From assembly GCF_011745625.1 (NCBI RefSeq), contig NW_027191482.1, forward strand, positions 1-64,000: 64,000 nucleotides of DNA. The letters run 5' to 3'. Made by a program: the position numbers and the translations under genes. This stretch comes from Cladosporium halotolerans (Eukaryota). Shown in pieces: positions 1 to 64,000 of the stretch; within the stretch, counting starts at the first letter, position 1; each line of letters starts with the position of its first letter. The notes beneath the pieces are model-generated. The model was not told where the DNA came from. It searched no databases and saw only the letters and a list, made by a program, of their open reading frames with translations.

Positions 1-931
1 GGAGGGAGGGTGCGCTGGGGACGACGGGGGGTGGTGGGGAGGGGGGGTCTGGGGCGGAAGCTGGGGCTGAGTAGAAGGCTGAGGGGTCGGCGGGAGGGGC
101 GGAGGGCGCAGAAGGCACGGAGGGGAAGTAGCCGCCGCCTATTGAGCCGGTGCGGTCTGCCGCTGCCGCTGCTGGGTCGGCGGCAGGGCTGGAGGGCTCG
201 TCTGTGGGCGGCTCGTTGATGTTCTGCGCGGGCAGGGTCGGGGGCGCGGACGGTCCGCCTTGCAGTGTTGATTCTGGCCGCGAGGGCTGGCCGCTGTTGG
301 GGACCGTCTCGGCCGTGGGCGATTTGTATGCTCCAGCTCCTCCTTGCCCAGCGCCTTCCAGCTCCTTCAGCTCCGCCTCGAGCCCTTCATCGTCCTCCTC
401 CGTCGCCGCAGGCTTCGCGGGCTCCTCAACCTTGGGGTTCGTCGCGTTCGGGTCCTCCCCAGCCTTCAGAGCCTTCGCTATCCTCAGCGCGTGGAACTTC
501 GCGAACTTGCTCTTCGCCGCACACTCCCCCTCCAGCGGCGCCCAGATAGCCTGCACGTCCAAGAACGCCGCGGCGGCCTGGAACGTGTCCGCCGTGGCCC
601 TGGTGACCTTGTCCGCGCGCTGGGCTGCGTCCGCACGCTCAAAGGTCTCCAGCGCGAACTCCTCCATGTACGCCTTCGCGGCGAGGTCGTCTACAACGGC
701 GTCGTTGGCGGCGTTGGTGGACTTGTAGGCCTCCAGCTTGTCCATGAGCTGGATGGCGTAGGCCTGGACCTCATCGTCGGTCGTGTGCAGCTGCTTGTTG
801 AGGATGATCTGCAGGACGAAGTACTCGAGCCAGTAGGCGGCGACGGGCCGGTATTTCTCGAGCTGCGCGGCGCGGGTTGCGAAGCGTTGGACGTCGGCGG
901 TCTTAAGTTTGGCTGGGATGGGCGCCGCCAT
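1..931 (-). CDS. VTA1: Vta1/LIP5-like ESCRT (Vps4 regulator) protein, 3' end runs off the window
   Basis: Read by hand on the minus strand from ATG at 931: MAAPIPAKLKTADVQRFATRAAQLEKYRPVAAYWLEYFVLQIILNKQLH...KFAKFHALRIAKALKAGEDPN, the Vta1 N-terminal MIT region, followed by a Pro-rich linker. Absent from the ORF track because its stop lies outside the window. Confidence 0.9.
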   Translation of the reverse strand, partial: MAAPIPAKLKTADVQRFATRAAQLEKYRPVAAYWLEYFVLQIILNKQLHTTDDEVQAYAIQLMDKLEAYKSTNAANDAVVDDLAAKAYMEEFALETFERADAAQRADKVTRATADTFQAAAAFLDVQAIWAPLEGECAAKSKFAKFHALRIAKALKAGEDPNATNPKVEEPAKPAATEEDDEGLEAELKELEGAGQGGAGAYKSPTAETVPNSGQPSRPESTLQGGPSAPPTLPAQNINEPPTDEPSSPAADPAAAAADRTGSIGGGYFPSVPSAPSAPPADPSAFYSAPASAPDPPSPPPPVVPSAPSL

Positions 932-1329
932 CGCGGGTGGTTTCGCGGTGTGGGTTTCTGCTCAGGGTGTTGATCGGTGCGAATTGAGCTCTGCAATGCT
1001 TCTAGCTGAGTGCGATCGCTTTTGGGTGATTGAGGTGCTGTGGTATAGAGAGATTGAGGTGTAGGAGCAGACTGCAAGTAAACAGCGTCATACCAGACCC
1101 CGCGAGCTGGAGCTGGCGCTGCCACGCGAGCTTCACAGCAGCTTCCCGACCCGGCCTCGTGCTCCCGAGCAGCAGGAGAAGCCACGTTGATGTTACATAT
1201 AGCCGCATATATACGAGCACTCAGGTCTCCTACACGTGCTCACCAGCAAGACCAATGCTGTAAACTTGCAACACAGGCTAAGTGCCATTCTCCTAACACG
1301 CATCCACTACCTCAAGTCACGCAGCCAAA

Positions 1330-2910
1330 ATGCATCCCAAACCCGTCCTAGCAGCCGCGGCCTCTCTCCTCCTCGCGCCCTCCGCCCTAGCCGCCGGCCT
1401 CTACGGCAAAGGCTCGCCCGTCCTCCAACTCGGCTCCAAAGACTTCGACGCCAACATCAAGGCCACCAACCACACCAGCATCGTCGAGTTCTATGCGCCC
1501 TGGTGCGGCCACTGCCAGAACCTCAAGCCCGCCTTCGAGAAAGCCGCCAAATCCCTCTCCGGCCTGGCCAAGGTCGCCGCCGTCAACTGCGATGAGGAGG
1601 CCAACAAGCCGCTGTGCGGCCAGATGGGCGTGCAGGGCTTCCCGACTCTGAAGATTGTGCGGCCGGGCAAGAAGGCTGGCAAGCCGAGCATTGAGGACTA
1701 CCAGGGTGCCAGGAGCGCTAAGGCAATTGTGGACGCTGTTATCGACAAAGTCCCGAACCATGTGACGCGGTTGAAGGACTCGGAAGTGGATAGCTGGGTG
1801 GAGAAGGAGGGTCCCAAGGCCATCCTGTTCTCTGACAAGGGAGTCGTCAGCGCACTCTTGAAGGCGCTGGCCATCGATTTCCTGGGCGGCCTTGATGTCG
1901 CGCAGATCAGGAACAAAGAGACAACAGCGGTGCAGAAGTACGGCATCGACAAATTTCCCACCCTCGTCCTCCTCCCAGGCGAAGGCAAGGAGCCCATCAA
2001 GTACAGCGGCGACATGAAGAAAGAACCCCTGGTCGCTTTCCTCTCTCAAGCCGCCTCTCCCAACCCCGACCCAGCGCCCAAGAAGGCCAAATCCTCCGCC
2101 AAAAAGGACAAGAGCCAGAGCAGCAAGGCCTCCTCTTCCTTCTCCAAAGCCTCCGCCTCCCACGCCAGCTCCGAAGGCTCCGCGTCCCCCGCCTCGCAAA
2201 CCGCCGAAACGCTCGACGAAGCCTCCAACCCAACCGCCTCCCCCGACCCCCAAGTCTCCTCCCAAAAGGCGCAGAAACCCATCTCCGTCCCAACCCCCAT
2301 CCCCACGCTCCCCGACGGCCTCTCCCTCCAACAAAAATGCCTCAACGACAAAGCATCAACCTGCATCCTCGCCCTCCTCCCCGCCTCCAACACCCCCACG
2401 GAGTCCTCGACGCACGCCCTCGCCGCCCTCGCCGCCCTCGCCGAAATCCACCACAAGCACGAGTCCGCCAAGCGCAACCTCTTCCCCTTCTACCAGCTCC
2501 CCACAACCAACTCGCAGGCCACCGCCCTGCGCTCCCTCCTCTCCCTCTCCGACGGCGTCGAGCTCGTCGCGCTCAACGGCAAGCGCGGCTGGTACCGGCA
2601 CTTCGCCGGCGAGCCGTCGGCTTCCGCGCTCGAGGCCTGGATCGACGCCATCCGCATGGACGACCTGGCCAAGGGCAAGCTGCCGGACAACCTGGTCGTT
2701 CCGCGCGAGGCGCTGCCGGCGGAGCCGGTGCAGTTCGAGGCTGCGACGGACGACCCGGAGGCGATGAGGGCGAAGCTGAAGGAGTCGTTGCCCGAGGGGG
2801 TGGATTTTGAGTTCGAGGAAATCGATGATGAGGAGTACGAGAGGATTATGGAGGCGGGAAAGAAGAAGGCGGGTGAGGAGAAGGTGGAGAGCGAGCATGA
2901 TGAGCTTTGA
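1330..2910 (+). CDS. MPD1: Protein disulfide isomerase, Mpd1/PDIA6-like, ER resident
   Basis: Signal peptide, one thioredoxin active site EFYAPWCGHC, GVQGFPTLK motif, C-terminal HDEL; single exon, 526 aa. Confidence 0.9.
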   Translation: MHPKPVLAAAASLLLAPSALAAGLYGKGSPVLQLGSKDFDANIKATNHTSIVEFYAPWCGHCQNLKPAFEKAAKSLSGLAKVAAVNCDEEANKPLCGQMGVQGFPTLKIVRPGKKAGKPSIEDYQGARSAKAIVDAVIDKVPNHVTRLKDSEVDSWVEKEGPKAILFSDKGVVSALLKALAIDFLGGLDVAQIRNKETTAVQKYGIDKFPTLVLLPGEGKEPIKYSGDMKKEPLVAFLSQAASPNPDPAPKKAKSSAKKDKSQSSKASSSFSKASASHASSEGSASPASQTAETLDEASNPTASPDPQVSSQKAQKPISVPTPIPTLPDGLSLQQKCLNDKASTCILALLPASNTPTESSTHALAALAALAEIHHKHESAKRNLFPFYQLPTTNSQATALRSLLSLSDGVELVALNGKRGWYRHFAGEPSASALEAWIDAIRMDDLAKGKLPDNLVVPREALPAEPVQFEAATDDPEAMRAKLKESLPEGVDFEFEEIDDEEYERIMEAGKKKAGEEKVESEHDEL

Positions 2911-3561
2911 GCCGTGACTTGCATTTCTAGCTGTGAAGATAGCGTCTGTACGATTGAGCGGTGCCTCACTTCTTCACGTATTTGGCCTTCCCTGGGCTTT
3001 GTTGGACACTGTTTCTGGGGGAAGGAAAGACTAGCGTTCATATTACCTCAGACACATCGTGGCGGAGGCACGCGTCACTCGATGAAACCAGAATGCATTT
3101 TTTCCATTTTTACACGACAAAATGCGGTAGTGTCAGAATGCGTATATGACAATGAGCATCGCTCAAACAACGAAATCGATTCGAAAAGACTCTCGCGAGC
3201 CGCCAAAACCCCTGCCATATCTTGACCCGAAACGCCCCCGCTGTGCCGCTTTTCGCAAAAAGAGAAAAAGACGGTAAGAAATCCCTGTTCGGAATGATGC
3301 TGTGGCGAGCCGGATACACGTCCCTTGGGCGCTCTGCCATGTGCTGGCCTGTCGATTGTGTGTCGAAGCATGATCGATCCCGCTGCTGTTGCTTGTTGCA
3401 TGCGGGACGTCTGTTCGTATGTCTGCTGGGGGAGTGGGCAATCGGTTGCGTGATGTCTTGACTCCCCTGCCTTTCCCGTCCCCGACCTAGCCATCCCAAT
3501 CCCCAAACCATTCATGACATCGTGCCCATACCATCCCTAGCCCAAGCCCAAACCCAAACCC

Positions 3562-5456
3562 CTAAAACCTCCCACCACTGCCCCTCCAATACTCCCCCTC
3601 CTCTTCCTCAGGCGGATGCAGTCCCAGCCCGCCCCTAGCCCTCTGATCGCGCGCGTCGTACCCGTGATCACGGCTAGAGCTATTCTGCCTGCTCAGCGGC
3701 ATCTTAGGCGTGCTGAACGACGCGTTAGGCGGGTTGTAGCGGCGCTCGCCGGAGACGGGCGGGGGCGGCGAGACGGAGCCGAAGTAGTCGCGCGTCGTCG
3801 CGCGGCTGCTGTTCTGGCGGTGCAGGATGGGATTCGTGGAGCCGGAAGAGTCGTGGCCGGGACGGCGGGAGCTGTAGGTTGGGTCCGGGGAGTGGGTTTC
3901 TGAGTAGCGGGGTGGGTTGTGGCGCGAGTGGGCGTAGGCGGGGTCGGAGTCGTTCTGGAGGGGGCTGCGGTAGGCGGATTCGGGGGAGTGGAGGAAGGTC
4001 TCGGAGGAGTCGGTGATGTTGGGGCTTTTGCGGTCGGGGTTGTAGGAGAGTGGGCCGGAGATGGTGGCGGTGTAGCCGGGCTTTTGCATTTCGAAGGTCG
4101 TGTTGTGGTGGCCGTTGTCGTAGTTGTGGTATTCACGCTGGGAGGGAGCGCGCATGATGTCTGTTCTGGCATCGAGGGAGACGAACTCTTGTCGCTTGGT
4201 GAAGCGGTGGGTGAAGAACTCGAGCCAGGCGGGGAAGATCGATGGTCTGGTGAGAAAGAGGAAAACCTGTACGCCGGCCAGAGAGAGGAGGATGAGCACT
4301 GCGACGACAGTGGGCTCGTTCACGCGATAGTTGGCCGCCTCGTCGAGGCATTTGTTCTTATCGGTTGGGTGTTGCGCGAGGCACATTACCCAAGGCATGA
4401 TCTTTTCGACATCATCGGGGACCCTCGTTTGCAAGCCATCCAGATAGACGAACACAATCGCGAAGAAGATGACATCCACGAGGATGATGGTGCAAATGAT
4501 GATTCCACGCCATTGCAGCCAAAGGACCTTCTTTAGTCGCTGGTAGACTGCGCGTGCGGTCTGTGTGTGGACACTGCCAGTGTAGCTTGGGAGGCCACTG
4601 CCGGAGGCGCTGGTGGAGTTCGCCGGGCTGTCGACCCAAAGATTCTTCAAGTAAACGTGCATGCAGTATCCGAAAGTGATCAGCTGGAGAATACCAGCAA
4701 TGCCAGCCATTCCCATCAGGGGGCCCCAGAAGTCGGCCATGGAGTCGGCGTGGTTTACGTGGCAAGCGCTGCCAAACCGGAAGCTGACACCGGTGAGAGT
4801 CATGGTGACCGTGAAGAGGATAGCCGGAATGCCCCAACCAACGACCTGCGAGACGTAGAAGAACTTGCGACCAGGGACAATGTCCCAGCAGATCTGCAAG
4901 TTCATCGACAGAGCACGAATGCAAATCCACATGGCGGCGCACAATCCGCCAGCCACGATGAAGGCACCGCTCCACGCGCATCCCATCGACGAGTACATAT
5001 CGTTTGGTGTAATCGCGTCGTAGCATTGCTCAGGATTCGCGCCCAGGGGTATTGTGAAGCCAAGGCAGATCATGATGACTGCAATGATCAAACATACTGA
5101 CAGGTAATGACTCCTCGTCTTCTGTGTCGGCAGGACCATGTAGCTCAACAGCATGAAGACCAACAATATCAGGCCAACGACGTTCAACCATTCTGAAATG
5201 TCATTGTATGTTGTGAAGTTGTCTGAATAGGCCCACTGTGTTGCCGGACAGGGCAGGCAACATGTCGGCTTGCCAGGAAGGATGTCTACAGGCGTGCAGA
5301 ACCGGCCCTTGATGACTGTATCGTGTCAGCACGAGACCACTGCAATGCGATAATGTATTGATCAAACGTACATCCTCCTTCGGTAGGGAAAAGCGCTTCG
5401 TCCAGGAACGGGGCAAGACAGTTGCCCAGGAAAGGCGATATCGTCGAATTATCCAT
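3562..5456 (-). CDS. Seven-transmembrane GPCR-like protein, fungal GprM/MG00532-like class
   Basis: Exon 1 5456-5372 (MDNSTISPFLGNCLAPFLDEALFPTEGG), intron 5371-5316 (GTACGT...GCTGAC...CAG), exon 2 from FIKGRFCTP..TCCLPCPATQWAY into 7 hydrophobic helices with CYDAITPNDM, GWGIP and GVSFRFGSACH motifs and a Ser/Pro-rich cytoplasmic tail. Confidence 0.8.
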
Positions 5457-8400
5457 GCTGTGTAAGTATACTGGTTGATTTATAGTAGTGACGCCGAGAG
5501 CGTCTTGTATAGGGTAGCTGTGCGATTATTGTCTTTCAATGCGATGGTCGTGAGATTTCAATCGTGAGTCGTTTGATAATGATGCTTTTTGGTTGGCCTC
5601 CAGGTTAGATGCGATATGTCCAAGTCCAGATGTCGAGGGTACAGTCGTCATGAACCCATGACCAAATGCTTCAGCCCAAGGAACGCAACCTGCAAGGCCT
5701 CGCCGAATTCGCTCGTTTGAGTTGAACCGCCCCAACGGTCTTACAGAGGCTTACAGGAGGTGTGGGAGCACAGCAGAGCCAACATGCAAGAGAACGTATC
5801 GAAGGCGGGCCCCACGGAAGGAGGAAGTAAAGAGAGAGCGCTCCAGATGGGCAGACAGTTGACAGGATATGCAGCCGATGAGTAAAAGGTGTCTGCAGCG
5901 CCGCCCCGGGGCAGAAGGTCTCTTAGGCAGGTAGACGAGCTGACAGGCAGTAGCGGCAGTGGCGAGGGCGCTGTTCAAGGCGCGAAGGAATGGTCCTACA
6001 CATGCGAGCGTGCGGTGCCGCAGGCCAGGCACACGACTCAATATTACAATACGCCCGCCTACCAAGCACCCACCCCAGGACCATCACGAGGGCGTGCGAA
6101 CTAGCAAGAGCGAGGCGCCTGGAGGCGGCACTCCGCACGCGGTCGCCAGCGGGCTCGAGCTGGACGCCGCAGGGCACAATCCCTGTCCAGGCATCGTGCT
6201 TGGTCGTCCGAATGTGACATGGCCGCTGCCGACCCGCCTGCGAGCGCGAGAGACGTGAAGAGCGTTGACCTCTGGGCCTCCACGCGCGGCTGTGGCACGA
6301 GCGTTGCACCAGTGAGACAGGCTAAGCCGGTTCCTGGTCTACTGCGCGATGCACGTTTCTGTGCCCCTGCATTCGATGCCGGACCAATGCAACGCAGCCG
6401 GTTCGCTTCTTCGCCAGGATTCGCTAGACGGCTGCAGGGTGTGATGGCCGACTGAACGCGCGAATCGGAGAAACGCACCTCACGGGTCGAGGATGCGGGC
6501 GACGATGGGTAAATGGCATGCGGCTGGAGTGGGTATTGTGGCAGGCTGAGGGCCGTCTTGGAAGTGGCACTGGCGGCGAGCGTGTGCACCCCGGCAACAC
6601 ATCGTCCGACAGGCTGGCGAGGACGACCACCCAGAGCGGAGGAGCTGCACGACCATCGTCTCACCTTGTCCGGCGCAGAAGGTTACTGGCGACGGCCGAA
6701 TGCTAGTGGGCCGGGTGTGCTGGCAAGTCCAGGGACGAGTATGTGCACGAGCACGATGGCCATGGCTGAGCTTTGGCGGCAGTAGCTGCGGATAGGCCCT
6801 TTGGTCGCCGGGGGGGCCCACCACGCGAGCTCCAAGCGCAGGGTGCTGCCGGCGCGCCTGCGAGTGAACATCGAGGGCAGGGATGTCGCGCAGCACGGCA
6901 CTGCGGCCAGACAGCCGCGATTTGACGACCTGGTGCAGGCGCGAGTAATACATACTCGCTGAATGTGCGCCGGCCAGCTCCGCGCCCGCGATTTGAGATG
7001 TGGCGGCGGGTCGTGACGGCGATCGAGATAGCCATTATGGCATTTTTATTGCCGGGCTCTCAGCTGTGGCGCGTCGCGCAGTCGCAGCGCTGGGCACTGG
7101 CTGCGCTCTCGCTGTGCAGAGAGTTGAGGCCGCCGCTCCGCTACTGCAAGCCCACCGTGCTGGGCGGGCATCTCGAACAAAGGCAAAACTGCGCCGGGCG
7201 ATTTTTGACACACGCACTCCGCCCTTCACGTGGAAATGGCGCGTCCTCAGCGTGCGCCGCACGTACATACGTATGCTTCGCTTCTTGAATTTTGACAGTT
7301 CGCGCAAGCGTACCGCGAGTACTGCATCACCCGCTCTGCGTAGCCCTCGCGCGAACACGGTACGGATGTGTGGAGCAGCCTTCCGGCGGACAGGCGAGGC
7401 TCGCCGTTGCAATCTGAAGCACTCCTCAAACGCTTTGGACAAGGCCGAGGACCTTCCGGTTTCGGCCATAGGCCCGTCCTTCGTGATCCTTGGAGTAGAC
7501 ACATCGAGAATTTATCTCAGCCGATCGTCAAGGAGCCATTGCTGTGGGAGTCAACGCTTTGGAAGGCTCTGGTGTACATGCGGCGCAGCTGGTGCTCGCC
7601 GCGCGAAGGACGCCGCGTCGGCCAAGGAGTTGGGGGTCACGCTTCTGTCATGTCTCGAGTATTACGTCTCGGACGCAGCTTCGCCTATGTACGAAGCAGA
7701 AGGAGGCGTCTGCGACAAGGCGGGTAATAGATCGATGGGCCTTCAGCCTGCGACCCAGACCTCGTGCCCTACAGATAGGCGTCGCAAGCGAGTAATGCAC
7801 GCGTGGAAATCACCCCGTCTGTGCCTTGCTGCCACATGGACTTCATATATATAAGTTTTCGCCAGAGAACAACAACCAGATTTGAGGGACTCGGATGGCG
7901 CCAAACTCCGCGGAGCATTATACTTTGTGGACGCCAGCTAGAAGGCGTCCCGTCGAACGCGACGCGAACACGAAGATCAGACAGGCACCCGATATCCGAG
8001 GTTGGGCATCGACCGTCGGAAAGTCTCGCTCAGGGCTGAGGGCAGAAATTGCATCTTTGCCCACCGTGCCCCTAAGCGAAGCCAAAGACATGGTCTTGAA
8101 GTCAAATGGTCCCGACTCTGGGGGTTGAAAAAGTGATGTGGTGTTGGCTGGGAGACGATTCAGAAGAGCTTTCGACAATCATGCAGTTTCACACGACTAT
8201 CGGAGTTGGTTCAGATTCCACATGTAGAATACGCAAATTTGAGGCGCTCGTGGTATTCAAATGTTCGCATTTCAAGTCCCGATGAGGTGTTGTTGATGTG
8301 GAGCATTCACTTGCCAAGCTTGACTGTCTCATACAAATCTGGGTGCTGTTCATGTACGTAGAGTTTGTCTACTCAAGTATTCAGCCTGAAATGTTAGTTC

Positions 8401-8826
8401 TGTTACCCTTGGTATGCTGTGCTACAGGCTACGGGTTCCGGACCCGAAAATCACATATTGATGCTGCGATGGTCAGCCAAGGTAGTCAGCTGAGTGCTTG
8501 GGGTTTCAAAAGGTTCGCTTATATTCAGCACACCTTGTCGAAGCGTCGTATTGTTGACTTTTCTACCGCGCTGGCCTTTGGCGAAAAAAGAGTTATGTTG
8601 CACCTTCAACACGCCCGCCTTGGGCTGCAAGTCATCCCCTTTTCAATTGAGGAAGGCGTGGATATGCCGACAGGAATTTTGAGTCGAATGATTTCCGAGC
8701 ATCTAGATTACGATCCGGAGAGGTTGCTGCATCACAGAGACCGATATTCTGTCAGGGTTTTTGGGCCGGCTGACAGCAGGCACTTCGATGTCCTGGTAGA
8801 GGCAAAAGCGACCAAAAGAGCCTGGA

Positions 8827-9595
8827 TCATTCCTTATAGATATTGATCCCGAGATGGACAGCAAACATGGCTATGAGAAGCTTGTGACCAAGTTAGCGGG
8901 AGCACCAAGCAATGTGAACAGGCGCGGGTATTCCACGCACCAGGAGAATGTAAGTGCCGATGACCATGAGTTCCCATCCTCCAGCTTGCACCTTGCCAAT
9001 GGCCATCAGATGCTGTTGACGAAAGTAACGAATGGCTCCAAGCAGTGTCACGCAAACCGCAGAGCCGTGAAATATGCAGGAAATGGGTTTGCTAAGGACG
9101 TAGTACCCAAAAACTGGATCGGGTGTGGGGGAGTGTTGCAGGCGGTACAGCTGTGCAATGACTACACCCAACATAGCGAGTGCAAGGGAAGTACGTAGGT
9201 ATCCCAGAAACGTACGCTCATTGGCTGACCAACGTCAGTTCAAGATTAGGAGATGGTGCGAGAATGAAAATGTTGCCGCCAGATAGCACAAGCGTTGCAC
9301 AGGGCTTACCTAGGTGATCTCTGCAGTCATCATGGGGTACTGTGATCCTTACATGGTGCCGCCAGAACTTCTTCACTGGGTCGTACCAATGCAGCTCCGC
9401 GCTAGGAGGAGTCAGGGCTCGTGAATGCCATCGGTGGCCGGGCGATACGTCTCGCAGCTCTGTCGCTTCCCGCTCGTCGTCACTATCTGAGTCTGCATCC
9501 GACCTCCTGGTGTGTGCTGGCTCGGGCTCGGGCACGGCCTGCTCAGAAGGCGTATGCTGTGACAGTGACTTTCTCTGTCTGGGCTCCTCTGCCAT
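8827..9595 (-). CDS. DUF202 (YidH-like) small membrane protein
   Basis: Three exons: 9595-9310, 9224-8941, 8880-8827. Splicing creates the DUF202 signature RDHLANERTFLGYLRTS followed by three TM segments, ending LLIAMFAVHLGINIYKE*. Confidence 0.85.
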
Positions 9596-10184
9596 GGAAG
9601 CCGCGCGTGACGGAGGACGAGGTCGGCGGTTTTACGTCAGAACATGCTACCGAATTTTTCTTCCACCACTTATTGGTAATAGCAAGACGATAGAGGGTGG
9701 ATACTATGGTGAGGAGTTGGGAGCGTGGACAGGACTTTGCGTAGTGGAGGCCATTGGGATGGTGTTGGAGGTGGAGCAGGCGTTGCTCGTAAGGCCGAGA
9801 CTAGCGGCTGCGGGAAGGCGGGAAGCTGTGGGGCAGCGCCGGCAGCGCGCTGAGAGAGAGACAGCGCGCGAGCGATGCCGGGCGTGTCGGGCCAGGCAAG
9901 ACAGGCTCTGATCTTAGGTATTCTGAGGGGCGGGGGGGAGCAGGGCCTTCGCAAAATCCCCTTGTCGCTCGTTCATCGCCTCGGACGTGCTTTTCATCTG
10001 TCACTCGATTGCGAAATCGGCCAGACAACCGTCTTTCTCGCGACCAGGGTGGCGGATCTTGCACGCGGCGCGTTCCGACACTCTCAGAATTCTGCCCATA
10101 TAATCCCCGCGCGGCCGACACCAGACGGAACTGTTCATTCGCCGCCTGCGGCGACACCACAAACGACAAACCACCGCCACCACC

Positions 10185-11780
10185 ATGGCCTTCTCCAAGT
10201 CTACGAGGATCATCATCCTACTGGTCATCGACACCATCTTCTTCCTCCTCGAGCTCTCCGTCGGATATGCCGTCCACTCGCTGGCCCTGATCGCGGACGC
10301 CTTCCACATGCTCAACGATGTCCTTTCCCTCTGCGTCGGTCTCTGGGCCGTCAAGGTCTCCAACAGCAAGCCGAGCTCGAACGTGTACACATACGGATGG
10401 CAGCGCGCCGAGACCCTCGGTGCGCTGGTCAATGGTGTCTTCCTGGTAGCCCTTTGCGTTAGCATCTTCCTGGAGGCAATTCAGCGCTTTGTCGAGCCTC
10501 AGGAGGTCTCGCAGCCGAAGCTGATTCTTATTGTTGGATGCTTGGGCTTGGCTTCGAATATCATGGGTCTCTTTCTGTTTCACGAGCATGGACATGGGCA
10601 CAGCCACGGCGGACACAGTCACGGACCCGGCGATGAGATCGCGCAAGCCGAAGAGGGCCATGCTCATGACCACGATCATGCCCACGGAGAGAATGCCACC
10701 CACCAGTCCCCCAAAGGGAGTCAGACCACCGCTGTGGAAGATCAGGCTTCCCCTGCCAGGTACCAGAACCGCAGGCACAGCCGCTCTGGCTCCAGATATT
10801 CCGGTTTCGACGACATCCACGTTAACCCGAACGCATTCCGCCAGTCCATCATTGCGGCCAGCCGCTTGGAGGATCTTGAATCTGAAGATGACACCGACAA
10901 CGACCAGGCTGCGGAGGACGACGAAGATGATACCCACACACATGCTCAGTCGAGCATGCCTCTCTTGAGCGGGCAGCACGCGGGTTACGGCAGCACGAAG
11001 CGCAAGTCGATAGACCACAAGCAGCACAGGCACGCTCAGCCGAAGGAGCAGCAAAGCGGTGGCCACGGCCACTCTCACGGTGACCTCAACATGCGCGGTG
11101 TCTTCCTCCACGTTTTGGGTGATGCCCTCGGTAACGTCGGCGTCATTGCCACCGCACTCTTCATCTGGCTCACCGACTTCAGCTGGCGCTTCTACATGGA
11201 CCCTGCCATCTCGCTCATCATCACCGCTATCATCCTCGCCTCTGCTATCCCGCTTTGCAAGGCTGCTTCTCGCATCCTCCTCCAAGCTGTTCCCGCCGGC
11301 ATTTCCGTCGAGGACATCAAAGCCGACATCGAGGACCTTCCCGGCATCGTCTCCTGCCACCACGTCCACGTCTGGCAGCTCAGCGACACCAAGCTCGTCG
11401 GCAGCCTGCACGTCCAGGTCGAGTTCGACTTCAAGGGCGAGGGCTCCGCGCGCTACATGGAGCTGGCACAGGCTATCCGCCGCTGCCTGCACGCCTACGG
11501 CATCCACTCCTCCACCATCCAGCCCGAGTTCTGCCTCGACCCCGAGCACGACCACAGCGGCAGCACCGACGCCGGAGACGAGCACATCGACAGCCCGCAG
11601 GGCTCGTCTGCTGCCCGCAACAACTCCAACACGAACAGCCGCGTCGCCAGCAAAGCGGGTAGTGTCCGCGAGCCCGACGCCTGCTTGCTCGAGTGCGGAG
11701 ACCAGTGCGGGCCGGATAAGAGCTGCTGCGCGCCGGCGCCTTCGCAGGATTCGCACGATGGTCACGACCATGCCCACTAG
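10185..11780 (+). CDS. ZRC1: Cation diffusion facilitator zinc transporter (Zrc1/Cot1-like)
   Basis: SLALIADAFHMLND, YTYGWQRAETLGAL, His-rich loop, LNMRGVFLHVLGDALG, HVHVWQL, GIHSSTIQPE and a Cys-rich C-terminus; single exon. Confidence 0.93.
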   Translation: MAFSKSTRIIILLVIDTIFFLLELSVGYAVHSLALIADAFHMLNDVLSLCVGLWAVKVSNSKPSSNVYTYGWQRAETLGALVNGVFLVALCVSIFLEAIQRFVEPQEVSQPKLILIVGCLGLASNIMGLFLFHEHGHGHSHGGHSHGPGDEIAQAEEGHAHDHDHAHGENATHQSPKGSQTTAVEDQASPARYQNRRHSRSGSRYSGFDDIHVNPNAFRQSIIAASRLEDLESEDDTDNDQAAEDDEDDTHTHAQSSMPLLSGQHAGYGSTKRKSIDHKQHRHAQPKEQQSGGHGHSHGDLNMRGVFLHVLGDALGNVGVIATALFIWLTDFSWRFYMDPAISLIITAIILASAIPLCKAASRILLQAVPAGISVEDIKADIEDLPGIVSCHHVHVWQLSDTKLVGSLHVQVEFDFKGEGSARYMELAQAIRRCLHAYGIHSSTIQPEFCLDPEHDHSGSTDAGDEHIDSPQGSSAARNNSNTNSRVASKAGSVREPDACLLECGDQCGPDKSCCAPAPSQDSHDGHDHAH

Positions 11781-12008
11781 TCTTTCCTTTTGTTTTCATC
11801 TTTTGTTTTGAGCATCTGCTGTTCTTGCTTTGTACAGTACCTGACATCGCCAAATGCTCCTAGCGTTTCTCTGTTAGCTCCTCTGAATGGTGTACGATGC
11901 GGATCGAAGGCGCACAGGCGGCAACGGCCTCGGGGAACGGCCTTATAAAATTAGAGTACCCTGAAATACATAATACCACTGCAACCCCACCTCGCCTCGC
12001 CCTCCCTC

Positions 12009-12569
12009 TCAAAACCCCCAAACACCCCCCTCCCCCTCCCTCCCCTCCCCCAGCCCATTCGCCCTCAAAACCCCCACCGCCCTTTCAACCACACTCGTCA
12101 TGAAATCCTTCCCGACGACAACTCCCAGCCCCGTGCGCGCCATCTTCGACGCGTCCGGGTACAGCCACGGCAGCGCGCCGCAGCCTTCCAACGCGCGCAT
12201 GGAGTCCAGTTCCTCGCGCGAGAAACCCGCGCCGACGACAATGGCGCGCGGGGCCGTGGTTTGGGAGGCCGTGGCGTTGGTGCCGAGGTGGGAGGAGGGG
12301 GGCGTGTGCGTGCCGGCGAGGAGGGAGGGGAGTTCGGTTGCGACGGTTTGGGGCGTGTGGAAGACGTGGGCGACTGGAGGGGAGGGTTAGGGGGGGGTTC
12401 AACGGGTGGATGTTTATTAGATGGGTTTTTCTTGACGTGGTTGGGTTGGGTGGAGTTTGGGATGATGGTCGGGCTTACCATAGTAATCAGGGCTGAGGGA
12501 GGGGTGTTTTGTGAAAGAGGCGGCCATGTTGGGGTTCTTGCCGCAGAGGGCGATCGGGATGGGAGCCAT
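12009..12569 (-). CDS. Small hypothetical fungal protein (about 150 aa)
   Basis: Exon 1 12569-12479 MAPIPIALCGKNPNMAASFTKHPSLSPDYY, intron 12478-12374 (GTAAGC...CTAAC...CAG), exon 2 VAHVFHTPQ...PRAIVVGAGFSREELDSMR...GVWGF*. An alternative in-frame ATG lies at 12590. Confidence 0.7.
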
Positions 12570-15035
12570 TCTTTGAAGGGTTGCGCGCATGGAGGTTTGG
12601 AGATGCGGAGGCGTGAGCGATTGTTTTGCGCTGAAGGAATGATTTGTTTGAGAATTTGTTGGATACGAATGTTATCTCAGAGATGCTGTGCTATATGATT
12701 GCGACACGTGTGTTCAAAGGTAAGTTGGGACGTCCGTTGTTTGCAAGTCAACATCGTCATGTCGCCGCAACGGGTAGAATGCATCGGCTGTCCGAGTCCG
12801 ACGGGTGGATAGATCGTTCCGTTCCCGAGCATCTGGGCCAGGAAAAATCGCCGAAGGCATTTTCAAGACGCTAATGGTTGATTCAAACTTGCTTCAAATT
12901 TTGTGGCATGTACAGGAAAGCACTTGCGCAACGGTATACGACTGTCATTCAGTCTTGATACCTTCGTAGTCGTGAATGTGATCAGATGTGCCTGGCGGTC
13001 AGTGCTTTTCCGTGCTCCACACGTGATGCCCGGCTTCAGCAGCCAGCGCTGGCTCATCCAACTCGCAAGCGCAGCATTCTCCTTCCAACCCTGCAGCAAC
13101 CAACACTTTTGTTCAGGGAATTTGATGCACGGCAAGATGTCTGATATCAGGTCTTTATATTCCAGCCACCGGAAATGATTCGACCTCGCTCCCCGATAGC
13201 GATGCGCGTCCCGACGAGTCACAGCGGGTGAACCACGCAGCGACAGTATCAACAGCGCGCACCCCGTACACTATGGGCGCGCCAAATATTTGGATAGGCA
13301 CGAGCAATTCGGCCTTCTGTATCCTTGTCGAGTCCATCCTACGATACCCTTGGGGTGGGTGGATGAATGTTGACCAGCTTGATGTGAAATATACCGAGGA
13401 AGAGCATGGAGTACACTTCACCACGGAAATTGCATTCAGATTTCATGCATTATGTCTCCTAGGAGAAGTGCAACGATAAATTCGGTCGAGCACAGACATC
13501 CAGAGATTGTTTCGGACACATGGCTGCGCGATCCGAACCTGGGCATGAGCAACATTTCTATCCGCAGAGTATCTGCCGAGCGCTTTGGTCAAAACATCTC
13601 TAGAGCATGGAAAGTTGCTCGCGTGCGATCAGCACAATCTTGAGATACTCCACATTCAGTGCGTCGCTAGAACGTCTGCGACATTGGACGGTCTGATGAA
13701 CTCGACGAAAGTGAGGAACCATCTGCTTTAGCTCTCTATTTTATGCCTTTCGAGCCTGAAGGCACCTTGAAGGTCTGTACGGATGGTAAGTTGCTTCCTT
13801 TAACATTACACGTACCGGTCCCTTGTTCATCAATACAAAAAGAAAGAGCATGGAATCTCATCTGCTGCTATCTCCTTCATTGGAGAGATTTGGGAATCAT
13901 GCCACATTTCCTACGTTGCAACTTCACAAGCACGCGCTATCGAGCACCTTTTGGCCACAGCAGCAATCAAAAATCAGCCACCGATCCGCGCAATGTGCTT
14001 CAAGGCTTGATGGATTCCTGACTATCGCGAGCCCACAAAGTCTGGAAGTCGGTTTCCAAACCTGGTCATGCAACAGTCAGCAACACGAACCAAATGCGCG
14101 GCTTCAAGCCGAAATGATTGCCACTTATGGATTGATGATCAACAAGGCCAAGATTAGAGCAAGGGGCGACATGGTGTCTCTTGACACGCCGCCGATACCA
14201 CAGCCCAGCCCTGTGCGAACCTGCCAGGGGCGTCTGTGGCTCTCGCCTTTCTCTCTGCTGGAGCGGGAATGTTTTGGCTCGCGCAACCAATCGCTCGATC
14301 GGCGAGCTCCAAGCTTCCGAGCGGGGGCGACGGCTCGATCGGCGAAGCGTGCCCCAGGGTGTGTGTCAGCAGCGTCTCCAGCCTGGAGGCAGTCCCGAGC
14401 AAGCATACAGCGAGTGCCAACCCACTGGGGGAGCTCGAGTTGTTCTGGAGAATCTCTGCAAGGCCCTGTGGACGGTGCTGGCTGCGAAATTCTCTGCCGT
14501 TGAGCAGCCAACAGCAGTGCGGAGGCATTCGGGCGCGTGGCGGGCAAGCGCGTTCTTCGGCCTCCTCCCGCTTGGAGGCCCCAGCTGCGACGAAGAGCCC
14601 GCCAAGAGCCCTCCCACCACGCCGTTGACTTCACTCTAGGGAGATAACAAGATAATTCACTTGCGGAGCACCGGCAGGCTGCCGGCATTGTCCTCCGTCA
14701 CTTTGTTCACTGCGCAAACATCACTTTCATCGCGTGGAGGCTGTCTGCAGACCCGTGACACCACGCTGGACCGTGCACGCTTGGGCCAGCTCAGTTAAGT
14801 TCCGCGCGCCTGCTCTGCTCATTTCTTCCAACTCCACAACTCCGTCATCCATCACACCCACAGCAATCCGCCGTAGACGCATCGTCGAAGCGCGTCGCAA
14901 CTACGACGCCCGTCCTTCCACCATCACCACGACCTTTCCCTCCCCACCCCACCACGATCCTACGCGTCGAGAGCGGACGCTACACGTCACGAAGGCCCGC
15001 AAACGCCTCGGCAAGCGTCTCACGTAGTCGCCGTC

Positions 15036-16931
15036 ATGTCTGAGGAGACTCCCATCACCGCCCCGGTCGACGCGCAAGCGGTAAGTCACGGTGTGGATGC
15101 GCGTGGGGTAGCGTCGCCAGGACTGACACACGCACAGCCTGCCTCCGAGAACCAGACCACCGAGAACCCGAAGCCTGAGGGCGAGGCACATATCGCAAAG
15201 GAAGACGAGGAAGCTGCGGGCAAGCCGGCCACCACTGAGGCCACTGCGCCTGACGGCGACAAGCCTGTAGAGGTCGCAGAGGGCCCGTCCGAGCCCGCCG
15301 ACGATGCCACCCCTACCACGAACGGAAAGGACAAGAAGAGGAAGTCTGTCGGCGGCGTGCCGGAGCACAAGGGCAAGAAGCTCAATAAGAAGAAGTCGAT
15401 GCCCAACTTGCAGCTCGACTGCAAGCCTGGCGACTACTACTGGGCTAGGCTGAAGGGCTACCCTCCGTGGCCTGCCATCATTTGCGACGAGGAGATGCTC
15501 CCCGAGTCGCTCCTTGCTACCCGCCCCGTGAGCACCACCAGAGCCGATGGCTCTCTGCGCGACGACTTCAAGGAGGGCGGCAAGAACGCCAAGGAGCGCA
15601 CTTTCCCTGTGATGTTCCTTGCGACCAACGAATTGTACGTAATTCGTCAGGCCTTCACTACTGATTCATCTCACTAACATGATCCGCAGCACATGGCTCG
15701 TCAACACCGGACTCTCCCCGCTTGATCCGGAAGAGTGCAAATCCAAGCCCAACGCCAAGATGACCAAGGCTCTGCAGAGCGCTTACGACATCGCAAGCGA
15801 GGGCCACGACCTCGACTACTTCAAGAAGATTCTGGCTGAGTTCCAGGAGGAGTCCGCCCGCCTTGAGGCTGAGGCTCAAAAGAAGCAGGAGGAGGCTGAG
15901 GCGAAGGCTGCCGCTAAGGCTGAGAAGGATGCGAAGGCGAAGGATAGCAAGGACAAGAAGAAGAGCCGCAAGAGCAAGGGTGGTGCTGACGATGAGGATG
16001 TCGATATGGAGGATGCGGAGGCGCCGAAGTCCTCAAAGAAGCGCAAGAAGGATGCTGGCAGCGACGGCGAAGGGCCTCAGGTACGTGGAGACTCGAACGG
16101 GCGCGACGAAGAACTTATTCAAATACTGACAATCGGCAGCCTAAGAAGACGCCCAAGGTCACGAAGCTTAACGCACCTAAGACTCCGAACGGCGACTCAA
16201 CCCCAGCGAAGAAGGCCTCGAGCGCGAAGCCCAAGAAGAAGGTCACGGCGCCCAAGGCTGAGGAGGAATCTACCGAGGAGAAGAAGGAACTCACTGAAGC
16301 CGAGCGTCTGGACCAGCGCGAGAAGGCCATTCTCTACCTCCGTCACCGTCTCCAGAAGGGTTTCCTCTCCCGCGACCAGGCTCCCAAGGAAGAGGAGATG
16401 TCCGCGATGGCCGAGTTCTTCGGCCAGCTGGAGAAGTACGACAATCTCGAGCCCTCCATCATCAGAACGACCAAGATCCACAAGGTCCTCAAGGCCATTG
16501 TCAAGCTTGCCTCTATCCCCAAGGATGAGGAGTTTGGCTTCAAGAAGCGCAGTGCCGATCTGCTAGAGATCTGGAACAGGCGCATGGAGAGCGAGGGCGA
16601 TGCTCCTAAGCCGGCTGCTGACGAGAAGGCGCCCGCGACCAACGGTGAAGCTGCCACTACCGCTGCCGCCTCTGAGGAGCCCACCACTGGCGATGCCGCC
16701 GAGGGCGCGGAGAAGGTCGAGGAGTCCGCCGAGAAGGCAGCAGACGAAATCGAAGAGAACGTCGACGAGAAGAAGGACGAGCCTGCCGAGGAGAAGTCTG
16801 AGGAGAAGCCCAGCGAGGATGCCCCCAAGGCAGACGCCCCTGCTGAGAAGACAGAGCCAGCCACCGAGGAGAAAGAAGAGGCAGCCGACGGCGACGTCAG
16901 CATGATGACTGCCCCCGAAGAGCAGTCTTGA
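15036..16931 (+). CDS. PWWP-domain chromatin protein (Pdp3/Ioc4-like)
   Basis: GDYYWARLKGYPPWPAII PWWP motif. Introns 15081-15137, 15635-15689 and 16081-16139 all have GT...CTRAC...AG. C-terminal ILYLRHRLQKGFL...IIRTTKIHKVLKAI helical domain and acidic tail. Confidence 0.88.
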
Positions 16932-17679
16932 AGGAACTGAATATTCCCAGCCCTGCTGAAAGGTGCGAACTCTTTCAGCGACGCCTGAGGCCGAATACTA
17001 TGGAGCTTTTGGAGTTTTGAGCAACATGAAAGTTGCGGTTTTGTTCGTACATGGGTTCAGCAATGTCTTGGTCAGAGAACAACGACCTGGGATCTGCGAT
17101 GCGATGCTATGCGGTGCGACTGGCGAAAATGCCTTACTTAGCTTTTGTTTTGTCCTCTATCCGTACTCTGTACTATAGGAGGCGTGTTCATGCAAAATGA
17201 AAAGATTTCCATCAAGGTACCCTTCCGAGTGCTCTTGCGCGGGCTTATGAGCCTGGTTATATTTCCACAGCATCAGCGCGCTTCCTAATCTGTCCGCTGG
17301 ACAATTGCCAGAAGTGGCGCATGTTGAGATCATGCTCATAACGGAATTGACATTCGCAAGGAACACTTTCCTCTTTGGTATTCCGACCAGGATGTCAAAA
17401 GGCTAATTGCCAGCCCTTGTCGCCAAGCTCGGCTATCGAAGTCGTCACATCATTGGAGGTGCGGCTCTCGTCAAAGCACGACATCCCTTTGCCTCCACTT
17501 GATTACATGATAATAGAATCGGTGGTATATCTGCCTCTGCTAGTCATCGCTATCTGAATGCTAGGGAGTATATCAGCATTACCTATTCCTAGCTTTCGAT
17601 ATAACGGATAGCTTCTTTCCCTGGTGACTTGCTCCTCCCAGAACACCAACACAAAGACCGATCCAAGATATCCAACATC

Positions 17680-18753
17680 ATGGGCGGCGGCCCAATAAAA
17701 GAACATGTGCTCATCGCACTCCCCCTCCCAGAACCGACTAGCCTCCTCGACGACCTCCGCTCTCGCTTCTCCCACATCGACATCACCTACCACCAAGCCC
17801 ACCCCGACCAAAACACCCCGCAATCCATCTTCGCCCCCGCCACCGTCCTCGTAACCTTCAATACCCTCCCCGACGATCCCTCCGCCTCCGCTCCAAACCT
17901 CACCTGGCTCCACCTTTTCTCCGCCGGCAGCAACCATATCCAGCAGCACCCCATCTACACCCACTCCAAAACAACAATCACCACCTCCTCCGGCGTCCAC
18001 GGCCCCACCATCGCCGAATGGGCCGTCCTCACCCGCCTCGTCCTCTCCCGCAACTACAAAACCCTCTACGAGCTCCAAAAGCAGCACTCCTGGTCCTCCC
18101 GCGCCGCAGGCGTCTCCTCCGTCCGCGACCAGGTCGGCGCCACCCTCGGCGTCCTCGGCTACGGCAGCATCGGGCGCCAGATCGCGCGCGTCGCCCGCGG
18201 CCTCGGCATGCGCGTGCTGGCGTACACGGCCACGCCGAAGGATTCTGCGGCCAAGCGGCGCGACGGCGGGTTTGTGGTGCCTGGCACGGGGGACGTGGAG
18301 GGCGAGATTCCGGAGAAGTGGTTCAGCGGGCTGGGGAAGGCGGAGCTGCACGAGTTTCTGCGGCAGGGTATTGATTGGTTGGTTGTCAGCGTGCCGTTGA
18401 CGGAGCAGACGCGGGGGTTCTTGGGGAAGGAGGAGTTCGAGGTGTTGAAGGAGGCCGGGGGTCCTGCGTTTGTAACGAATATCGCGCGCGGGCCGATTGT
18501 GGACCAGGAGGCGCTGGTTGCTGCGCTGAAGGACGGGACGGTCGCGGGCGCGGCGCTGGATGTGACGGATCCGGAGCCGTTGCCGGAGAGCAGCGAGCTG
18601 TGGGATTTGGAGAATGTAGTCGTCACGCCGCATATTTCGGGGAGTGGGGTTGCGTATGAGGAGAGGGCGTTTCAGGTGCTGGAGGTGAATTTGGGGAGGA
18701 GGGAGAGGGGGGAGGATTTGATTAATGTTGTTAAGAGGGAGAGAGGGTATTGA
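17680..18753 (+). CDS. D-isomer-specific 2-hydroxyacid dehydrogenase family protein
   Basis: ATG at 17680 (MGGGPIKEH). GVLGYGSIGRQ NAD-binding motif, PLTEQTRG, NIARGPIVD, AALDVTDPEPLP and TPHISG motifs. Confidence 0.92.
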   Translation: MGGGPIKEHVLIALPLPEPTSLLDDLRSRFSHIDITYHQAHPDQNTPQSIFAPATVLVTFNTLPDDPSASAPNLTWLHLFSAGSNHIQQHPIYTHSKTTITTSSGVHGPTIAEWAVLTRLVLSRNYKTLYELQKQHSWSSRAAGVSSVRDQVGATLGVLGYGSIGRQIARVARGLGMRVLAYTATPKDSAAKRRDGGFVVPGTGDVEGEIPEKWFSGLGKAELHEFLRQGIDWLVVSVPLTEQTRGFLGKEEFEVLKEAGGPAFVTNIARGPIVDQEALVAALKDGTVAGAALDVTDPEPLPESSELWDLENVVVTPHISGSGVAYEERAFQVLEVNLGRRERGEDLINVVKRERGY

Positions 18754-18948
18754 TTGGTTGAACATGTGAGTGCCCAGTACGATCTTTATGTAGTTGATTC
18801 TGGCTTAAGAGAATCGGTTTGATAGATTGATCGGGAGCTGCAATGACCGAGTCGTATTTGGTATCGCTTTTGACTTGGTGACTATGTTCATGTTTCGACA
18901 CATATTTTTCTACATTTCAGGAGCCTGATCCGACTCCACATCCTCTCT

Positions 18949-20120
18949 CTACTGTGGTTCCTCATCCCCAAACTTCTCCCACATCTCCCTAACATCAAAC
19001 CCGCAGACCTCTGCTTTCGCCACAATCGCCCTCGCCTTCCCCACAACCGGCACGTCAATCATCTTTCCATCCAGCGTCCAAGCACCCCGCCCTTGCTCAT
19101 CCGCCTTGCGATCGCAAATCAGCACCCGCACAGCCCACTGCACCTCCTTCTCCTCCGGCCCAAACACTCCCTGCACCAGCCTCACCTGCTCCGGGTGAAT
19201 GCACTGCTTGCCGTTGAACCCAAACCGCCGCCCGTTCTCGCTCTCCGCCCGCAGCGCTTTCACCCCAGCCTCGCCGCGGAAGGTCGTGCTGACCAGGTCG
19301 AGCGCGGACGGAATCTCGAAAGCCCTCGCGGCCGTGACGATCGCGCTGCGCGCGTACGTGAATTCGTGCAGGTCCGGCGTGCGCGTGATGGACAAGTCGA
19401 GCGCGAAATCCTCCGCCGCGAACGTCAGGCCCGACAAGTAGGGGGAGGCGGCGCAGATGCCGTTGAGATCCGTGATGGCGCGCGCAGACTCTATGAGCGC
19501 GATGATCTTGACGGGGTTCGGGGAATCCGGCGCGTGGCGATCGGGCAGGGCCTGGCGTAGCACGTCGGTGATGAAGTGCAGGTCGCTGGGGCGGTCAACT
19601 TTGGGCACGACGAGGGCGTCGAGGTGCGTGCCGCGCAGGATCGTCGTGAGGTCTTGCAGGGCGAAGCCGGAGCTGACGCTGTTGATTCGCACGGCTTGTT
19701 CGCGGATGCTGGGGGCGCGGTCGCGGTTTAGGATGGAGAGGATGTTTTCGCGGCTTTCGGGTTTCTTGCTGGGTGTCACGGAGTCTTCGAGGTCGTAGGC
19801 TATGCTGTCGACGGCGAGGGAGCGGGATTTCTCGAGGAAGCGCATGGAAGAGCCGGGGACTGGTGTAGGCGTGTGTTGATTAGCATTCTGTTGATGAAGC
19901 TAACTGTGGTGTGGAAATGATGTTTCCATCGAGCCGAATCGTGATGGCTCAAATAAAACCGTCGATCACGGAAATAAACCAATTCTCCCAAACAGCACCT
20001 TTACAGCCAGAGCACAGTTTGATGAAGCTGTTCCAAGGATTGCAACGAATCGCAAACGGATAGCAATGACCTACCATATAATTGTGCCCGGCGTACGACT
20101 TGTTGTGCAGCACTAGACAT
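18949..20120 (-). CDS. Citrate lyase beta subunit-like (CitE/CLYBL, HpcH/HpaI aldolase superfamily)
   Basis: Exon 1 20120-20075 MSSAAQQVVRRAQLY, 215-nt intron 20074-19860, exon 2 VPGSSMRFLEKS...YDLEDSV...AVRINS...LIESA...FAAEDFALDL...GFNGKQCIHPEQ...LDGKMIDVPV. Confidence 0.9.
19892..20029. mobile_element. Putative MITE-like insertion (118 bp) with 10-bp target-site-duplication-like repeat, inside an intron
   Basis: TGATGAAGCT at 19892-19901 and 20020-20029 directly flanks a segment starting AACTGTGGTGTGG (19902-19914) and ending CCAGAGCACAGTT (20007-20019). These ends are inverted repeats matching at 11 of 13 positions. Confidence 0.45.
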
Positions 20121-21263
20121 GATTTCTGCTCCTCTGAAATCAAAGAAGACACTGTCAGGTATCGAAATGAGCAGCTGAGCCTTCCAATGGCCTCTTAATA
20201 GTATTGAACACAGTAATGTCGACGAAAATCAGCGTGTAGCAACGCAGCACGGTAGTAAGTGACGTCGTCGGCGATACCCGGGAATAATGCAGCGCGCTAG
20301 ACCTCCGCATCCCCAGAGAAGCCAAGCCCGATGACGGCGCCGACATCGCGTGGGCGGCACAGCCAGCGGTTGATCTTGAAGGACGGGGTCAAAGCACGGC
20401 CACGCAGATAGACCACCGACAAAGCGGCAAAATCTCATCCGGATTGCTTTTGATCTGGCTGGACTTTGAGAGCGGCACTCGGCACTGGACGGGACATGCA
20501 ATTGCCGCGCCACATCCAGGGGACATCGCTCGAGGATCTACCATGCATCCAGATCTCACAAGACGAGCCTGTCTCTCCACGCAATAGGCTTTGCTCCAGC
20601 CAGAGATATCAGCCTGGGCGGTGCCTGAATCGCGTGCGGTGTCACTGTGTCAAGCAGCTGAGGACAAGAGGGTTCACGCTTGGTCCCAACTATATTTAGG
20701 GATCTCCGTCTGTAGCTGGAAATGGCCCTAGCCTGTGCAGACCGGAAAATCAGGCCCCCTAAAAGACCCTGCTGCCGGCATCCTGCCGCAACTCTGGCCC
20801 AGGCACCGGCCAATCCAGCTCGTCCTGAACTGTCACCAATCTCCTTTAGTTTCATCCTCGACCTTCAGCCCGCCCACTCGACTACAACCTCACCGGTCGA
20901 GCCTCCCACGTGCCATTCCATGATCTGGGTGGGGCTGTCAGCTTTTCCTACTCCGGAAAATGAGAGACACGCCTTTCGAACAAGCTGGCGAGGTGAACTT
21001 GTGGCTGCGCTACGCTCGAGGGGAGACTTCACGCCTTGACTAGCAGTGGCCCAGCGAGTTGCTCGACCTTGTGCACGGCTGTCTTTGTTCCCAAGAGTAC
21101 GGTGAGGCGAATAGCATGCCCCTTCCTATTTGACTCACGTGTTCCCCGTTTCATTTCCTTGTCCCAGTCCAACCCTACCCATCTTCTTCGTCATTCTCTG
21201 AAGAGCCTCACTCGGACGCAAACGTTACCTACTCTCACCACTTACTACTTACACACCTTCGCC

Positions 21264-21803
21264 ATGCGTGCCTCTACCATGATCTTCGTAGGCATGGCCG
21301 CCTATGCCTCCGCCCAAGACCTCGCCTCTCTCTCCAGCCAGCTAGCCTCTCTCACCAGCGGCACAATGCCTACCGACGACGCCTCCCTGGATGCAGCTCA
21401 GTCCTCTCTTTCGTCCCTGCTACCCTCTCTTGAATCCGCAGCATCTGCCGCTCAGACCTCGTTCGCATCTGGCTTCGCTGGCCTGGACCCTGCCGCCCAA
21501 TCGAGCGTCGCTGCCGGCCTCTCTTCCCTCGGCATCGACTACGGCTCGCTCACTGAGGGCGTCTCTGGCGCGAGCCAGACCGCTGAAGCTTCTGCTTCGC
21601 AGACCGGCGACGACGACAGCTCCGCACAGTCGACCGGCTCTTCTGACTCGACTGGTTCTACCACCGCCGGCTCTTCCGCTGCGTCGACTGGTAGCGCCTC
21701 TGGACAATCTGCCTCATCTACCGACGCTGAGGGCATTGCTGCCGCAACCGCCATCCCCATTGCCGCCATTGGTGCTGGCCTTGCTCTCATTGGCATGTTG
21801 TAG
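21264..21803 (+). CDS. Secreted Ser/Thr/Ala-rich, probably GPI-anchored cell-wall protein
   Basis: Signal peptide MRASTMIFVGMAAYASA-Q, Ser/Thr-rich body, C-terminal omega-like region plus hydrophobic tail GIAAATAIPIAAIGAGLALIGML; 179 aa. Confidence 0.82.
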   Translation: MRASTMIFVGMAAYASAQDLASLSSQLASLTSGTMPTDDASLDAAQSSLSSLLPSLESAASAAQTSFASGFAGLDPAAQSSVAAGLSSLGIDYGSLTEGVSGASQTAEASASQTGDDDSSAQSTGSSDSTGSTTAGSSAASTGSASGQSASSTDAEGIAAATAIPIAAIGAGLALIGML

Positions 21804-22453
21804 AGTGACAACACTTTCTTCGAAGCAAGGATGGAGATTTCGTGTACCGTGTTGCGGACAGAGCTCTCACGGTAGGGGCTACTTCTATATCTAAGATCGA
21901 TGAGTCGTCTTCAGAGCACTTCGCGACATACGCTATGTAAAGACATGTATCAATGACGATTTTAAGACAGCGAAAACTTGTTGTTCAATCTCACGTGTGC
22001 CCATGTAAGAAACTTTTCTCTCCTGCCACCTCACTGCCAACCTCACTACTCTCAGTGTTCGTTTCCACATGACTCGACTGTTCAATGTCTTCAGTGTCAA
22101 CCGGAAGCAAGCCACACATCTCAAGTGAACGACAACCGGCCAAATCAGCGCTCATCCCAGCGCCCCGAGAGGTCTGCTTCATCGTCACCACGAAGCAGAC
22201 CTCACTCCTCCACTCCCAACGATGTAACGCTCGCACTCACGGATCCGTTTGCACCGCCCACTGCGCAGTGAGGCAATGCACGTGAACGCAACATCGCGTC
22301 GTAACCTCCAGCCCTATTTATTCCTCTTACTTTCCTGCCGCTCAGTCAATCTCTTCATCTTCGTCGACAACCTCCCACCTTCTTCCGCCAACAACCAAGC
22401 TCAACAACAATTACAACTACACACACAATCATACACTGCACGCAACAGTCACC

Positions 22454-23197
22454 ATGCGCTTCTCCATCCTCCTCGCCTTGATCTTTGGCTTCATTGCTGC
22501 CTGCGCCTTTGGCCAGGATGATGCTCAGCGATCTGCCACCAACATCGTGGATCCTTCCGACGCCATGACCACACCCGCGCAGACTACTGCGGGTCTCATT
22601 CCAATTGCGACTTTGTCAGCCATGACAGGTGATCCTCTTTTCGCCTTTGTGTCCGCTGAAAATGTGTTGCACTCTCAATGGGTTACCGTCAGCAAGCTCG
22701 ACCCGGTTAAGGTTTCCTCCGTTGCGTCCGCGATGCGCACCGCCTGGGATGCCGCATCTTCTGCCGTCGCCGCTACGGATGCCTCAGCTCGTGCGCACTG
22801 GGGCTCCTACATGTCTTCCATGGCAACCTGGGCTTCAAACAACCCCGCGGCAATCTCAGAATATGTCGAAATGAACTCCGCCCTGGGCTTGGACTTCGAC
22901 CTTTATACGAGTGTCATCGGCTCCATGGTCCAGACCACGACCCCTGCTCCGTCGACCAGTGCCAACACGAGCACCGCTCCGATAACCAGCGACACCAAGA
23001 GCAGCCCCGCCAAGACTAGCGCTGCCTCAACAAACACCACCACAACTGTCACCAAGGAGACCACCAGCCTCAACACCTCCGGAGGCGCCAACTCCACCCA
23101 GTCCTCCTCGAGCAGCACCTCTGACGGCATGGCTCCGGCCACGGCATTCCCCTACGCCGCCGTCGGCGCCGGCTTCCTTCTTGTTGGCTGGCTCTAG
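22454..23197 (+). CDS. Secreted Ser/Thr-rich, probably GPI-anchored cell-wall protein
   Basis: Signal peptide MRFSILLALIFGFIAACAFG-Q, Thr/Ser-rich stalk with NxS/T sequons, tail SDGMAPATAFPYAAVGAGFLLVGWL; 247 aa. Confidence 0.82.
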   Translation: MRFSILLALIFGFIAACAFGQDDAQRSATNIVDPSDAMTTPAQTTAGLIPIATLSAMTGDPLFAFVSAENVLHSQWVTVSKLDPVKVSSVASAMRTAWDAASSAVAATDASARAHWGSYMSSMATWASNNPAAISEYVEMNSALGLDFDLYTSVIGSMVQTTTPAPSTSANTSTAPITSDTKSSPAKTSAASTNTTTTVTKETTSLNTSGGANSTQSSSSSTSDGMAPATAFPYAAVGAGFLLVGWL

Positions 23198-23634
23198 GCG
23201 CCTCGACAACACGGCTTCACTCGTGCTGTTCGCTCTGGGCCACGGCCAGGAAGAGTCGAATTCAGTGGTTTCAGAAATTCTGATCGTTCCCGCCAATAGC
23301 GGAAGACCGCAGCTGCGGTATAATTAGACAAGACGTGCGAATCAAAACTTGCCTTACAATCTTTTATTCTCATGAACCTGCCTTGCTTGTGTCGCATGAT
23401 TATAGGTTCGTGATGTTGCCATCGCATCATGTTCGCCTACTTGCTACTGGATCTTTTGCTGGATCTTCAGAAATCTCGAGTCAAAACCCTCGAGTCAACG
23501 CTCACTGCTCGTTCGTTCTGTTCCAAGGAAAGGAATTGAAAGTTCTTCAAACTCTGACATTGATCCATCACGTGCCCCAAATCGTTGACATTGCGAAACC
23601 AGACTTTTGACCACCTTTACGGTGATATCCATCA

Positions 23635-24953
23635 TCACTCCACATCCCAATGCAAGATATCCGTGCAATCGACCAAGCTCGCAACTTTATCCTCAGACAA
23701 CCCAAGAAGGCTGAGCTTCAGCATGGCTTCCGAGAACGCTTTTGCCCAAGATGCTGTTTCCATCGTCAGGCCTGTACATCGGTTTGTATCACTTGGTCCT
23801 ACACTCACCTCCACTGTTCCCGAACTCAGTGTACGATTCACCCACATTAGTGCCCGGAACCGCCAAATTGACATCCGAAGCGAAACTCGCGGCTGCCGAG
23901 GACGTATTGCGATGCTGCGTCTGCGAGTAATACCCGTTATCCCACACTTGCGGTGTATCGTCTTGCGGGCCTGTGGCGATCAGCTTTCTATGCCTACCGG
24001 ACACTTGAAATAGGCAAACGCTTACTGGCATACTTGACCCCGCTCTTCTGTTGCGCGAACGAGCGTGAGACGGTGTGCGCTCCCATCAACGCCGCCAGCT
24101 CGCGAGCGCTGATACCTTTGTCGGCGAAGAGTTGGACGATCGTTGCCTGGTCTGACCCTTGCCCGAATGCTTTTGGTAGCGTGCCTTCAGGCGCTGCTTC
24201 GGAGCTGTCCTCGCGGCCGATCATCTACGTAGTGGAAGAATTAGTAAATGCTCTTTGACTTCGAGGCCGCACAGATCGAAGGGCTGAGATAACTCACGGT
24301 TGTGATCACTGGCCCGAGACAAGAGCGAATCCCCATGTTCCCAGCAGCCTGCACGAAGTCCGCAGCGCCGACGCCTTGGTCTTTGTAATCATTCCACTTG
24401 CTCAGCATATACTCGCGGAAACCTTGCATCGGGTTGTGGTCTTCACGAGCGATCTCGACGTCGCTGAGGAGAAGGGAGCCGTCCGCGCCGCCGTTTGCGG
24501 GAGGGTAGGGGGAGTTCTTGGATGAGTAGCCACCTGTGAGAAACATCAGCCATGGTACATCTGCGGGAAAAGGTGGGACAGCGGCGTACCGGCATCATGG
24601 AATGAAAATCGTATGGCAGTACTAGCATAGCGACTGCACCCATTGAACTCTCGCCGAAAGTCTGCCGCAATATCGTACCATACTTGAGGGCAGGTGGACT
24701 GCAGTGCGCTTCTTTTCTCGTGCCCGAAGAAGGCTCTTCTCAGCAGGTAAAATGGATTGGCTACTGCAGTCTTTCCCATGACAACTGTGTTCAGTGTTCC
24801 TAAAAATCAGTCAGTAAGGATGCCTTGCATGGATCAAATCCTCCATTGCTTACCTAGTGCCATGGAGCGAGTGTCCAGACTGGCGTTGTAGAAAAAGGCG
24901 TGTGTGCATGCAAGAAACAGCGAAAAGGCGCGAAAGACGGATAAAGACTTCAT
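23635..24953 (-). CDS. Secreted class II heme peroxidase-like protein (AA2, generic type)
   Basis: Six exons (introns 24853-24800, 24589-24534, 24297-24225, 24025-23971, 23808-23754). Signal peptide, CPQVWYDI, distal AIRFSFHDAG, GGADGSLL, proximal LMGAHT, QDDTPQVWDNGYY, SDVNL, FSEAMLKLSLLG and LVDCT motifs. Confidence 0.87.
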
Positions 24954-26465
24954 GATGAACGCTGCGGTGAGGAATGGAGAGGAGAAAAGGAGGAACTGAT
25001 GTCGTCGGCGCGAAGAATTGAAAGAAACATAATCATCACGAGCGACGATGCTGAGGGCAATGGCAAGATAAGATCGATACTCGACATCCTCACTGGCCTC
25101 TTTTCTTCGATACTACGCGGTTGCTCTGACCCCAAGACATGCATGCACAAAATTGCCATCAAGCGATGATGATTCAGCTCAAGCCCTCGGCGGCCTTATC
25201 ATGTGAAGAGAGCAGGATTGATCCCAAGTGCCTGGTGCCTAACCACACGCCGTTGTATAGCAGGCGGGCATCTCCGGTCAAGCAGCTCACGCGCGGCTTT
25301 CTCAAGTTGGGCACGTCGGAAATCTGCTCGTATCAAGGTATTTAGAGGGTCCGCGTTGGCGTGTCTTCCATGCCGGCCGAGATGACCGCAAGCACGACGC
25401 AGGATTCGAGAAGTATTAGCCATCCTTCTCTAAGCCCAGGGTCGCCAAGGGCTTCGAAAGGGTCTAAATGGGAACGGTGATGTTGCAGCTGGCCACGATA
25501 GCAACACGTGCAACAGGGACCGGTCTGAGTTTCCGCCGGGCCGGGTGCAGGCATCGAACTCAATTGAGCATGTTATATAATACTAGGCCAGTCCCAACGT
25601 CCGAACTGAAAAAAAAAGGTGATGCAATTTGCAACTGACCAATAGAGACGCTGCTGTAAGAGAAAAGTGTCAGTGCACAGTATATTCCACAATCCTGCTA
25701 TAGTCGATTCAGAGACCCGGAGGGCGAGTTCGTGATAAGGGTTCGTATTCCAAACTAACGCCACAACGCTGTGACATGCTGAATCACGTGAGACTTCATC
25801 TCAGTGTCTTGGCTGATTTATCCGGGCGGGCATGCTCGGTGTTGGCATATAAGCAGCAAAGGAGGGCAAAGCAGGTGTGGTGGTCAATGTGGACTGCTCC
25901 TGAAAAATGGGGCATTCAGCATCTGCGTCGCTACAACCCCAACCCTAACCCTGACAACCCTCCAGCGCGGCATGCAGCTGTATTCGTCGACCATCTACAG
26001 GTGACTAATCAATGCAGTGAGCCTGGAGTCCATGGAGCGGAACGCCGCATAAAGCCATTAAAGATGGCTATCAGGCAGTGACAGGCATTTTGAGTGCAGC
26101 TGTCAGCATGGACATCTTTCATTGGATCACCTACCGCTTGTGCTTGCACGTTGTTGCATTTTAGCGGTGGTGACTCCCATTCACGATGCAGTAAGATTTT
26201 GGTCGAAGAGCATGCTGGAAACCAACAGAATCTACAGACGTATTGAAGCGGTCACCGGAATAGCCCACGTGTGACAGCAGCGGCGTTCGATATGGCCCAT
26301 ATAAACACGAGACCTTGTCGTTCAGGACTTCCGACCTTCAGCGATCTCCAACAAAACAGTCCCCACTCAGCAGTCGAGCCCGACATTGCAAGTTCGTTTG
26401 CCGTCTCGCCTTTGATACACTTTCATTACTCACGTCGACGAGTAGTTCGGCAGTCACCCAACATC

Positions 26466-26846
26466 ATGGTCTTCACCGTCATGGTCATGGCCCCACGCAA
26501 GGCCGGCGTCTCGCACGAAACATTCAAAAATCGCTACGAGCAGCACATGAGGATGATCGCGGACCTTAGCGGCGACGCAGTTCCGCTCTCGCACACGAGG
26601 TACTACCCTCTACACGATCATCTCACCGGCAAACCAAAGCTGCTGTTGGGCAATGAAGACGAAATGCCTTACTCTGTCGTCGTCCTGATGGAATTTGCAG
26701 ATGAGCAAGCCTTCGGCAGGTTTTGTGCAGCTCTGGCAACCGAGGAAGCGAAGGCGAAGGTCGAAGCGGACGAAGCAGGGTTCTGGGAGCGAGAGGGGAT
26801 GCAAGTCACGGTCGTTGAGGGACACGGAGGGCGCAGAGTTGAGTGA
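26466..26846 (+). CDS. EthD-like dimeric alpha/beta-barrel protein
   Basis: ATG at 26466: MVFTVMVMAPRKAGVSHETFKNRYEQHM...PLSHTRYY...KVEADEAGFWER, matching the EthD-family pattern; 126 aa. Confidence 0.8.
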   Translation: MVFTVMVMAPRKAGVSHETFKNRYEQHMRMIADLSGDAVPLSHTRYYPLHDHLTGKPKLLLGNEDEMPYSVVVLMEFADEQAFGRFCAALATEEAKAKVEADEAGFWEREGMQVTVVEGHGGRRVE

Positions 26847-26938
26847 TTAACAAATCGTAACATCATATACAAGACCAATATGTACTACGGCCTCACGAAC
26901 GTAATCATTCTGCCCGAATGTCTCTCCCCGCATTGCAC

Positions 26939-28900
26939 TCACTGCAGCGCCTTGGCCGCCGCAATCTCCTCGTGCTGCACGCTCTTCTTGCGCATAGCGT
27001 TGTTCTCCAAATCCGCCAGCGAAGACCTGCGCATGGCGCCCGCGCCATCCTCCTCGGCGGCGTCCTTGACGTCCTGGAAGCTGACGGTGGGGACGAAACC
27101 CTTGCTCTTCCAGGCCTTGGAGACCTTGGCGTAGAGCTCGTCGACCTGCTCGAGCGAGAGGCCCTTGGTCTCGTAAATCATGAAGTAGACGAAGGCGATG
27201 CAGATGAAGCAGAAGCCGCCCCAGACGAAGAAGACTTTGGACTGCAGGTTGGCGTTACCAGGGCCGGAGTCGACCATGTAGGGGGTAGCGTAGGCGATAG
27301 CCCAGTTCAGGAGCCAGTTGGAGGCGGTGGTCATCGAGAGGGACTTGGCGCGGACCTTCAGGGGGAAGATCTCGCCGGTGACGACCCAGGCGACGGGGCC
27401 CCAAGAGCAAGCGACTGGCGAGCTGTTAGTGGGAGCTCCGAAAAGATAAATGAAATGCGGAGACTTACAGAAGAAGATGTAGATGCAGACGAAAGCGATG
27501 AGAGCGCGCTGGGCAGCAAGGTTGTCAAGGCCGGCGCCGGTGCCGACACCAGCAACGATGAATTGGCAAGTAGCCATGCCGACGGCACCTGAGAGAGGTG
27601 TTAGTGAGAGGGTACAAGGCTTGAACCACGAGATTTTACTTACCGAAAAGCAAGAGCGGACGACGGCCCCAGGCCTCGACGAGGTACAGGCCAGGGAATG
27701 TGGAGGCGACGTTGACAGCAGAGGTGATCATGGAAACGACGAAGGAGTTCTTGATGCCGGAGCGGGTGAAGAACGAAGTGCCGTAGTAGAAAATGAAGTT
27801 CTGTATGAACCTGTTAGACATTGCTTGTAAGCCGGACGTCGAAGGTATCAGCTTACCACACCAGTGAGCTGCTGAAGTGCTTGGAGCAGGCAACCTGTCG
27901 CAAGGCGCTTGCCGAGGTTTCCACGGAAGCAGTCCAAGTATGTGGCCTTGCCCAAACTCATCTCGTACTCGTGGTTGGCGGTGATCTCGCCCAACTCCTC
28001 GACAAGGGCAGGGTGGTCAACGTCGAGTCTGCGAAGGGTGGCGAGAGACTTGGCTGCCTTCTCGGGCTTGCCACGCTTGATCCACATGCGAGGAGTCTCA
28101 GGCAGGACAAGCATGCCGAAGAAGATGATCAGGGCCCAGGCGAACTGGACGGCAATGGGGATGCGGTAGCTGCCGGTGTTGTCGTGGTTCTTGGTGGCGT
28201 TGTCGACAATGGCGGCAAGGAGAAGACCCTATGTATGTGTAAGCTCGCGGTGTACGAGTTTGATGGTGGGCGGAGATGCTCACGATAGTGATGGCCAATT
28301 GGTATGCGCCGACGACGGTACCACGAATCCACTTGGGTGCAGTCTCAGACTGGTAAAGTGGAATCAACGCTGAGACCATGCCGACACCGTAACCAGCAAA
28401 GAAACGGCCAGCTGTGAAGAGAGGGATGGCGACGGCAATGGTCTGCAGAACAACACCGAGGCAAAACACAACCATGGTGACCATAAGGCCAACTCTACGA
28501 CCGAAGAAGTCTGCGGTAGGAGCTGCTGTGAGGGCGCCAACTGTCCAAAGAAGTCAGTCATCGTTCTGGGCGTCAAAATCCTTTTGTTGTTGAGCCTTAC
28601 AGAAAGTTCCGGCAGACTATCAAACGTTAGCAATGTTTTTGGTCTAGCGAGATCTCATTCGGAGCTTACCAGAATGGAAACGATCAAAGACGATTGTGAA
28701 GCAGTAATGGCTGGGTTGCCGAACTCATCTACTGCGCCGGTAGAGAAAGTCTTGAGCCAGTAGGGCATGGCCAGAATGCCGCCGATGGTACCCGTATCAT
28801 ATCCAAACAGAACGCCACCGAATGCAACGAAAAGACCAACAGCGATGGCAGGCCATGCTGAACCAGCAGTGCCCGGAGGCGGTCTGAGGGTGATCGGCAT
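26939..28900 (-). CDS. Sugar porter (high-affinity hexose/glucose transporter)
   Basis: Seven exons (introns 28669-28617, 28600-28541, 28283-28229, 27856-27801, 27643-27589, 27468-27415). FGGVLFGYDTG, DFFGRR, PLYQSETAPKWIRG, PETPR, QQLTGVNFIFYYG, WGRRPLL, EIFPLKVRAK and ETKGLSLEQVD motifs. Confidence 0.93.
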
Positions 28901-30790
28901 ACCGTGTCAACTACCAAGTGAACCGATTCTTCTCTTGATGTTGACGACCTCAAGTGGATTTGGAGTGTTGATTAAGCGCGATTCGTCGAATCCAGACGAG
29001 ATGTGGAAGTGAGGTGAAGTTGCTCGCAAACAAAGCTGGGGAGTTCAAGAAGCACAAGGCAAATGATGCTGTATCACTCTACCAACACCGCGGGCACGGC
29101 GCTCTTTATGCCAGATGAATTGTGGGCATCCCCGAGGGGCACCACAGAGCACGTACCTCCGCAACCCCATGGGTTGAAGTCCCATGGTGATCCAGATTCT
29201 ACGTCGGGAGAGCTAAAAGAAGACTAGCTTCGTACTGTGATCGGCCCTTCTTCTTAGCGCTCGCGCGTCTCACTGGCCTGCGAGAGCCGGAGTAGTCCAG
29301 ACATCTGGGGATTGCGTGGAGAACCCCGCCGGAGACGGCTGCTGCCCGCAACTCTAGAAGTGAGATTGTCTTTTCCCTCATAAGCTTCTTGCCATGGAGT
29401 CCAGCTTGCCGACGATGTTCGCAGAGAGCAAACATGAAAAAATCTTTACCTTGGTAGTATTCCTAGTAGCCGGGTTCAGTCGTCATTCTCATGTAACAAG
29501 ACCTGCCTTCTGGTAACGACAACCCCGGCGCCGGCTTCACTTCTGACATGCTCTTGACGCACGGGGCTCCCCAGCAAGCGGTGACCAGGGCCTGATTGGC
29601 ACATACTCCAGCATGGGTGTCGTGCGCGAGGCAGAGCTACATCGAAGACGGCTAGCCCGCCTCCCACATGGTATGGACGGGAAGGTTGGGTGCAGGTTAA
29701 GCTTGGAGGGGTATGGCCAGTCGACGCTTGGTGAGGGTGTGGCGTGCATCGTCCGTCTGATCCGTGCGTCCAATCTCAGCCGGCCACTATGGCACTTTCG
29801 CCGTAGCGCGACAAGAAATGGCGCGGGCGAGTACCCGGACTCTGCGGCCAACGTGACCGGTTGCCACGCTCTCCCCTGCAAGTGGGCGGGAAGTCATTGG
29901 AGGTGTCGTGGTAGTCACGCTGAGAGACCCCGCGTGGCCTCAAACCCTCGCCCGAAGCTTCGGCGAGAACCTTTCAACTGCATGCAGAGCCGGATTACCG
30001 TGCAAGGTAGGCTTCTGGAACAAGAGGTTGGGAACTCCAACATCATGGCTGTGAGTACAAGCCGGAGTTGTGCATTTGTCTATGAACTTGCTGTCAAGAA
30101 AGACGAAGTCCTTCAAGTCTTGCTTGGCCCGGCCAAGGGAAGGCTTCGAACGGCTTGGCCGGTAATTGGTCTGCTTTCCCTGAAAGCTAGATCCTGGCCA
30201 TCCACCACCCGTTGCGGCTGGCGCTCTTCACGATCGAATCGCAGCTTTTAGTCTTACCCTGCCATCAGCATGGTGGCAGTTTTGTGCAACTCTCAACGGT
30301 AAGTAGTCTCGGACTCCATCAACCCGAGCCCGCCCTCGAGCTCTCTAATTGTGCAAGAAATTGTCGGCACACCTGCTGCCAACTACCCGACGTTCTATGA
30401 TGCTCGTGTATTTGCTTTCGGTGGTACTCCGGCGAGAAAGCGAGAGGTCCACGGTAAGTGCGGCGGAGGATGAGTCCAGACCGACGCCGCGACAAATTGA
30501 CCCTAGAGCCTTACACACGCCACACAGCCACATGATGCTTCGAATACGTCGAGTTCGTCAGCCTTACGGGCAGAGCCAAAGAACTGCTCGCGTGCCGTTG
30601 TTGAGGTCGAGGCGTGACGAGGCGGTCGTGGCTTGCGGTCTGTATCTATGCATTACAATTGTCATTACTATATTCTATGGTTGCTTCTGTTGCGAAGCGC
30701 GTGTCTAAAACTTCGTTGTATGAACGTATTCCCATCTATCGGTTTTTGTCGTCACTTTTTGTTTTGTCGCGGCATCGTGCTTCCTTTTGT

Positions 30791-32120
30791 CTATTGCTTC
30801 GCCTTAACGCCATGCTCGGTCATCATCAGTTCGCCGTCCCTCTCCCTCTCGAGAGCCCGCACTTTCGCCTCGGGAATGGTCAGGCACTGGATTCCGAGGT
30901 ACTCGCAGATCGCGTTGACGACCACGAAAGCCCAGCGGAAGTAGATGACCACGCTGATGAAGAAGTATGTCCAGAGGTATCCAACTTCGACTTTGGCAGA
31001 GACAGGTGAGAGGCCAATCAAGGGCAGCCAAGCGAGGACGGCGCCTCCACCGAGCGGTACCAGCAGAACGGTCCAGTAGGGGAAGGGCTGTCTGGTGAGA
31101 TGTGCCAGAATGATTTTGGTGGTCATGCGACCAAAGACGAAGGACAGGGTCAGGCACAGAAGGACAAGGTGGTTGTCCGAGAGAATGTGCGAGTAGGGTG
31201 ATCCGAGCCAGGCACACAGTGTGCCGACGAAGAAGAACATCGAGAACCACTCCAAGAAGAGAGGTGCGACTGACAGTCCCTTCGCGCGGCGTGCTTGCGC
31301 AACGTTAATGACGCAAGACGGCAAGTGAGCTGTGCAGAAGGCGAACAGAATGATGGGTACCCAAAGGTCGAGGAAGCTGGTCTCGCCCAAGAAGGCATCA
31401 TAGCCGAAGAGCTTGGCCAAAGGCTCCGTCCAAAGTCCAGCGCCCCAGATGCCGCTTGCAGCCATGATCAGACTGGCGATGAGGAGGCCTTCGGTAGGGC
31501 CGTTGAAATAGCCCAGGTACAGGGTGTGCGTGTGGTACGTCTCCCATGTGCTGAAGAACATAGGCAGGCAAGGCACTATGGCTGTGAAAGCACCCAACCT
31601 CGTCGATCCAAGTCCCATGGCGCTAGCTTCGAGAAGCGAGGCGAGTGTGCAGTTCAGACTGTCAATGCCATGGTCGAAAAGCTCACCAAGGCCAGAAGAG
31701 GTACCGGTGCGGCGGGCTTGCTTGCCGTCAATGTTGTCCATGGTGCTGTATGCCCACACTCCAAGTGCGTAGCAATAGCACACCCAAGCCTGCTTAGGGC
31801 CGAGGAGGTCCGGGTCCATAAGCTCCAAAAGGCCGACATTGAAGATGATGCAGAAGAAACCCAGCAAGGTCACCATATTAGGTGCCAGCCATAACGGCAG
31901 AAACTCCACGCAAAAATTCCACTGAGCATTACTGTTAGTATGTGGTAGCTGGTAGCATAGGGTTTCCGTGAATTTGGAGGCGTACGTAGTGTTTCAGAAC
32001 ATGCTGGGAAATTGGCGACTTATCCACCGAGGAGTACTTGTACGTCCGGAAATGCCTGAGGGCATCGTCCGACACGCACTCCTTCTGCGCGTTGCCTATC
32101 ATTTCCGTCAGAGAGTTCAT
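30791..32120 (-). CDS. Choline/ethanolamine phosphotransferase (CDP-alcohol phosphatidyltransferase, EPT1/CPT1 family)
   Basis: Exon 1 32120-31986 (YKYSSVDKSPIS), intron 31985-31922, exon 2 WNFCVEFLPLWLAPNMVTLLG...DNIDGKQARRTGTSSGLGELFDHGID (CDP-alcohol motif). Confidence 0.93.
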
Positions 32121-32803
32121 CGTGTCGTCGCTATCGCAGAGGCATCAAAGTCGTGCAAGGTAACGCGTAAGAACTTTGAATTCTTTCGCGAAATGCAGAT
32201 CAGGGGGCACCGACTTCTCTTCTGGGGCATTTTTCGGCCGAGCGCTCGTCTACGGTCGCTAGTGTGAAGCACGCACAACCCGGCTCATCCGCTCACTCAT
32301 ATAACATCAGACGCGTGGAGGGGGATGCGTCAAAACAGAAACGAGGCCGCGTGTGAAGGAGTCTGGAGAAATTGTTGGAGGGACTGGGATCTGCAGGTTG
32401 TGCCTGAAGTACCGGGGTCGTCAAGCCAAGGTTGAGCCCCTCACGCCTCATCGTGCAGCTGCGGTGTACACGACGTCGGGATGCTCGCCTTGCCATTGGC
32501 TGCATCGCTTCTGCTCATGCACTGACATGTGATCGAGCCGCAATGCAAAAAATACAACAAATAATCCACCTCAATTCAGGATTGTATGCTATGTACCAGG
32601 GCGGACCATTCCCCTTTCACCGCTTGACATTCGGATCCAGGATCAAACGGTCAGACTACCTCCGACACGTGTCGTCGCCACCAAACAAGAGCTTGAAACC
32701 TTAGCAACTCTGAACAAGCTTCTTTGCTTCATGTCGTGGCACCATGAAATGATTTACAGGCACAACAAGCTTGCCGCAAACGCGCCCAGGCTTGTTTTGC
32801 GTA

Positions 32804-34042
32804 CTACTGATACCCATCAGAACCCGCGACTTTGATCCTTGTCGTAAATTCCGGATTAACCAGCGGGTTGTGCAGCTCCGCGATGGTGCTCATACACGCC
32901 GCCGCAGGATCTCCAGAAGCAGCCAGGCTTGTAGCCAGACCTCCAGCCCAATATTCGTTTCCTGGAAAGGCGTTCCCATCCCACGCGTAGCTCAAAACCA
33001 GTAGCTCGTCTCCCTCCAATTTCTCCGCGGGATCACGATGACTGAATATCACCTGAATGCCCTTCCTGGCCCCAATGTCTGTGACTTCCTGCTTCACCTC
33101 TGCGCGAAGCTTGTCAATGTAGGCGAACTCGACCGTTCCAATACACGCCAGCTCCAGCTCTGCAATCGCTGCCCCAAAAGCTGAGACATACCATTCGTGC
33201 TGCCGGGGCTCGTACTCCCAGGCTCCCAGCCCGAGTCCGACGACATACGCCCACGCCTTCGTATCCGCTTCTCTGGCACGGGCATTCGACTCTAGAAGGA
33301 ACAAGTCTGCCGTCACGCGGATCCGCGCCTTGTACATTGGCACGTCGAATTGAGCAGCGAAATCTCGCGTGGCACCGAGAAAAGCCTGAATCATAGAGCT
33401 GACCATGGGGTCTGGGGAAAAAAGTATATCCTTGTCGCTCATGGGCGGAGGCATGATATGCACGGAGTCCATGCGATGCTCTCGCTCGAAGCGAGCACCC
33501 GCAAGGCCGATGATGATGCCTCGCTCCTGATGTGGCTCTTCGGGTTTGAGGCGAGCCATGTTGTAGCGATTGCCGGTGTTGATGAAGTAGGAGGGTCCAC
33601 TGACTCCGAGTAGGGATGAGAGCATGATTTCGTCGTAGCTAAGGTAGTCTTGCAGGGACAAGTGCCTGTTGAGGTGCTGAAGGGGGGTGCCGTTGCGATC
33701 CCACTCATAGTTCCCATAGCTCAGTCTTGTGCCATCGCGGAGCACCGTGTAGTCTTCAGCGCCCAGGAAGGTGAGCGGACGTGCCTGGATCAGGCGGACG
33801 ACGAGCTGGCGCCAGTCGAGCGAGACGTAGAGCGCCTGCTCGTAGGCAGACCCATAGGTACGCTTGTACGTGAGGAAGGCATCCAGAAGCTGGGGGTAGC
33901 GGGGATGGATGAGGATGTGAGTCGCTCTTGCGTCTGAAGCGATGCTGTCGGCTGGAAAGTTGGCGGTGCTGCTGGTCTTGGTAGGTGGCTTTAAGACCAA
34001 GTTATCTAGTGTCAAAGACACGGCATCACTACTGCCAGACAT
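32804..34042 (-). CDS. DUF4804 / MavL-like macrodomain protein, putative ADP-ribosyl-arginine hydrolase
   Basis: Intronless, 412 aa. Motifs RPLTFLG, YLSYDEIMLSSLLGVSGPSYFINTGNRYN, GLAGARFE, VVGLGLGAW and SYAWDGNAFPGNEYW...SGDPAAACMSTIAELHNPLVN match my recollection of DUF4804 proteins (Drosophila CG2909/CG3568, Legionella MavL). Confidence 0.8.
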   Translation of the reverse strand: MSGSSDAVSLTLDNLVLKPPTKTSSTANFPADSIASDARATHILIHPRYPQLLDAFLTYKRTYGSAYEQALYVSLDWRQLVVRLIQARPLTFLGAEDYTVLRDGTRLSYGNYEWDRNGTPLQHLNRHLSLQDYLSYDEIMLSSLLGVSGPSYFINTGNRYNMARLKPEEPHQERGIIIGLAGARFEREHRMDSVHIMPPPMSDKDILFSPDPMVSSMIQAFLGATRDFAAQFDVPMYKARIRVTADLFLLESNARAREADTKAWAYVVGLGLGAWEYEPRQHEWYVSAFGAAIAELELACIGTVEFAYIDKLRAEVKQEVTDIGARKGIQVIFSHRDPAEKLEGDELLVLSYAWDGNAFPGNEYWAGGLATSLAASGDPAAACMSTIAELHNPLVNPEFTTRIKVAGSDGYQ

Positions 34043-34555
34043 GGCTTCTGCGATGAAGTGGCGTTATTGTCTCTGGTGATGGTCAGGGGAGAACCTTTTC
34101 GCTGAGCCAGGTCAAGAAGCGCGAGTACGCACAGGTACGCGCAGGGAAGGAACCTCATTCACCGGTCTCCAGGCATCAGTTCCAAAGTCAACTCGAGTCC
34201 TCACACCATCTCCTTCACCTGCGTATGATTCACTAGGCAACAAGAAAAGACACAACGATCGAACCTACTATGAGCTTGTACTACGCCGACGCAGTTGACT
34301 CATCAGAGCGTCAATAATAAATACCATGAGAATATCAGGTTCGCGAACGTGTTCATGACCCAGGCTTCCATGATTCTGTATATCGCAAGATTAAGCTTCG
34401 CGCTAGCGAGTCATGTACTCGCAGCAACTTTCACATCATCGCAAAGCTATCGCGTGGCACTACCACCCGCAAGTCTCTCGGAGGCCACTTCTTCTACTCT
34501 ACACCAGACCGACATACACGGCTCGTTCGCCCAATAGCGGACTCACACCGCCGTG

Positions 34556-37500
34556 ATGTCGAACCAACAGAAAGGCGGCGCCGGTGGCGGCGGCGACAAC
34601 AACATGAGCCAGTACAAGTATGGCGCCATGTCCAACTTGGTCCTGCAGGCGGACCGGCGCTTCGTCTCGCGTCGCGGCGACGAGAATACCGGTGATCCTG
34701 AATCTCTCGCGGGTCGCATCAGATTAGGCGACATGGGCTCGAGAACAGCACGCGAGGCCGCGCCCGCGCGCCCGCCGGCGATGGACCAGGCGCGCAAGAG
34801 GAAGCGGACGGAGCCCGTGCAGAGCTCGAGAGCGGCCGGTGTGCTGAGCCAGGCGGACTTGAACATCGAGGGACTGCGATACAGGCCTCGGACGGCTGCG
34901 ACGAAGGATGTCTACGATCTCATTGCGACTGAGGTCGCCCGGAAGATGGGTGGCGATTACGGGCTTGCGGTCACAGCGTCGGCGACGGATTCGATTCTGG
35001 AGTATCTGAAAGATGAGACGCTGAAGGATTTTGACAAGAAGAAGGAGATCGATGATATCCTTGGCGTGCATCTCACCAGCCAAGAGATGAACATGCTGGT
35101 GAATCTGGGAAAGAAGATCACAGATTATGACGCGCAAGATGAAGATGAAGAAATGGGAGAAGAGGCCGGCGAGGGTGCGGACATCGATGAGCGTCAGGGT
35201 GTGGCAGTTGACTTCGGCGAAGAGGACGAAGAGGAGGAGGGCAAAGGCCAGACTTTCGAGGTACGAGACGAGGACGAAGAATCTGAGGATGAACTCCAGA
35301 TGGGCACCGAGGAAATCACTGGCGAGATCGACGGCCCTCCGCCAGCTGCCGCCGACGAGGAGGAAGCGGATGAAGATGGAATGGTAATCGAGAATCGATC
35401 ACAACGCAAAGATGCCGAGCAGGATCCCGACATTGTACCAGCGCACGAGATCGACGCATACTGGTTACAAAGACAGATCGGACAACTCTACGAAGATGCA
35501 CACATTCAATCGGAGAAGACGCAAGAGTCGGAACAGATCATGTCGGCTTTGGAGGATGACTCCGGCGAGCAAAAACCCCTGCGCGAGGTGGAAAACGATT
35601 TGATGGAGCTCTTCGATTACGAACACCCTGAGCTCGTTGGCAAGCTCGTCAAAAACAGAGACAAGATTGTGTGGGTGCTCCGATGGCAACGCGCTGGTGA
35701 AGACCAGCAGGCGCGATCAAATGTGGAAAAAGAGATGGTTGGTGCGGGACACGCTGCAATCTTGAAAGAGCTGAGAGGTCGCGATGAGCCCTCAAATGAG
35801 GGCAAGGCGAAGCTGAACATCAAGCTTGACCCGATGGAGTTGGACGCGAAAGCGCCTGCACCAGAAGTGCAGGAAGCTCCTCGAGACGGCCTCGTCGGCG
35901 GACTTCAGCCTCGTCGCACACTGAATGTCGAAGATCTCAAGTTTGACCAGGGAAACCATCTCATGACGAACCAGAATGTTCGCCTTCCCCAGGGCTCAAC
36001 AAAGCGAACGTTCAAGGGCTATGAAGAAATTCATGTCCCAGCTCCTAAGCCGAAATTTGATCCTTCAGAACCGCTAAAGCCTACGTCTGATCTCCCAGCT
36101 TGGGCGCAAGCCGGATTCGGATCTTCAAAGTCATTGAATCGAATTCAAACGAGATGCTATCCCACGGCGTTCGAAGACGATGGCAACATGTTGATCTGCG
36201 CCCCCACCGGTTCCGGCAAGACCAACGTCGCTATGCTGACAATGCTGCGTGAGATCGGCAAGCACCGAAATCCTGAGACTGGCGAAATTGACCTGGACAG
36301 CTTCAAGATTGTCTACATTGCACCTTTGAAAGCCTTGGTGCAGGAGCAAGTGGGAAACTTTGGCAAGAGACTGGAGCCGTATGGCATTACGGTGTCTGAG
36401 CTTACAGGTGACCGACAACTCACAAAGCAGCAAATCGCAGACACTCAGGTCATCGTCACTACCCCTGAAAAGTGGGACGTTATCACCCGCAAGGCCACGG
36501 ACACCAGCTACACAAATCTTGTTCGCCTGATTTGCATTGACGAAATCCACTTGCTCCATGATGACCGTGGACCTGTGCTTGAGAGCATCGTCGCGAGAAC
36601 CATCCGACGCCAGGAACAAACTGGAGACCCGGTTCGCATAGTTGGTCTATCTGCTACTTTGCCGAACTACCGCGATGTTGCCACATTCCTACGTGCGGAC
36701 CCTCAGACCGGTGTGTTCCACTTTGATGGTAGCTTCCGCCCTTGCCCTCTCAAACAGGAGTTTGTTGGCGTCACAGATAAGAAGGCCATCAAGCAGCTGA
36801 AGACTATGAATGATGTCTGTTACACCAAGACCCTAGAGCAAGTCGGCCAAAACAAGCAGCAGATGCTCATTTTCGTTCATTCGCGCAAGGAGACTGCAAA
36901 GACCGCCAAGTATATTCGGGATAAGGCGATGGAGCTCGAGACCATTGGCCAGATCTTGCGCACAGACGGCGCGACTCGCGAGATTCTGCGTGACGAGGCT
37001 GACAGCGCGGGTAACGCTGATCTCAAGGATGTCCTGCCCTACGGTTTCGGTATCCACCACGCTGGTATGAGCAGAGCCGACAGGACGACCGTTGAAGACT
37101 TGTTCGCCGACGGTCACATTCAAGTATTGGTGTGCACAGCCACGCTTGCCTGGGGTGTCAACCTTCCCGCTCACACCGTCATTATCAAAGGCACTCAGGT
37201 CTATTCTCCCGAGAAGGGTAGCTGGGTCGAGCTCAGTCCGCAAGACGTGTTGCAGATGCTTGGTCGCGCCGGTCGTCCTCAATACGACACCTACGGTGAA
37301 GGTATCATCATCACCTCACAGGGAGAGTTGCAATACTACCTCTCTTTGCTGAACCAGCAGCTCCCTATCGAGAGTCAGTTCGCTTCTCGTCTGGCCGACA
37401 ACTTGAACGCGGAAATTGTCCTTGGCAACATTCGGACCAGAGACGAGGGTGTCCAATGGCTTGGATACACCTATCTGTTCGTCCGTATGCTGCGTTCGCC

Positions 37501-40500
37501 GAACCTGTACCAGGTCGGTGCAGAGTACGACGACGATGAAGCCTTGGAGCAGAGGCGAGTGGACTTGATTCATTCGGCCGCGGTGATGCTCGAAGCAGCC
37601 AGCCTGGTCAAGTATGATAAGAAGTCGGGTCGCCTGCAGTCAACTGAACTTGGCCGTGTTGCCAGTCACTACTACATCACGCACAACAGCATGTTGACCT
37701 ACAACCGCAACATCCAGCCCTCCGTGAGTCCGATCGAGCTGTTCCGAATCTTCGCTCTCAGCGAGGAGTTCAAGTACATTCCTGTGCGTCAGGATGAGAA
37801 GCTTGAGATGGCTAAGCTCCTTGGACGTGTGCCTATTCCGGTCAAGGAGACCATCGATGAACCCCACTGCAAGATCAACGTCCTTCTTCAGGCCTTCATC
37901 AGCAGATTGAAGCTCGAAGGCCTTGCCCTCATGGCAGATCTTGTGTACGTTACCCAGTCGGCCGGACGTATTCTGCGTGCGATGTTCGAGATCGCTTTGA
38001 AGAAGGGCTGGGCAGGTGTCGCTAAGGATGCTTTGGCTCTCTGCAAAACGGCAGAGAAGCGAATGTGGCCGACGATGACTCCTCTGCGCCAGTTCCCCGA
38101 ATGCTCACCGGAAATCATCAAGAAGGCCGAGCGCATCGACGTGCCCTGGCAGCAATACTTTGACCTTGACCCTCCTCGCATGGGTGAGCTGCTTGGTATG
38201 CAGAAGCACGGACGCCAGGTCTGCAACATGGTCTCCCGTTTCCCTCGGCTGGATGTCCAGGCGCAGGTTCAACCCATCACCAGGAGTATGCTACGCGTGG
38301 AGCTGACACTCACACCAAACTTCGAGTGGGACGACAACCTTCACGGCCGCGCCGAGAGCTGGTGGATTATCGTCGAGGACTGCGATGGTGAGCAGATTCT
38401 TTTCCACGACCAGTTCCTGCTTCGCAAGGACTATGCCATCTCTGAGATGAACGAGCACCTTGTGGAATTCACCGTCCCGATCACCGACCCCATGCCACCG
38501 AACTACTTCATTACTGTAGTTTCGGACCGTTGGATGCATGCTGAAAGCAAGCTCGCACTGAGCTTCCAGAAGTTGCATCTTCCAGACAAGTTCCCTGCTC
38601 ACACCCCTCTGCTTGAATTGCAGCCACTGCCGGTCGCTTCGCTTAAGAGACAAGAGTTCGTGGACCTTTATCCCGACTGGAGCAATTTCAACCGGATCCA
38701 GTCGCAGACCTTCAACCACCTGTTCCAGTCAGATGACAGCGTTCTCATTGGATCTGCTGCTGGCAGTGGCAAGACCGTTTGTGCGGAATTCGCGCTCCTG
38801 AGGCACTGGTCCAAGCAAAATCCTGGCAAGGCTGTCTACATTGCGCCTTTCCAAGAACAAGTGGATGCCCGACAGAAATCTTGGCAGCCCCGTTTCTCTG
38901 GTCTGGCAGGTGGCAAGGAGGTTGTGAAGCTCACTGGTGAGACTGCCGCCGACCTGAAGCTCCTTGAGCGGGGCGATCTTATTCTCGCTACACCTGCGCA
39001 GTGGGACATGATGTCTCGCCAGTGGCAGCGCCGCAAGAATGTGCAGAACACAAAGCTGCTGATTGCGGATGACCTGCACTTGCTCGGTGGCCACGGCGGC
39101 TACGTCTACGAGACTATCGTTTCTCGAACGCAGGCCATTGCCGCGAACTTGGAGACCAACGTTCGTATCGTCGGACTAAGTGTCTCCCTCGCAAACGCCA
39201 GGGACATTGGCGAGTGGATTGGAGCCAGCAAGCAGACGATCTACAACTTCAGCCCTGCGGTACGACCGATTCCGCTGGGTCTGCATCTGCAATCGTTCAC
39301 CATCCCCCACTTCCCTTCGCTCATGCTTGCCATGACGAAGCCTACTTACCAGGCTATCCTGCAACACGCCTCTGAGAAGCCCGCCATGGTGTTTGTGCCT
39401 AGCCGTAAGCAAGTGCGTGCGACAGCGTCAGACTTGCTCGCTGCTTGCGTTGCAGATGACGACGAGGATCGTTTCCTTCATGCCGACATCGAGACTCTCT
39501 CACCGTTGCTCAAGAAGGTCAAGGAGCGATCGCTGGCTGAGTCGCTCTCTCATGGCATTGCCTATTACCACGAGGCTATGTCTGCCGGTGACAAGCGTAT
39601 CGTCGATCACCTGTTCAGTCAAGGAGCTGTCCAGGTCATGCTGGTGTCGAGAGACTGCTGCTGGGAGATTCAGAGCTCGGCGTACCTTGTCATCATCATG
39701 GGCACGCAGTTCTTTGAAGGTCGCGAGCATCGATACATCGACTACCCGATCAGCGAAGTTCTGCAGATGTTCGGAAAGGCAGGCCGCTCTCTTGAAGACA
39801 AGGAGTCTCGCGGCGTTCTCATGTGCCCAGCCGTCAAGCGCGAGTACTACAGCAAGTTCCTCAAGGAGGCTCTTCCGATCGAGAGTCAACTGCAGACTTT
39901 CTTCCACGATGCCTTTGTCACCGAAATCAGCACCAAGACGATTGAGTCCACTCAGGACGCCGTGGACTGGTCGACCTACACATACTTCTACCGCAGACTG
40001 CTGGCCAACCCCAGCTTCTACGGCTTGCAAGACACATCACACGACGGCTTGAGCGCATATCTGTCAGAGTTGGTCGAGTCGACGCTCAAGGAGCTATCGG
40101 AAGCCAAGCTGATCGAGCTCGACGAGGACGAGGACACAGTCGAGCCGATGAACGCCGCCATGATCGCAGCCTACTACAACATCTCGTTCATCACCATGCA
40201 GACCCTGCTCCTCTCGCTCAAGCGCAACACGAAGCTCAAGGGCATCCTTGAAATCATCACTGCCGCCACCGAGTTCGAAGACATCCAGATCCGCCGGCAC
40301 GAAGAGCACGTCCTGCAGCGCATCTACGACCGCGTGCCCGTCAAGCTCGGCGAAGTCAACTTCGAATCCCCCCACTTCAAGGCCTTCGTCCTCCTGCAAG
40401 CCCACTTCTCCCGCATGCAACTCCCCACCGACCTCGCCAAGGACCAGGAACTCGTCCTCCGCAAGGTCCTCGGCCTCCTCTCCGCCTCCGTCGACGTCCT

Positions 40501-41167
40501 CTCCTCCGAAGGCCACCTCAACGCCATGAGCGCCATGGAGATGAGCCAGATGGTCGTGCAGGCCATGTGGGACCGCGACTCGCCGCTGAAGCAGATCCCG
40601 CACTTCGGCCCGGAAGTCGTCGACGCCTGCAACGCCGCCGGCGTCTCCGACGTCTTCGAGTTCATGGAGGCCATGGACCCCAGCGAGAACCCCGACTACG
40701 GCAAGCTCGTGCAGGCCATGGGCCTCTCCAACGCGCAGCTGGCCGACGCCGCCCGCTTCACGAACGAGCGCTACCCGAACGTCGAGCTGAACTTCGAGCT
40801 CGAGGAGCCGGACGCCGTCGTCTCCGGCGCGCCGAGCGTGCTCAACGTCTCCGTCGAGCGCGAGATCGAAGAGCACGAGCAGCCGAACCTGGCCGTCCAC
40901 GCGCCCTTCTACCCCGCGGAGAAGACGGAGAACTGGTGGCTGGTCGTCGGCGAGGAGAGCTCCAAGTCCCTGCTGGCCATCAAGAGGGTCACGGTCGCGC
41001 GGGCGCTGAAGACGAAGCTCGAGCTCGTCGTGCCGACGCCGGGCAGGCATGCGCTGACGCTGTTTTTGATGAGCGCGGATTACGTTGGCGTCGACCAGGC
41101 GCCGACGTTCGAGGTTGATGCTGCGGAAGGGATGGAGGAGGATGAGGATGAGGATGACGAGGAGTAG
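34556..41167 (+). CDS. BRR2: U5 snRNP pre-mRNA splicing helicase Brr2 (SNRNP200)
   Basis: N-terminal QYKYGAMSNLVLQADRRF, PWI-like EIDAYWLQR, first helicase cassette (APTGSGKT, DEIH, SATLPN, QMLGRAGRP), second degenerate cassette (AAGSGKT, DDLH), two Sec63 domains; single exon, ATG at 34556. Confidence 0.97.
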   Translation: MSNQQKGGAGGGGDNNMSQYKYGAMSNLVLQADRRFVSRRGDENTGDPESLAGRIRLGDMGSRTAREAAPARPPAMDQARKRKRTEPVQSSRAAGVLSQADLNIEGLRYRPRTAATKDVYDLIATEVARKMGGDYGLAVTASATDSILEYLKDETLKDFDKKKEIDDILGVHLTSQEMNMLVNLGKKITDYDAQDEDEEMGEEAGEGADIDERQGVAVDFGEEDEEEEGKGQTFEVRDEDEESEDELQMGTEEITGEIDGPPPAAADEEEADEDGMVIENRSQRKDAEQDPDIVPAHEIDAYWLQRQIGQLYEDAHIQSEKTQESEQIMSALEDDSGEQKPLREVENDLMELFDYEHPELVGKLVKNRDKIVWVLRWQRAGEDQQARSNVEKEMVGAGHAAILKELRGRDEPSNEGKAKLNIKLDPMELDAKAPAPEVQEAPRDGLVGGLQPRRTLNVEDLKFDQGNHLMTNQNVRLPQGSTKRTFKGYEEIHVPAPKPKFDPSEPLKPTSDLPAWAQAGFGSSKSLNRIQTRCYPTAFEDDGNMLICAPTGSGKTNVAMLTMLREIGKHRNPETGEIDLDSFKIVYIAPLKALVQEQVGNFGKRLEPYGITVSELTGDRQLTKQQIADTQVIVTTPEKWDVITRKATDTSYTNLVRLICIDEIHLLHDDRGPVLESIVARTIRRQEQTGDPVRIVGLSATLPNYRDVATFLRADPQTGVFHFDGSFRPCPLKQEFVGVTDKKAIKQLKTMNDVCYTKTLEQVGQNKQQMLIFVHSRKETAKTAKYIRDKAMELETIGQILRTDGATREILRDEADSAGNADLKDVLPYGFGIHHAGMSRADRTTVEDLFADGHIQVLVCTATLAWGVNLPAHTVIIKGTQVYSPEKGSWVELSPQDVLQMLGRAGRPQYDTYGEGIIITSQGELQYYLSLLNQQLPIESQFASRLADNLNAEIVLGNIRTRDEGVQWLGYTYLFVRMLRSPNLYQVGAEYDDDEALEQRRVDLIHSAAVMLEAASLVKYDKKSGRLQSTELGRVASHYYITHNSMLTYNRNIQPSVSPIELFRIFALSEEFKYIPVRQDEKLEMAKLLGRVPIPVKETIDEPHCKINVLLQAFISRLKLEGLALMADLVYVTQSAGRILRAMFEIALKKGWAGVAKDALALCKTAEKRMWPTMTPLRQFPECSPEIIKKAERIDVPWQQYFDLDPPRMGELLGMQKHGRQVCNMVSRFPRLDVQAQVQPITRSMLRVELTLTPNFEWDDNLHGRAESWWIIVEDCDGEQILFHDQFLLRKDYAISEMNEHLVEFTVPITDPMPPNYFITVVSDRWMHAESKLALSFQKLHLPDKFPAHTPLLELQPLPVASLKRQEFVDLYPDWSNFNRIQSQTFNHLFQSDDSVLIGSAAGSGKTVCAEFALLRHWSKQNPGKAVYIAPFQEQVDARQKSWQPRFSGLAGGKEVVKLTGETAADLKLLERGDLILATPAQWDMMSRQWQRRKNVQNTKLLIADDLHLLGGHGGYVYETIVSRTQAIAANLETNVRIVGLSVSLANARDIGEWIGASKQTIYNFSPAVRPIPLGLHLQSFTIPHFPSLMLAMTKPTYQAILQHASEKPAMVFVPSRKQVRATASDLLAACVADDDEDRFLHADIETLSPLLKKVKERSLAESLSHGIAYYHEAMSAGDKRIVDHLFSQGAVQVMLVSRDCCWEIQSSAYLVIIMGTQFFEGREHRYIDYPISEVLQMFGKAGRSLEDKESRGVLMCPAVKREYYSKFLKEALPIESQLQTFFHDAFVTEISTKTIESTQDAVDWSTYTYFYRRLLANPSFYGLQDTSHDGLSAYLSELVESTLKELSEAKLIELDEDEDTVEPMNAAMIAAYYNISFITMQTLLLSLKRNTKLKGILEIITAATEFEDIQIRRHEEHVLQRIYDRVPVKLGEVNFESPHFKAFVLLQAHFSRMQLPTDLAKDQELVLRKVLGLLSASVDVLSSEGHLNAMSAMEMSQMVVQAMWDRDSPLKQIPHFGPEVVDACNAAGVSDVFEFMEAMDPSENPDYGKLVQAMGLSNAQLADAARFTNERYPNVELNFELEEPDAVVSGAPSVLNVSVEREIEEHEQPNLAVHAPFYPAEKTENWWLVVGEESSKSLLAIKRVTVARALKTKLELVVPTPGRHALTLFLMSADYVGVDQAPTFEVDAAEGMEEDEDEDDEE

Positions 41168-43007
41168 ATGGATGAACGGTGGTGGGTGGTGGAGCGGGCG
41201 TTGTGGAATGGCTAGAAGCCCTGTTTTTTTGTATATGCGATTGTAGGTATATTGACAATGCTCCTTTTTTTTTATTAGACAAATAGGAGCTACCCTTTTT
41301 CCAATCCCAGACGCCAACATGCGTGTCGACTTACGGCTATGGTACGCTCAAAGCGCAGACTGCAGCACAATTCACACCCACCTGCAAAGTCACCGTCGCA
41401 CATACTACATGACAGCATGTTCGATCGACACCAGCCCGCAGCCGCATCATTCGCCTACCGCAACCGCCCAGACACCAATGCCCGACCACGCACTCCCGTC
41501 TTCCTGAATACTTCCTATCGCACCGCGCTCAAAAGCCCAACTTTCGCTATCGGCCCTGTTTCGCAGATATGGATGGAGGTGGTGGTGGGCTGGGTCCTGG
41601 CGCTGATAAGAGCCCGATCCATCTATCTATGTGGAGCCGGGACGCCGATGAGATACGGCGGCCGCGGTTCCTCGGGCGCCGAAGTTGATGGGGAGAGTGA
41701 GTGAGTGTTTGGAATCAACGTTTTTAATTCGAGCGAACCATGGGTTTTCTGATGTCGATGGGAACGATAAGCGGTATCGAGCCCTGGGGCAGGATGGCGA
41801 TTGGAGACACCGGCGTGGTTGGATGGGGATTTGAGTGCCTGATCCCTGCTCACCTGCAGACGGCCTGGACGCCATTGGGGAGATGGGCTTCGTTTCGCGA
41901 GTTATTACTGGGGGTTTTGTTTCGCAGGGGGAAATAATGTAGGATCGCTAGACCAGGCTGCTGTCAAGGGAAGGATCGGCGTCCCGTGATCCTTTACCGT
42001 TCTGAGTTTTGGAAGCACGCGCTGGGCCGGAAGGATTTCGTACAGGGCGGTACAGCAGGTCTTGCTTAAGCGATTCGGACGGACTGCCTCGTGGCTTTTG
42101 GGCGGCTTCGAGCCCGTGGCGAATGGCGCTTCTTGCGGAGTATTCGAGCTGCGCGCCTGAAGAGTTCTTGAGATTGCCCGGTCCATGGATGATGACTTCG
42201 AGAACTTGGTGAGTTCGCGACGCATCGCCAAGCAGCCTGTTATTGGACAGAGCTACATTGTCAGAGGGGTCCCAAGGTGTCTCACTCGCCAACGCTCGCA
42301 TTGACCAAACGTCCCAAACGAGGCTGCGGACGTGTAATCGCGGTAATCAAAGTTCCTCTACTCTGCTGGTCACAAGTCAGCCGATCTCGGCAGACGGACG
42401 CCATGCGGCCGCACTGCCACCGCGATGCGACGACTGATGCCACGTTGACGAGGCCACTCGGCACGTCATGATACCGTGTTCGACGATTAGCTTAATGGGC
42501 TACCACGGTTGCGACGCGTACGCGCAGCGCTGCAACTCATGATGCCCGCTCGCGGACCCCGCGGACGCTCAGAACGTGGAGAAGACTGGGGCACGACGGG
42601 CTGCCTCGCCCTGCGCGAACGCCCTTGGCCTGCAGAAGCGCAGCACCCGTCCTGGGTCTCTGCGTTGCGCAAATCGCGATCGCGGTTGGAATTCCTCCTC
42701 GTTGCTTGGGCGGGGGGTCAACTTCGCCCGTAAAGGCAACAACGGGCCGATGCCGGGTGATCTGGTGCCAGGGTTGGGTTCAGCCTTGGGCTTCCCTGCC
42801 TGCCTATCGCGCCTCTCGCAAAAGTCACCGCGTTATCGTGACCCTCGCACTCCTCCCGTGCAGGACGATGAGCCAGGCTCTGGCGACTGCAGTCAGTCTC
42901 TGCTCGCCTCGTGCTGCCGGGCGCCTGCGTTGCCCCTCCTCGCTGCCGTCTTTGCCCATGTGTGTACGGCACCACGCAGCATTATTTGCCTCCACACCTC
43001 GGCTACA

Positions 43008-43028
43008 GGCGGCGGCGGCGGCGGCGGC
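43008..43028. repeat. (GGC)7 microsatellite
   Basis: Seven perfect GGC units about 550 bp upstream of the Zn2Cys6 gene. Confidence 0.85.
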
Positions 43029-43573
43029 GGGCAGGCCAGAGGCAGGCGTTGCTACCTACCTTACATGCGGGCGACGATATCGTGACGCAGCGCGCCGTCT
43101 TACCAGGCGAACGTGGTGCAACGCTGGGCCTGTGGAGGCCGTGGCCGGGCAGGCTCTGGCCGCAGCGGGCTGTCATCAGCGCATGCCCGCCGTAGGATGG
43201 ACCATCTGCAGGCTGCTCATTGGCCGTGGCGCGGCCCAGCTCCACCGGCGGCGCGTGATACTCGGCCGGGGAGGGGTAGAGCGCTGATAGCTCGATAGCA
43301 CGCAGGTAAGGTAAGGTAGGGCTGCTGCCCGCATGGCGGATGGCGGATGCGGGCGCGATAGTAGTACGCCCCGCGACCGCGCAGGGACTGCGTGTGAGTG
43401 TGTCTGCCAATCTGTCTGTGGGCGGTGACGGCGGCACCTGGAACCTTATACTCTTCCTGCGTCGCTCCGTCTGCCTCACTTCTTGCCCGGATCCCGCATC
43501 GTGGTCCTGCCATGTCCTGAGAGCACCCGTGCGATCGCGCACCACCACACTCGCCGAGGACAGGCACAACCTT

Positions 43574-46405
43574 ATGGCGGAGGGCATCCAGATCCCCTCG
43601 CCCTCGGTCTTCCTGCGCGCCAGCCCGAGCCCTCCTCGCGCCCAACCTCGCGACGACCAGCCGCCCGTGGCCAAGAATGCCCGCCGCCAGACCTCCACCG
43701 CAACCACCAAGAAGGCCCCGGCTCGCAAGCAGTCGGCCGGCGCCGCCGCCGACGGCGTGCCCAAGCCCAAGCAGTCCAAGAGTCGCAACGGTATATATGT
43801 CAGAGCCCTTCCGAGGCGTCTTCAACAGAGCCTCGCCGCGGGAGCGCAGCGTGCGCGTGCAGGCCGGCCGTGTACTGATCGGGACCATTCACAGGCTGCG
43901 TAACGTGCAAGGCCAAGCGACTGAAATGCGGCGAAGAGAAGCCGGGCTGCCAGCAGTGCGCGAAGCGCAAGGTTGACTGCGGCGGCTACAGGAAGGACTT
44001 CAAGTGGCGCCCCTTCGAGGAGACCAACGTCAAGGTCAACATCGACCGCCAGAAGCGAGGTACGCGTGGTGATGATGGGGACCGGGACGCCACGGGGCGA
44101 GAACATCACTGACTCTGACTCTACACGCAGCATCACCACCAAGACAAGCACAGACTGATAAAAATTCAAAAAAGGACTCTCGTCCTTCAGACGCCGGCTC
44201 TGTGCCTCAGGCCGGCCCGTCGAACCCGTCCAAGGGCGTGAGAGCGTCTAGGGACAGCGGTATTGGCAACAACGAGGGTGACGAGGATGCTTCCTCGGCT
44301 GTGCAACTCCCACAGCGGCCAGCACCCCGTCGTTCTACCACAGGAGAGCCATGTGATCTGCAGAGACCTATCTCTCCGATTGTGGAAGACGCAGGGCCGG
44401 CTCCTACCTCTGGGAGTGCGCCCGCGACACCCCTATCTAAAGACACTGCAAGTGTGCCGATCGCTTCGATAAGCCCACGAACAGTCCTCAACCGCTCCTC
44501 GTCTGTGGGTGGTCCTGGTGCTGGCTCTCTGAATGGAGGCTCACCTACTCTCACCGAGATCCTCGCGCCGACGGCGGAGGTGACCATATCCGGTGATGAC
44601 TATGTGCCCTTCCAGATGCCAGATGACTACCATCTCCCACTGGACGATTTTCCGCACATTGGGCCGTTGCCCGACGATCACGGCATTCTCGATGACAGCA
44701 TCGATGAGATGCTTCGGTCAGGGCAGGCCAACGACGACCCGCAGTTGGCGTGGGCAGCACGATATATGTCGCCGCTTTCGCCAAAGGGATCACCAAACTC
44801 CGACGGAACGATTGATACATGGCAAGGATTCATGTACAATCAGCCCGTGCTCGCTCAAGACAGCCCGGAGATGCTGTCTCTGCGTTTTGACAAATTCACA
44901 TGTGGCATTCTCTCTGTGATGGACGGTCCATCCGAGAACCCATGGCGCACGCTGATCTGGCCACTCGCGCTGAACTCCCCAGCGCTCTACCATGCAGTTT
45001 TGGCGATGACTGCTTATCACGCTTCGCAAGATTTGCCTCGTCTGCGCCTAACAGGCCACGAGAATAAAGCAGCGAGCATCCGCTACATTCAAGAAGGTAT
45101 TAGAGACCACAGCATGACGGATCAAACCGCGATCGCGACAGCGTTGGCTCTCGGGTTCTCTGAATCGTGGGATCAGCACACTGCTACCGGCAACACTCAC
45201 ATCAAGGGCGCACAAGCCCTGGTCAAGCGAGCTCTGTCTGACCACCACAGAAACCCTCTTCGCGATGGCGAGCTCGCTCGACTGAAGTTCTTGTGTAACG
45301 CCTGGGTCTACATGGACGTCATTGCTCGTTTGACATCGGTCGACAGCGACGAGTCCAACGACTTCGACAACACCTTCCTCTTCTCATCCGACGCACCGCA
45401 AATGGTCATGGGCGAGCCCGGAATCCGAGGCTTCGGCATCGACTTTGGCATGCCCATCGACGCCCGCGTCGACCCCCTCATGGGCTGTGCGAACACGCTC
45501 TTTCCCCTCGTCGGGCGCGTGGCAAACCTCGTCCGCAAAGTCTGCCGCTCCATGAAAACCTCCCCGGCTCTAATCAGCCAAGCGAACGACCTCAAAATCG
45601 CCCTCGAAACCTGGGACCCGCCCACCTACATCGAACCCCCCGAGGACCCAACCTGCCAAGTCCAGCACACACTCCAAACCGCCGAAGCCTACCGGTGGGC
45701 CACGCTCCTCCACCTGCACCGCTCCGTCCCCGAGCTCCCCTCCCTGCCCTCCACCGAGCTCGCCGAGAAGGCCCTCTCCTACCTCGCCACCGTCCCCCTC
45801 GCCTCCCGCACCGTCGTCGTGCACATCTACCCGCTCATGGTCGCCGGCTGCGAGGCCGTCTCCGCCGAAGACCGGCAGTGGATCCGCGAGCGCTGGCGCG
45901 CGCTCGGCCAGCGCATGCGCATCGGCGTCATCGACAAGTGCGCCCTGGTCACGGAGGAGGTCTGGCGGCGCAAGGACGCCTACGAGGCGCAGCCCAGCGC
46001 CTCGCGCCGCCTCGTCGCGACCGCCGAGCTGCAGCCCGTCCGCCGCCGCGGCGAGCCGCTCAAGCGCACGCGCTCCGGCTTCGAGGACGCCGACCCGGGC
46101 CGCAAGGGCATGGTCTACAGCTGGGTCGAGGGCGACGGCGCGTTTTCCGAGGGCAGCGGGACGGGCTCCTCGCCGGACTCGGGCTCGCGGGCGGCGGCGG
46201 CGGACGGCGAGAGGTTCCCGCGCAGGCCGAGGCCGCTGCCGTTGAATATCGGCAAGATGGATCCCGCGTATACGGTCCGCGGGCATTTGCATTGGGTCGG
46301 CGTGATGTGGGATTGGGGCTGGGAAGGTGAGTTTGCAATGCAGTGAAAAAATCGGGCTAGAGGGACAGCAAGCTAACGAATTTCTTCGCAGTGCTTCTCG
46401 GGTAA
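43574..46405 (+). CDS. Zn2Cys6 transcription factor with fungal-specific TF domain (Acr-2-like)
   Basis: Introns 43791-43894, 44060-44130 and 46327-46391. Splicing yields SKSRNGCVTCKAKRLKCGEEKPGCQQCAKRKVDCGGY, then ENPWRTLIWPLA, ESWD, YMDVIARLT, DPLMGC, AEAYRWA and C-terminal HWVGVMWDWGWEVLLG*. Confidence 0.9.
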
Positions 46406-47282
46406 TAACAGACCCGTACCAAAACGAAAAAGCTCCGGAAAAAACGACTGCATGACACTCAGGCATTGGGTGGGGACGGCATCATCTAGACTCCTTGGTG
46501 CGCTCGCCTTTTGGCCCTTTTCTCGGCTCTGTCTTCCGGTGTTTTGGCGATCGCGGTGGGTTATGGAGTGGAGTTATCAGTTGGGATGGAATGGAATGTC
46601 GAGGAGCGTTTGTTTTGCTCGAGATGAAGTGACGAAATATGTGCTTTTCTGTCCCACGGGCCGCTTTCAGGCCATTCAGCGAACACGGTGCTGCGTTGGG
46701 TGTATGGAGTCTCTCTGCATTGGCCAGTTTATTTTTTCCTGGATTTCGATGAAGGTACAGGCGCAAGTGCAGGCGCTGGAAGGAGGGAGGGAGGGGCTTG
46801 GTTTATAATATTATCACTATCATCCATAGATTACGAAACCCGAAACATTCGCCGCACGCGTGACTCTCTGAACTGCAAACCCCATCAGCAAATCCACGAG
46901 TATCCCATGTCGTTCCTGTAATGCATCAGACCAAATGACCTTATCGCCTACCCGAAACAGCAACTTCGCGGTCAACTTATCGAACGCGCGTCCCGATCCG
47001 GTAGTCTTTTGCGACGCCGACCCCGCGACGCTCTTTCACGGCTTGTGGGACTGCGAAGGATCGCAGCCGCGTTTGGGACCTCACAGCTTCGGGTGAGGGG
47101 CATTCTGCGCGCTCACCTAAGATTTAGGACTGTGCTGGAGGCTGCTGATTCAGGCGTGGGCGTTTTGGTTGCCGGTTCTGGCTACGTCGTGCGGTGGGGA
47201 GGTGGTGTGGTTTATCTGACTGTGATGTGAGGTGGGTGGTGGGAGGGGTAGCTGATGGGTTTGGGGGGTGTTGTGCGCGGTG

Positions 47283-47289
47283 TATAAAA
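47283..47289 (+). promoter_or_regulatory. TATA box of the EutQ-like gene
   Basis: TATAAAA about 120 nt upstream of the ATG at 47406. Confidence 0.5.
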
Positions 47290-47405
47290 GTGGTGATTGA
47301 ACGGTCTCGTCCGTTTTTCAGGTCGACCAATCCCTAATCCGTTGGAGCCAATTGACGATTCTGTCCACTAAAGCTTCAATCCCAAAAACCGAGCAGATCG
47401 ACAAA

Positions 47406-47844
47406 ATGGGCGCCGAACCGATCTCCTTCGAATACCACCAGAACGCCCAAACGTCTTTCAAACCCCCTCTCATCGCCAACGAAAACGCCTTCCTGGGCGA
47501 CGTCTTCACGTCCGAGAGCAACGACCCCAGCGCGCCCATCTCCGCCGGCTTCTACCGTCTAGAGAAAGGTGAGAACATCCCGTCGACTCAAATCCCTTCT
47601 AGTAGCAACGATTCGTTGGCTGAACGATAATGACAAAGGCACCCCCCTCGTCTACGAATACACCTACCACGAAATGAAGATCATCGTCGACGGCAGCTTC
47701 GACATCTCGGACGAGACGGGCAAGAAGGTGCACGCGACCAAGGGCGACGTCTTCTACTTCCCCAAGGGCTCGAAGATCACGTTCGAGACGGACGATTTCG
47801 GGCTGGGGTTCTTTTGCGGGCAGAGGAAGAAGGATGGGGCGTGA
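47406..47844 (+). CDS. EutQ-like small cupin protein
   Basis: Exon 1 47406-47568, intron 47569-47638 (GTGAGA...AAG), exon 2. Spliced product APISAGFYRLEKGTPLVYEYTYHEMKIIVDGSFDISDETGKKVHATKGDVFYFPKGSKITF is a EutQ/cupin_3 pattern. Confidence 0.85.
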
Positions 47845-47937
47845 GGAGGTCGAGCCTTGACTGCGAGGCGTGAAATGGTTTGGTAAATTTGGGGGGTATA
47901 CTACAAATGCGGAAGTGAGCATCGATAATGCAATGCC

Positions 47938-49242
47938 TCAGAGTGCCACCTCGTCGAATTCTCCCTTGCCGTCTTCCGCGGCTACTTTGGCCGCTTCGCC
48001 CTCGGTCGTCTCTTTCTCGCCGCCTTGCGAGCCGCTGGGCTGCGATTCGGCTTCTTCCCTTCCTTGTTCGATCGCTTTCGCCGTGTCGTCTGATTCGTTG
48101 CCGTCGTCGTAGTCGTCATCGTCGCTGAAGTCGTCGCTCTTGCGAGGTCGCTCCGCGAGAGGAGTCCCAGCTATGGACGCCTGCGTCACAGCTCCCTCTT
48201 CAGGCCCGCCATGCTGCTGCTCCGCCTCCCGCTCCTGCTCCTGATTGAACTTCGGCGGCGGCTGCGGCGGCTCCGACGCCCCATCGTCCGTCGGCGTGCG
48301 CTCCGAGCGCGTCGGCCTCTCAGGCGTCGGCGGCGTGTGCTCGATCCTCGGGCTCTCCCTGGCCGCCGCCGTGCTGACGCTCGACCGCTGGACAGCGCTC
48401 GTCCCCATCTGGCGCAGCTTCGGGTCGGCGTCCAGGTAGTACCCGCGCACGCCGACGATGCGGCCCTCGCGCTCGCAGCCCTTGACCCAGTCCGGCACGA
48501 CGACGGGCACGTTCATCTCGACGGCCTTCTCCCAGGCCTGGCCGCGCGGCTCCGTGCAGACGAAGTGCGTGGTGTCGATGCGCACGGCGTCGAGCAGCTT
48601 CGCGCCGATGCGGTTGACCGTCTCCGCGAGGCTGTCCCTGAGCTGGCCGGGCATGACGCCCGGCGTGATGGTGATGCCGCTCAGGTTCTCCATCGTGTGC
48701 GTCTTGACGGTCAGGCGCTCGGAGCTGTACTGCCCCGCGGAGGTGCGCAGCACCAGGTGGAAGGTGTACTCGGTGTCGAGGGCGAGGCCGGAGATCTTGG
48801 TGCTCAGCTTGTCCTTGGGGATGGTGCCGGCCTTGTTGCCGTTGCGGTAGAGGCTGAGGCTGCGCAGCTCGGCGCTCGCGAGGTCGATGGGGTCCCATTC
48901 GAGGACGACGCTGGTCTGCGTGGTGTTGCGGCAGCGGAGGACGGGAGGGGAGGGCGACTTGGTGCCGAAGGTGGTGTAGATGTCGGATTGCAGGGCGGAG
49001 AACTTCTGGTCGGCGACGGCCTCGGCGTGCTGGTTGCGGCCGACGTTGATGTCGACAATGCTGCCGGAGTGGATGTCGGGAGGGAGGAGGATGGAGGGGA
49101 ATTCGATCTGGCATTGGGATGGTTAGCATGTCGATGTCGAATGCGATAGGGGAAGAGTCGCTGGACTCACGAGGCGCTTGTCTTCGGTCAGAAGCACGGC
49201 CACACCGGCGTCGACCTTGCCGACGGTCAACGAGACGAGCAT
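47938..49242 (-). CDS. CHS5: Exomer subunit Chs5 (FN3 plus BRCT domains)
   Basis: MLVSLTVGKVDAGVAVLLTEDKRL, intron 49170-49108, IEFPSILLP...RCRNTTQTSVVLEWDP (FN3)...RIDTTHFVCTE...VVVPDWVKGCE (BRCT), acidic tail. Confidence 0.93.
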
Positions 49243-49842
49243 GGTGGGCTTGGGAGTGTATGTGAAGGCAGGTGGTGGGTTGGAAGATGTTTATTGTCGA
49301 TCGCAGCGTTTACGTTGGATGGAGCCAAAGCCAGCTGGAGCTGTCGCATTGCCAGTAGATATGAGAGGTGATTGGCTGATGCGTGTGGAAGGCTAACGGT
49401 TGCTCTACGACGGGCTCACGAGCTCGGCTGGCCTTCCGCCATGGATTGAGAGCAACAGATTGATACACTATTGGTCACGATGTAACGGAAGCTAATGGCT
49501 GTGCGACGGGAGCATGCGGGTGCGTTTGCCTTTCCAGATTGCGAATCCTGCAAATGTCGAGTGCCCTCAGGCTGTTACACCTTCACCAAAAGCTGAAGGC
49601 CTCTTGTGATTGGCTTAGCAATGACGGGAGCTAGCGGGTGTACCACGGGAAGTCCGAGCATGCTCCTAACATGCGCCTCGCCTTCGACCTGATTTCAACA
49701 GGTGAACAATTTTAACATTCTGTCAAAGTTTTGTCGAAAGTGTCGGTTTTGCAAGACACGCTTCGCAAAAGCTTGCTCATTGATTTACACATGCTTTCAT
49801 CCACTACCTGATCGAGTACGGCGTGCAGACCGAGCCTGCGAA

Positions 49843-51565
49843 ATGACGGTCTGGCTCTATATTTTGTCTGGCTTGGTTGCCATCTGCACCGTGATATTGT
49901 ACGCCGGACTGTTGCCTTTCGAGGGGATCGCCTATCATATGCTCTGGTGCTCACGATTCTGCCATAATGACCACACCTCGACGGCTCAGCCCACGAAGGA
50001 TCCAAATTCGTCCTGGGATCAACTCTATCACCTCGGAGGCAACAGTCCGTGGATACCAAAGACATCAGGGATCATCAGTAGCAATGTCTCCGCTCCCGAA
50101 AATTGTCGCGTAGACCAAGTGCACATGGTAGGAGCAGCGAGTCCTTTTGATTCTACCTCACTGTCTGATCGTTTCTTTCTCTCCCTGTAGTTGTCCCGGC
50201 ATGCAGAGCGATATCCCACTGTCAAAGCCGGCCTCCGTAGGTCTGCCCTTTCTCTCTATCACTGTCTTTCTTTAGGTCACTCAGACAATCTTTTGCAGGG
50301 ATGCTGAACCTATACCACCGCATTGCAAAGCACGACCACAGCTTGAACGGCTCCCTGTCATTCGCCAACGAGTGGAATTTCTTGACACAAGATCCCGCCA
50401 GACACTATGAGAATCTCGTCTCCACTGGCCCGTACGCCGGCACCTTGGAAGCTTTCGCTACCGGCGTGAAGCTTAGAACGCGATACATCGATCTCCTGGA
50501 GGCCGCTCTGGCACGCGGAAAGGTCTCATTCTGGGCTAGTGGATCTGACCGTGTGGAAGAGACAGCACGATACTTTGGCGCTGGTTTCTTCGGCCTGGAC
50601 TGGGAAAGGCACGCGCGATTGCAAGTGATTCCAGAAACGTCCGACCTCGGAGCTGATACACTTACGCCGGGTGATACTTGCCTCGACTACGCAAACGATG
50701 TCAATGACTTCGGGCACGCGTATGGTGCCAGGATGTTGTCTGAATTTCGCGGAACGTATATCCCAGCCATAGCATCTCGACTTGCCGAGGAAAACCCTAG
50801 TCTCACGTTCTCCGAGGACGAGGTATACGCTATGCAAGAGATATGCGGTTTCGAGACGCTTGCCAAAGGCTCGTCGCCTTGGTGCGACGTCTTCACCCAC
50901 GACGAATGGGAGAGCTTCGAATACGCTCGCGACGTGCTGCATTACTACCGAGCAGGCCCCGGCAACCCCTACGGCGCAACAATAGGCTGGCTATATCTCA
51001 ACGCGACGGCGAACCTCCTGCGCTCCGGCCCAGAAGCCGGCGAACTCTTCCTCAGCTTGTACACACCCACCTCCCCACCCAAAGGCCCTCCAACAGACAA
51101 ACTAACACCCCCTCTCCCAGCGTCCACGACGGCGACATAACTCCCTTCCTAACCGCCCTCTCCCTCCTCCCCCAGACCCCACACCTCCCCTCAACCCAAC
51201 CCCTCCGCAACCGCACCTGGCGCACCTCCGACGTAGTCCCCATGGGCGGCCGCGTGCTCCTCGAGCGCCTCGCCTGCCCCGCCCCGGTCGCCTGCTGGGA
51301 CAACGCGCCCTTCTACCCCAACCACGTCTACTGCGAGCCGCCGCGCGACGAGCTCTCCGTGCGAGTCAATGTGAACGATGGGATCGTGGCGATTCCTGGG
51401 TGCGAGGGGGGAGCGGGCGGGAGCTGTCCGCTGGAGGAGTTCTTGGAGAGGGTTGAGAGGAGGGGGAGGGAGGTGGGGGATTTTGGGGAGCAGGTGGGGG
51501 ACTTTGCGGCGGTTTGTGGGTTGGGAGAGGATGCGCCGGATGGGATCACGTTTTTGCATCAATAA
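49843..51565 (+). CDS. Histidine acid phosphatase (phytase/Pho-like)
   Basis: N-terminal hydrophobic anchor, HLGGNSPW, CRVDQVHM-LSRHAERYPT (RHxxRxP) after intron 50128-50190, further introns 50237-50298 and 51059-51120, catalytic FVHDGD and VPMGGR motifs. Confidence 0.9.
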
Positions 51566-53302
51566 TGAAAGGAAAAGTGCGGGTACGAGATGCTGGGTGG
51601 CCTATCTTTTGGCTGCATAGATCAAATAGACTAGAGACGAGGGCTGCTATGTTTTGGACAATTGACCGTTTTCCTTTACGGGGTGAAATACTGCTGCACG
51701 GGAATTTCTGAGTCTCAGCTAAAACATCATACACATATTTTGGTGTCCTGAGACTGCCATTCTCGTGGCTGTCGTAGCGTTGTGGTGGCGGCCTGCCATG
51801 TCGTCGAAAATGACCATGATCTGGAACCATCTTCTCCACGACAAATGAGCTGCCGCAGAGAGATGGGTTGTTGACATTGAATCCCTCGGTGCCAAAAAAA
51901 TGTTATCGTCGTCTCGACAAGCTCTCTGTGACAAATGCCCACAAGGTGGCAGAGGGGGCGCTGGCGAGACTCTTCATGAATCACCAAAACGTCTCAGTCC
52001 TCGGTCACGCCCGGAGCGACCGAGGGCATACTTTCGTTGAAGATCCGGCACGTGAACAAGTCCGCCCGACACCGAAGCCATCAAAGAAGCTCAACAACGG
52101 CGGTAGAAGGGCTGCTGAGGTTAATCGAATATCTGGGTTCGGACGTCCGGATGATGATGTCGCCAAAGCACGCGGCGCTGCGTGTCACCGTGAATACCAA
52201 GAGACGTGCCAGATTACAGTTCCATGGCAAAACTTGGGGCTGTGGGTGCGAAAGTCTGCCGCTTTCCTGGACCAATCCCCGGGGGCTGTCAGGACGGGCG
52301 TTCGCGTAAGACTCTACAGACCTGAACCCTTGTGCGCAAGTTCCCGTCGGACCTACAATTAGCCGCCAATTGTGGAAATATGGCCGCGCAAGAGTATCAT
52401 TGCATCTTCATCCCCATGTGTTCAGGTACGCGCAGCGCAGGCGAAGCGACAAGCCCGATACTTGTGATGAAGTGGCGCGACCAGACCCCGGGTCGTGGGG
52501 TTGGTACTCCCACCGGCACACAGGGCTCGACGCAGACAACAGTCAGCCTGAACGCGATGCTGCATCTTGCTGGACATCTAATCTCGTCTTATCGACCGCG
52601 GCAGTCTGCGGGCCAGCCGTCCAGATTGCACGTGCATATACCGTGGCTTGCGGTCTCGACCCTTCGTAAAACGTGGTCGGTCTCCATGCAACAGCCAAAT
52701 CCACCGTCTGCCAAGCCTGCGCGCGGACTTCAACCACATCTTCCACTGCCGGCCTGAACCACAGCTGCAGCCTCAACATGTCACCACTTCACCCGGCACC
52801 GCATTTTGCCTTCAGCAGGCGGTGCCTCCCTCCATGTGGCGATGCTTAGCAACCATCTTCCGCTCGTCCATGCGTCCACCGGAACACAGCAGATGTATTG
52901 CACCGTCTTAGCGTGCTTATCTTGCCCCGGAGTCTACACCACTTCGGCCGTGTCCAAGACAAAGGCGTTCCTTGGCACCTATGGAACCCGACCCGTGCAC
53001 GCCGCCGATACCACCTCTGCCAATCCACTCCGCTCGCCAGAAAACATTGGCGCGGGCTCCTTCAATATTGGCTAACCAGTGGGGCCCCTTCGCTCCAGAT
53101 GGGGAGCCCCATGGGGTTGGTCGCTAGCGGCTGTGCACGTTTCACCCACGTTGCGAGCCTCGCGAGGCCCCAGGCGCCTCTTCCTTGCATCTGCCGCGTT
53201 GGGGACCCACCTTGGCACCTTATGCGCCGCCTGTACGATGTGGGCGTACAGGAAGGAATCTCAGCTCCTGCTAGCTAGCCTTTGGTCCGGACGATGAGGT
53301 CG

Positions 53303-53308
53303 TATAAA
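53303..53308 (+). promoter_or_regulatory. TATA box of the MFS gene
   Basis: TATAAA about 110 nt upstream of the ATG at 53415, followed by a pyrimidine-rich tract. Confidence 0.45.
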
Positions 53309-53414
53309 GCGCAGATCCCCCCCAGATCCGCTCGCCGATAAGTAGGTGTTTTGTTCTCACCGTTTGCTTCTCTGCACATTTTGTACTTCCCCTTGGTTTG
53401 GGTGATTCTTCAAG

Positions 53415-55140
53415 ATGACGGACGTCAAAGACTCTCGCAATCTCCACACTGAGGACGTCAACAGCTCCGATGGAGATATCGTCGAGAAGGGCTCCATTGT
53501 TGGCAAGCATGGCGGCGGTCACGCTGAAAGCCTGAACGACCTCGAGGACCCAGATGCTGGCAAATCCCCTGAGGAGAGGGCTGCACTCGTAAGGATACGA
53601 CTGTGCCAGAATGGAGGAGCCGTCGCTGACAATCGTTTAGGACAAGCAACTCGTCAGGAAGATCGATCGCTGGCTCATCCCATGGCTTTGCTTGCTCTAC
53701 CTTCTCAGTTTCCTTGGTAAGCTCATCTCAGCCATCGTGCAACGAGCTTTGCTAATCTGAAACACCCTCAGATCGTACAAACATCGGTAACGCTCGATTG
53801 GCGGGCATGGAGCCCGATCTTCGAATGGCTGGCCACGATTACAACAACGCTCTCACGATTTTCTTCATTTCATATGCTCTTGCTGAGCCTATCACCAACG
53901 TCTTGCTGAAGCGTCTGACACCCCGTGTCTTCTTCACTGCCATTATCTTGCTTTGGGGCCTGATTATGACCTTGATGGGTCTGGTGAAGAATTACGCTGG
54001 CCTTCTTGCCTGCCGGTGGTTCTTGGGTCTCGCTGAGGCCGGTCTTTTCCCCGGTGTCAACTACTACCTTTCCTGCTGGTACAAGCGTTCTGAGCTGGGT
54101 CTTCGCGCCGCCACGTTCTTCTCGGCTGCTGCGCTCGCTGGCTCATTCGGTGGCTTGCTCGCCGCTGCGATCGCTCTCATGGACGGCATCGGAGGCCTGG
54201 ACGGTTGGGCGTGGATCTTCATCATTGAGGTAAGGTTTTTGCCAAGGTTCCACGCGAACCTACACTGACGTATGCGAACTTACACTGACGCCGCTTACAG
54301 GGTCTTGCCACCATGTTCGTTGGCTGCTTCTGCTGGTGGATGGTCTTCGACTGGCCCGGCACTGCTCGATTCCTCACCCATGAGGAACGCCTCCGCGTGC
54401 GCCGCCGTCTCGCGGCTGACAACCAGTCCAACACTGCTGAGGAGTATGATCGCCGCCATGTCTACGCCGCCCTGAAAGATTGGAAGTGCTGGGGATACGC
54501 GGTTATCTACATGGGCTGCCTGATGCCGCTGTACGCCTTCTCGCTCTTCCTCCCCACCATCATCGCCGCAATGGGCCATAAGGGTACCAGGGCCCAGCTT
54601 CTTTCCGTCCCTCCCTACGCCGTCGCCGCGACCCTCACAATTATCATCGGTTATGTCGGCGACCGTACCCGCCAGCGAGCCATCCTCAACATGATTGTCG
54701 TCGTCATCGGTATCGCCGGCTTTACCATGTTGATCGCCAGCGCCGACCCAACCATCCAGTACGTCGGCACCTTCCTCGGCGCCGTCGGCATCTACCCAAC
54801 GATCCCCAACACGCTGTCGTGGTGCAGCAACAACATCGAGGGCGTCTACAAGCGCGGCGTCATCATCGGCATCGTTGTCGGCAGCGGTAACCTCAACGGT
54901 GTCGTCTCGTCCAACATCTTCCTCGTCGAGGAGAAGCCGCGCTACTGGACCGGTCACGGCATGGTGCTGGGCTACATGAGCGTGTTCCTGCTCGGCGGCA
55001 CCGTCTTCATGTACCTCATGCTCAGGCGCGAGAACTCCAAGAGGCGCAGCGGTGCGAGGGACAACATGCACGCTGGCAAGACGGAGGACCAGATCTGGGT
55101 TGCGGGTGACAATAGGCCGGATTTCATCTACTCGTTGTAG
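53415..55140 (+). CDS. MFS transporter, anion:cation symporter family (Tna1/Dal5-like)
   Basis: Introns 53589-53640, 53717-53771 and 54230-54300. LVRKID...LSFLDRTNIGNA, RWFLGLAEAGLFPG, GWAWIFIIEG, ARFLTHEER and C-terminal RPDFIYSL motifs. Confidence 0.92.
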
Positions 55141-56677
55141 ATGGATCTTGGCTGGGTAAAGGGAAGGTCGTTTGCTGTCCTCTCCTGATAATCTAGGGAT
55201 ATTTTGAGAAATGAAAGTTATGATTCGATGATTTGTTGTTCTTGACTGTCTGTCGTCTGAACCTTCCCTCCGTAGGTGGCAAAGGCGTGTCTGTGATGGA
55301 ACATGTATGTTGTTGCAGGTCGATTCTAAGGAAGGTGGCCACCCGCACATCTCGATTGAGCGTGAGTACATGCTCTCGGATTCAAATCACCATGGTCTGA
55401 CCAGAGCTGAACGCTGCAAATTGTGAGTGGCAAAAACTTCAGCTGGTTGGTTGGCAGATGCGAAAAAGCTCACATCGGCAATCATGGGTGCGGGTGTGCA
55501 CAAATTCAACGACCATGCGTGCTTACAGCAATGTCACCGCACAAGAGAGAAGTACACCTGACGTCCAAATATGCTTAATGGTGTGTGGGTCAGATGGTAA
55601 CGCTCTCGCGGTTCGAGTGGCCCGAAAGGCAGGGAACAACACCACCGTGGGGTAGCGCGACCCTACCAACTCAGATCTTGACCCTGCCAGATGAAGCTCG
55701 CGTGGCATTCTTCGCCCTGTCGGTGGCAGTCCGACGCCCCGAATGGTGAATTGGCAGATCTGATGGTCGAGCGCATGGCAAAGTGGAGCCTGCGCTCGAG
55801 CGCTCCCCGTCCCGCCCGAGCCTAAAGTCTGCTTGCAAAACCTTCATGTGAACGTCACTCTGTCGTGTCTACGCCGTAATATGACCGGAATGTCCGATTC
55901 TCGCGCGGAGGACGCGTAGGATAGGGGAATATGGCGTATGATGGTCCTTGAATGGTCAGCAAATGCCTGAATCAAAAACATCGACAGCGATCGATGCGCA
56001 TCACTACAACGCATCAGCCGCATCACCAGAGCCGCTATCCGGGCGCGATTGATGCCGCAACAAGCGCAACCCTAGATTGCACACGCATACAGGCGCGATT
56101 CAGAGCACCGAAAGGCTCAATGTGATGCCGCAGTGAGCGTGGGGTGACCAGAAGTGGTACCGTTGCGCGTCGAATCTCGAGCGCTCGTGCCCTTTCTGCG
56201 AATTTCGACCCTCTCAGTTCCACTTTCGACCGCTCTGCCGTTCGCCGCAGCGAGCGCAGCTACCTCTTCCAGTAGGAATCTAACCGCGCAGCCGAGATTT
56301 TGCATCATGATGTTCTTTTGCCATTCAGATTTCCTCTCCCATCACCCTAGCCGAAGCCTCCTGGCGTGCCCGTTAGACCCATAGCTCTGTTGACGCTAGT
56401 CTTGCCCTTGCAGACTTTATCTTCGCTCGCCTCACGGAGTCAGGTATAATATGGCACTCCAGATCCTTCACTCCAGAAACCTCAGTTCATGAGTGCACTT
56501 GAGTTCACCATTCTAACCCGTCAAGTGCAAAAGATTTCAGCGCCCTGGTTCGTCCTTTGTGGCAATTGGCGTACAACGCCAACATACATCTCATCATTAT
56601 TACCGCGGCAGTTGCAGTGAATCAAACCTTTAATTAACTTCATCAACCCGCAGACAGCATTCCGTGAGAACACAGTC

Positions 56678-58324
56678 ATGCCGCCTTACGAACCCCGTCC
56701 TCAGATGGACGAACGGCAACCAACAATGGACACTATCAAGGAAGCTCCCACTGCACACACTGCTCAGAGCAGAACGACTGCTCACGCACACCCTACCTAC
56801 GCCAGCATAACACGACAGCCGACACACGCCAAAATGTCACGACAGCCTACCCAGAACACGCTAGCCACCAATGGCCTTGCCGGTCCGCCCGCCTACCCGA
56901 AGAATCGGGACGTCTTCTTCGAGGATGGCTACGAGGACGAAAATCCTTGGATGCAGCAACAAGACGATGACGGCCCAGGCTTCTCTCTGGCGGGAAATTT
57001 TCCGAGGACTGTCAGGTGGCGCCGAAAGCGACCTGGCGTCGACCAACACGACACCGTCAAACCAGATGAGCACGGCGAGACCGAACGCGCGCCTCAGATC
57101 GAAGCAGCTGACGAATTGCGGGAGGGCGACGATCACGATCCCGTCGACGACGCTCGCTCGATTGGCGAAGAGGAGTCTCTCAAGCGTCGGAAACACGAGC
57201 AAAACCAGCAGGGGGGTGAACTCCCGCCTCCCCAGCCAATGAGTCATGAGACACCACCCTCTTACCCGCCCGACATCCAGCCTTTCAATGGTTGGGCCAA
57301 CATTAGGATGAAATTTCAGCGACCTCTGGCTGAGTTCCTGGGCATGTCGGTATTTATTTTCCTTGGAATAAACGCCAACTTGAGCGTTTATGTGTCACAA
57401 AGTCAATCGGGCAACCAGAACACTGTATGGTGGGTATGGGGTCTTGCGGACATGATCGGAATCTACATCGCCGGTGGCACATCGGGTGGTTTCCTCAATC
57501 CCATGCTGGTCGTCATGCTGTCCATCTTCCGAGGGTTCCCGGCCAGACGCATTCCCATATACATGCTAGCGCAAATCTTTGGCGCCTTTGTCGGAGCGCT
57601 ACTCGCTTTTGCGATGCACTACGACAGCATCATGCACCTCGACGGCGCACTGATCCCCGAAACGACCGGCGTCAACTTCTACACGCAGCCGCAAGCCGAC
57701 TACATCTCCGTCGGAACGGCTTTCTGCGTCGAAATGCTCGGCAGCGCCGTCATCGCCTGCTCTATCCTGGCCCTCGGTGACTCTGGCAACTCCCCTCCCG
57801 GCGCCGGTATGCACGCCCTGATCATCGGCCTCATGATCACGACAACCTGCATGGCGCTCGGCTGGACGACCCGCGGCTGCTTCAACCCAGCGCGCGACCT
57901 GGGCCCGCGCCTCGCCGCGCTCGCCGTCGGCTACCCGCTGCACTCCTTCACGGACTTCAAGAATTTCTGGATATGGGGCGCGTGGGTCGCGCCCATGGTC
58001 GGCGGCCTCGTCGGCGGCCTGGCGTACGACGGCTGCATCTTCAAGGGCGGCGAGAGCCCCGTCAACTACTCCGGCACGCTATGGAAGCGCAAGGGCCTGC
58101 AGAAGGAGAGCGAGTTCTTCGACTACGTCATGCGCAACCCGCGCAAGGCCGACGACGTCGCCAACAGGCTGGAGAGCGGCGAGCTTGACACCCCAGAAGA
58201 CAAGGTGAAGGCCGAGTCCGAGGCCGCGACGTCGCAGAGCCAGTCTGCCCGCCCGAGTACGGATCAGGCCCGCGAGCCGCCGTCGACAAGCTACTTGGAC
58301 AATCGGTTCCAGAGGCCAGAATAG
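56678..58324 (+). CDS. Aquaglyceroporin (MIP family) with long N-terminal extension
   Basis: AEFLG, SGGFLNPM (loop B), RGFP, AQIFGAFVG and CFNPARDLGPR (loop E; NPARD marks glyceroporins), GGESPVN; single exon, 548 aa. Confidence 0.92.
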   Translation: MPPYEPRPQMDERQPTMDTIKEAPTAHTAQSRTTAHAHPTYASITRQPTHAKMSRQPTQNTLATNGLAGPPAYPKNRDVFFEDGYEDENPWMQQQDDDGPGFSLAGNFPRTVRWRRKRPGVDQHDTVKPDEHGETERAPQIEAADELREGDDHDPVDDARSIGEEESLKRRKHEQNQQGGELPPPQPMSHETPPSYPPDIQPFNGWANIRMKFQRPLAEFLGMSVFIFLGINANLSVYVSQSQSGNQNTVWWVWGLADMIGIYIAGGTSGGFLNPMLVVMLSIFRGFPARRIPIYMLAQIFGAFVGALLAFAMHYDSIMHLDGALIPETTGVNFYTQPQADYISVGTAFCVEMLGSAVIACSILALGDSGNSPPGAGMHALIIGLMITTTCMALGWTTRGCFNPARDLGPRLAALAVGYPLHSFTDFKNFWIWGAWVAPMVGGLVGGLAYDGCIFKGGESPVNYSGTLWKRKGLQKESEFFDYVMRNPRKADDVANRLESGELDTPEDKVKAESEAATSQSQSARPSTDQAREPPSTSYLDNRFQRPE

Positions 58325-58838
58325 GGCGGTAATAGCCTGTTCCTCTGGTTCGTCACTGTCCTGTGCATTTACTTTCTATATTCCTATTTCTTGCATTTAG
58401 TCCTTTCATAGCTTTTGTTTTTCTGTTTCAGTGGTGTTATGGGCATTTTCTTCGAGCGAGCAAGGCGCAAATGGACGTTAAAAGCACTTGGGTTCATTCT
58501 TGCCATGATCAGCGTTTGGGGGTGTTTTGCTTGGGGGGCTATTGATTCCGATAGCTCAAAATCATCACATTCTCAAATTCATCACATTCACCGATAAGGC
58601 ATCAGCTTTGACCTGGCAAAGTGATCAAGCATTCCACAGAAAACAGAAACCACTCGTCAACGCTTTCGCTAATCAAACGACCCCGTTCTTCGCTAAACAT
58701 CAAAAAAGGCTCCCAGAAAACCCGCTCTCAAGCACCATTCGCCGCTCAACAGAAACCGCCGTGCATTTCCCTCTCAGGATTCCGGAGGACTTTGGCCCTC
58801 TCTCCAACGCTTATTCACCATCATGTGTCAAGTCACTC

Positions 58839-60314
58839 CTACTCCGAGCGGTTATCGCGCATATCATACTCTGAATCCCGACGAGCGCGCATCCTTGCCT
58901 CCCGTCGGGCGGTCATATCGGGGTCTCGCGCCCATTCGGAGCTGCGACGGTCGTCGCGGCGTCTGAAGGAGGTATGTCAGCAAGAATTCGCGTGGAAAAG
59001 GAGTAAGGGATGGTAGAGAAAGCGCCTCGCGAATGTTGAATGGTAATGCGAGCAGGCGCGTTTGTTGAATCTCTTACCCCAAGTCACGCAAGATCATCAT
59101 CTGCTGCCGGCCGACGAGGGTGGCGGCCCCGGCGGCGGCGACCGCGGCATCCACTGGCTGTTGGGGTTGACGAACCTTTGGCTGGCTCCGAGGGCATTGG
59201 CGCCCAAGCCTCCGATCGCTGCTCCCACGGCGGCCGGCGCGCGGCCCTTGCCTATCCCGCTACCGACCAGGCCGCCTGCGACGGCGCCGACGGCGCTGTG
59301 TCCGATTCCGTGTTGTGAGAGGTCAAGGTGCCGGGATAGAGATTTGCCACGAGGGCGGTCTTTGGCGTGGGGAGGGTGGCGCTCGCTACGGGTGCGGCGG
59401 GGTGGGGGTGAGGTGGTGCTTTCGAAGGAGGGGGAGGGGGAGCGGTGGGAGGGAGAGTCTTGGTTGCGGGGTTGCTGGGTGTTGTAGGGGTCTTGGTAGT
59501 TGCGGGGATCGTAGGGGCCAGTGGAGGGTGGGTAGTCGTAGGACGTTGTTGAGGGCGCTGGAGGCGAGAGTTGATTCATGTTGTTGGGTTGCACGGAGCC
59601 GATGGATGAGGCTGGTGGCGGCGAAAATGGCTGGCGTCCGGCTGGTGATGGCCCTGCGCTGGGTCCGTAGATGTGGGCATATGGGACGTAGCTAGGCGCT
59701 GCGGGAGTTACACTTGGAGTCGATCGTTGCGATTGCTGGGCCGTTGCGGCTGCAGTGCCGGCACTGGCTGCTGCTGTGGCTGCTGCGTTGCGGTTGTGTA
59801 TTGCAGCTTGCTGCGGATCCATAAACTGGGGAGATCCCTTGTCTGCAATGTTATGGGAATCGCGACGTTGGTCATCTGGCGCATGATTCCACTTTGAGCT
59901 CTCAGGGTGCGAATAACCGTCATCGTAGCCGTATCTGTCGTCGTCTTCGTGATACGTTCTCCTTCTACCTGCGTGTCTGCGGTCGCGCCTGTCGTTTTCG
60001 GGATTGTAGTCGTTTCTCCCATCATACGAACTTCTGCTTCGTGCATGTTTTGAACGTCTCTCGGCAGCGCGGCTGAATCGCTCTGCTTCCTCGCGGTCAT
60101 CGTCGTAGCGCTGTCGGCGGTCTTCGTACTCGTCACTGTGGCGTCTGCGACGCGATCTCTCACGTCTCGAGCGGCGGCGTTCATCCTTTTCGTGCTTCTC
60201 CTGTCGTCGCTCCTGTTCTTTTGCCTTGTAGAAGCCTCCGGGTACTTTGTCAAACCAACTGTCCGGGATCTTGTCGGCACCGTACATAATACCGCGAAGC
60301 ACGAGCTTCTCCAT
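58839..60314 (-). CDS. Low-complexity Arg/Asp- and Pro-rich protein with glycine-zipper (2TM) motif; two possible C-termini
   Basis: N-terminal GADKIPDSWFDKVPGGFY, R/D/E-rich region, Pro-rich region, GHSAVGAVAGGLVGSGIG...GAAIGGLGANAL. The unspliced ORF stops at 59097; intron 59175-58963 joins an in-frame terminal exon ending at 58839. Confidence 0.75.
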
Positions 60315-61466
60315 GGTGTGCTATCGATGACGATGGTTGAGCGGGTTTGCAAGATCGAGTGTTCGAGACCGAGCAAGAACACTCGCAAAGGTGGTGTCAG
60401 TTGTCAAAAGGTATTCCTGCGTGGCGGAATTGCTGCGGGTTGACGCAGCTTCCTTCCCTGAGCTACTGCAGGAAACACGCGGCAGGCAGTCGGTAGCGAT
60501 TACTGGAAGCCGCCTCGGCCCCGATTCACTTGTGTTGAGAATGGAGCGCTCTCACGTGCTTACTGCTGTGAATGAATGACTGAAGTTGTGCAACCTACCG
60601 TAGCAAGATCGCGAGGCGGTCGGTCTGGAACTTTGTGCAACCTCCACGCAACGCCGTCATCGTCATCGTAGCGGTGGCTGGCACACCGTTAACGCACACT
60701 ACTATAGCGCGCCACCCTGAAGCTTCACAAAAGCTCCATCCTGGAAATGTTTGCATGTAGTCGTGTTCGGCTCTGACTGGCAGCGGTCTGGTTGCTAAAG
60801 GTTTGCCCATGATCGCTGCTAGGGTCACGACTTGTGAGACATTCGCGTCTGCAGTGACGTCGCCGTGCATATGTTTCACGCTAAAACGTAGTAGCAAATA
60901 AATTGTGATTGTTGCTATCTTGTACTGTGCAGACTATGTCGCAGGAACGTATTCTTTGAGTCGAAGTGATTGGTAGATATCACTGTTGTGAGGACCAACA
61001 GTCGATAACTGACGGGCGGAGAATGGCAGCCATGAATGATCAGAATGATGGTTCTCGATCCTCCTTCGTTCAAAGGCATCCATATGCTGCAAGACCCGGG
61101 TCATCTCACCTTTACGTCTGCGAATCCTTCGTTATGCGTCCAAGCTTTCTTTCTTCTGCTCCACATCTCTTCACGAGAACCCTAGAATTCCACTCACGTG
61201 AGTTCTAAATGCTCGCGCCCGAGTTGCCAATGTCTCTGCGATATCCATTGAAGAGCGTGGCAGGCTCCTCAGTAGATATCGATGCTGCAGAAAGGTGTCA
61301 ATGGCTTCGCACGACAAGTCTTATGCGCGACAGACAGGATCGGCTGGTCATTTCCGGCGCAGCCTCCACCGAATGGCGTCCGTACGTGGAATTGATGGCG
61401 GACTTGCAGCATTGTTTCCGTCGAGGCTGTGAAGCATGTGTTGTGTTTGCTGCAAAACGAGTCTTA

Positions 61467-62538
61467 TCAACCCTGCTCGGCAAGTCTCAATGCTTTGTCA
61501 AGCCCAGCGGCAACACGCCCAACTTCGCCACCCTCCTTCTTAATCTCGCTCACTCCATACTTGAAAATGTCATAGAGTCCCGACTCATGCAGGGCTTCAA
61601 TCCGTTCGTCGGCATCATCGTACATCTCGCTCTCGAGGTCTCGCGGCGCACCGAACAAATTCAGGTAGCCGTAGCAGTTGCTCTTGGCCGGTAACACGTG
61701 CGCGTCTGTATGCCACAAGGGGAACATCTGCGCCGCTTTCACAGCCAAAACGTCCGGATCGCTCGCGCGTCTGGTCAAGCCCGCGCTCAAGAATTTGGCC
61801 AGAGTGCTAACCTGGTGCACGAGGAGCTTGTTGCTGCCCAGCGAGCCGGAAGATTTGGTATTGGACCACTTCGCTCCGCTCGCGCTTGTGAGTTTCGAGC
61901 CCTGGGCAGTCCAAGAGAGCAAGTTCTGAAAAGTCTTGAGCGTTTTGATCCAGCCGCCGGCACAGCTGACGACACCATCGCTGTTGGCCCCCAGTAGCCA
62001 GTCTAGAGTGTCGAGAGCGGTGATTCGGATGTCTGTAGAAAGATGTGTCATGCCAGCACGAGAGTAGAGAAGAAGCCCGTCGAGGGGGCCAAGCTGAGAA
62101 GGAGGCATGGCCTTGAAGAGTTTCAGCAATTGGGCCCGGACCGCAGGAGTGCCATCAAGGATCAAGGGCTGGGCTTTGGCGATGATGACTGATGGCGGTT
62201 GCGGCCAGGGGGCTTCAGTGGTGGAGATTGCGGTGGTTAAATATGATAGAGCATCTTTTCGTTGAGCATCGTTTTTGCTGCCAATCAGAGAAAGGTTGTG
62301 ATTGAAGATGGCGCTGGCTTCACGGCTGGTTTCGCTCAGACTCTGTTGCTTGAGAACGATCGCTATCGTGCATCAGTACCCATGTGCAGACCATTCGAGG
62401 CAGTAATAAATACGTACACTTTGCGGCGAAGCTAGTATCAGTGGCGTTGGTATTCTTTGGTCTCGCTTTTCCGACTTTTAGCTTTTGCTTCTGGAAATCC
62501 TGCTTCCTCTCTTTTTTCTTCTTGCTGGAGTTGGTCAT
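61467..62538 (-). CDS. IPI1: Rix1 complex component Ipi1 (pre-rRNA processing)
   Basis: MTNSSKKKKERKQDFQKQKLKVGKARPKNTNATDTSFAAK, intron 62417-62363, SIVLKQQSL...RAGMTHLSTDIRITALDTLDWLL. Confidence 0.92.
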
Positions 62539-62849
62539 CTTGCACGATCAGCTCGTATGTTGCAAGATGCCAATGCTTTGCTGTAGTCGCCGGAGTGGAA
62601 ATATTGTCGTGAATATCCTTGGTCAAAGTCGAAGACGCCTTGTTGCAAAGATGTCCGAAGCCTTGGCGTGAAGCCGCTGGCTGTCGCTGGGAAGCAGCCA
62701 TGCAGCCTTCCGAAGACAAGGGTCCAGTCAGCTCTATTTACCTGCTACCTTGTATTTCCACCGCAACCCAGAAAACACATAATTGGCGTTTCGACATACG
62801 ACTTATACTTGGACTTGGTAGCTGCTGCTGGAGATTTGAGTCAAACATA

Positions 62850-63251
62850 ATGCAACAACCCTCACCTTCAGAGGAGACCGCTGCACTGCTTGCGCGTCTA
62901 TCTTCCCGACCCGGCGTGCAAAGCACCCTCATCCTCTCTCGCGACACAGGCGCAATCGTGCGCTCGACAGGTCTCATTACCGCCGAAGACATATCAGAGG
63001 AAGGAGAATCTGTCCCCAACGGCATTGGCGGCACGGATACGGAAGGCAAAAAGAAGGGCACGAGGAACGCCGACGCTGTCGCGAGGCTGGTTTGGAACTT
63101 TGTGAAGAGTGCGGGCGAAATGACGGAAGAGCTCAATGGAGAAAGTGATGAAGTTAAGCTGCTGCGATTGAGGACGAGGAAGAATGAGCTAGTCGTGGTG
63201 CCGGACGCTAAATTCTTGCTGGTTGTTGTTCACGATACCCCTCCAGCGTGA
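62850..63251 (+). CDS. Roadblock/LC7 dynein light chain-like protein
   Basis: ATG at 62850: LLARLSSRPGVQSTLILSRDTGAIVRSTG...DEVKLLRLRTRKNELVVVPDAKFLLVVVHD. Confidence 0.88.
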   Translation: MQQPSPSEETAALLARLSSRPGVQSTLILSRDTGAIVRSTGLITAEDISEEGESVPNGIGGTDTEGKKKGTRNADAVARLVWNFVKSAGEMTEELNGESDEVKLLRLRTRKNELVVVPDAKFLLVVVHDTPPA

Positions 63252-63382
63252 AAAGGCGATGGAAAGGCACCCTAGAAGAGAACAATTTCTCAAGGCTATG
63301 CTACTTCAAGCGTACGAAATACGCGCTTTACTCTCCGGCGCCCTGGTAATCTTCTTGCTCGCCTGGAACTGAGGCGCTGCGA

Positions 63383-63925
63383 TCACCAATGCTTCTCAGA
63401 GATGTCGACAGAGTTCACGTCCACCACATCATCCGTGAACCAACGCTCAGAGATCTCAATATCATTGCCGCTCATCTGCCGCTTCCGCATCCGACCATCC
63501 TCGGCAAAAGTCCAGTCTTCCAGGCCGTAACAACGCTTCCATTTCATGCCGTCGTATTTGTCCTGGTACTCATACCAGAACTGCACGGCGATACGGTCTC
63601 CCGTGAAGGCGAAAAGCTCTTTACGCAGGCGATACGACTTCTCCTTATCCCACTTCTTGGTCAGAAAGTCGATGATGGGCTGGGTCCCAGTGAAGAATTG
63701 GTCGCGGTTGCGCCAGATGCAGTCTTCGGTGTACGCTTTGGAGACCGCGACAGGGTCCCTTGAAGAGGTTACTATAGAACGAGAATGCGGAGTGGTTGGT
63801 GTGAAGAGAAGAGACAGTTCTGAACAATTTAGATATGGGAAGACTCACTGAGCATTCCACAAATCCTGTGCCTTTTTCACTTTGGCCCTAGCGGTTTCTT
63901 CGTTGAAAGGTGGTACGAGTGCCAT
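63383..63925 (-). CDS. DUF1348 (NTF2/SnoaL-like) protein
   Basis: MALVPPFNEETARAKVKKAQDLWNAQ, intron 63848-63759, DPVAVSKAYTEDCIWRNRDQF...KELFAFTGDRIAVQFWYEY...YGLEDWTF...GRMRKRQMSGND. Confidence 0.88.
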
Positions 63926-64000
63926 GGTTGATTGTGATGATTTGTATGGTGCCTCTGGTGTTGGGATGTAGCAGTGTTATAGATCTCACGCTGACGAGGC

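Follow-up and report, generated by a model that had tools for sequence, protein, structure and literature searches.

The window, a 64-kb stretch of DNA, carries on its reverse strand a complete, intronless gene (32804..34042; 412 codons plus stop) for a macrodomain protein of the MavL-like class (PF16062, the former DUF4804). The product is predicted to be a soluble enzyme, probably cytosolic or nuclear, that most likely binds mono-ADP-ribosylated arginine in proteins and hydrolyses its N-glycosidic bond, a reading that we hold with good though not high confidence; we infer both catalytic activity and arginine specificity from the solved relatives. The observation made in the preliminary description of this DNA is confirmed, and its interpretation is supported in part.

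Family, fold and active site of the macrodomain protein

The Pfam profile search assigns the protein to PF16062 ("ADP-ribosylhydrolase MavL-like") (E 9.1e-83; 279 bits, cut-off 27), and its sequence matches the solved chains of the Drosophila melanogaster proteins CG3568 (8dmu, E 1.6e-52) and CG2909 (8dmt, E 2.5e-43). At the level of sequence, these matches far exceed chance, and the DUF4804-type assignment originally made from the letters holds under this profile check. For the Legionella-type MavL subfamily PF24754 the score is 11.7 bits where 27 are required (E 0.12, residues 345-373 only), which by profile places the protein in the wider PF16062 class and outside MavL proper. No Pfam match at E <= 1 was obtained to PARG catalytic-domain families or to the ARH (ARH1/DraG) family. 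A KNOX1 match (E 0.01, 16 bits, cut-off 26) lies below its cut-off and was rejected as a chance hit.

Both signature loops given for the class by Zhang et al. (2024, PMC10951314; this paper and PMC6778782, PMC7949102, PMC9864599, PMC12879935 and PMC13036486 are cited throughout for the portions available) are matched exactly, with one regular-expression match each. The diphosphate-binding loop, [VIL]xGxGxGx[FWY], is represented by VVGLGLGAW (residues 267-275; 33218..33244, reverse strand, as for all features of the protein below), and the catalytic loop, WDxx[SA]xPGN[DE][FY][FWY], by WDGNAFPGNEYW (residues 354-365; 32948..32983). The other motifs quoted at the outset are likewise found in the protein, LSYDEI at residues 134-139, FINTGNRYN at 153-161, SGDPAAAC at 376-383 and ELHNP at 389-393.

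Conservation was counted in an alignment of 80 sequences. The diphosphate loop (G269 80/80, G271 79/80, G273 80/80, W275 79/80) and the catalytic loop (D355 79/80, N362 79/80, E363 78/80) are both retained, and the three catalytic-loop residues correspond to MavL D315, N322 and D323 (PMC10951314). The S376-G377-D378 triplet (32909..32917) matches TGD in the alignments with CG3568 and CG2909; judged from motif and spacing rather than from superposition, S376 and D378 (79/80 each) are the likely equivalents of MavL T331 and D333, the holders of the catalytic water (PMC11668277). Within FINTGNRYN (33560..33586), N155, R159 and N161 are each conserved in 80/80, and R159 aligns with CG3568 R209, the residue stacking on adenine (PMC10951314). 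In GARFE (residues 182-186; 33485..33499; G182 80/80, R184 80/80, E186 73/80), E186 falls opposite CG3568 E237, which corresponds to MavL E107 and is a proposed contact of the arginine side chain (PMC10951314). The residues to which the literature assigns a part in binding ADP-ribose, placing the water or contacting arginine are present and kept in 73-80 of the 80 relatives, as the consensus residue each time, and the earlier statement that the W-D, G-N-[D/E] and downstream D residues are all in place is borne out. The exception is the hydrophobic arginine-contact site of the family-specific insertion, where L93 (33764..33766) aligns with CG3568 F148 and CG2909 F137, and where MavL has F105 and Larg1 V77; this column varies, and most of its residues are hydrophobic (M 24, L 14, F 13, V 10, Y 9, C 4, with the remaining 6 of the 80 not itemised). 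For residue numbering against the fly chains, the construct offset is +19 for 8dmu and +6 for 8dmt.

The AF2 model (pLDDT 95.9, pTM 0.94) gives a Foldseek TMq of 0.86 to 8dmu and 0.84 to 8dmt and, among the matches listed (26 at E <= 1e-3), all are chains of CG3568, CG2909, Larg1 or MavL. In VIA-align, the predicted model superposes on CG3568 (8dmu) with Z 46.8 (rmsd 2.2 Å, 393 residues) and on CG2909 (8dmt) with Z 45.9 (1.9 Å, 388 residues), followed by Larg1 (Z 34.2 over 338 residues) and MavL (Z 27.6). In the model, the family-specific fold is present, with L93 placed by sequence alignment at the hydrophobic position of the insertion, and the structural comparison with MavL and CG2909 that had been proposed returns the macrodomain fold of the MavL-like class. 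The next entry after the class members is a bacterial (Deinococcus) PARG at Z 6.6-7.0 over 164-169 residues, a distant resemblance of the model that agrees with the topological likeness noted in PMC10951314.

According to the open reading frames of the window, the gene begins with an ATG and runs for 412 amino acids without introns; an in-frame stop lies 7 codons 5' of the ATG (stop-to-stop frame 32804..34063, 419 aa). Homologues measure 394-417 aa and span 96-100% of its length, so the intronless gene model, as originally described, is complete. The Kyte-Doolittle 19-residue mean peaks at 0.37 for windows starting at residues 1-30 and at 1.58 over the whole protein; by this measure no signal-peptide-like N-terminus is found in the 412-aa protein, in line with the earlier statement that it has none.

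Genomic setting, distribution and descent

The gene lies between two housekeeping genes, whose earlier identification as EPT1/CPT1 and BRR2 is upheld by Pfam matches. Downstream is the large exon of a CDP-alcohol phosphatidyltransferase gene (CPT1/EPT1-like; 30791..31993, reverse strand; PF01066, E 7.3e-9). On the other side, across a shared 513-bp divergent intergenic region that presumably contains both promoters (34043..34555), stands a BRR2/SNRNP200-type spliceosomal helicase gene (34556..41167, forward strand; Pfam Sec63, DEAD, BRR2_plug, Helicase_PWI and SNRNP200_wHTH) encoding a plug, a PWI, two DEAD and two Sec63 domains. The head-to-head arrangement with BRR2 recurs in four related metagenome contigs (L074, L075, L076 and L084). 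BRR2 is missing upstream in L077, L078, L082 and L083 despite at least 2.8 kb of flank, and a CDP-alcohol phosphatidyltransferase neighbour is found at 0 of 43 metagenome loci, so conserved synteny is limited to BRR2 in the four loci. In those same four contigs, the MavL-like protein shows 65-67% identity versus 91-93% for BRR2 and, by these values, evolves much faster than its neighbour. Such fast evolution, taken with the patchy taxonomy, would be as compatible with an accessory or conflict-related role as with housekeeping.

The host is a Dothideomycete, closest among named organisms to Cladosporium. Labelled eukaryotic members of the family include sequences of Pezizomycotina, chytrids, Plasmodiophora, Sappinia and arthropods. 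Among fungi, the conserved, intact gene is carried by Dothideomycetes, Sordariomycetes, Lecanoromycetes and chytrids, and two paralogues occur in some Dothideomycetes (Oleoguttula). The novelty of the finding had been overrated, given that Zhang et al. report DUF4804 in fungi in their 2024 MavL paper (PMC10951314) and that automatic annotation already calls the cluster of this protein "ADP-ribosylhydrolase MavL-like". Our search of the literature on the MavL-like/DUF4804 family found, by title or abstract, no study of a fungal member.

Bacterial relatives occur at 73 loci with 26-40% identity (higher values come from short partial matches alone); by title, 22 of these belong to Dependentiae/Babeliales/TM6, 10 to Chlamydiae and 4 to Rickettsia/Rickettsiales. 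Such relatives might suggest a recent horizontal acquisition from an intracellular bacterium, with a function not integrated into the fungus, and yet we regard this as very improbable. In the IQ-TREE tree, the protein sits in a Pezizomycotina-only clade of 20 rows (SH-aLRT 98), and all 22 Pezizomycotina rows fall on one side of a branch with support 72. FastTree recovers a Pezizomycotina-only clade of 21 rows including the protein (support 100) and places 47 of the 49 bacterial rows in one separate clade. Chytrid fungi carry the family too, and at a GC content of 0.556 the gene region resembles the surrounding DNA. Since the protein nests in a Pezizomycotina-only clade, the trees give no support to a recent transfer from bacteria and point to vertical descent within Pezizomycotina. 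Of the two outcomes that a phylogeny had been proposed to test, patchiness among eukaryotes is thus observed and a recent bacterial origin is not. An ancient transfer in either direction may have taken place, being compatible with these trees, which are unrooted and in which arthropod sequences carry no labels.

Predicted reaction and possible roles

As a plausible mechanism, read from the corresponding residues of the relatives, the GxGxG loop (267-275) with W275 would hold the diphosphate, R159 would stack on the adenine, and the WD...GNE loop (D355, N362, E363) would hold the distal ribose and the guanidinium, with L93 and E186 contacting the arginine side chain. A353, S376 and D378, together with the diphosphate, would position a catalytic water, which the substrate's own alpha-phosphate would activate to attack C1'', yielding ADP-ribose and unmodified arginine.

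Arg mono-ADP-ribosylation has been studied in depth in connection with bacterial toxins and vertebrate ecto-ARTs, but we know of no described role for it in fungi. A conserved and intact fungal eraser would imply that the modification, be it of the fungus's own making or the work of other organisms, is important enough to warrant removal. Regarding its role, we lean towards reversal of endogenous Arg-ADP-ribosylation, at somewhat under an even chance, with smaller shares for removal of foreign-toxin marks and, smaller still, for some other function. More tentatively, this vertically inherited and catalytically intact eraser of Pezizomycotina might indicate a reversible Arg mono-ADP-ribosylation cycle in filamentous fungi with an unrecognised writer, possibly an R-S-E-type ART-like protein or a sirtuin-type transferase. 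If such an endogenous cycle exists, the gene is a handle for finding Arg-ADPr substrates. The locus itself offers nothing over the 2024 family description and the hundreds of other fungal genomes; its value is that of a clean, intronless and easily expressed example.

No cognate writer had been seen near the gene, and the Pfam scan agrees, with ART families in 0 of the 285 stop-to-stop ORFs of at least 90 aa in the window. As an argument this counts for little, since fungi do not arrange their genes in operons. Among 55 long MavL-like representatives (of 150 listed, from 1567 matching clusters), none is fused to an ART family, and two carry ADP-ribose-signalling domains (WWE, PARG) as fusion partners. 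At the 73 bacterial loci, 681 ORFs were called and clustered; the top neighbour family (RF-1 domain) appears at 6/73 and the others, ABC transporter, ankyrin and ThrRS among them, at no more than 5/73. An ART family was found in 0 of the 42 proteins scanned from these loci, namely the 25 longest of the 32 MavL-like ORFs of at least 520 aa (the seven shortest measure 528-551 aa) and one representative each of the 17 neighbour clusters next in recurrence (3-6 loci each), and no recurrent writer stands beside the 73 relatives. The accompanying claim, that filamentous fungi have no well-described Arg mono-ART, stands insofar as our literature searches, one of them directed at named fungi, showed no description of an arginine-specific fungal ART among the papers listed. 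It needs qualifying, however, because cholera/pertussis-type ART-like genes (PF01375, PF02917) are annotated in Ophiocordyceps genomes (PMC9864599): candidate writer families do exist in fungi, none of them characterised as an arginine ART. The fungal toxin CCTX2 was considered as a further ART candidate and rejected, its effector domain not being an ART.

The same chemistry could instead serve as an antidote, removing Arg-ADPr that bacterial ART toxins, or those of competing fungi, attach to the fungus's own proteins, which we consider possible but doubtful. A precedent for such an attack is the bacterial Arg-ART Lpg0181/Lart1, which modifies a conserved arginine of the ~115-kDa NAD-GDH of the fungal/protist class, including yeast Gdh2p (PMC7949102). 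The patchy occurrence among eukaryotes, the paralogues in Oleoguttula and the concentration of bacterial members in taxa associated intracellularly with eukaryotes, tying the family to host-microbe conflict, all point the same way, as does the far faster evolution relative to BRR2, although BRR2 is an unusually conserved yardstick and this rate contrast is correspondingly weak. However, there is no sign of induction, expansion or clustering with defence genes; the gene is single-copy in the window, sits among housekeeping genes and keeps its arrangement with BRR2 in the four contigs, and knock-down of CG3568 in uninfected flies produces a mild growth and polarity phenotype (PMC6778782), hinting at an endogenous role for a eukaryotic member.

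It is unlikely, by our estimate, that the protein acts on another protein linkage, on ADP-ribosylated nucleic acid (e.g., guanine) or on a small-molecule conjugate (free ADP-ribosyl-arginine or O-acetyl-ADP-ribose), or that it is a non-catalytic reader. MavL, Larg1, CG2909 and CG3568, at 14-34% identity to the fungal protein, all cleaved the Arg-linked substrate and no other in a panel of synthetic mono-ADP-ribosylated ones (PMC10951314), and the two fly enzymes are inactive on thymidine-ADPr DNA (PMC12879935) and uracil-ADPr RNA (PMC13036486). The conservation of the full catalytic set argues against a mere reader. Leaving room for a different substrate, Zhang et al. state that Arg selectivity is untested across the class as a whole (PMC10951314), the fly enzymes act only weakly on ADPR-ubiquitin, so that protein-level specificity matters (PMC10951314, PMC11668277), and the arginine-contacting hydrophobic position is variable; guanine-ADPr and metabolite substrates are not mentioned in the available portions of PMC10951314, PMC12879935 and PMC13036486. 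Hydrolysis of protein Arg-ADPr remains our preferred reading of the biochemical activity.

Comparison with known enzymes

ARH1/DraG catalyse the reaction predicted here, removal of mono-ADP-ribose from arginine (PMC10951314), but with an unrelated fold and two metal ions required for catalysis, and are therefore functional analogues only. MavL of Legionella pneumophila (8dmp, 8ipj and others; PF24754), for which substrate-assisted hydrolysis of Arg-ADPr has been proposed (PMC10951314, PMC11668277), has the macrodomain class and the WD...PGN[DE] loop in common with the fungal protein, at 14-16% identity and with an insignificant sequence match (E about 0.6-0.8). It is a metaeffector that the bacterium secretes, and it recognises ubiquitin Arg42-ADPr, whereas the fungal protein shows no sign of ubiquitin recognition. 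Larg1/Lpg0081, also from L. pneumophila (7w3s, 7wbk), is an Arg-specific macrodomain of the same class with 15-17% identity; it binds adenine via an Asp rather than by Arg stacking, and it has a partner, a neighbouring writer effector (PMC10951314, PMC11668277), unlike the fungal gene in its window.

The likeness to CG3568 and CG2909 of D. melanogaster is much closer, with the same Pfam family, both signature loops and 31-34% identity. The fly proteins are longer by ~80-90 residues (498-508 aa versus 412 aa), have longer N-termini and an expanded variable region, and carry Phe where the fungal protein has Leu at position 93; compared with CG3568, the fungal protein has four inserted residues separating the GNE loop from SGD. 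R209, E237 and TGD of CG3568 find their counterparts in fungal R159, E186 and SGD, and the fly and fungal proteins alike are stand-alone, single-domain macrodomain proteins.

Family, fold and predicted active site

The ATG-initiated ORF at 32804..34042 (-) encodes 412 aa within a stop-to-stop frame of 419 aa (32804..34063), the ATG being preceded by an in-frame stop at a distance of only 7 codons. Because alignments with homologues of 394-417 aa span 96-100% of the window protein, the gene model without introns is complete. The GC content of the gene region (0.556) does not differ from that of its surroundings. Both neighbours named in the preliminary description are borne out by Pfam matches: a CDP-alcohol phosphatidyltransferase exon lies at 30791-31993 (-), and a BRR2-type helicase gene at 34556-41167 (+) is divergent from the MavL-like gene across a spacer of 513 bp.

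The product is a member of the PF16062 (DUF4804) class, matching the family HMM with 279 bits (cut-off 27; E 9.1e-83) and scoring 11.7 bits, under the cut-off, against PF24754, the Legionella-type subfamily. In a sequence search of solved structures, the Drosophila proteins CG3568 (8dmu; E 1.6e-52) and CG2909 (8dmt; E 2.5e-43) are retrieved, and the MavL match is not significant (E about 0.6-0.8). Our AlphaFold2 model, built from an 80-sequence alignment, has a mean pLDDT of 95.9 (<50 at residues 1-3 only) and a pTM of 0.94. Using Foldseek against the PDB, 26 chains are found at E <= 1e-3 (next match, E 1e-2); the matches listed at this threshold are all CG3568, CG2909, Larg1 or MavL, with TMq values of 0.86, 0.84, about 0.60 and 0.52-0.55, respectively. 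VIA-align superposes the model on CG3568 with a Z of 46.8 (rmsd 2.2 A, 393 residues), followed by CG2909 (45.9), Larg1 (34.2), MavL (27.6) and then bacterial PARG (7.0), a drop that fits the PARG-like topology described for the class (PMC10951314). The HMM match, the model and the Foldseek matches to MavL-like enzymes thus uphold the DUF4804 macrodomain identity that had been proposed.

The diphosphate-loop ([V/I/L]xGxGxGx[F/W/Y]) and catalytic-loop (WDxx[S/A]xPGN[D/E][F/Y][F/W/Y]) signatures described by Zhang et al. 2024 (PMC10951314) each have a single exact match in the window protein, VVGLGLGAW (267-275) and WDGNAFPGNEYW (354-365). Residues were mapped by pairwise alignments with CG3568 and CG2909 plus construct offsets; the chain-index offsets (+19 for 8dmu, +6 for 8dmt) return the correct residue types at R209, E237, F148 and F137. 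The adenine-stacking R209 of CG3568 corresponds to R159, E237 (MavL E107), proposed to contact the arginine, to E186, and the hydrophobic lid (CG3568 F148, CG2909 F137, MavL F105, Larg1 V77) to L93, while MavL D315, N322 and D323, at the distal ribose and guanidinium, correspond to D355, N362 and E363. A353, S376 and D378 would be, from motif and spacing, the counterparts of MavL A313, T331 and D333, which hold the catalytic water (PMC11668277). In the 80-sequence alignment, conservation is 80/80 for R159, G269 and G273, 79/80 for D355, N362, S376, D378 and G271, 78/80 for E363 and 73/80 for E186, and position 93 varies, with hydrophobic residues in the majority (M in 24 sequences, L in 14, F in 13, V in 10, Y in 9 and C in 4, leaving 6 of the 80). 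At none of the conserved sites does the window protein depart from the consensus, and nothing points to a pseudo-enzyme. The active-site elements reported earlier are thereby confirmed, both as exact signature loops and as conserved catalytic residues, and all of the motifs quoted then are present (residues 134-139, 153-161, 354-365, 376-383 and 389-393).

The N-terminus is not hydrophobic (the 19-residue Kyte-Doolittle mean peaks at 0.37 in windows that begin within residues 1-30 and at 1.58 over the full length), residues 1-40 include 3 basic and 4 acidic side chains, the chain is confidently modelled as part of the fold from about residue 11, and the C-terminal end is GYQ. We infer a soluble protein, cytosolic or nuclear; no signal-peptide-like N-terminus is seen, in agreement with the preliminary description, and the earlier placement as probably cytosolic is widened to include the nucleus.

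Distribution and descent of the family

A word-index search scored 8000 candidates and yielded 702 relatives at E <= 1e-5; PF16062 is present in 120/120 of the matches listed. One of these shares 97% identity with the window protein, and those that follow share 52-69%; the 23 with an organism name include Cladosporium (64-67%; Dothideomycetes by taxonomy check), Cryoendolithus, Hortaea, Baudoinia, Ramularia, several Pleosporales and similar genera, the classes of all but Cladosporium being presumed. At E <= 1e-3, an exhaustive representative search returned 1567 clusters, of which 554 reach E <= 1e-30. Organisms were looked up for 30 representatives, and the 19 with a name comprise further Dothideomycetes, Hypoxylon (twice) and Gaeumannomyces, which we take to be Sordariomycetes, the lichen-forming Lecanoromycete Gomphillus, five chytrids (Geranomyces, Rhizophlyctis, Borealophlyctis, Kappamyces, Entophlyctis), Plasmodiophora (Rhizaria), Sappinia (Amoebozoa; transcriptome record) and a Babeliales bacterium. 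Plasmodiophora, Sappinia and the five chytrid genera are represented by P0185, P0159, P0150, P0147, P0154, P0162 and P0168. In the protein atlas, the window protein's cluster is named "ADP-ribosylhydrolase MavL-like", with Ascomycota as its commonest phylum, and the clusters nearest to it are arthropod-dominated.

Bacterial PF16062 relatives (26-40% identity; 73 loci, L001-L073) show a strong concentration in lineages with an intracellular life in eukaryotes. The record titles assign the loci to Dependentiae/Babeliales/TM6 (22), Chlamydiae (10; Parachlamydiaceae, Waddliaceae, Protochlamydia), Rickettsia/Rickettsiales (4) and Coxiellaceae, Berkiella or Francisellaceae (3), the remainder being Planctomycetota (5), Bacteroidota (6), other or unclassified Pseudomonadota (10) and untyped MAGs (13). 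This concentration suggests gene exchange, in one direction or the other, between eukaryotes and their intracellular bacteria. It extends the published range of the family, as do the members assigned by name to chytrids, Amoebozoa and Rhizaria.

Both of our trees are unrooted, contain arthropod sequences only as unlabelled rows, and exclude multidomain proteins >620 aa and fragments <400 aa. In the FastTree tree (129 rows), the window protein is placed with Cladosporium (support 99). Both lie in a 21-row clade (support 100) that comprises, besides the window protein, 15 Dothideomycete rows, 3 Sordariomycete rows and 2 that lack an organism name; 47/49 bacterial rows form one separate clade. 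In a quick PMSF IQ-TREE run on 64 selected rows, 65/129 having been dropped by hand to thin unlabelled and bacterial groups, a branch with SH-aLRT 72 sets all 22 Pezizomycotina rows apart, with a core of 20 at support 98. Since the two sequences of Oleoguttula (P0052, P0129) fall in separate subclades, Dothideomycetes have at least two lineages of paralogues. Among related fungal metagenome contigs, four (L074, L075, L076, L084) carry an orthologue (65-67% identity) head-to-head with BRR2 (91-93%), as in the window, and four others (L077, L078, L082, L083; 62-65%) have no BRR2 within an upstream flank of at least 2.8 kb; these two contexts could reflect rearrangement or a second paralogue. A phosphatidyltransferase downstream of the MavL-like gene was found in 0/43 loci. 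We read the history as vertical descent of a moderately fast-evolving gene within Pezizomycotina. Recent horizontal transfer is not supported, given the placement among Pezizomycotina apart from the bacterial rows.

Search for a writer

No match to an ADP-ribosyltransferase (ART) family was detected among the 285 stop-to-stop ORFs of >=90 aa in the 64-kb window (267 ORFs scanned at E <= 1e-3, the remaining 18 covered by other Pfam scans, one of these at E <= 1e-5 and repeating some of the 267), in agreement with the preliminary description, which had seen no ART partner there; the host being a fungus, this says little about a writer. An ART domain is fused to the MavL-like domain in 0/55 long representatives, which instead include 7 tandem duplications of that domain, 3 proteins with ankyrin repeats and one each with PARG_cat_C, PP2C, a dual-specificity phosphatase domain and WWE, an ADP-ribose-binding domain. 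Next to the 73 bacterial relatives, even the most recurrent neighbour family occurs in no more than 6 loci, and ART was found in 0/42 of the bacterial-locus proteins scanned. Therefore, the window, the domain fusions and the bacterial neighbourhoods reveal no writer.

The fused representatives are unlabelled: P0265 (WWE), P0216 (PARG), P0230 (PP2C), P0235 (dual-specificity phosphatase) and P0202/P0212/P0237 (ankyrin repeats). In 3/73 bacterial loci, a classical Macro domain (PF01661) gene lies <=6 kb from the MavL-like gene, e.g., L029:4181-4918 (+). Rickettsia/Rickettsiales MAGs encode giant proteins (1643-2682 aa) with a MavL-like domain, combined with PP2C, a Ulp1-type C48 peptidase and ankyrin repeats in L069:1-8046 (+), with a UCH ubiquitin hydrolase domain and an ankyrin repeat in L062:2830-10317 (+), and with no other Pfam match in L070:2779-7707 (+). 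Fusion to ubiquitin/SUMO peptidases may point to a connection with the ubiquitin system, as in the case of MavL. Elsewhere in the window, a 587-aa ORF at 3565-5325 (-) has a sub-threshold secretin-type 7TM receptor match (E 6.4e-4; 19.5 bits, cut-off 20.6) and may encode a GPCR-like membrane protein of the fungus. Short ORFs or exons have matches to DUF1348 (63386-63844 (-); E 1.5e-46), DUF202 (8896-9234 (-); E 3.3e-16) and an EutQ-like cupin (47563-47841 (+); E 1.3e-8), and these three are unrelated to the MavL-like gene.

Predicted reaction and role

No PARP is known to write on arginine. PARPs are described as widespread in fungi (bioRxiv 10.64898/2026.07.25.740670), and cholera-/pertussis-type ART-like genes, mostly predicted to be secreted, are annotated in some fungal genomes (PMC9864599). 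Our literature search found no paper on a fungal member of the PF16062 family. We lean towards an eraser in an endogenous arginine ADP-ribosylation cycle as the biological role because of the vertical inheritance, the housekeeping neighbourhood and the mild growth phenotype reported upon CG3568 knock-down in flies (PMC6778782). The protein may alternatively serve as an antidote against foreign ART toxins, in line with the patchy distribution of the family, the faster evolution of the MavL-like gene relative to BRR2 and a bacterial Arg-ART reported to modify the 115-kDa glutamate dehydrogenase of fungi and protists (PMC7949102). The evidence fits both readings, and what makes the protein interesting is the broader question of arginine ADP-ribosylation in fungi rather than the window locus itself.

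By homology, the window protein is probably an arginine mono-ADP-ribosylhydrolase, and both activity and specificity are predicted on this basis: arginine would be freed of mono-ADP-ribose through the substrate-assisted mechanism put forward for MavL-like macrodomains (PMC10951314, PMC11668277). On the synthetic substrates reported for the class, 4/4 tested members were Arg-specific (PMC10951314), and CG3568 and CG2909 are described as inactive on thymidine-linked (PMC12879935) and uracil-linked ADP-ribose (PMC13036486). These two Drosophila proteins are the nearest known enzymes to the window protein, whereas MavL proper is remote from it.
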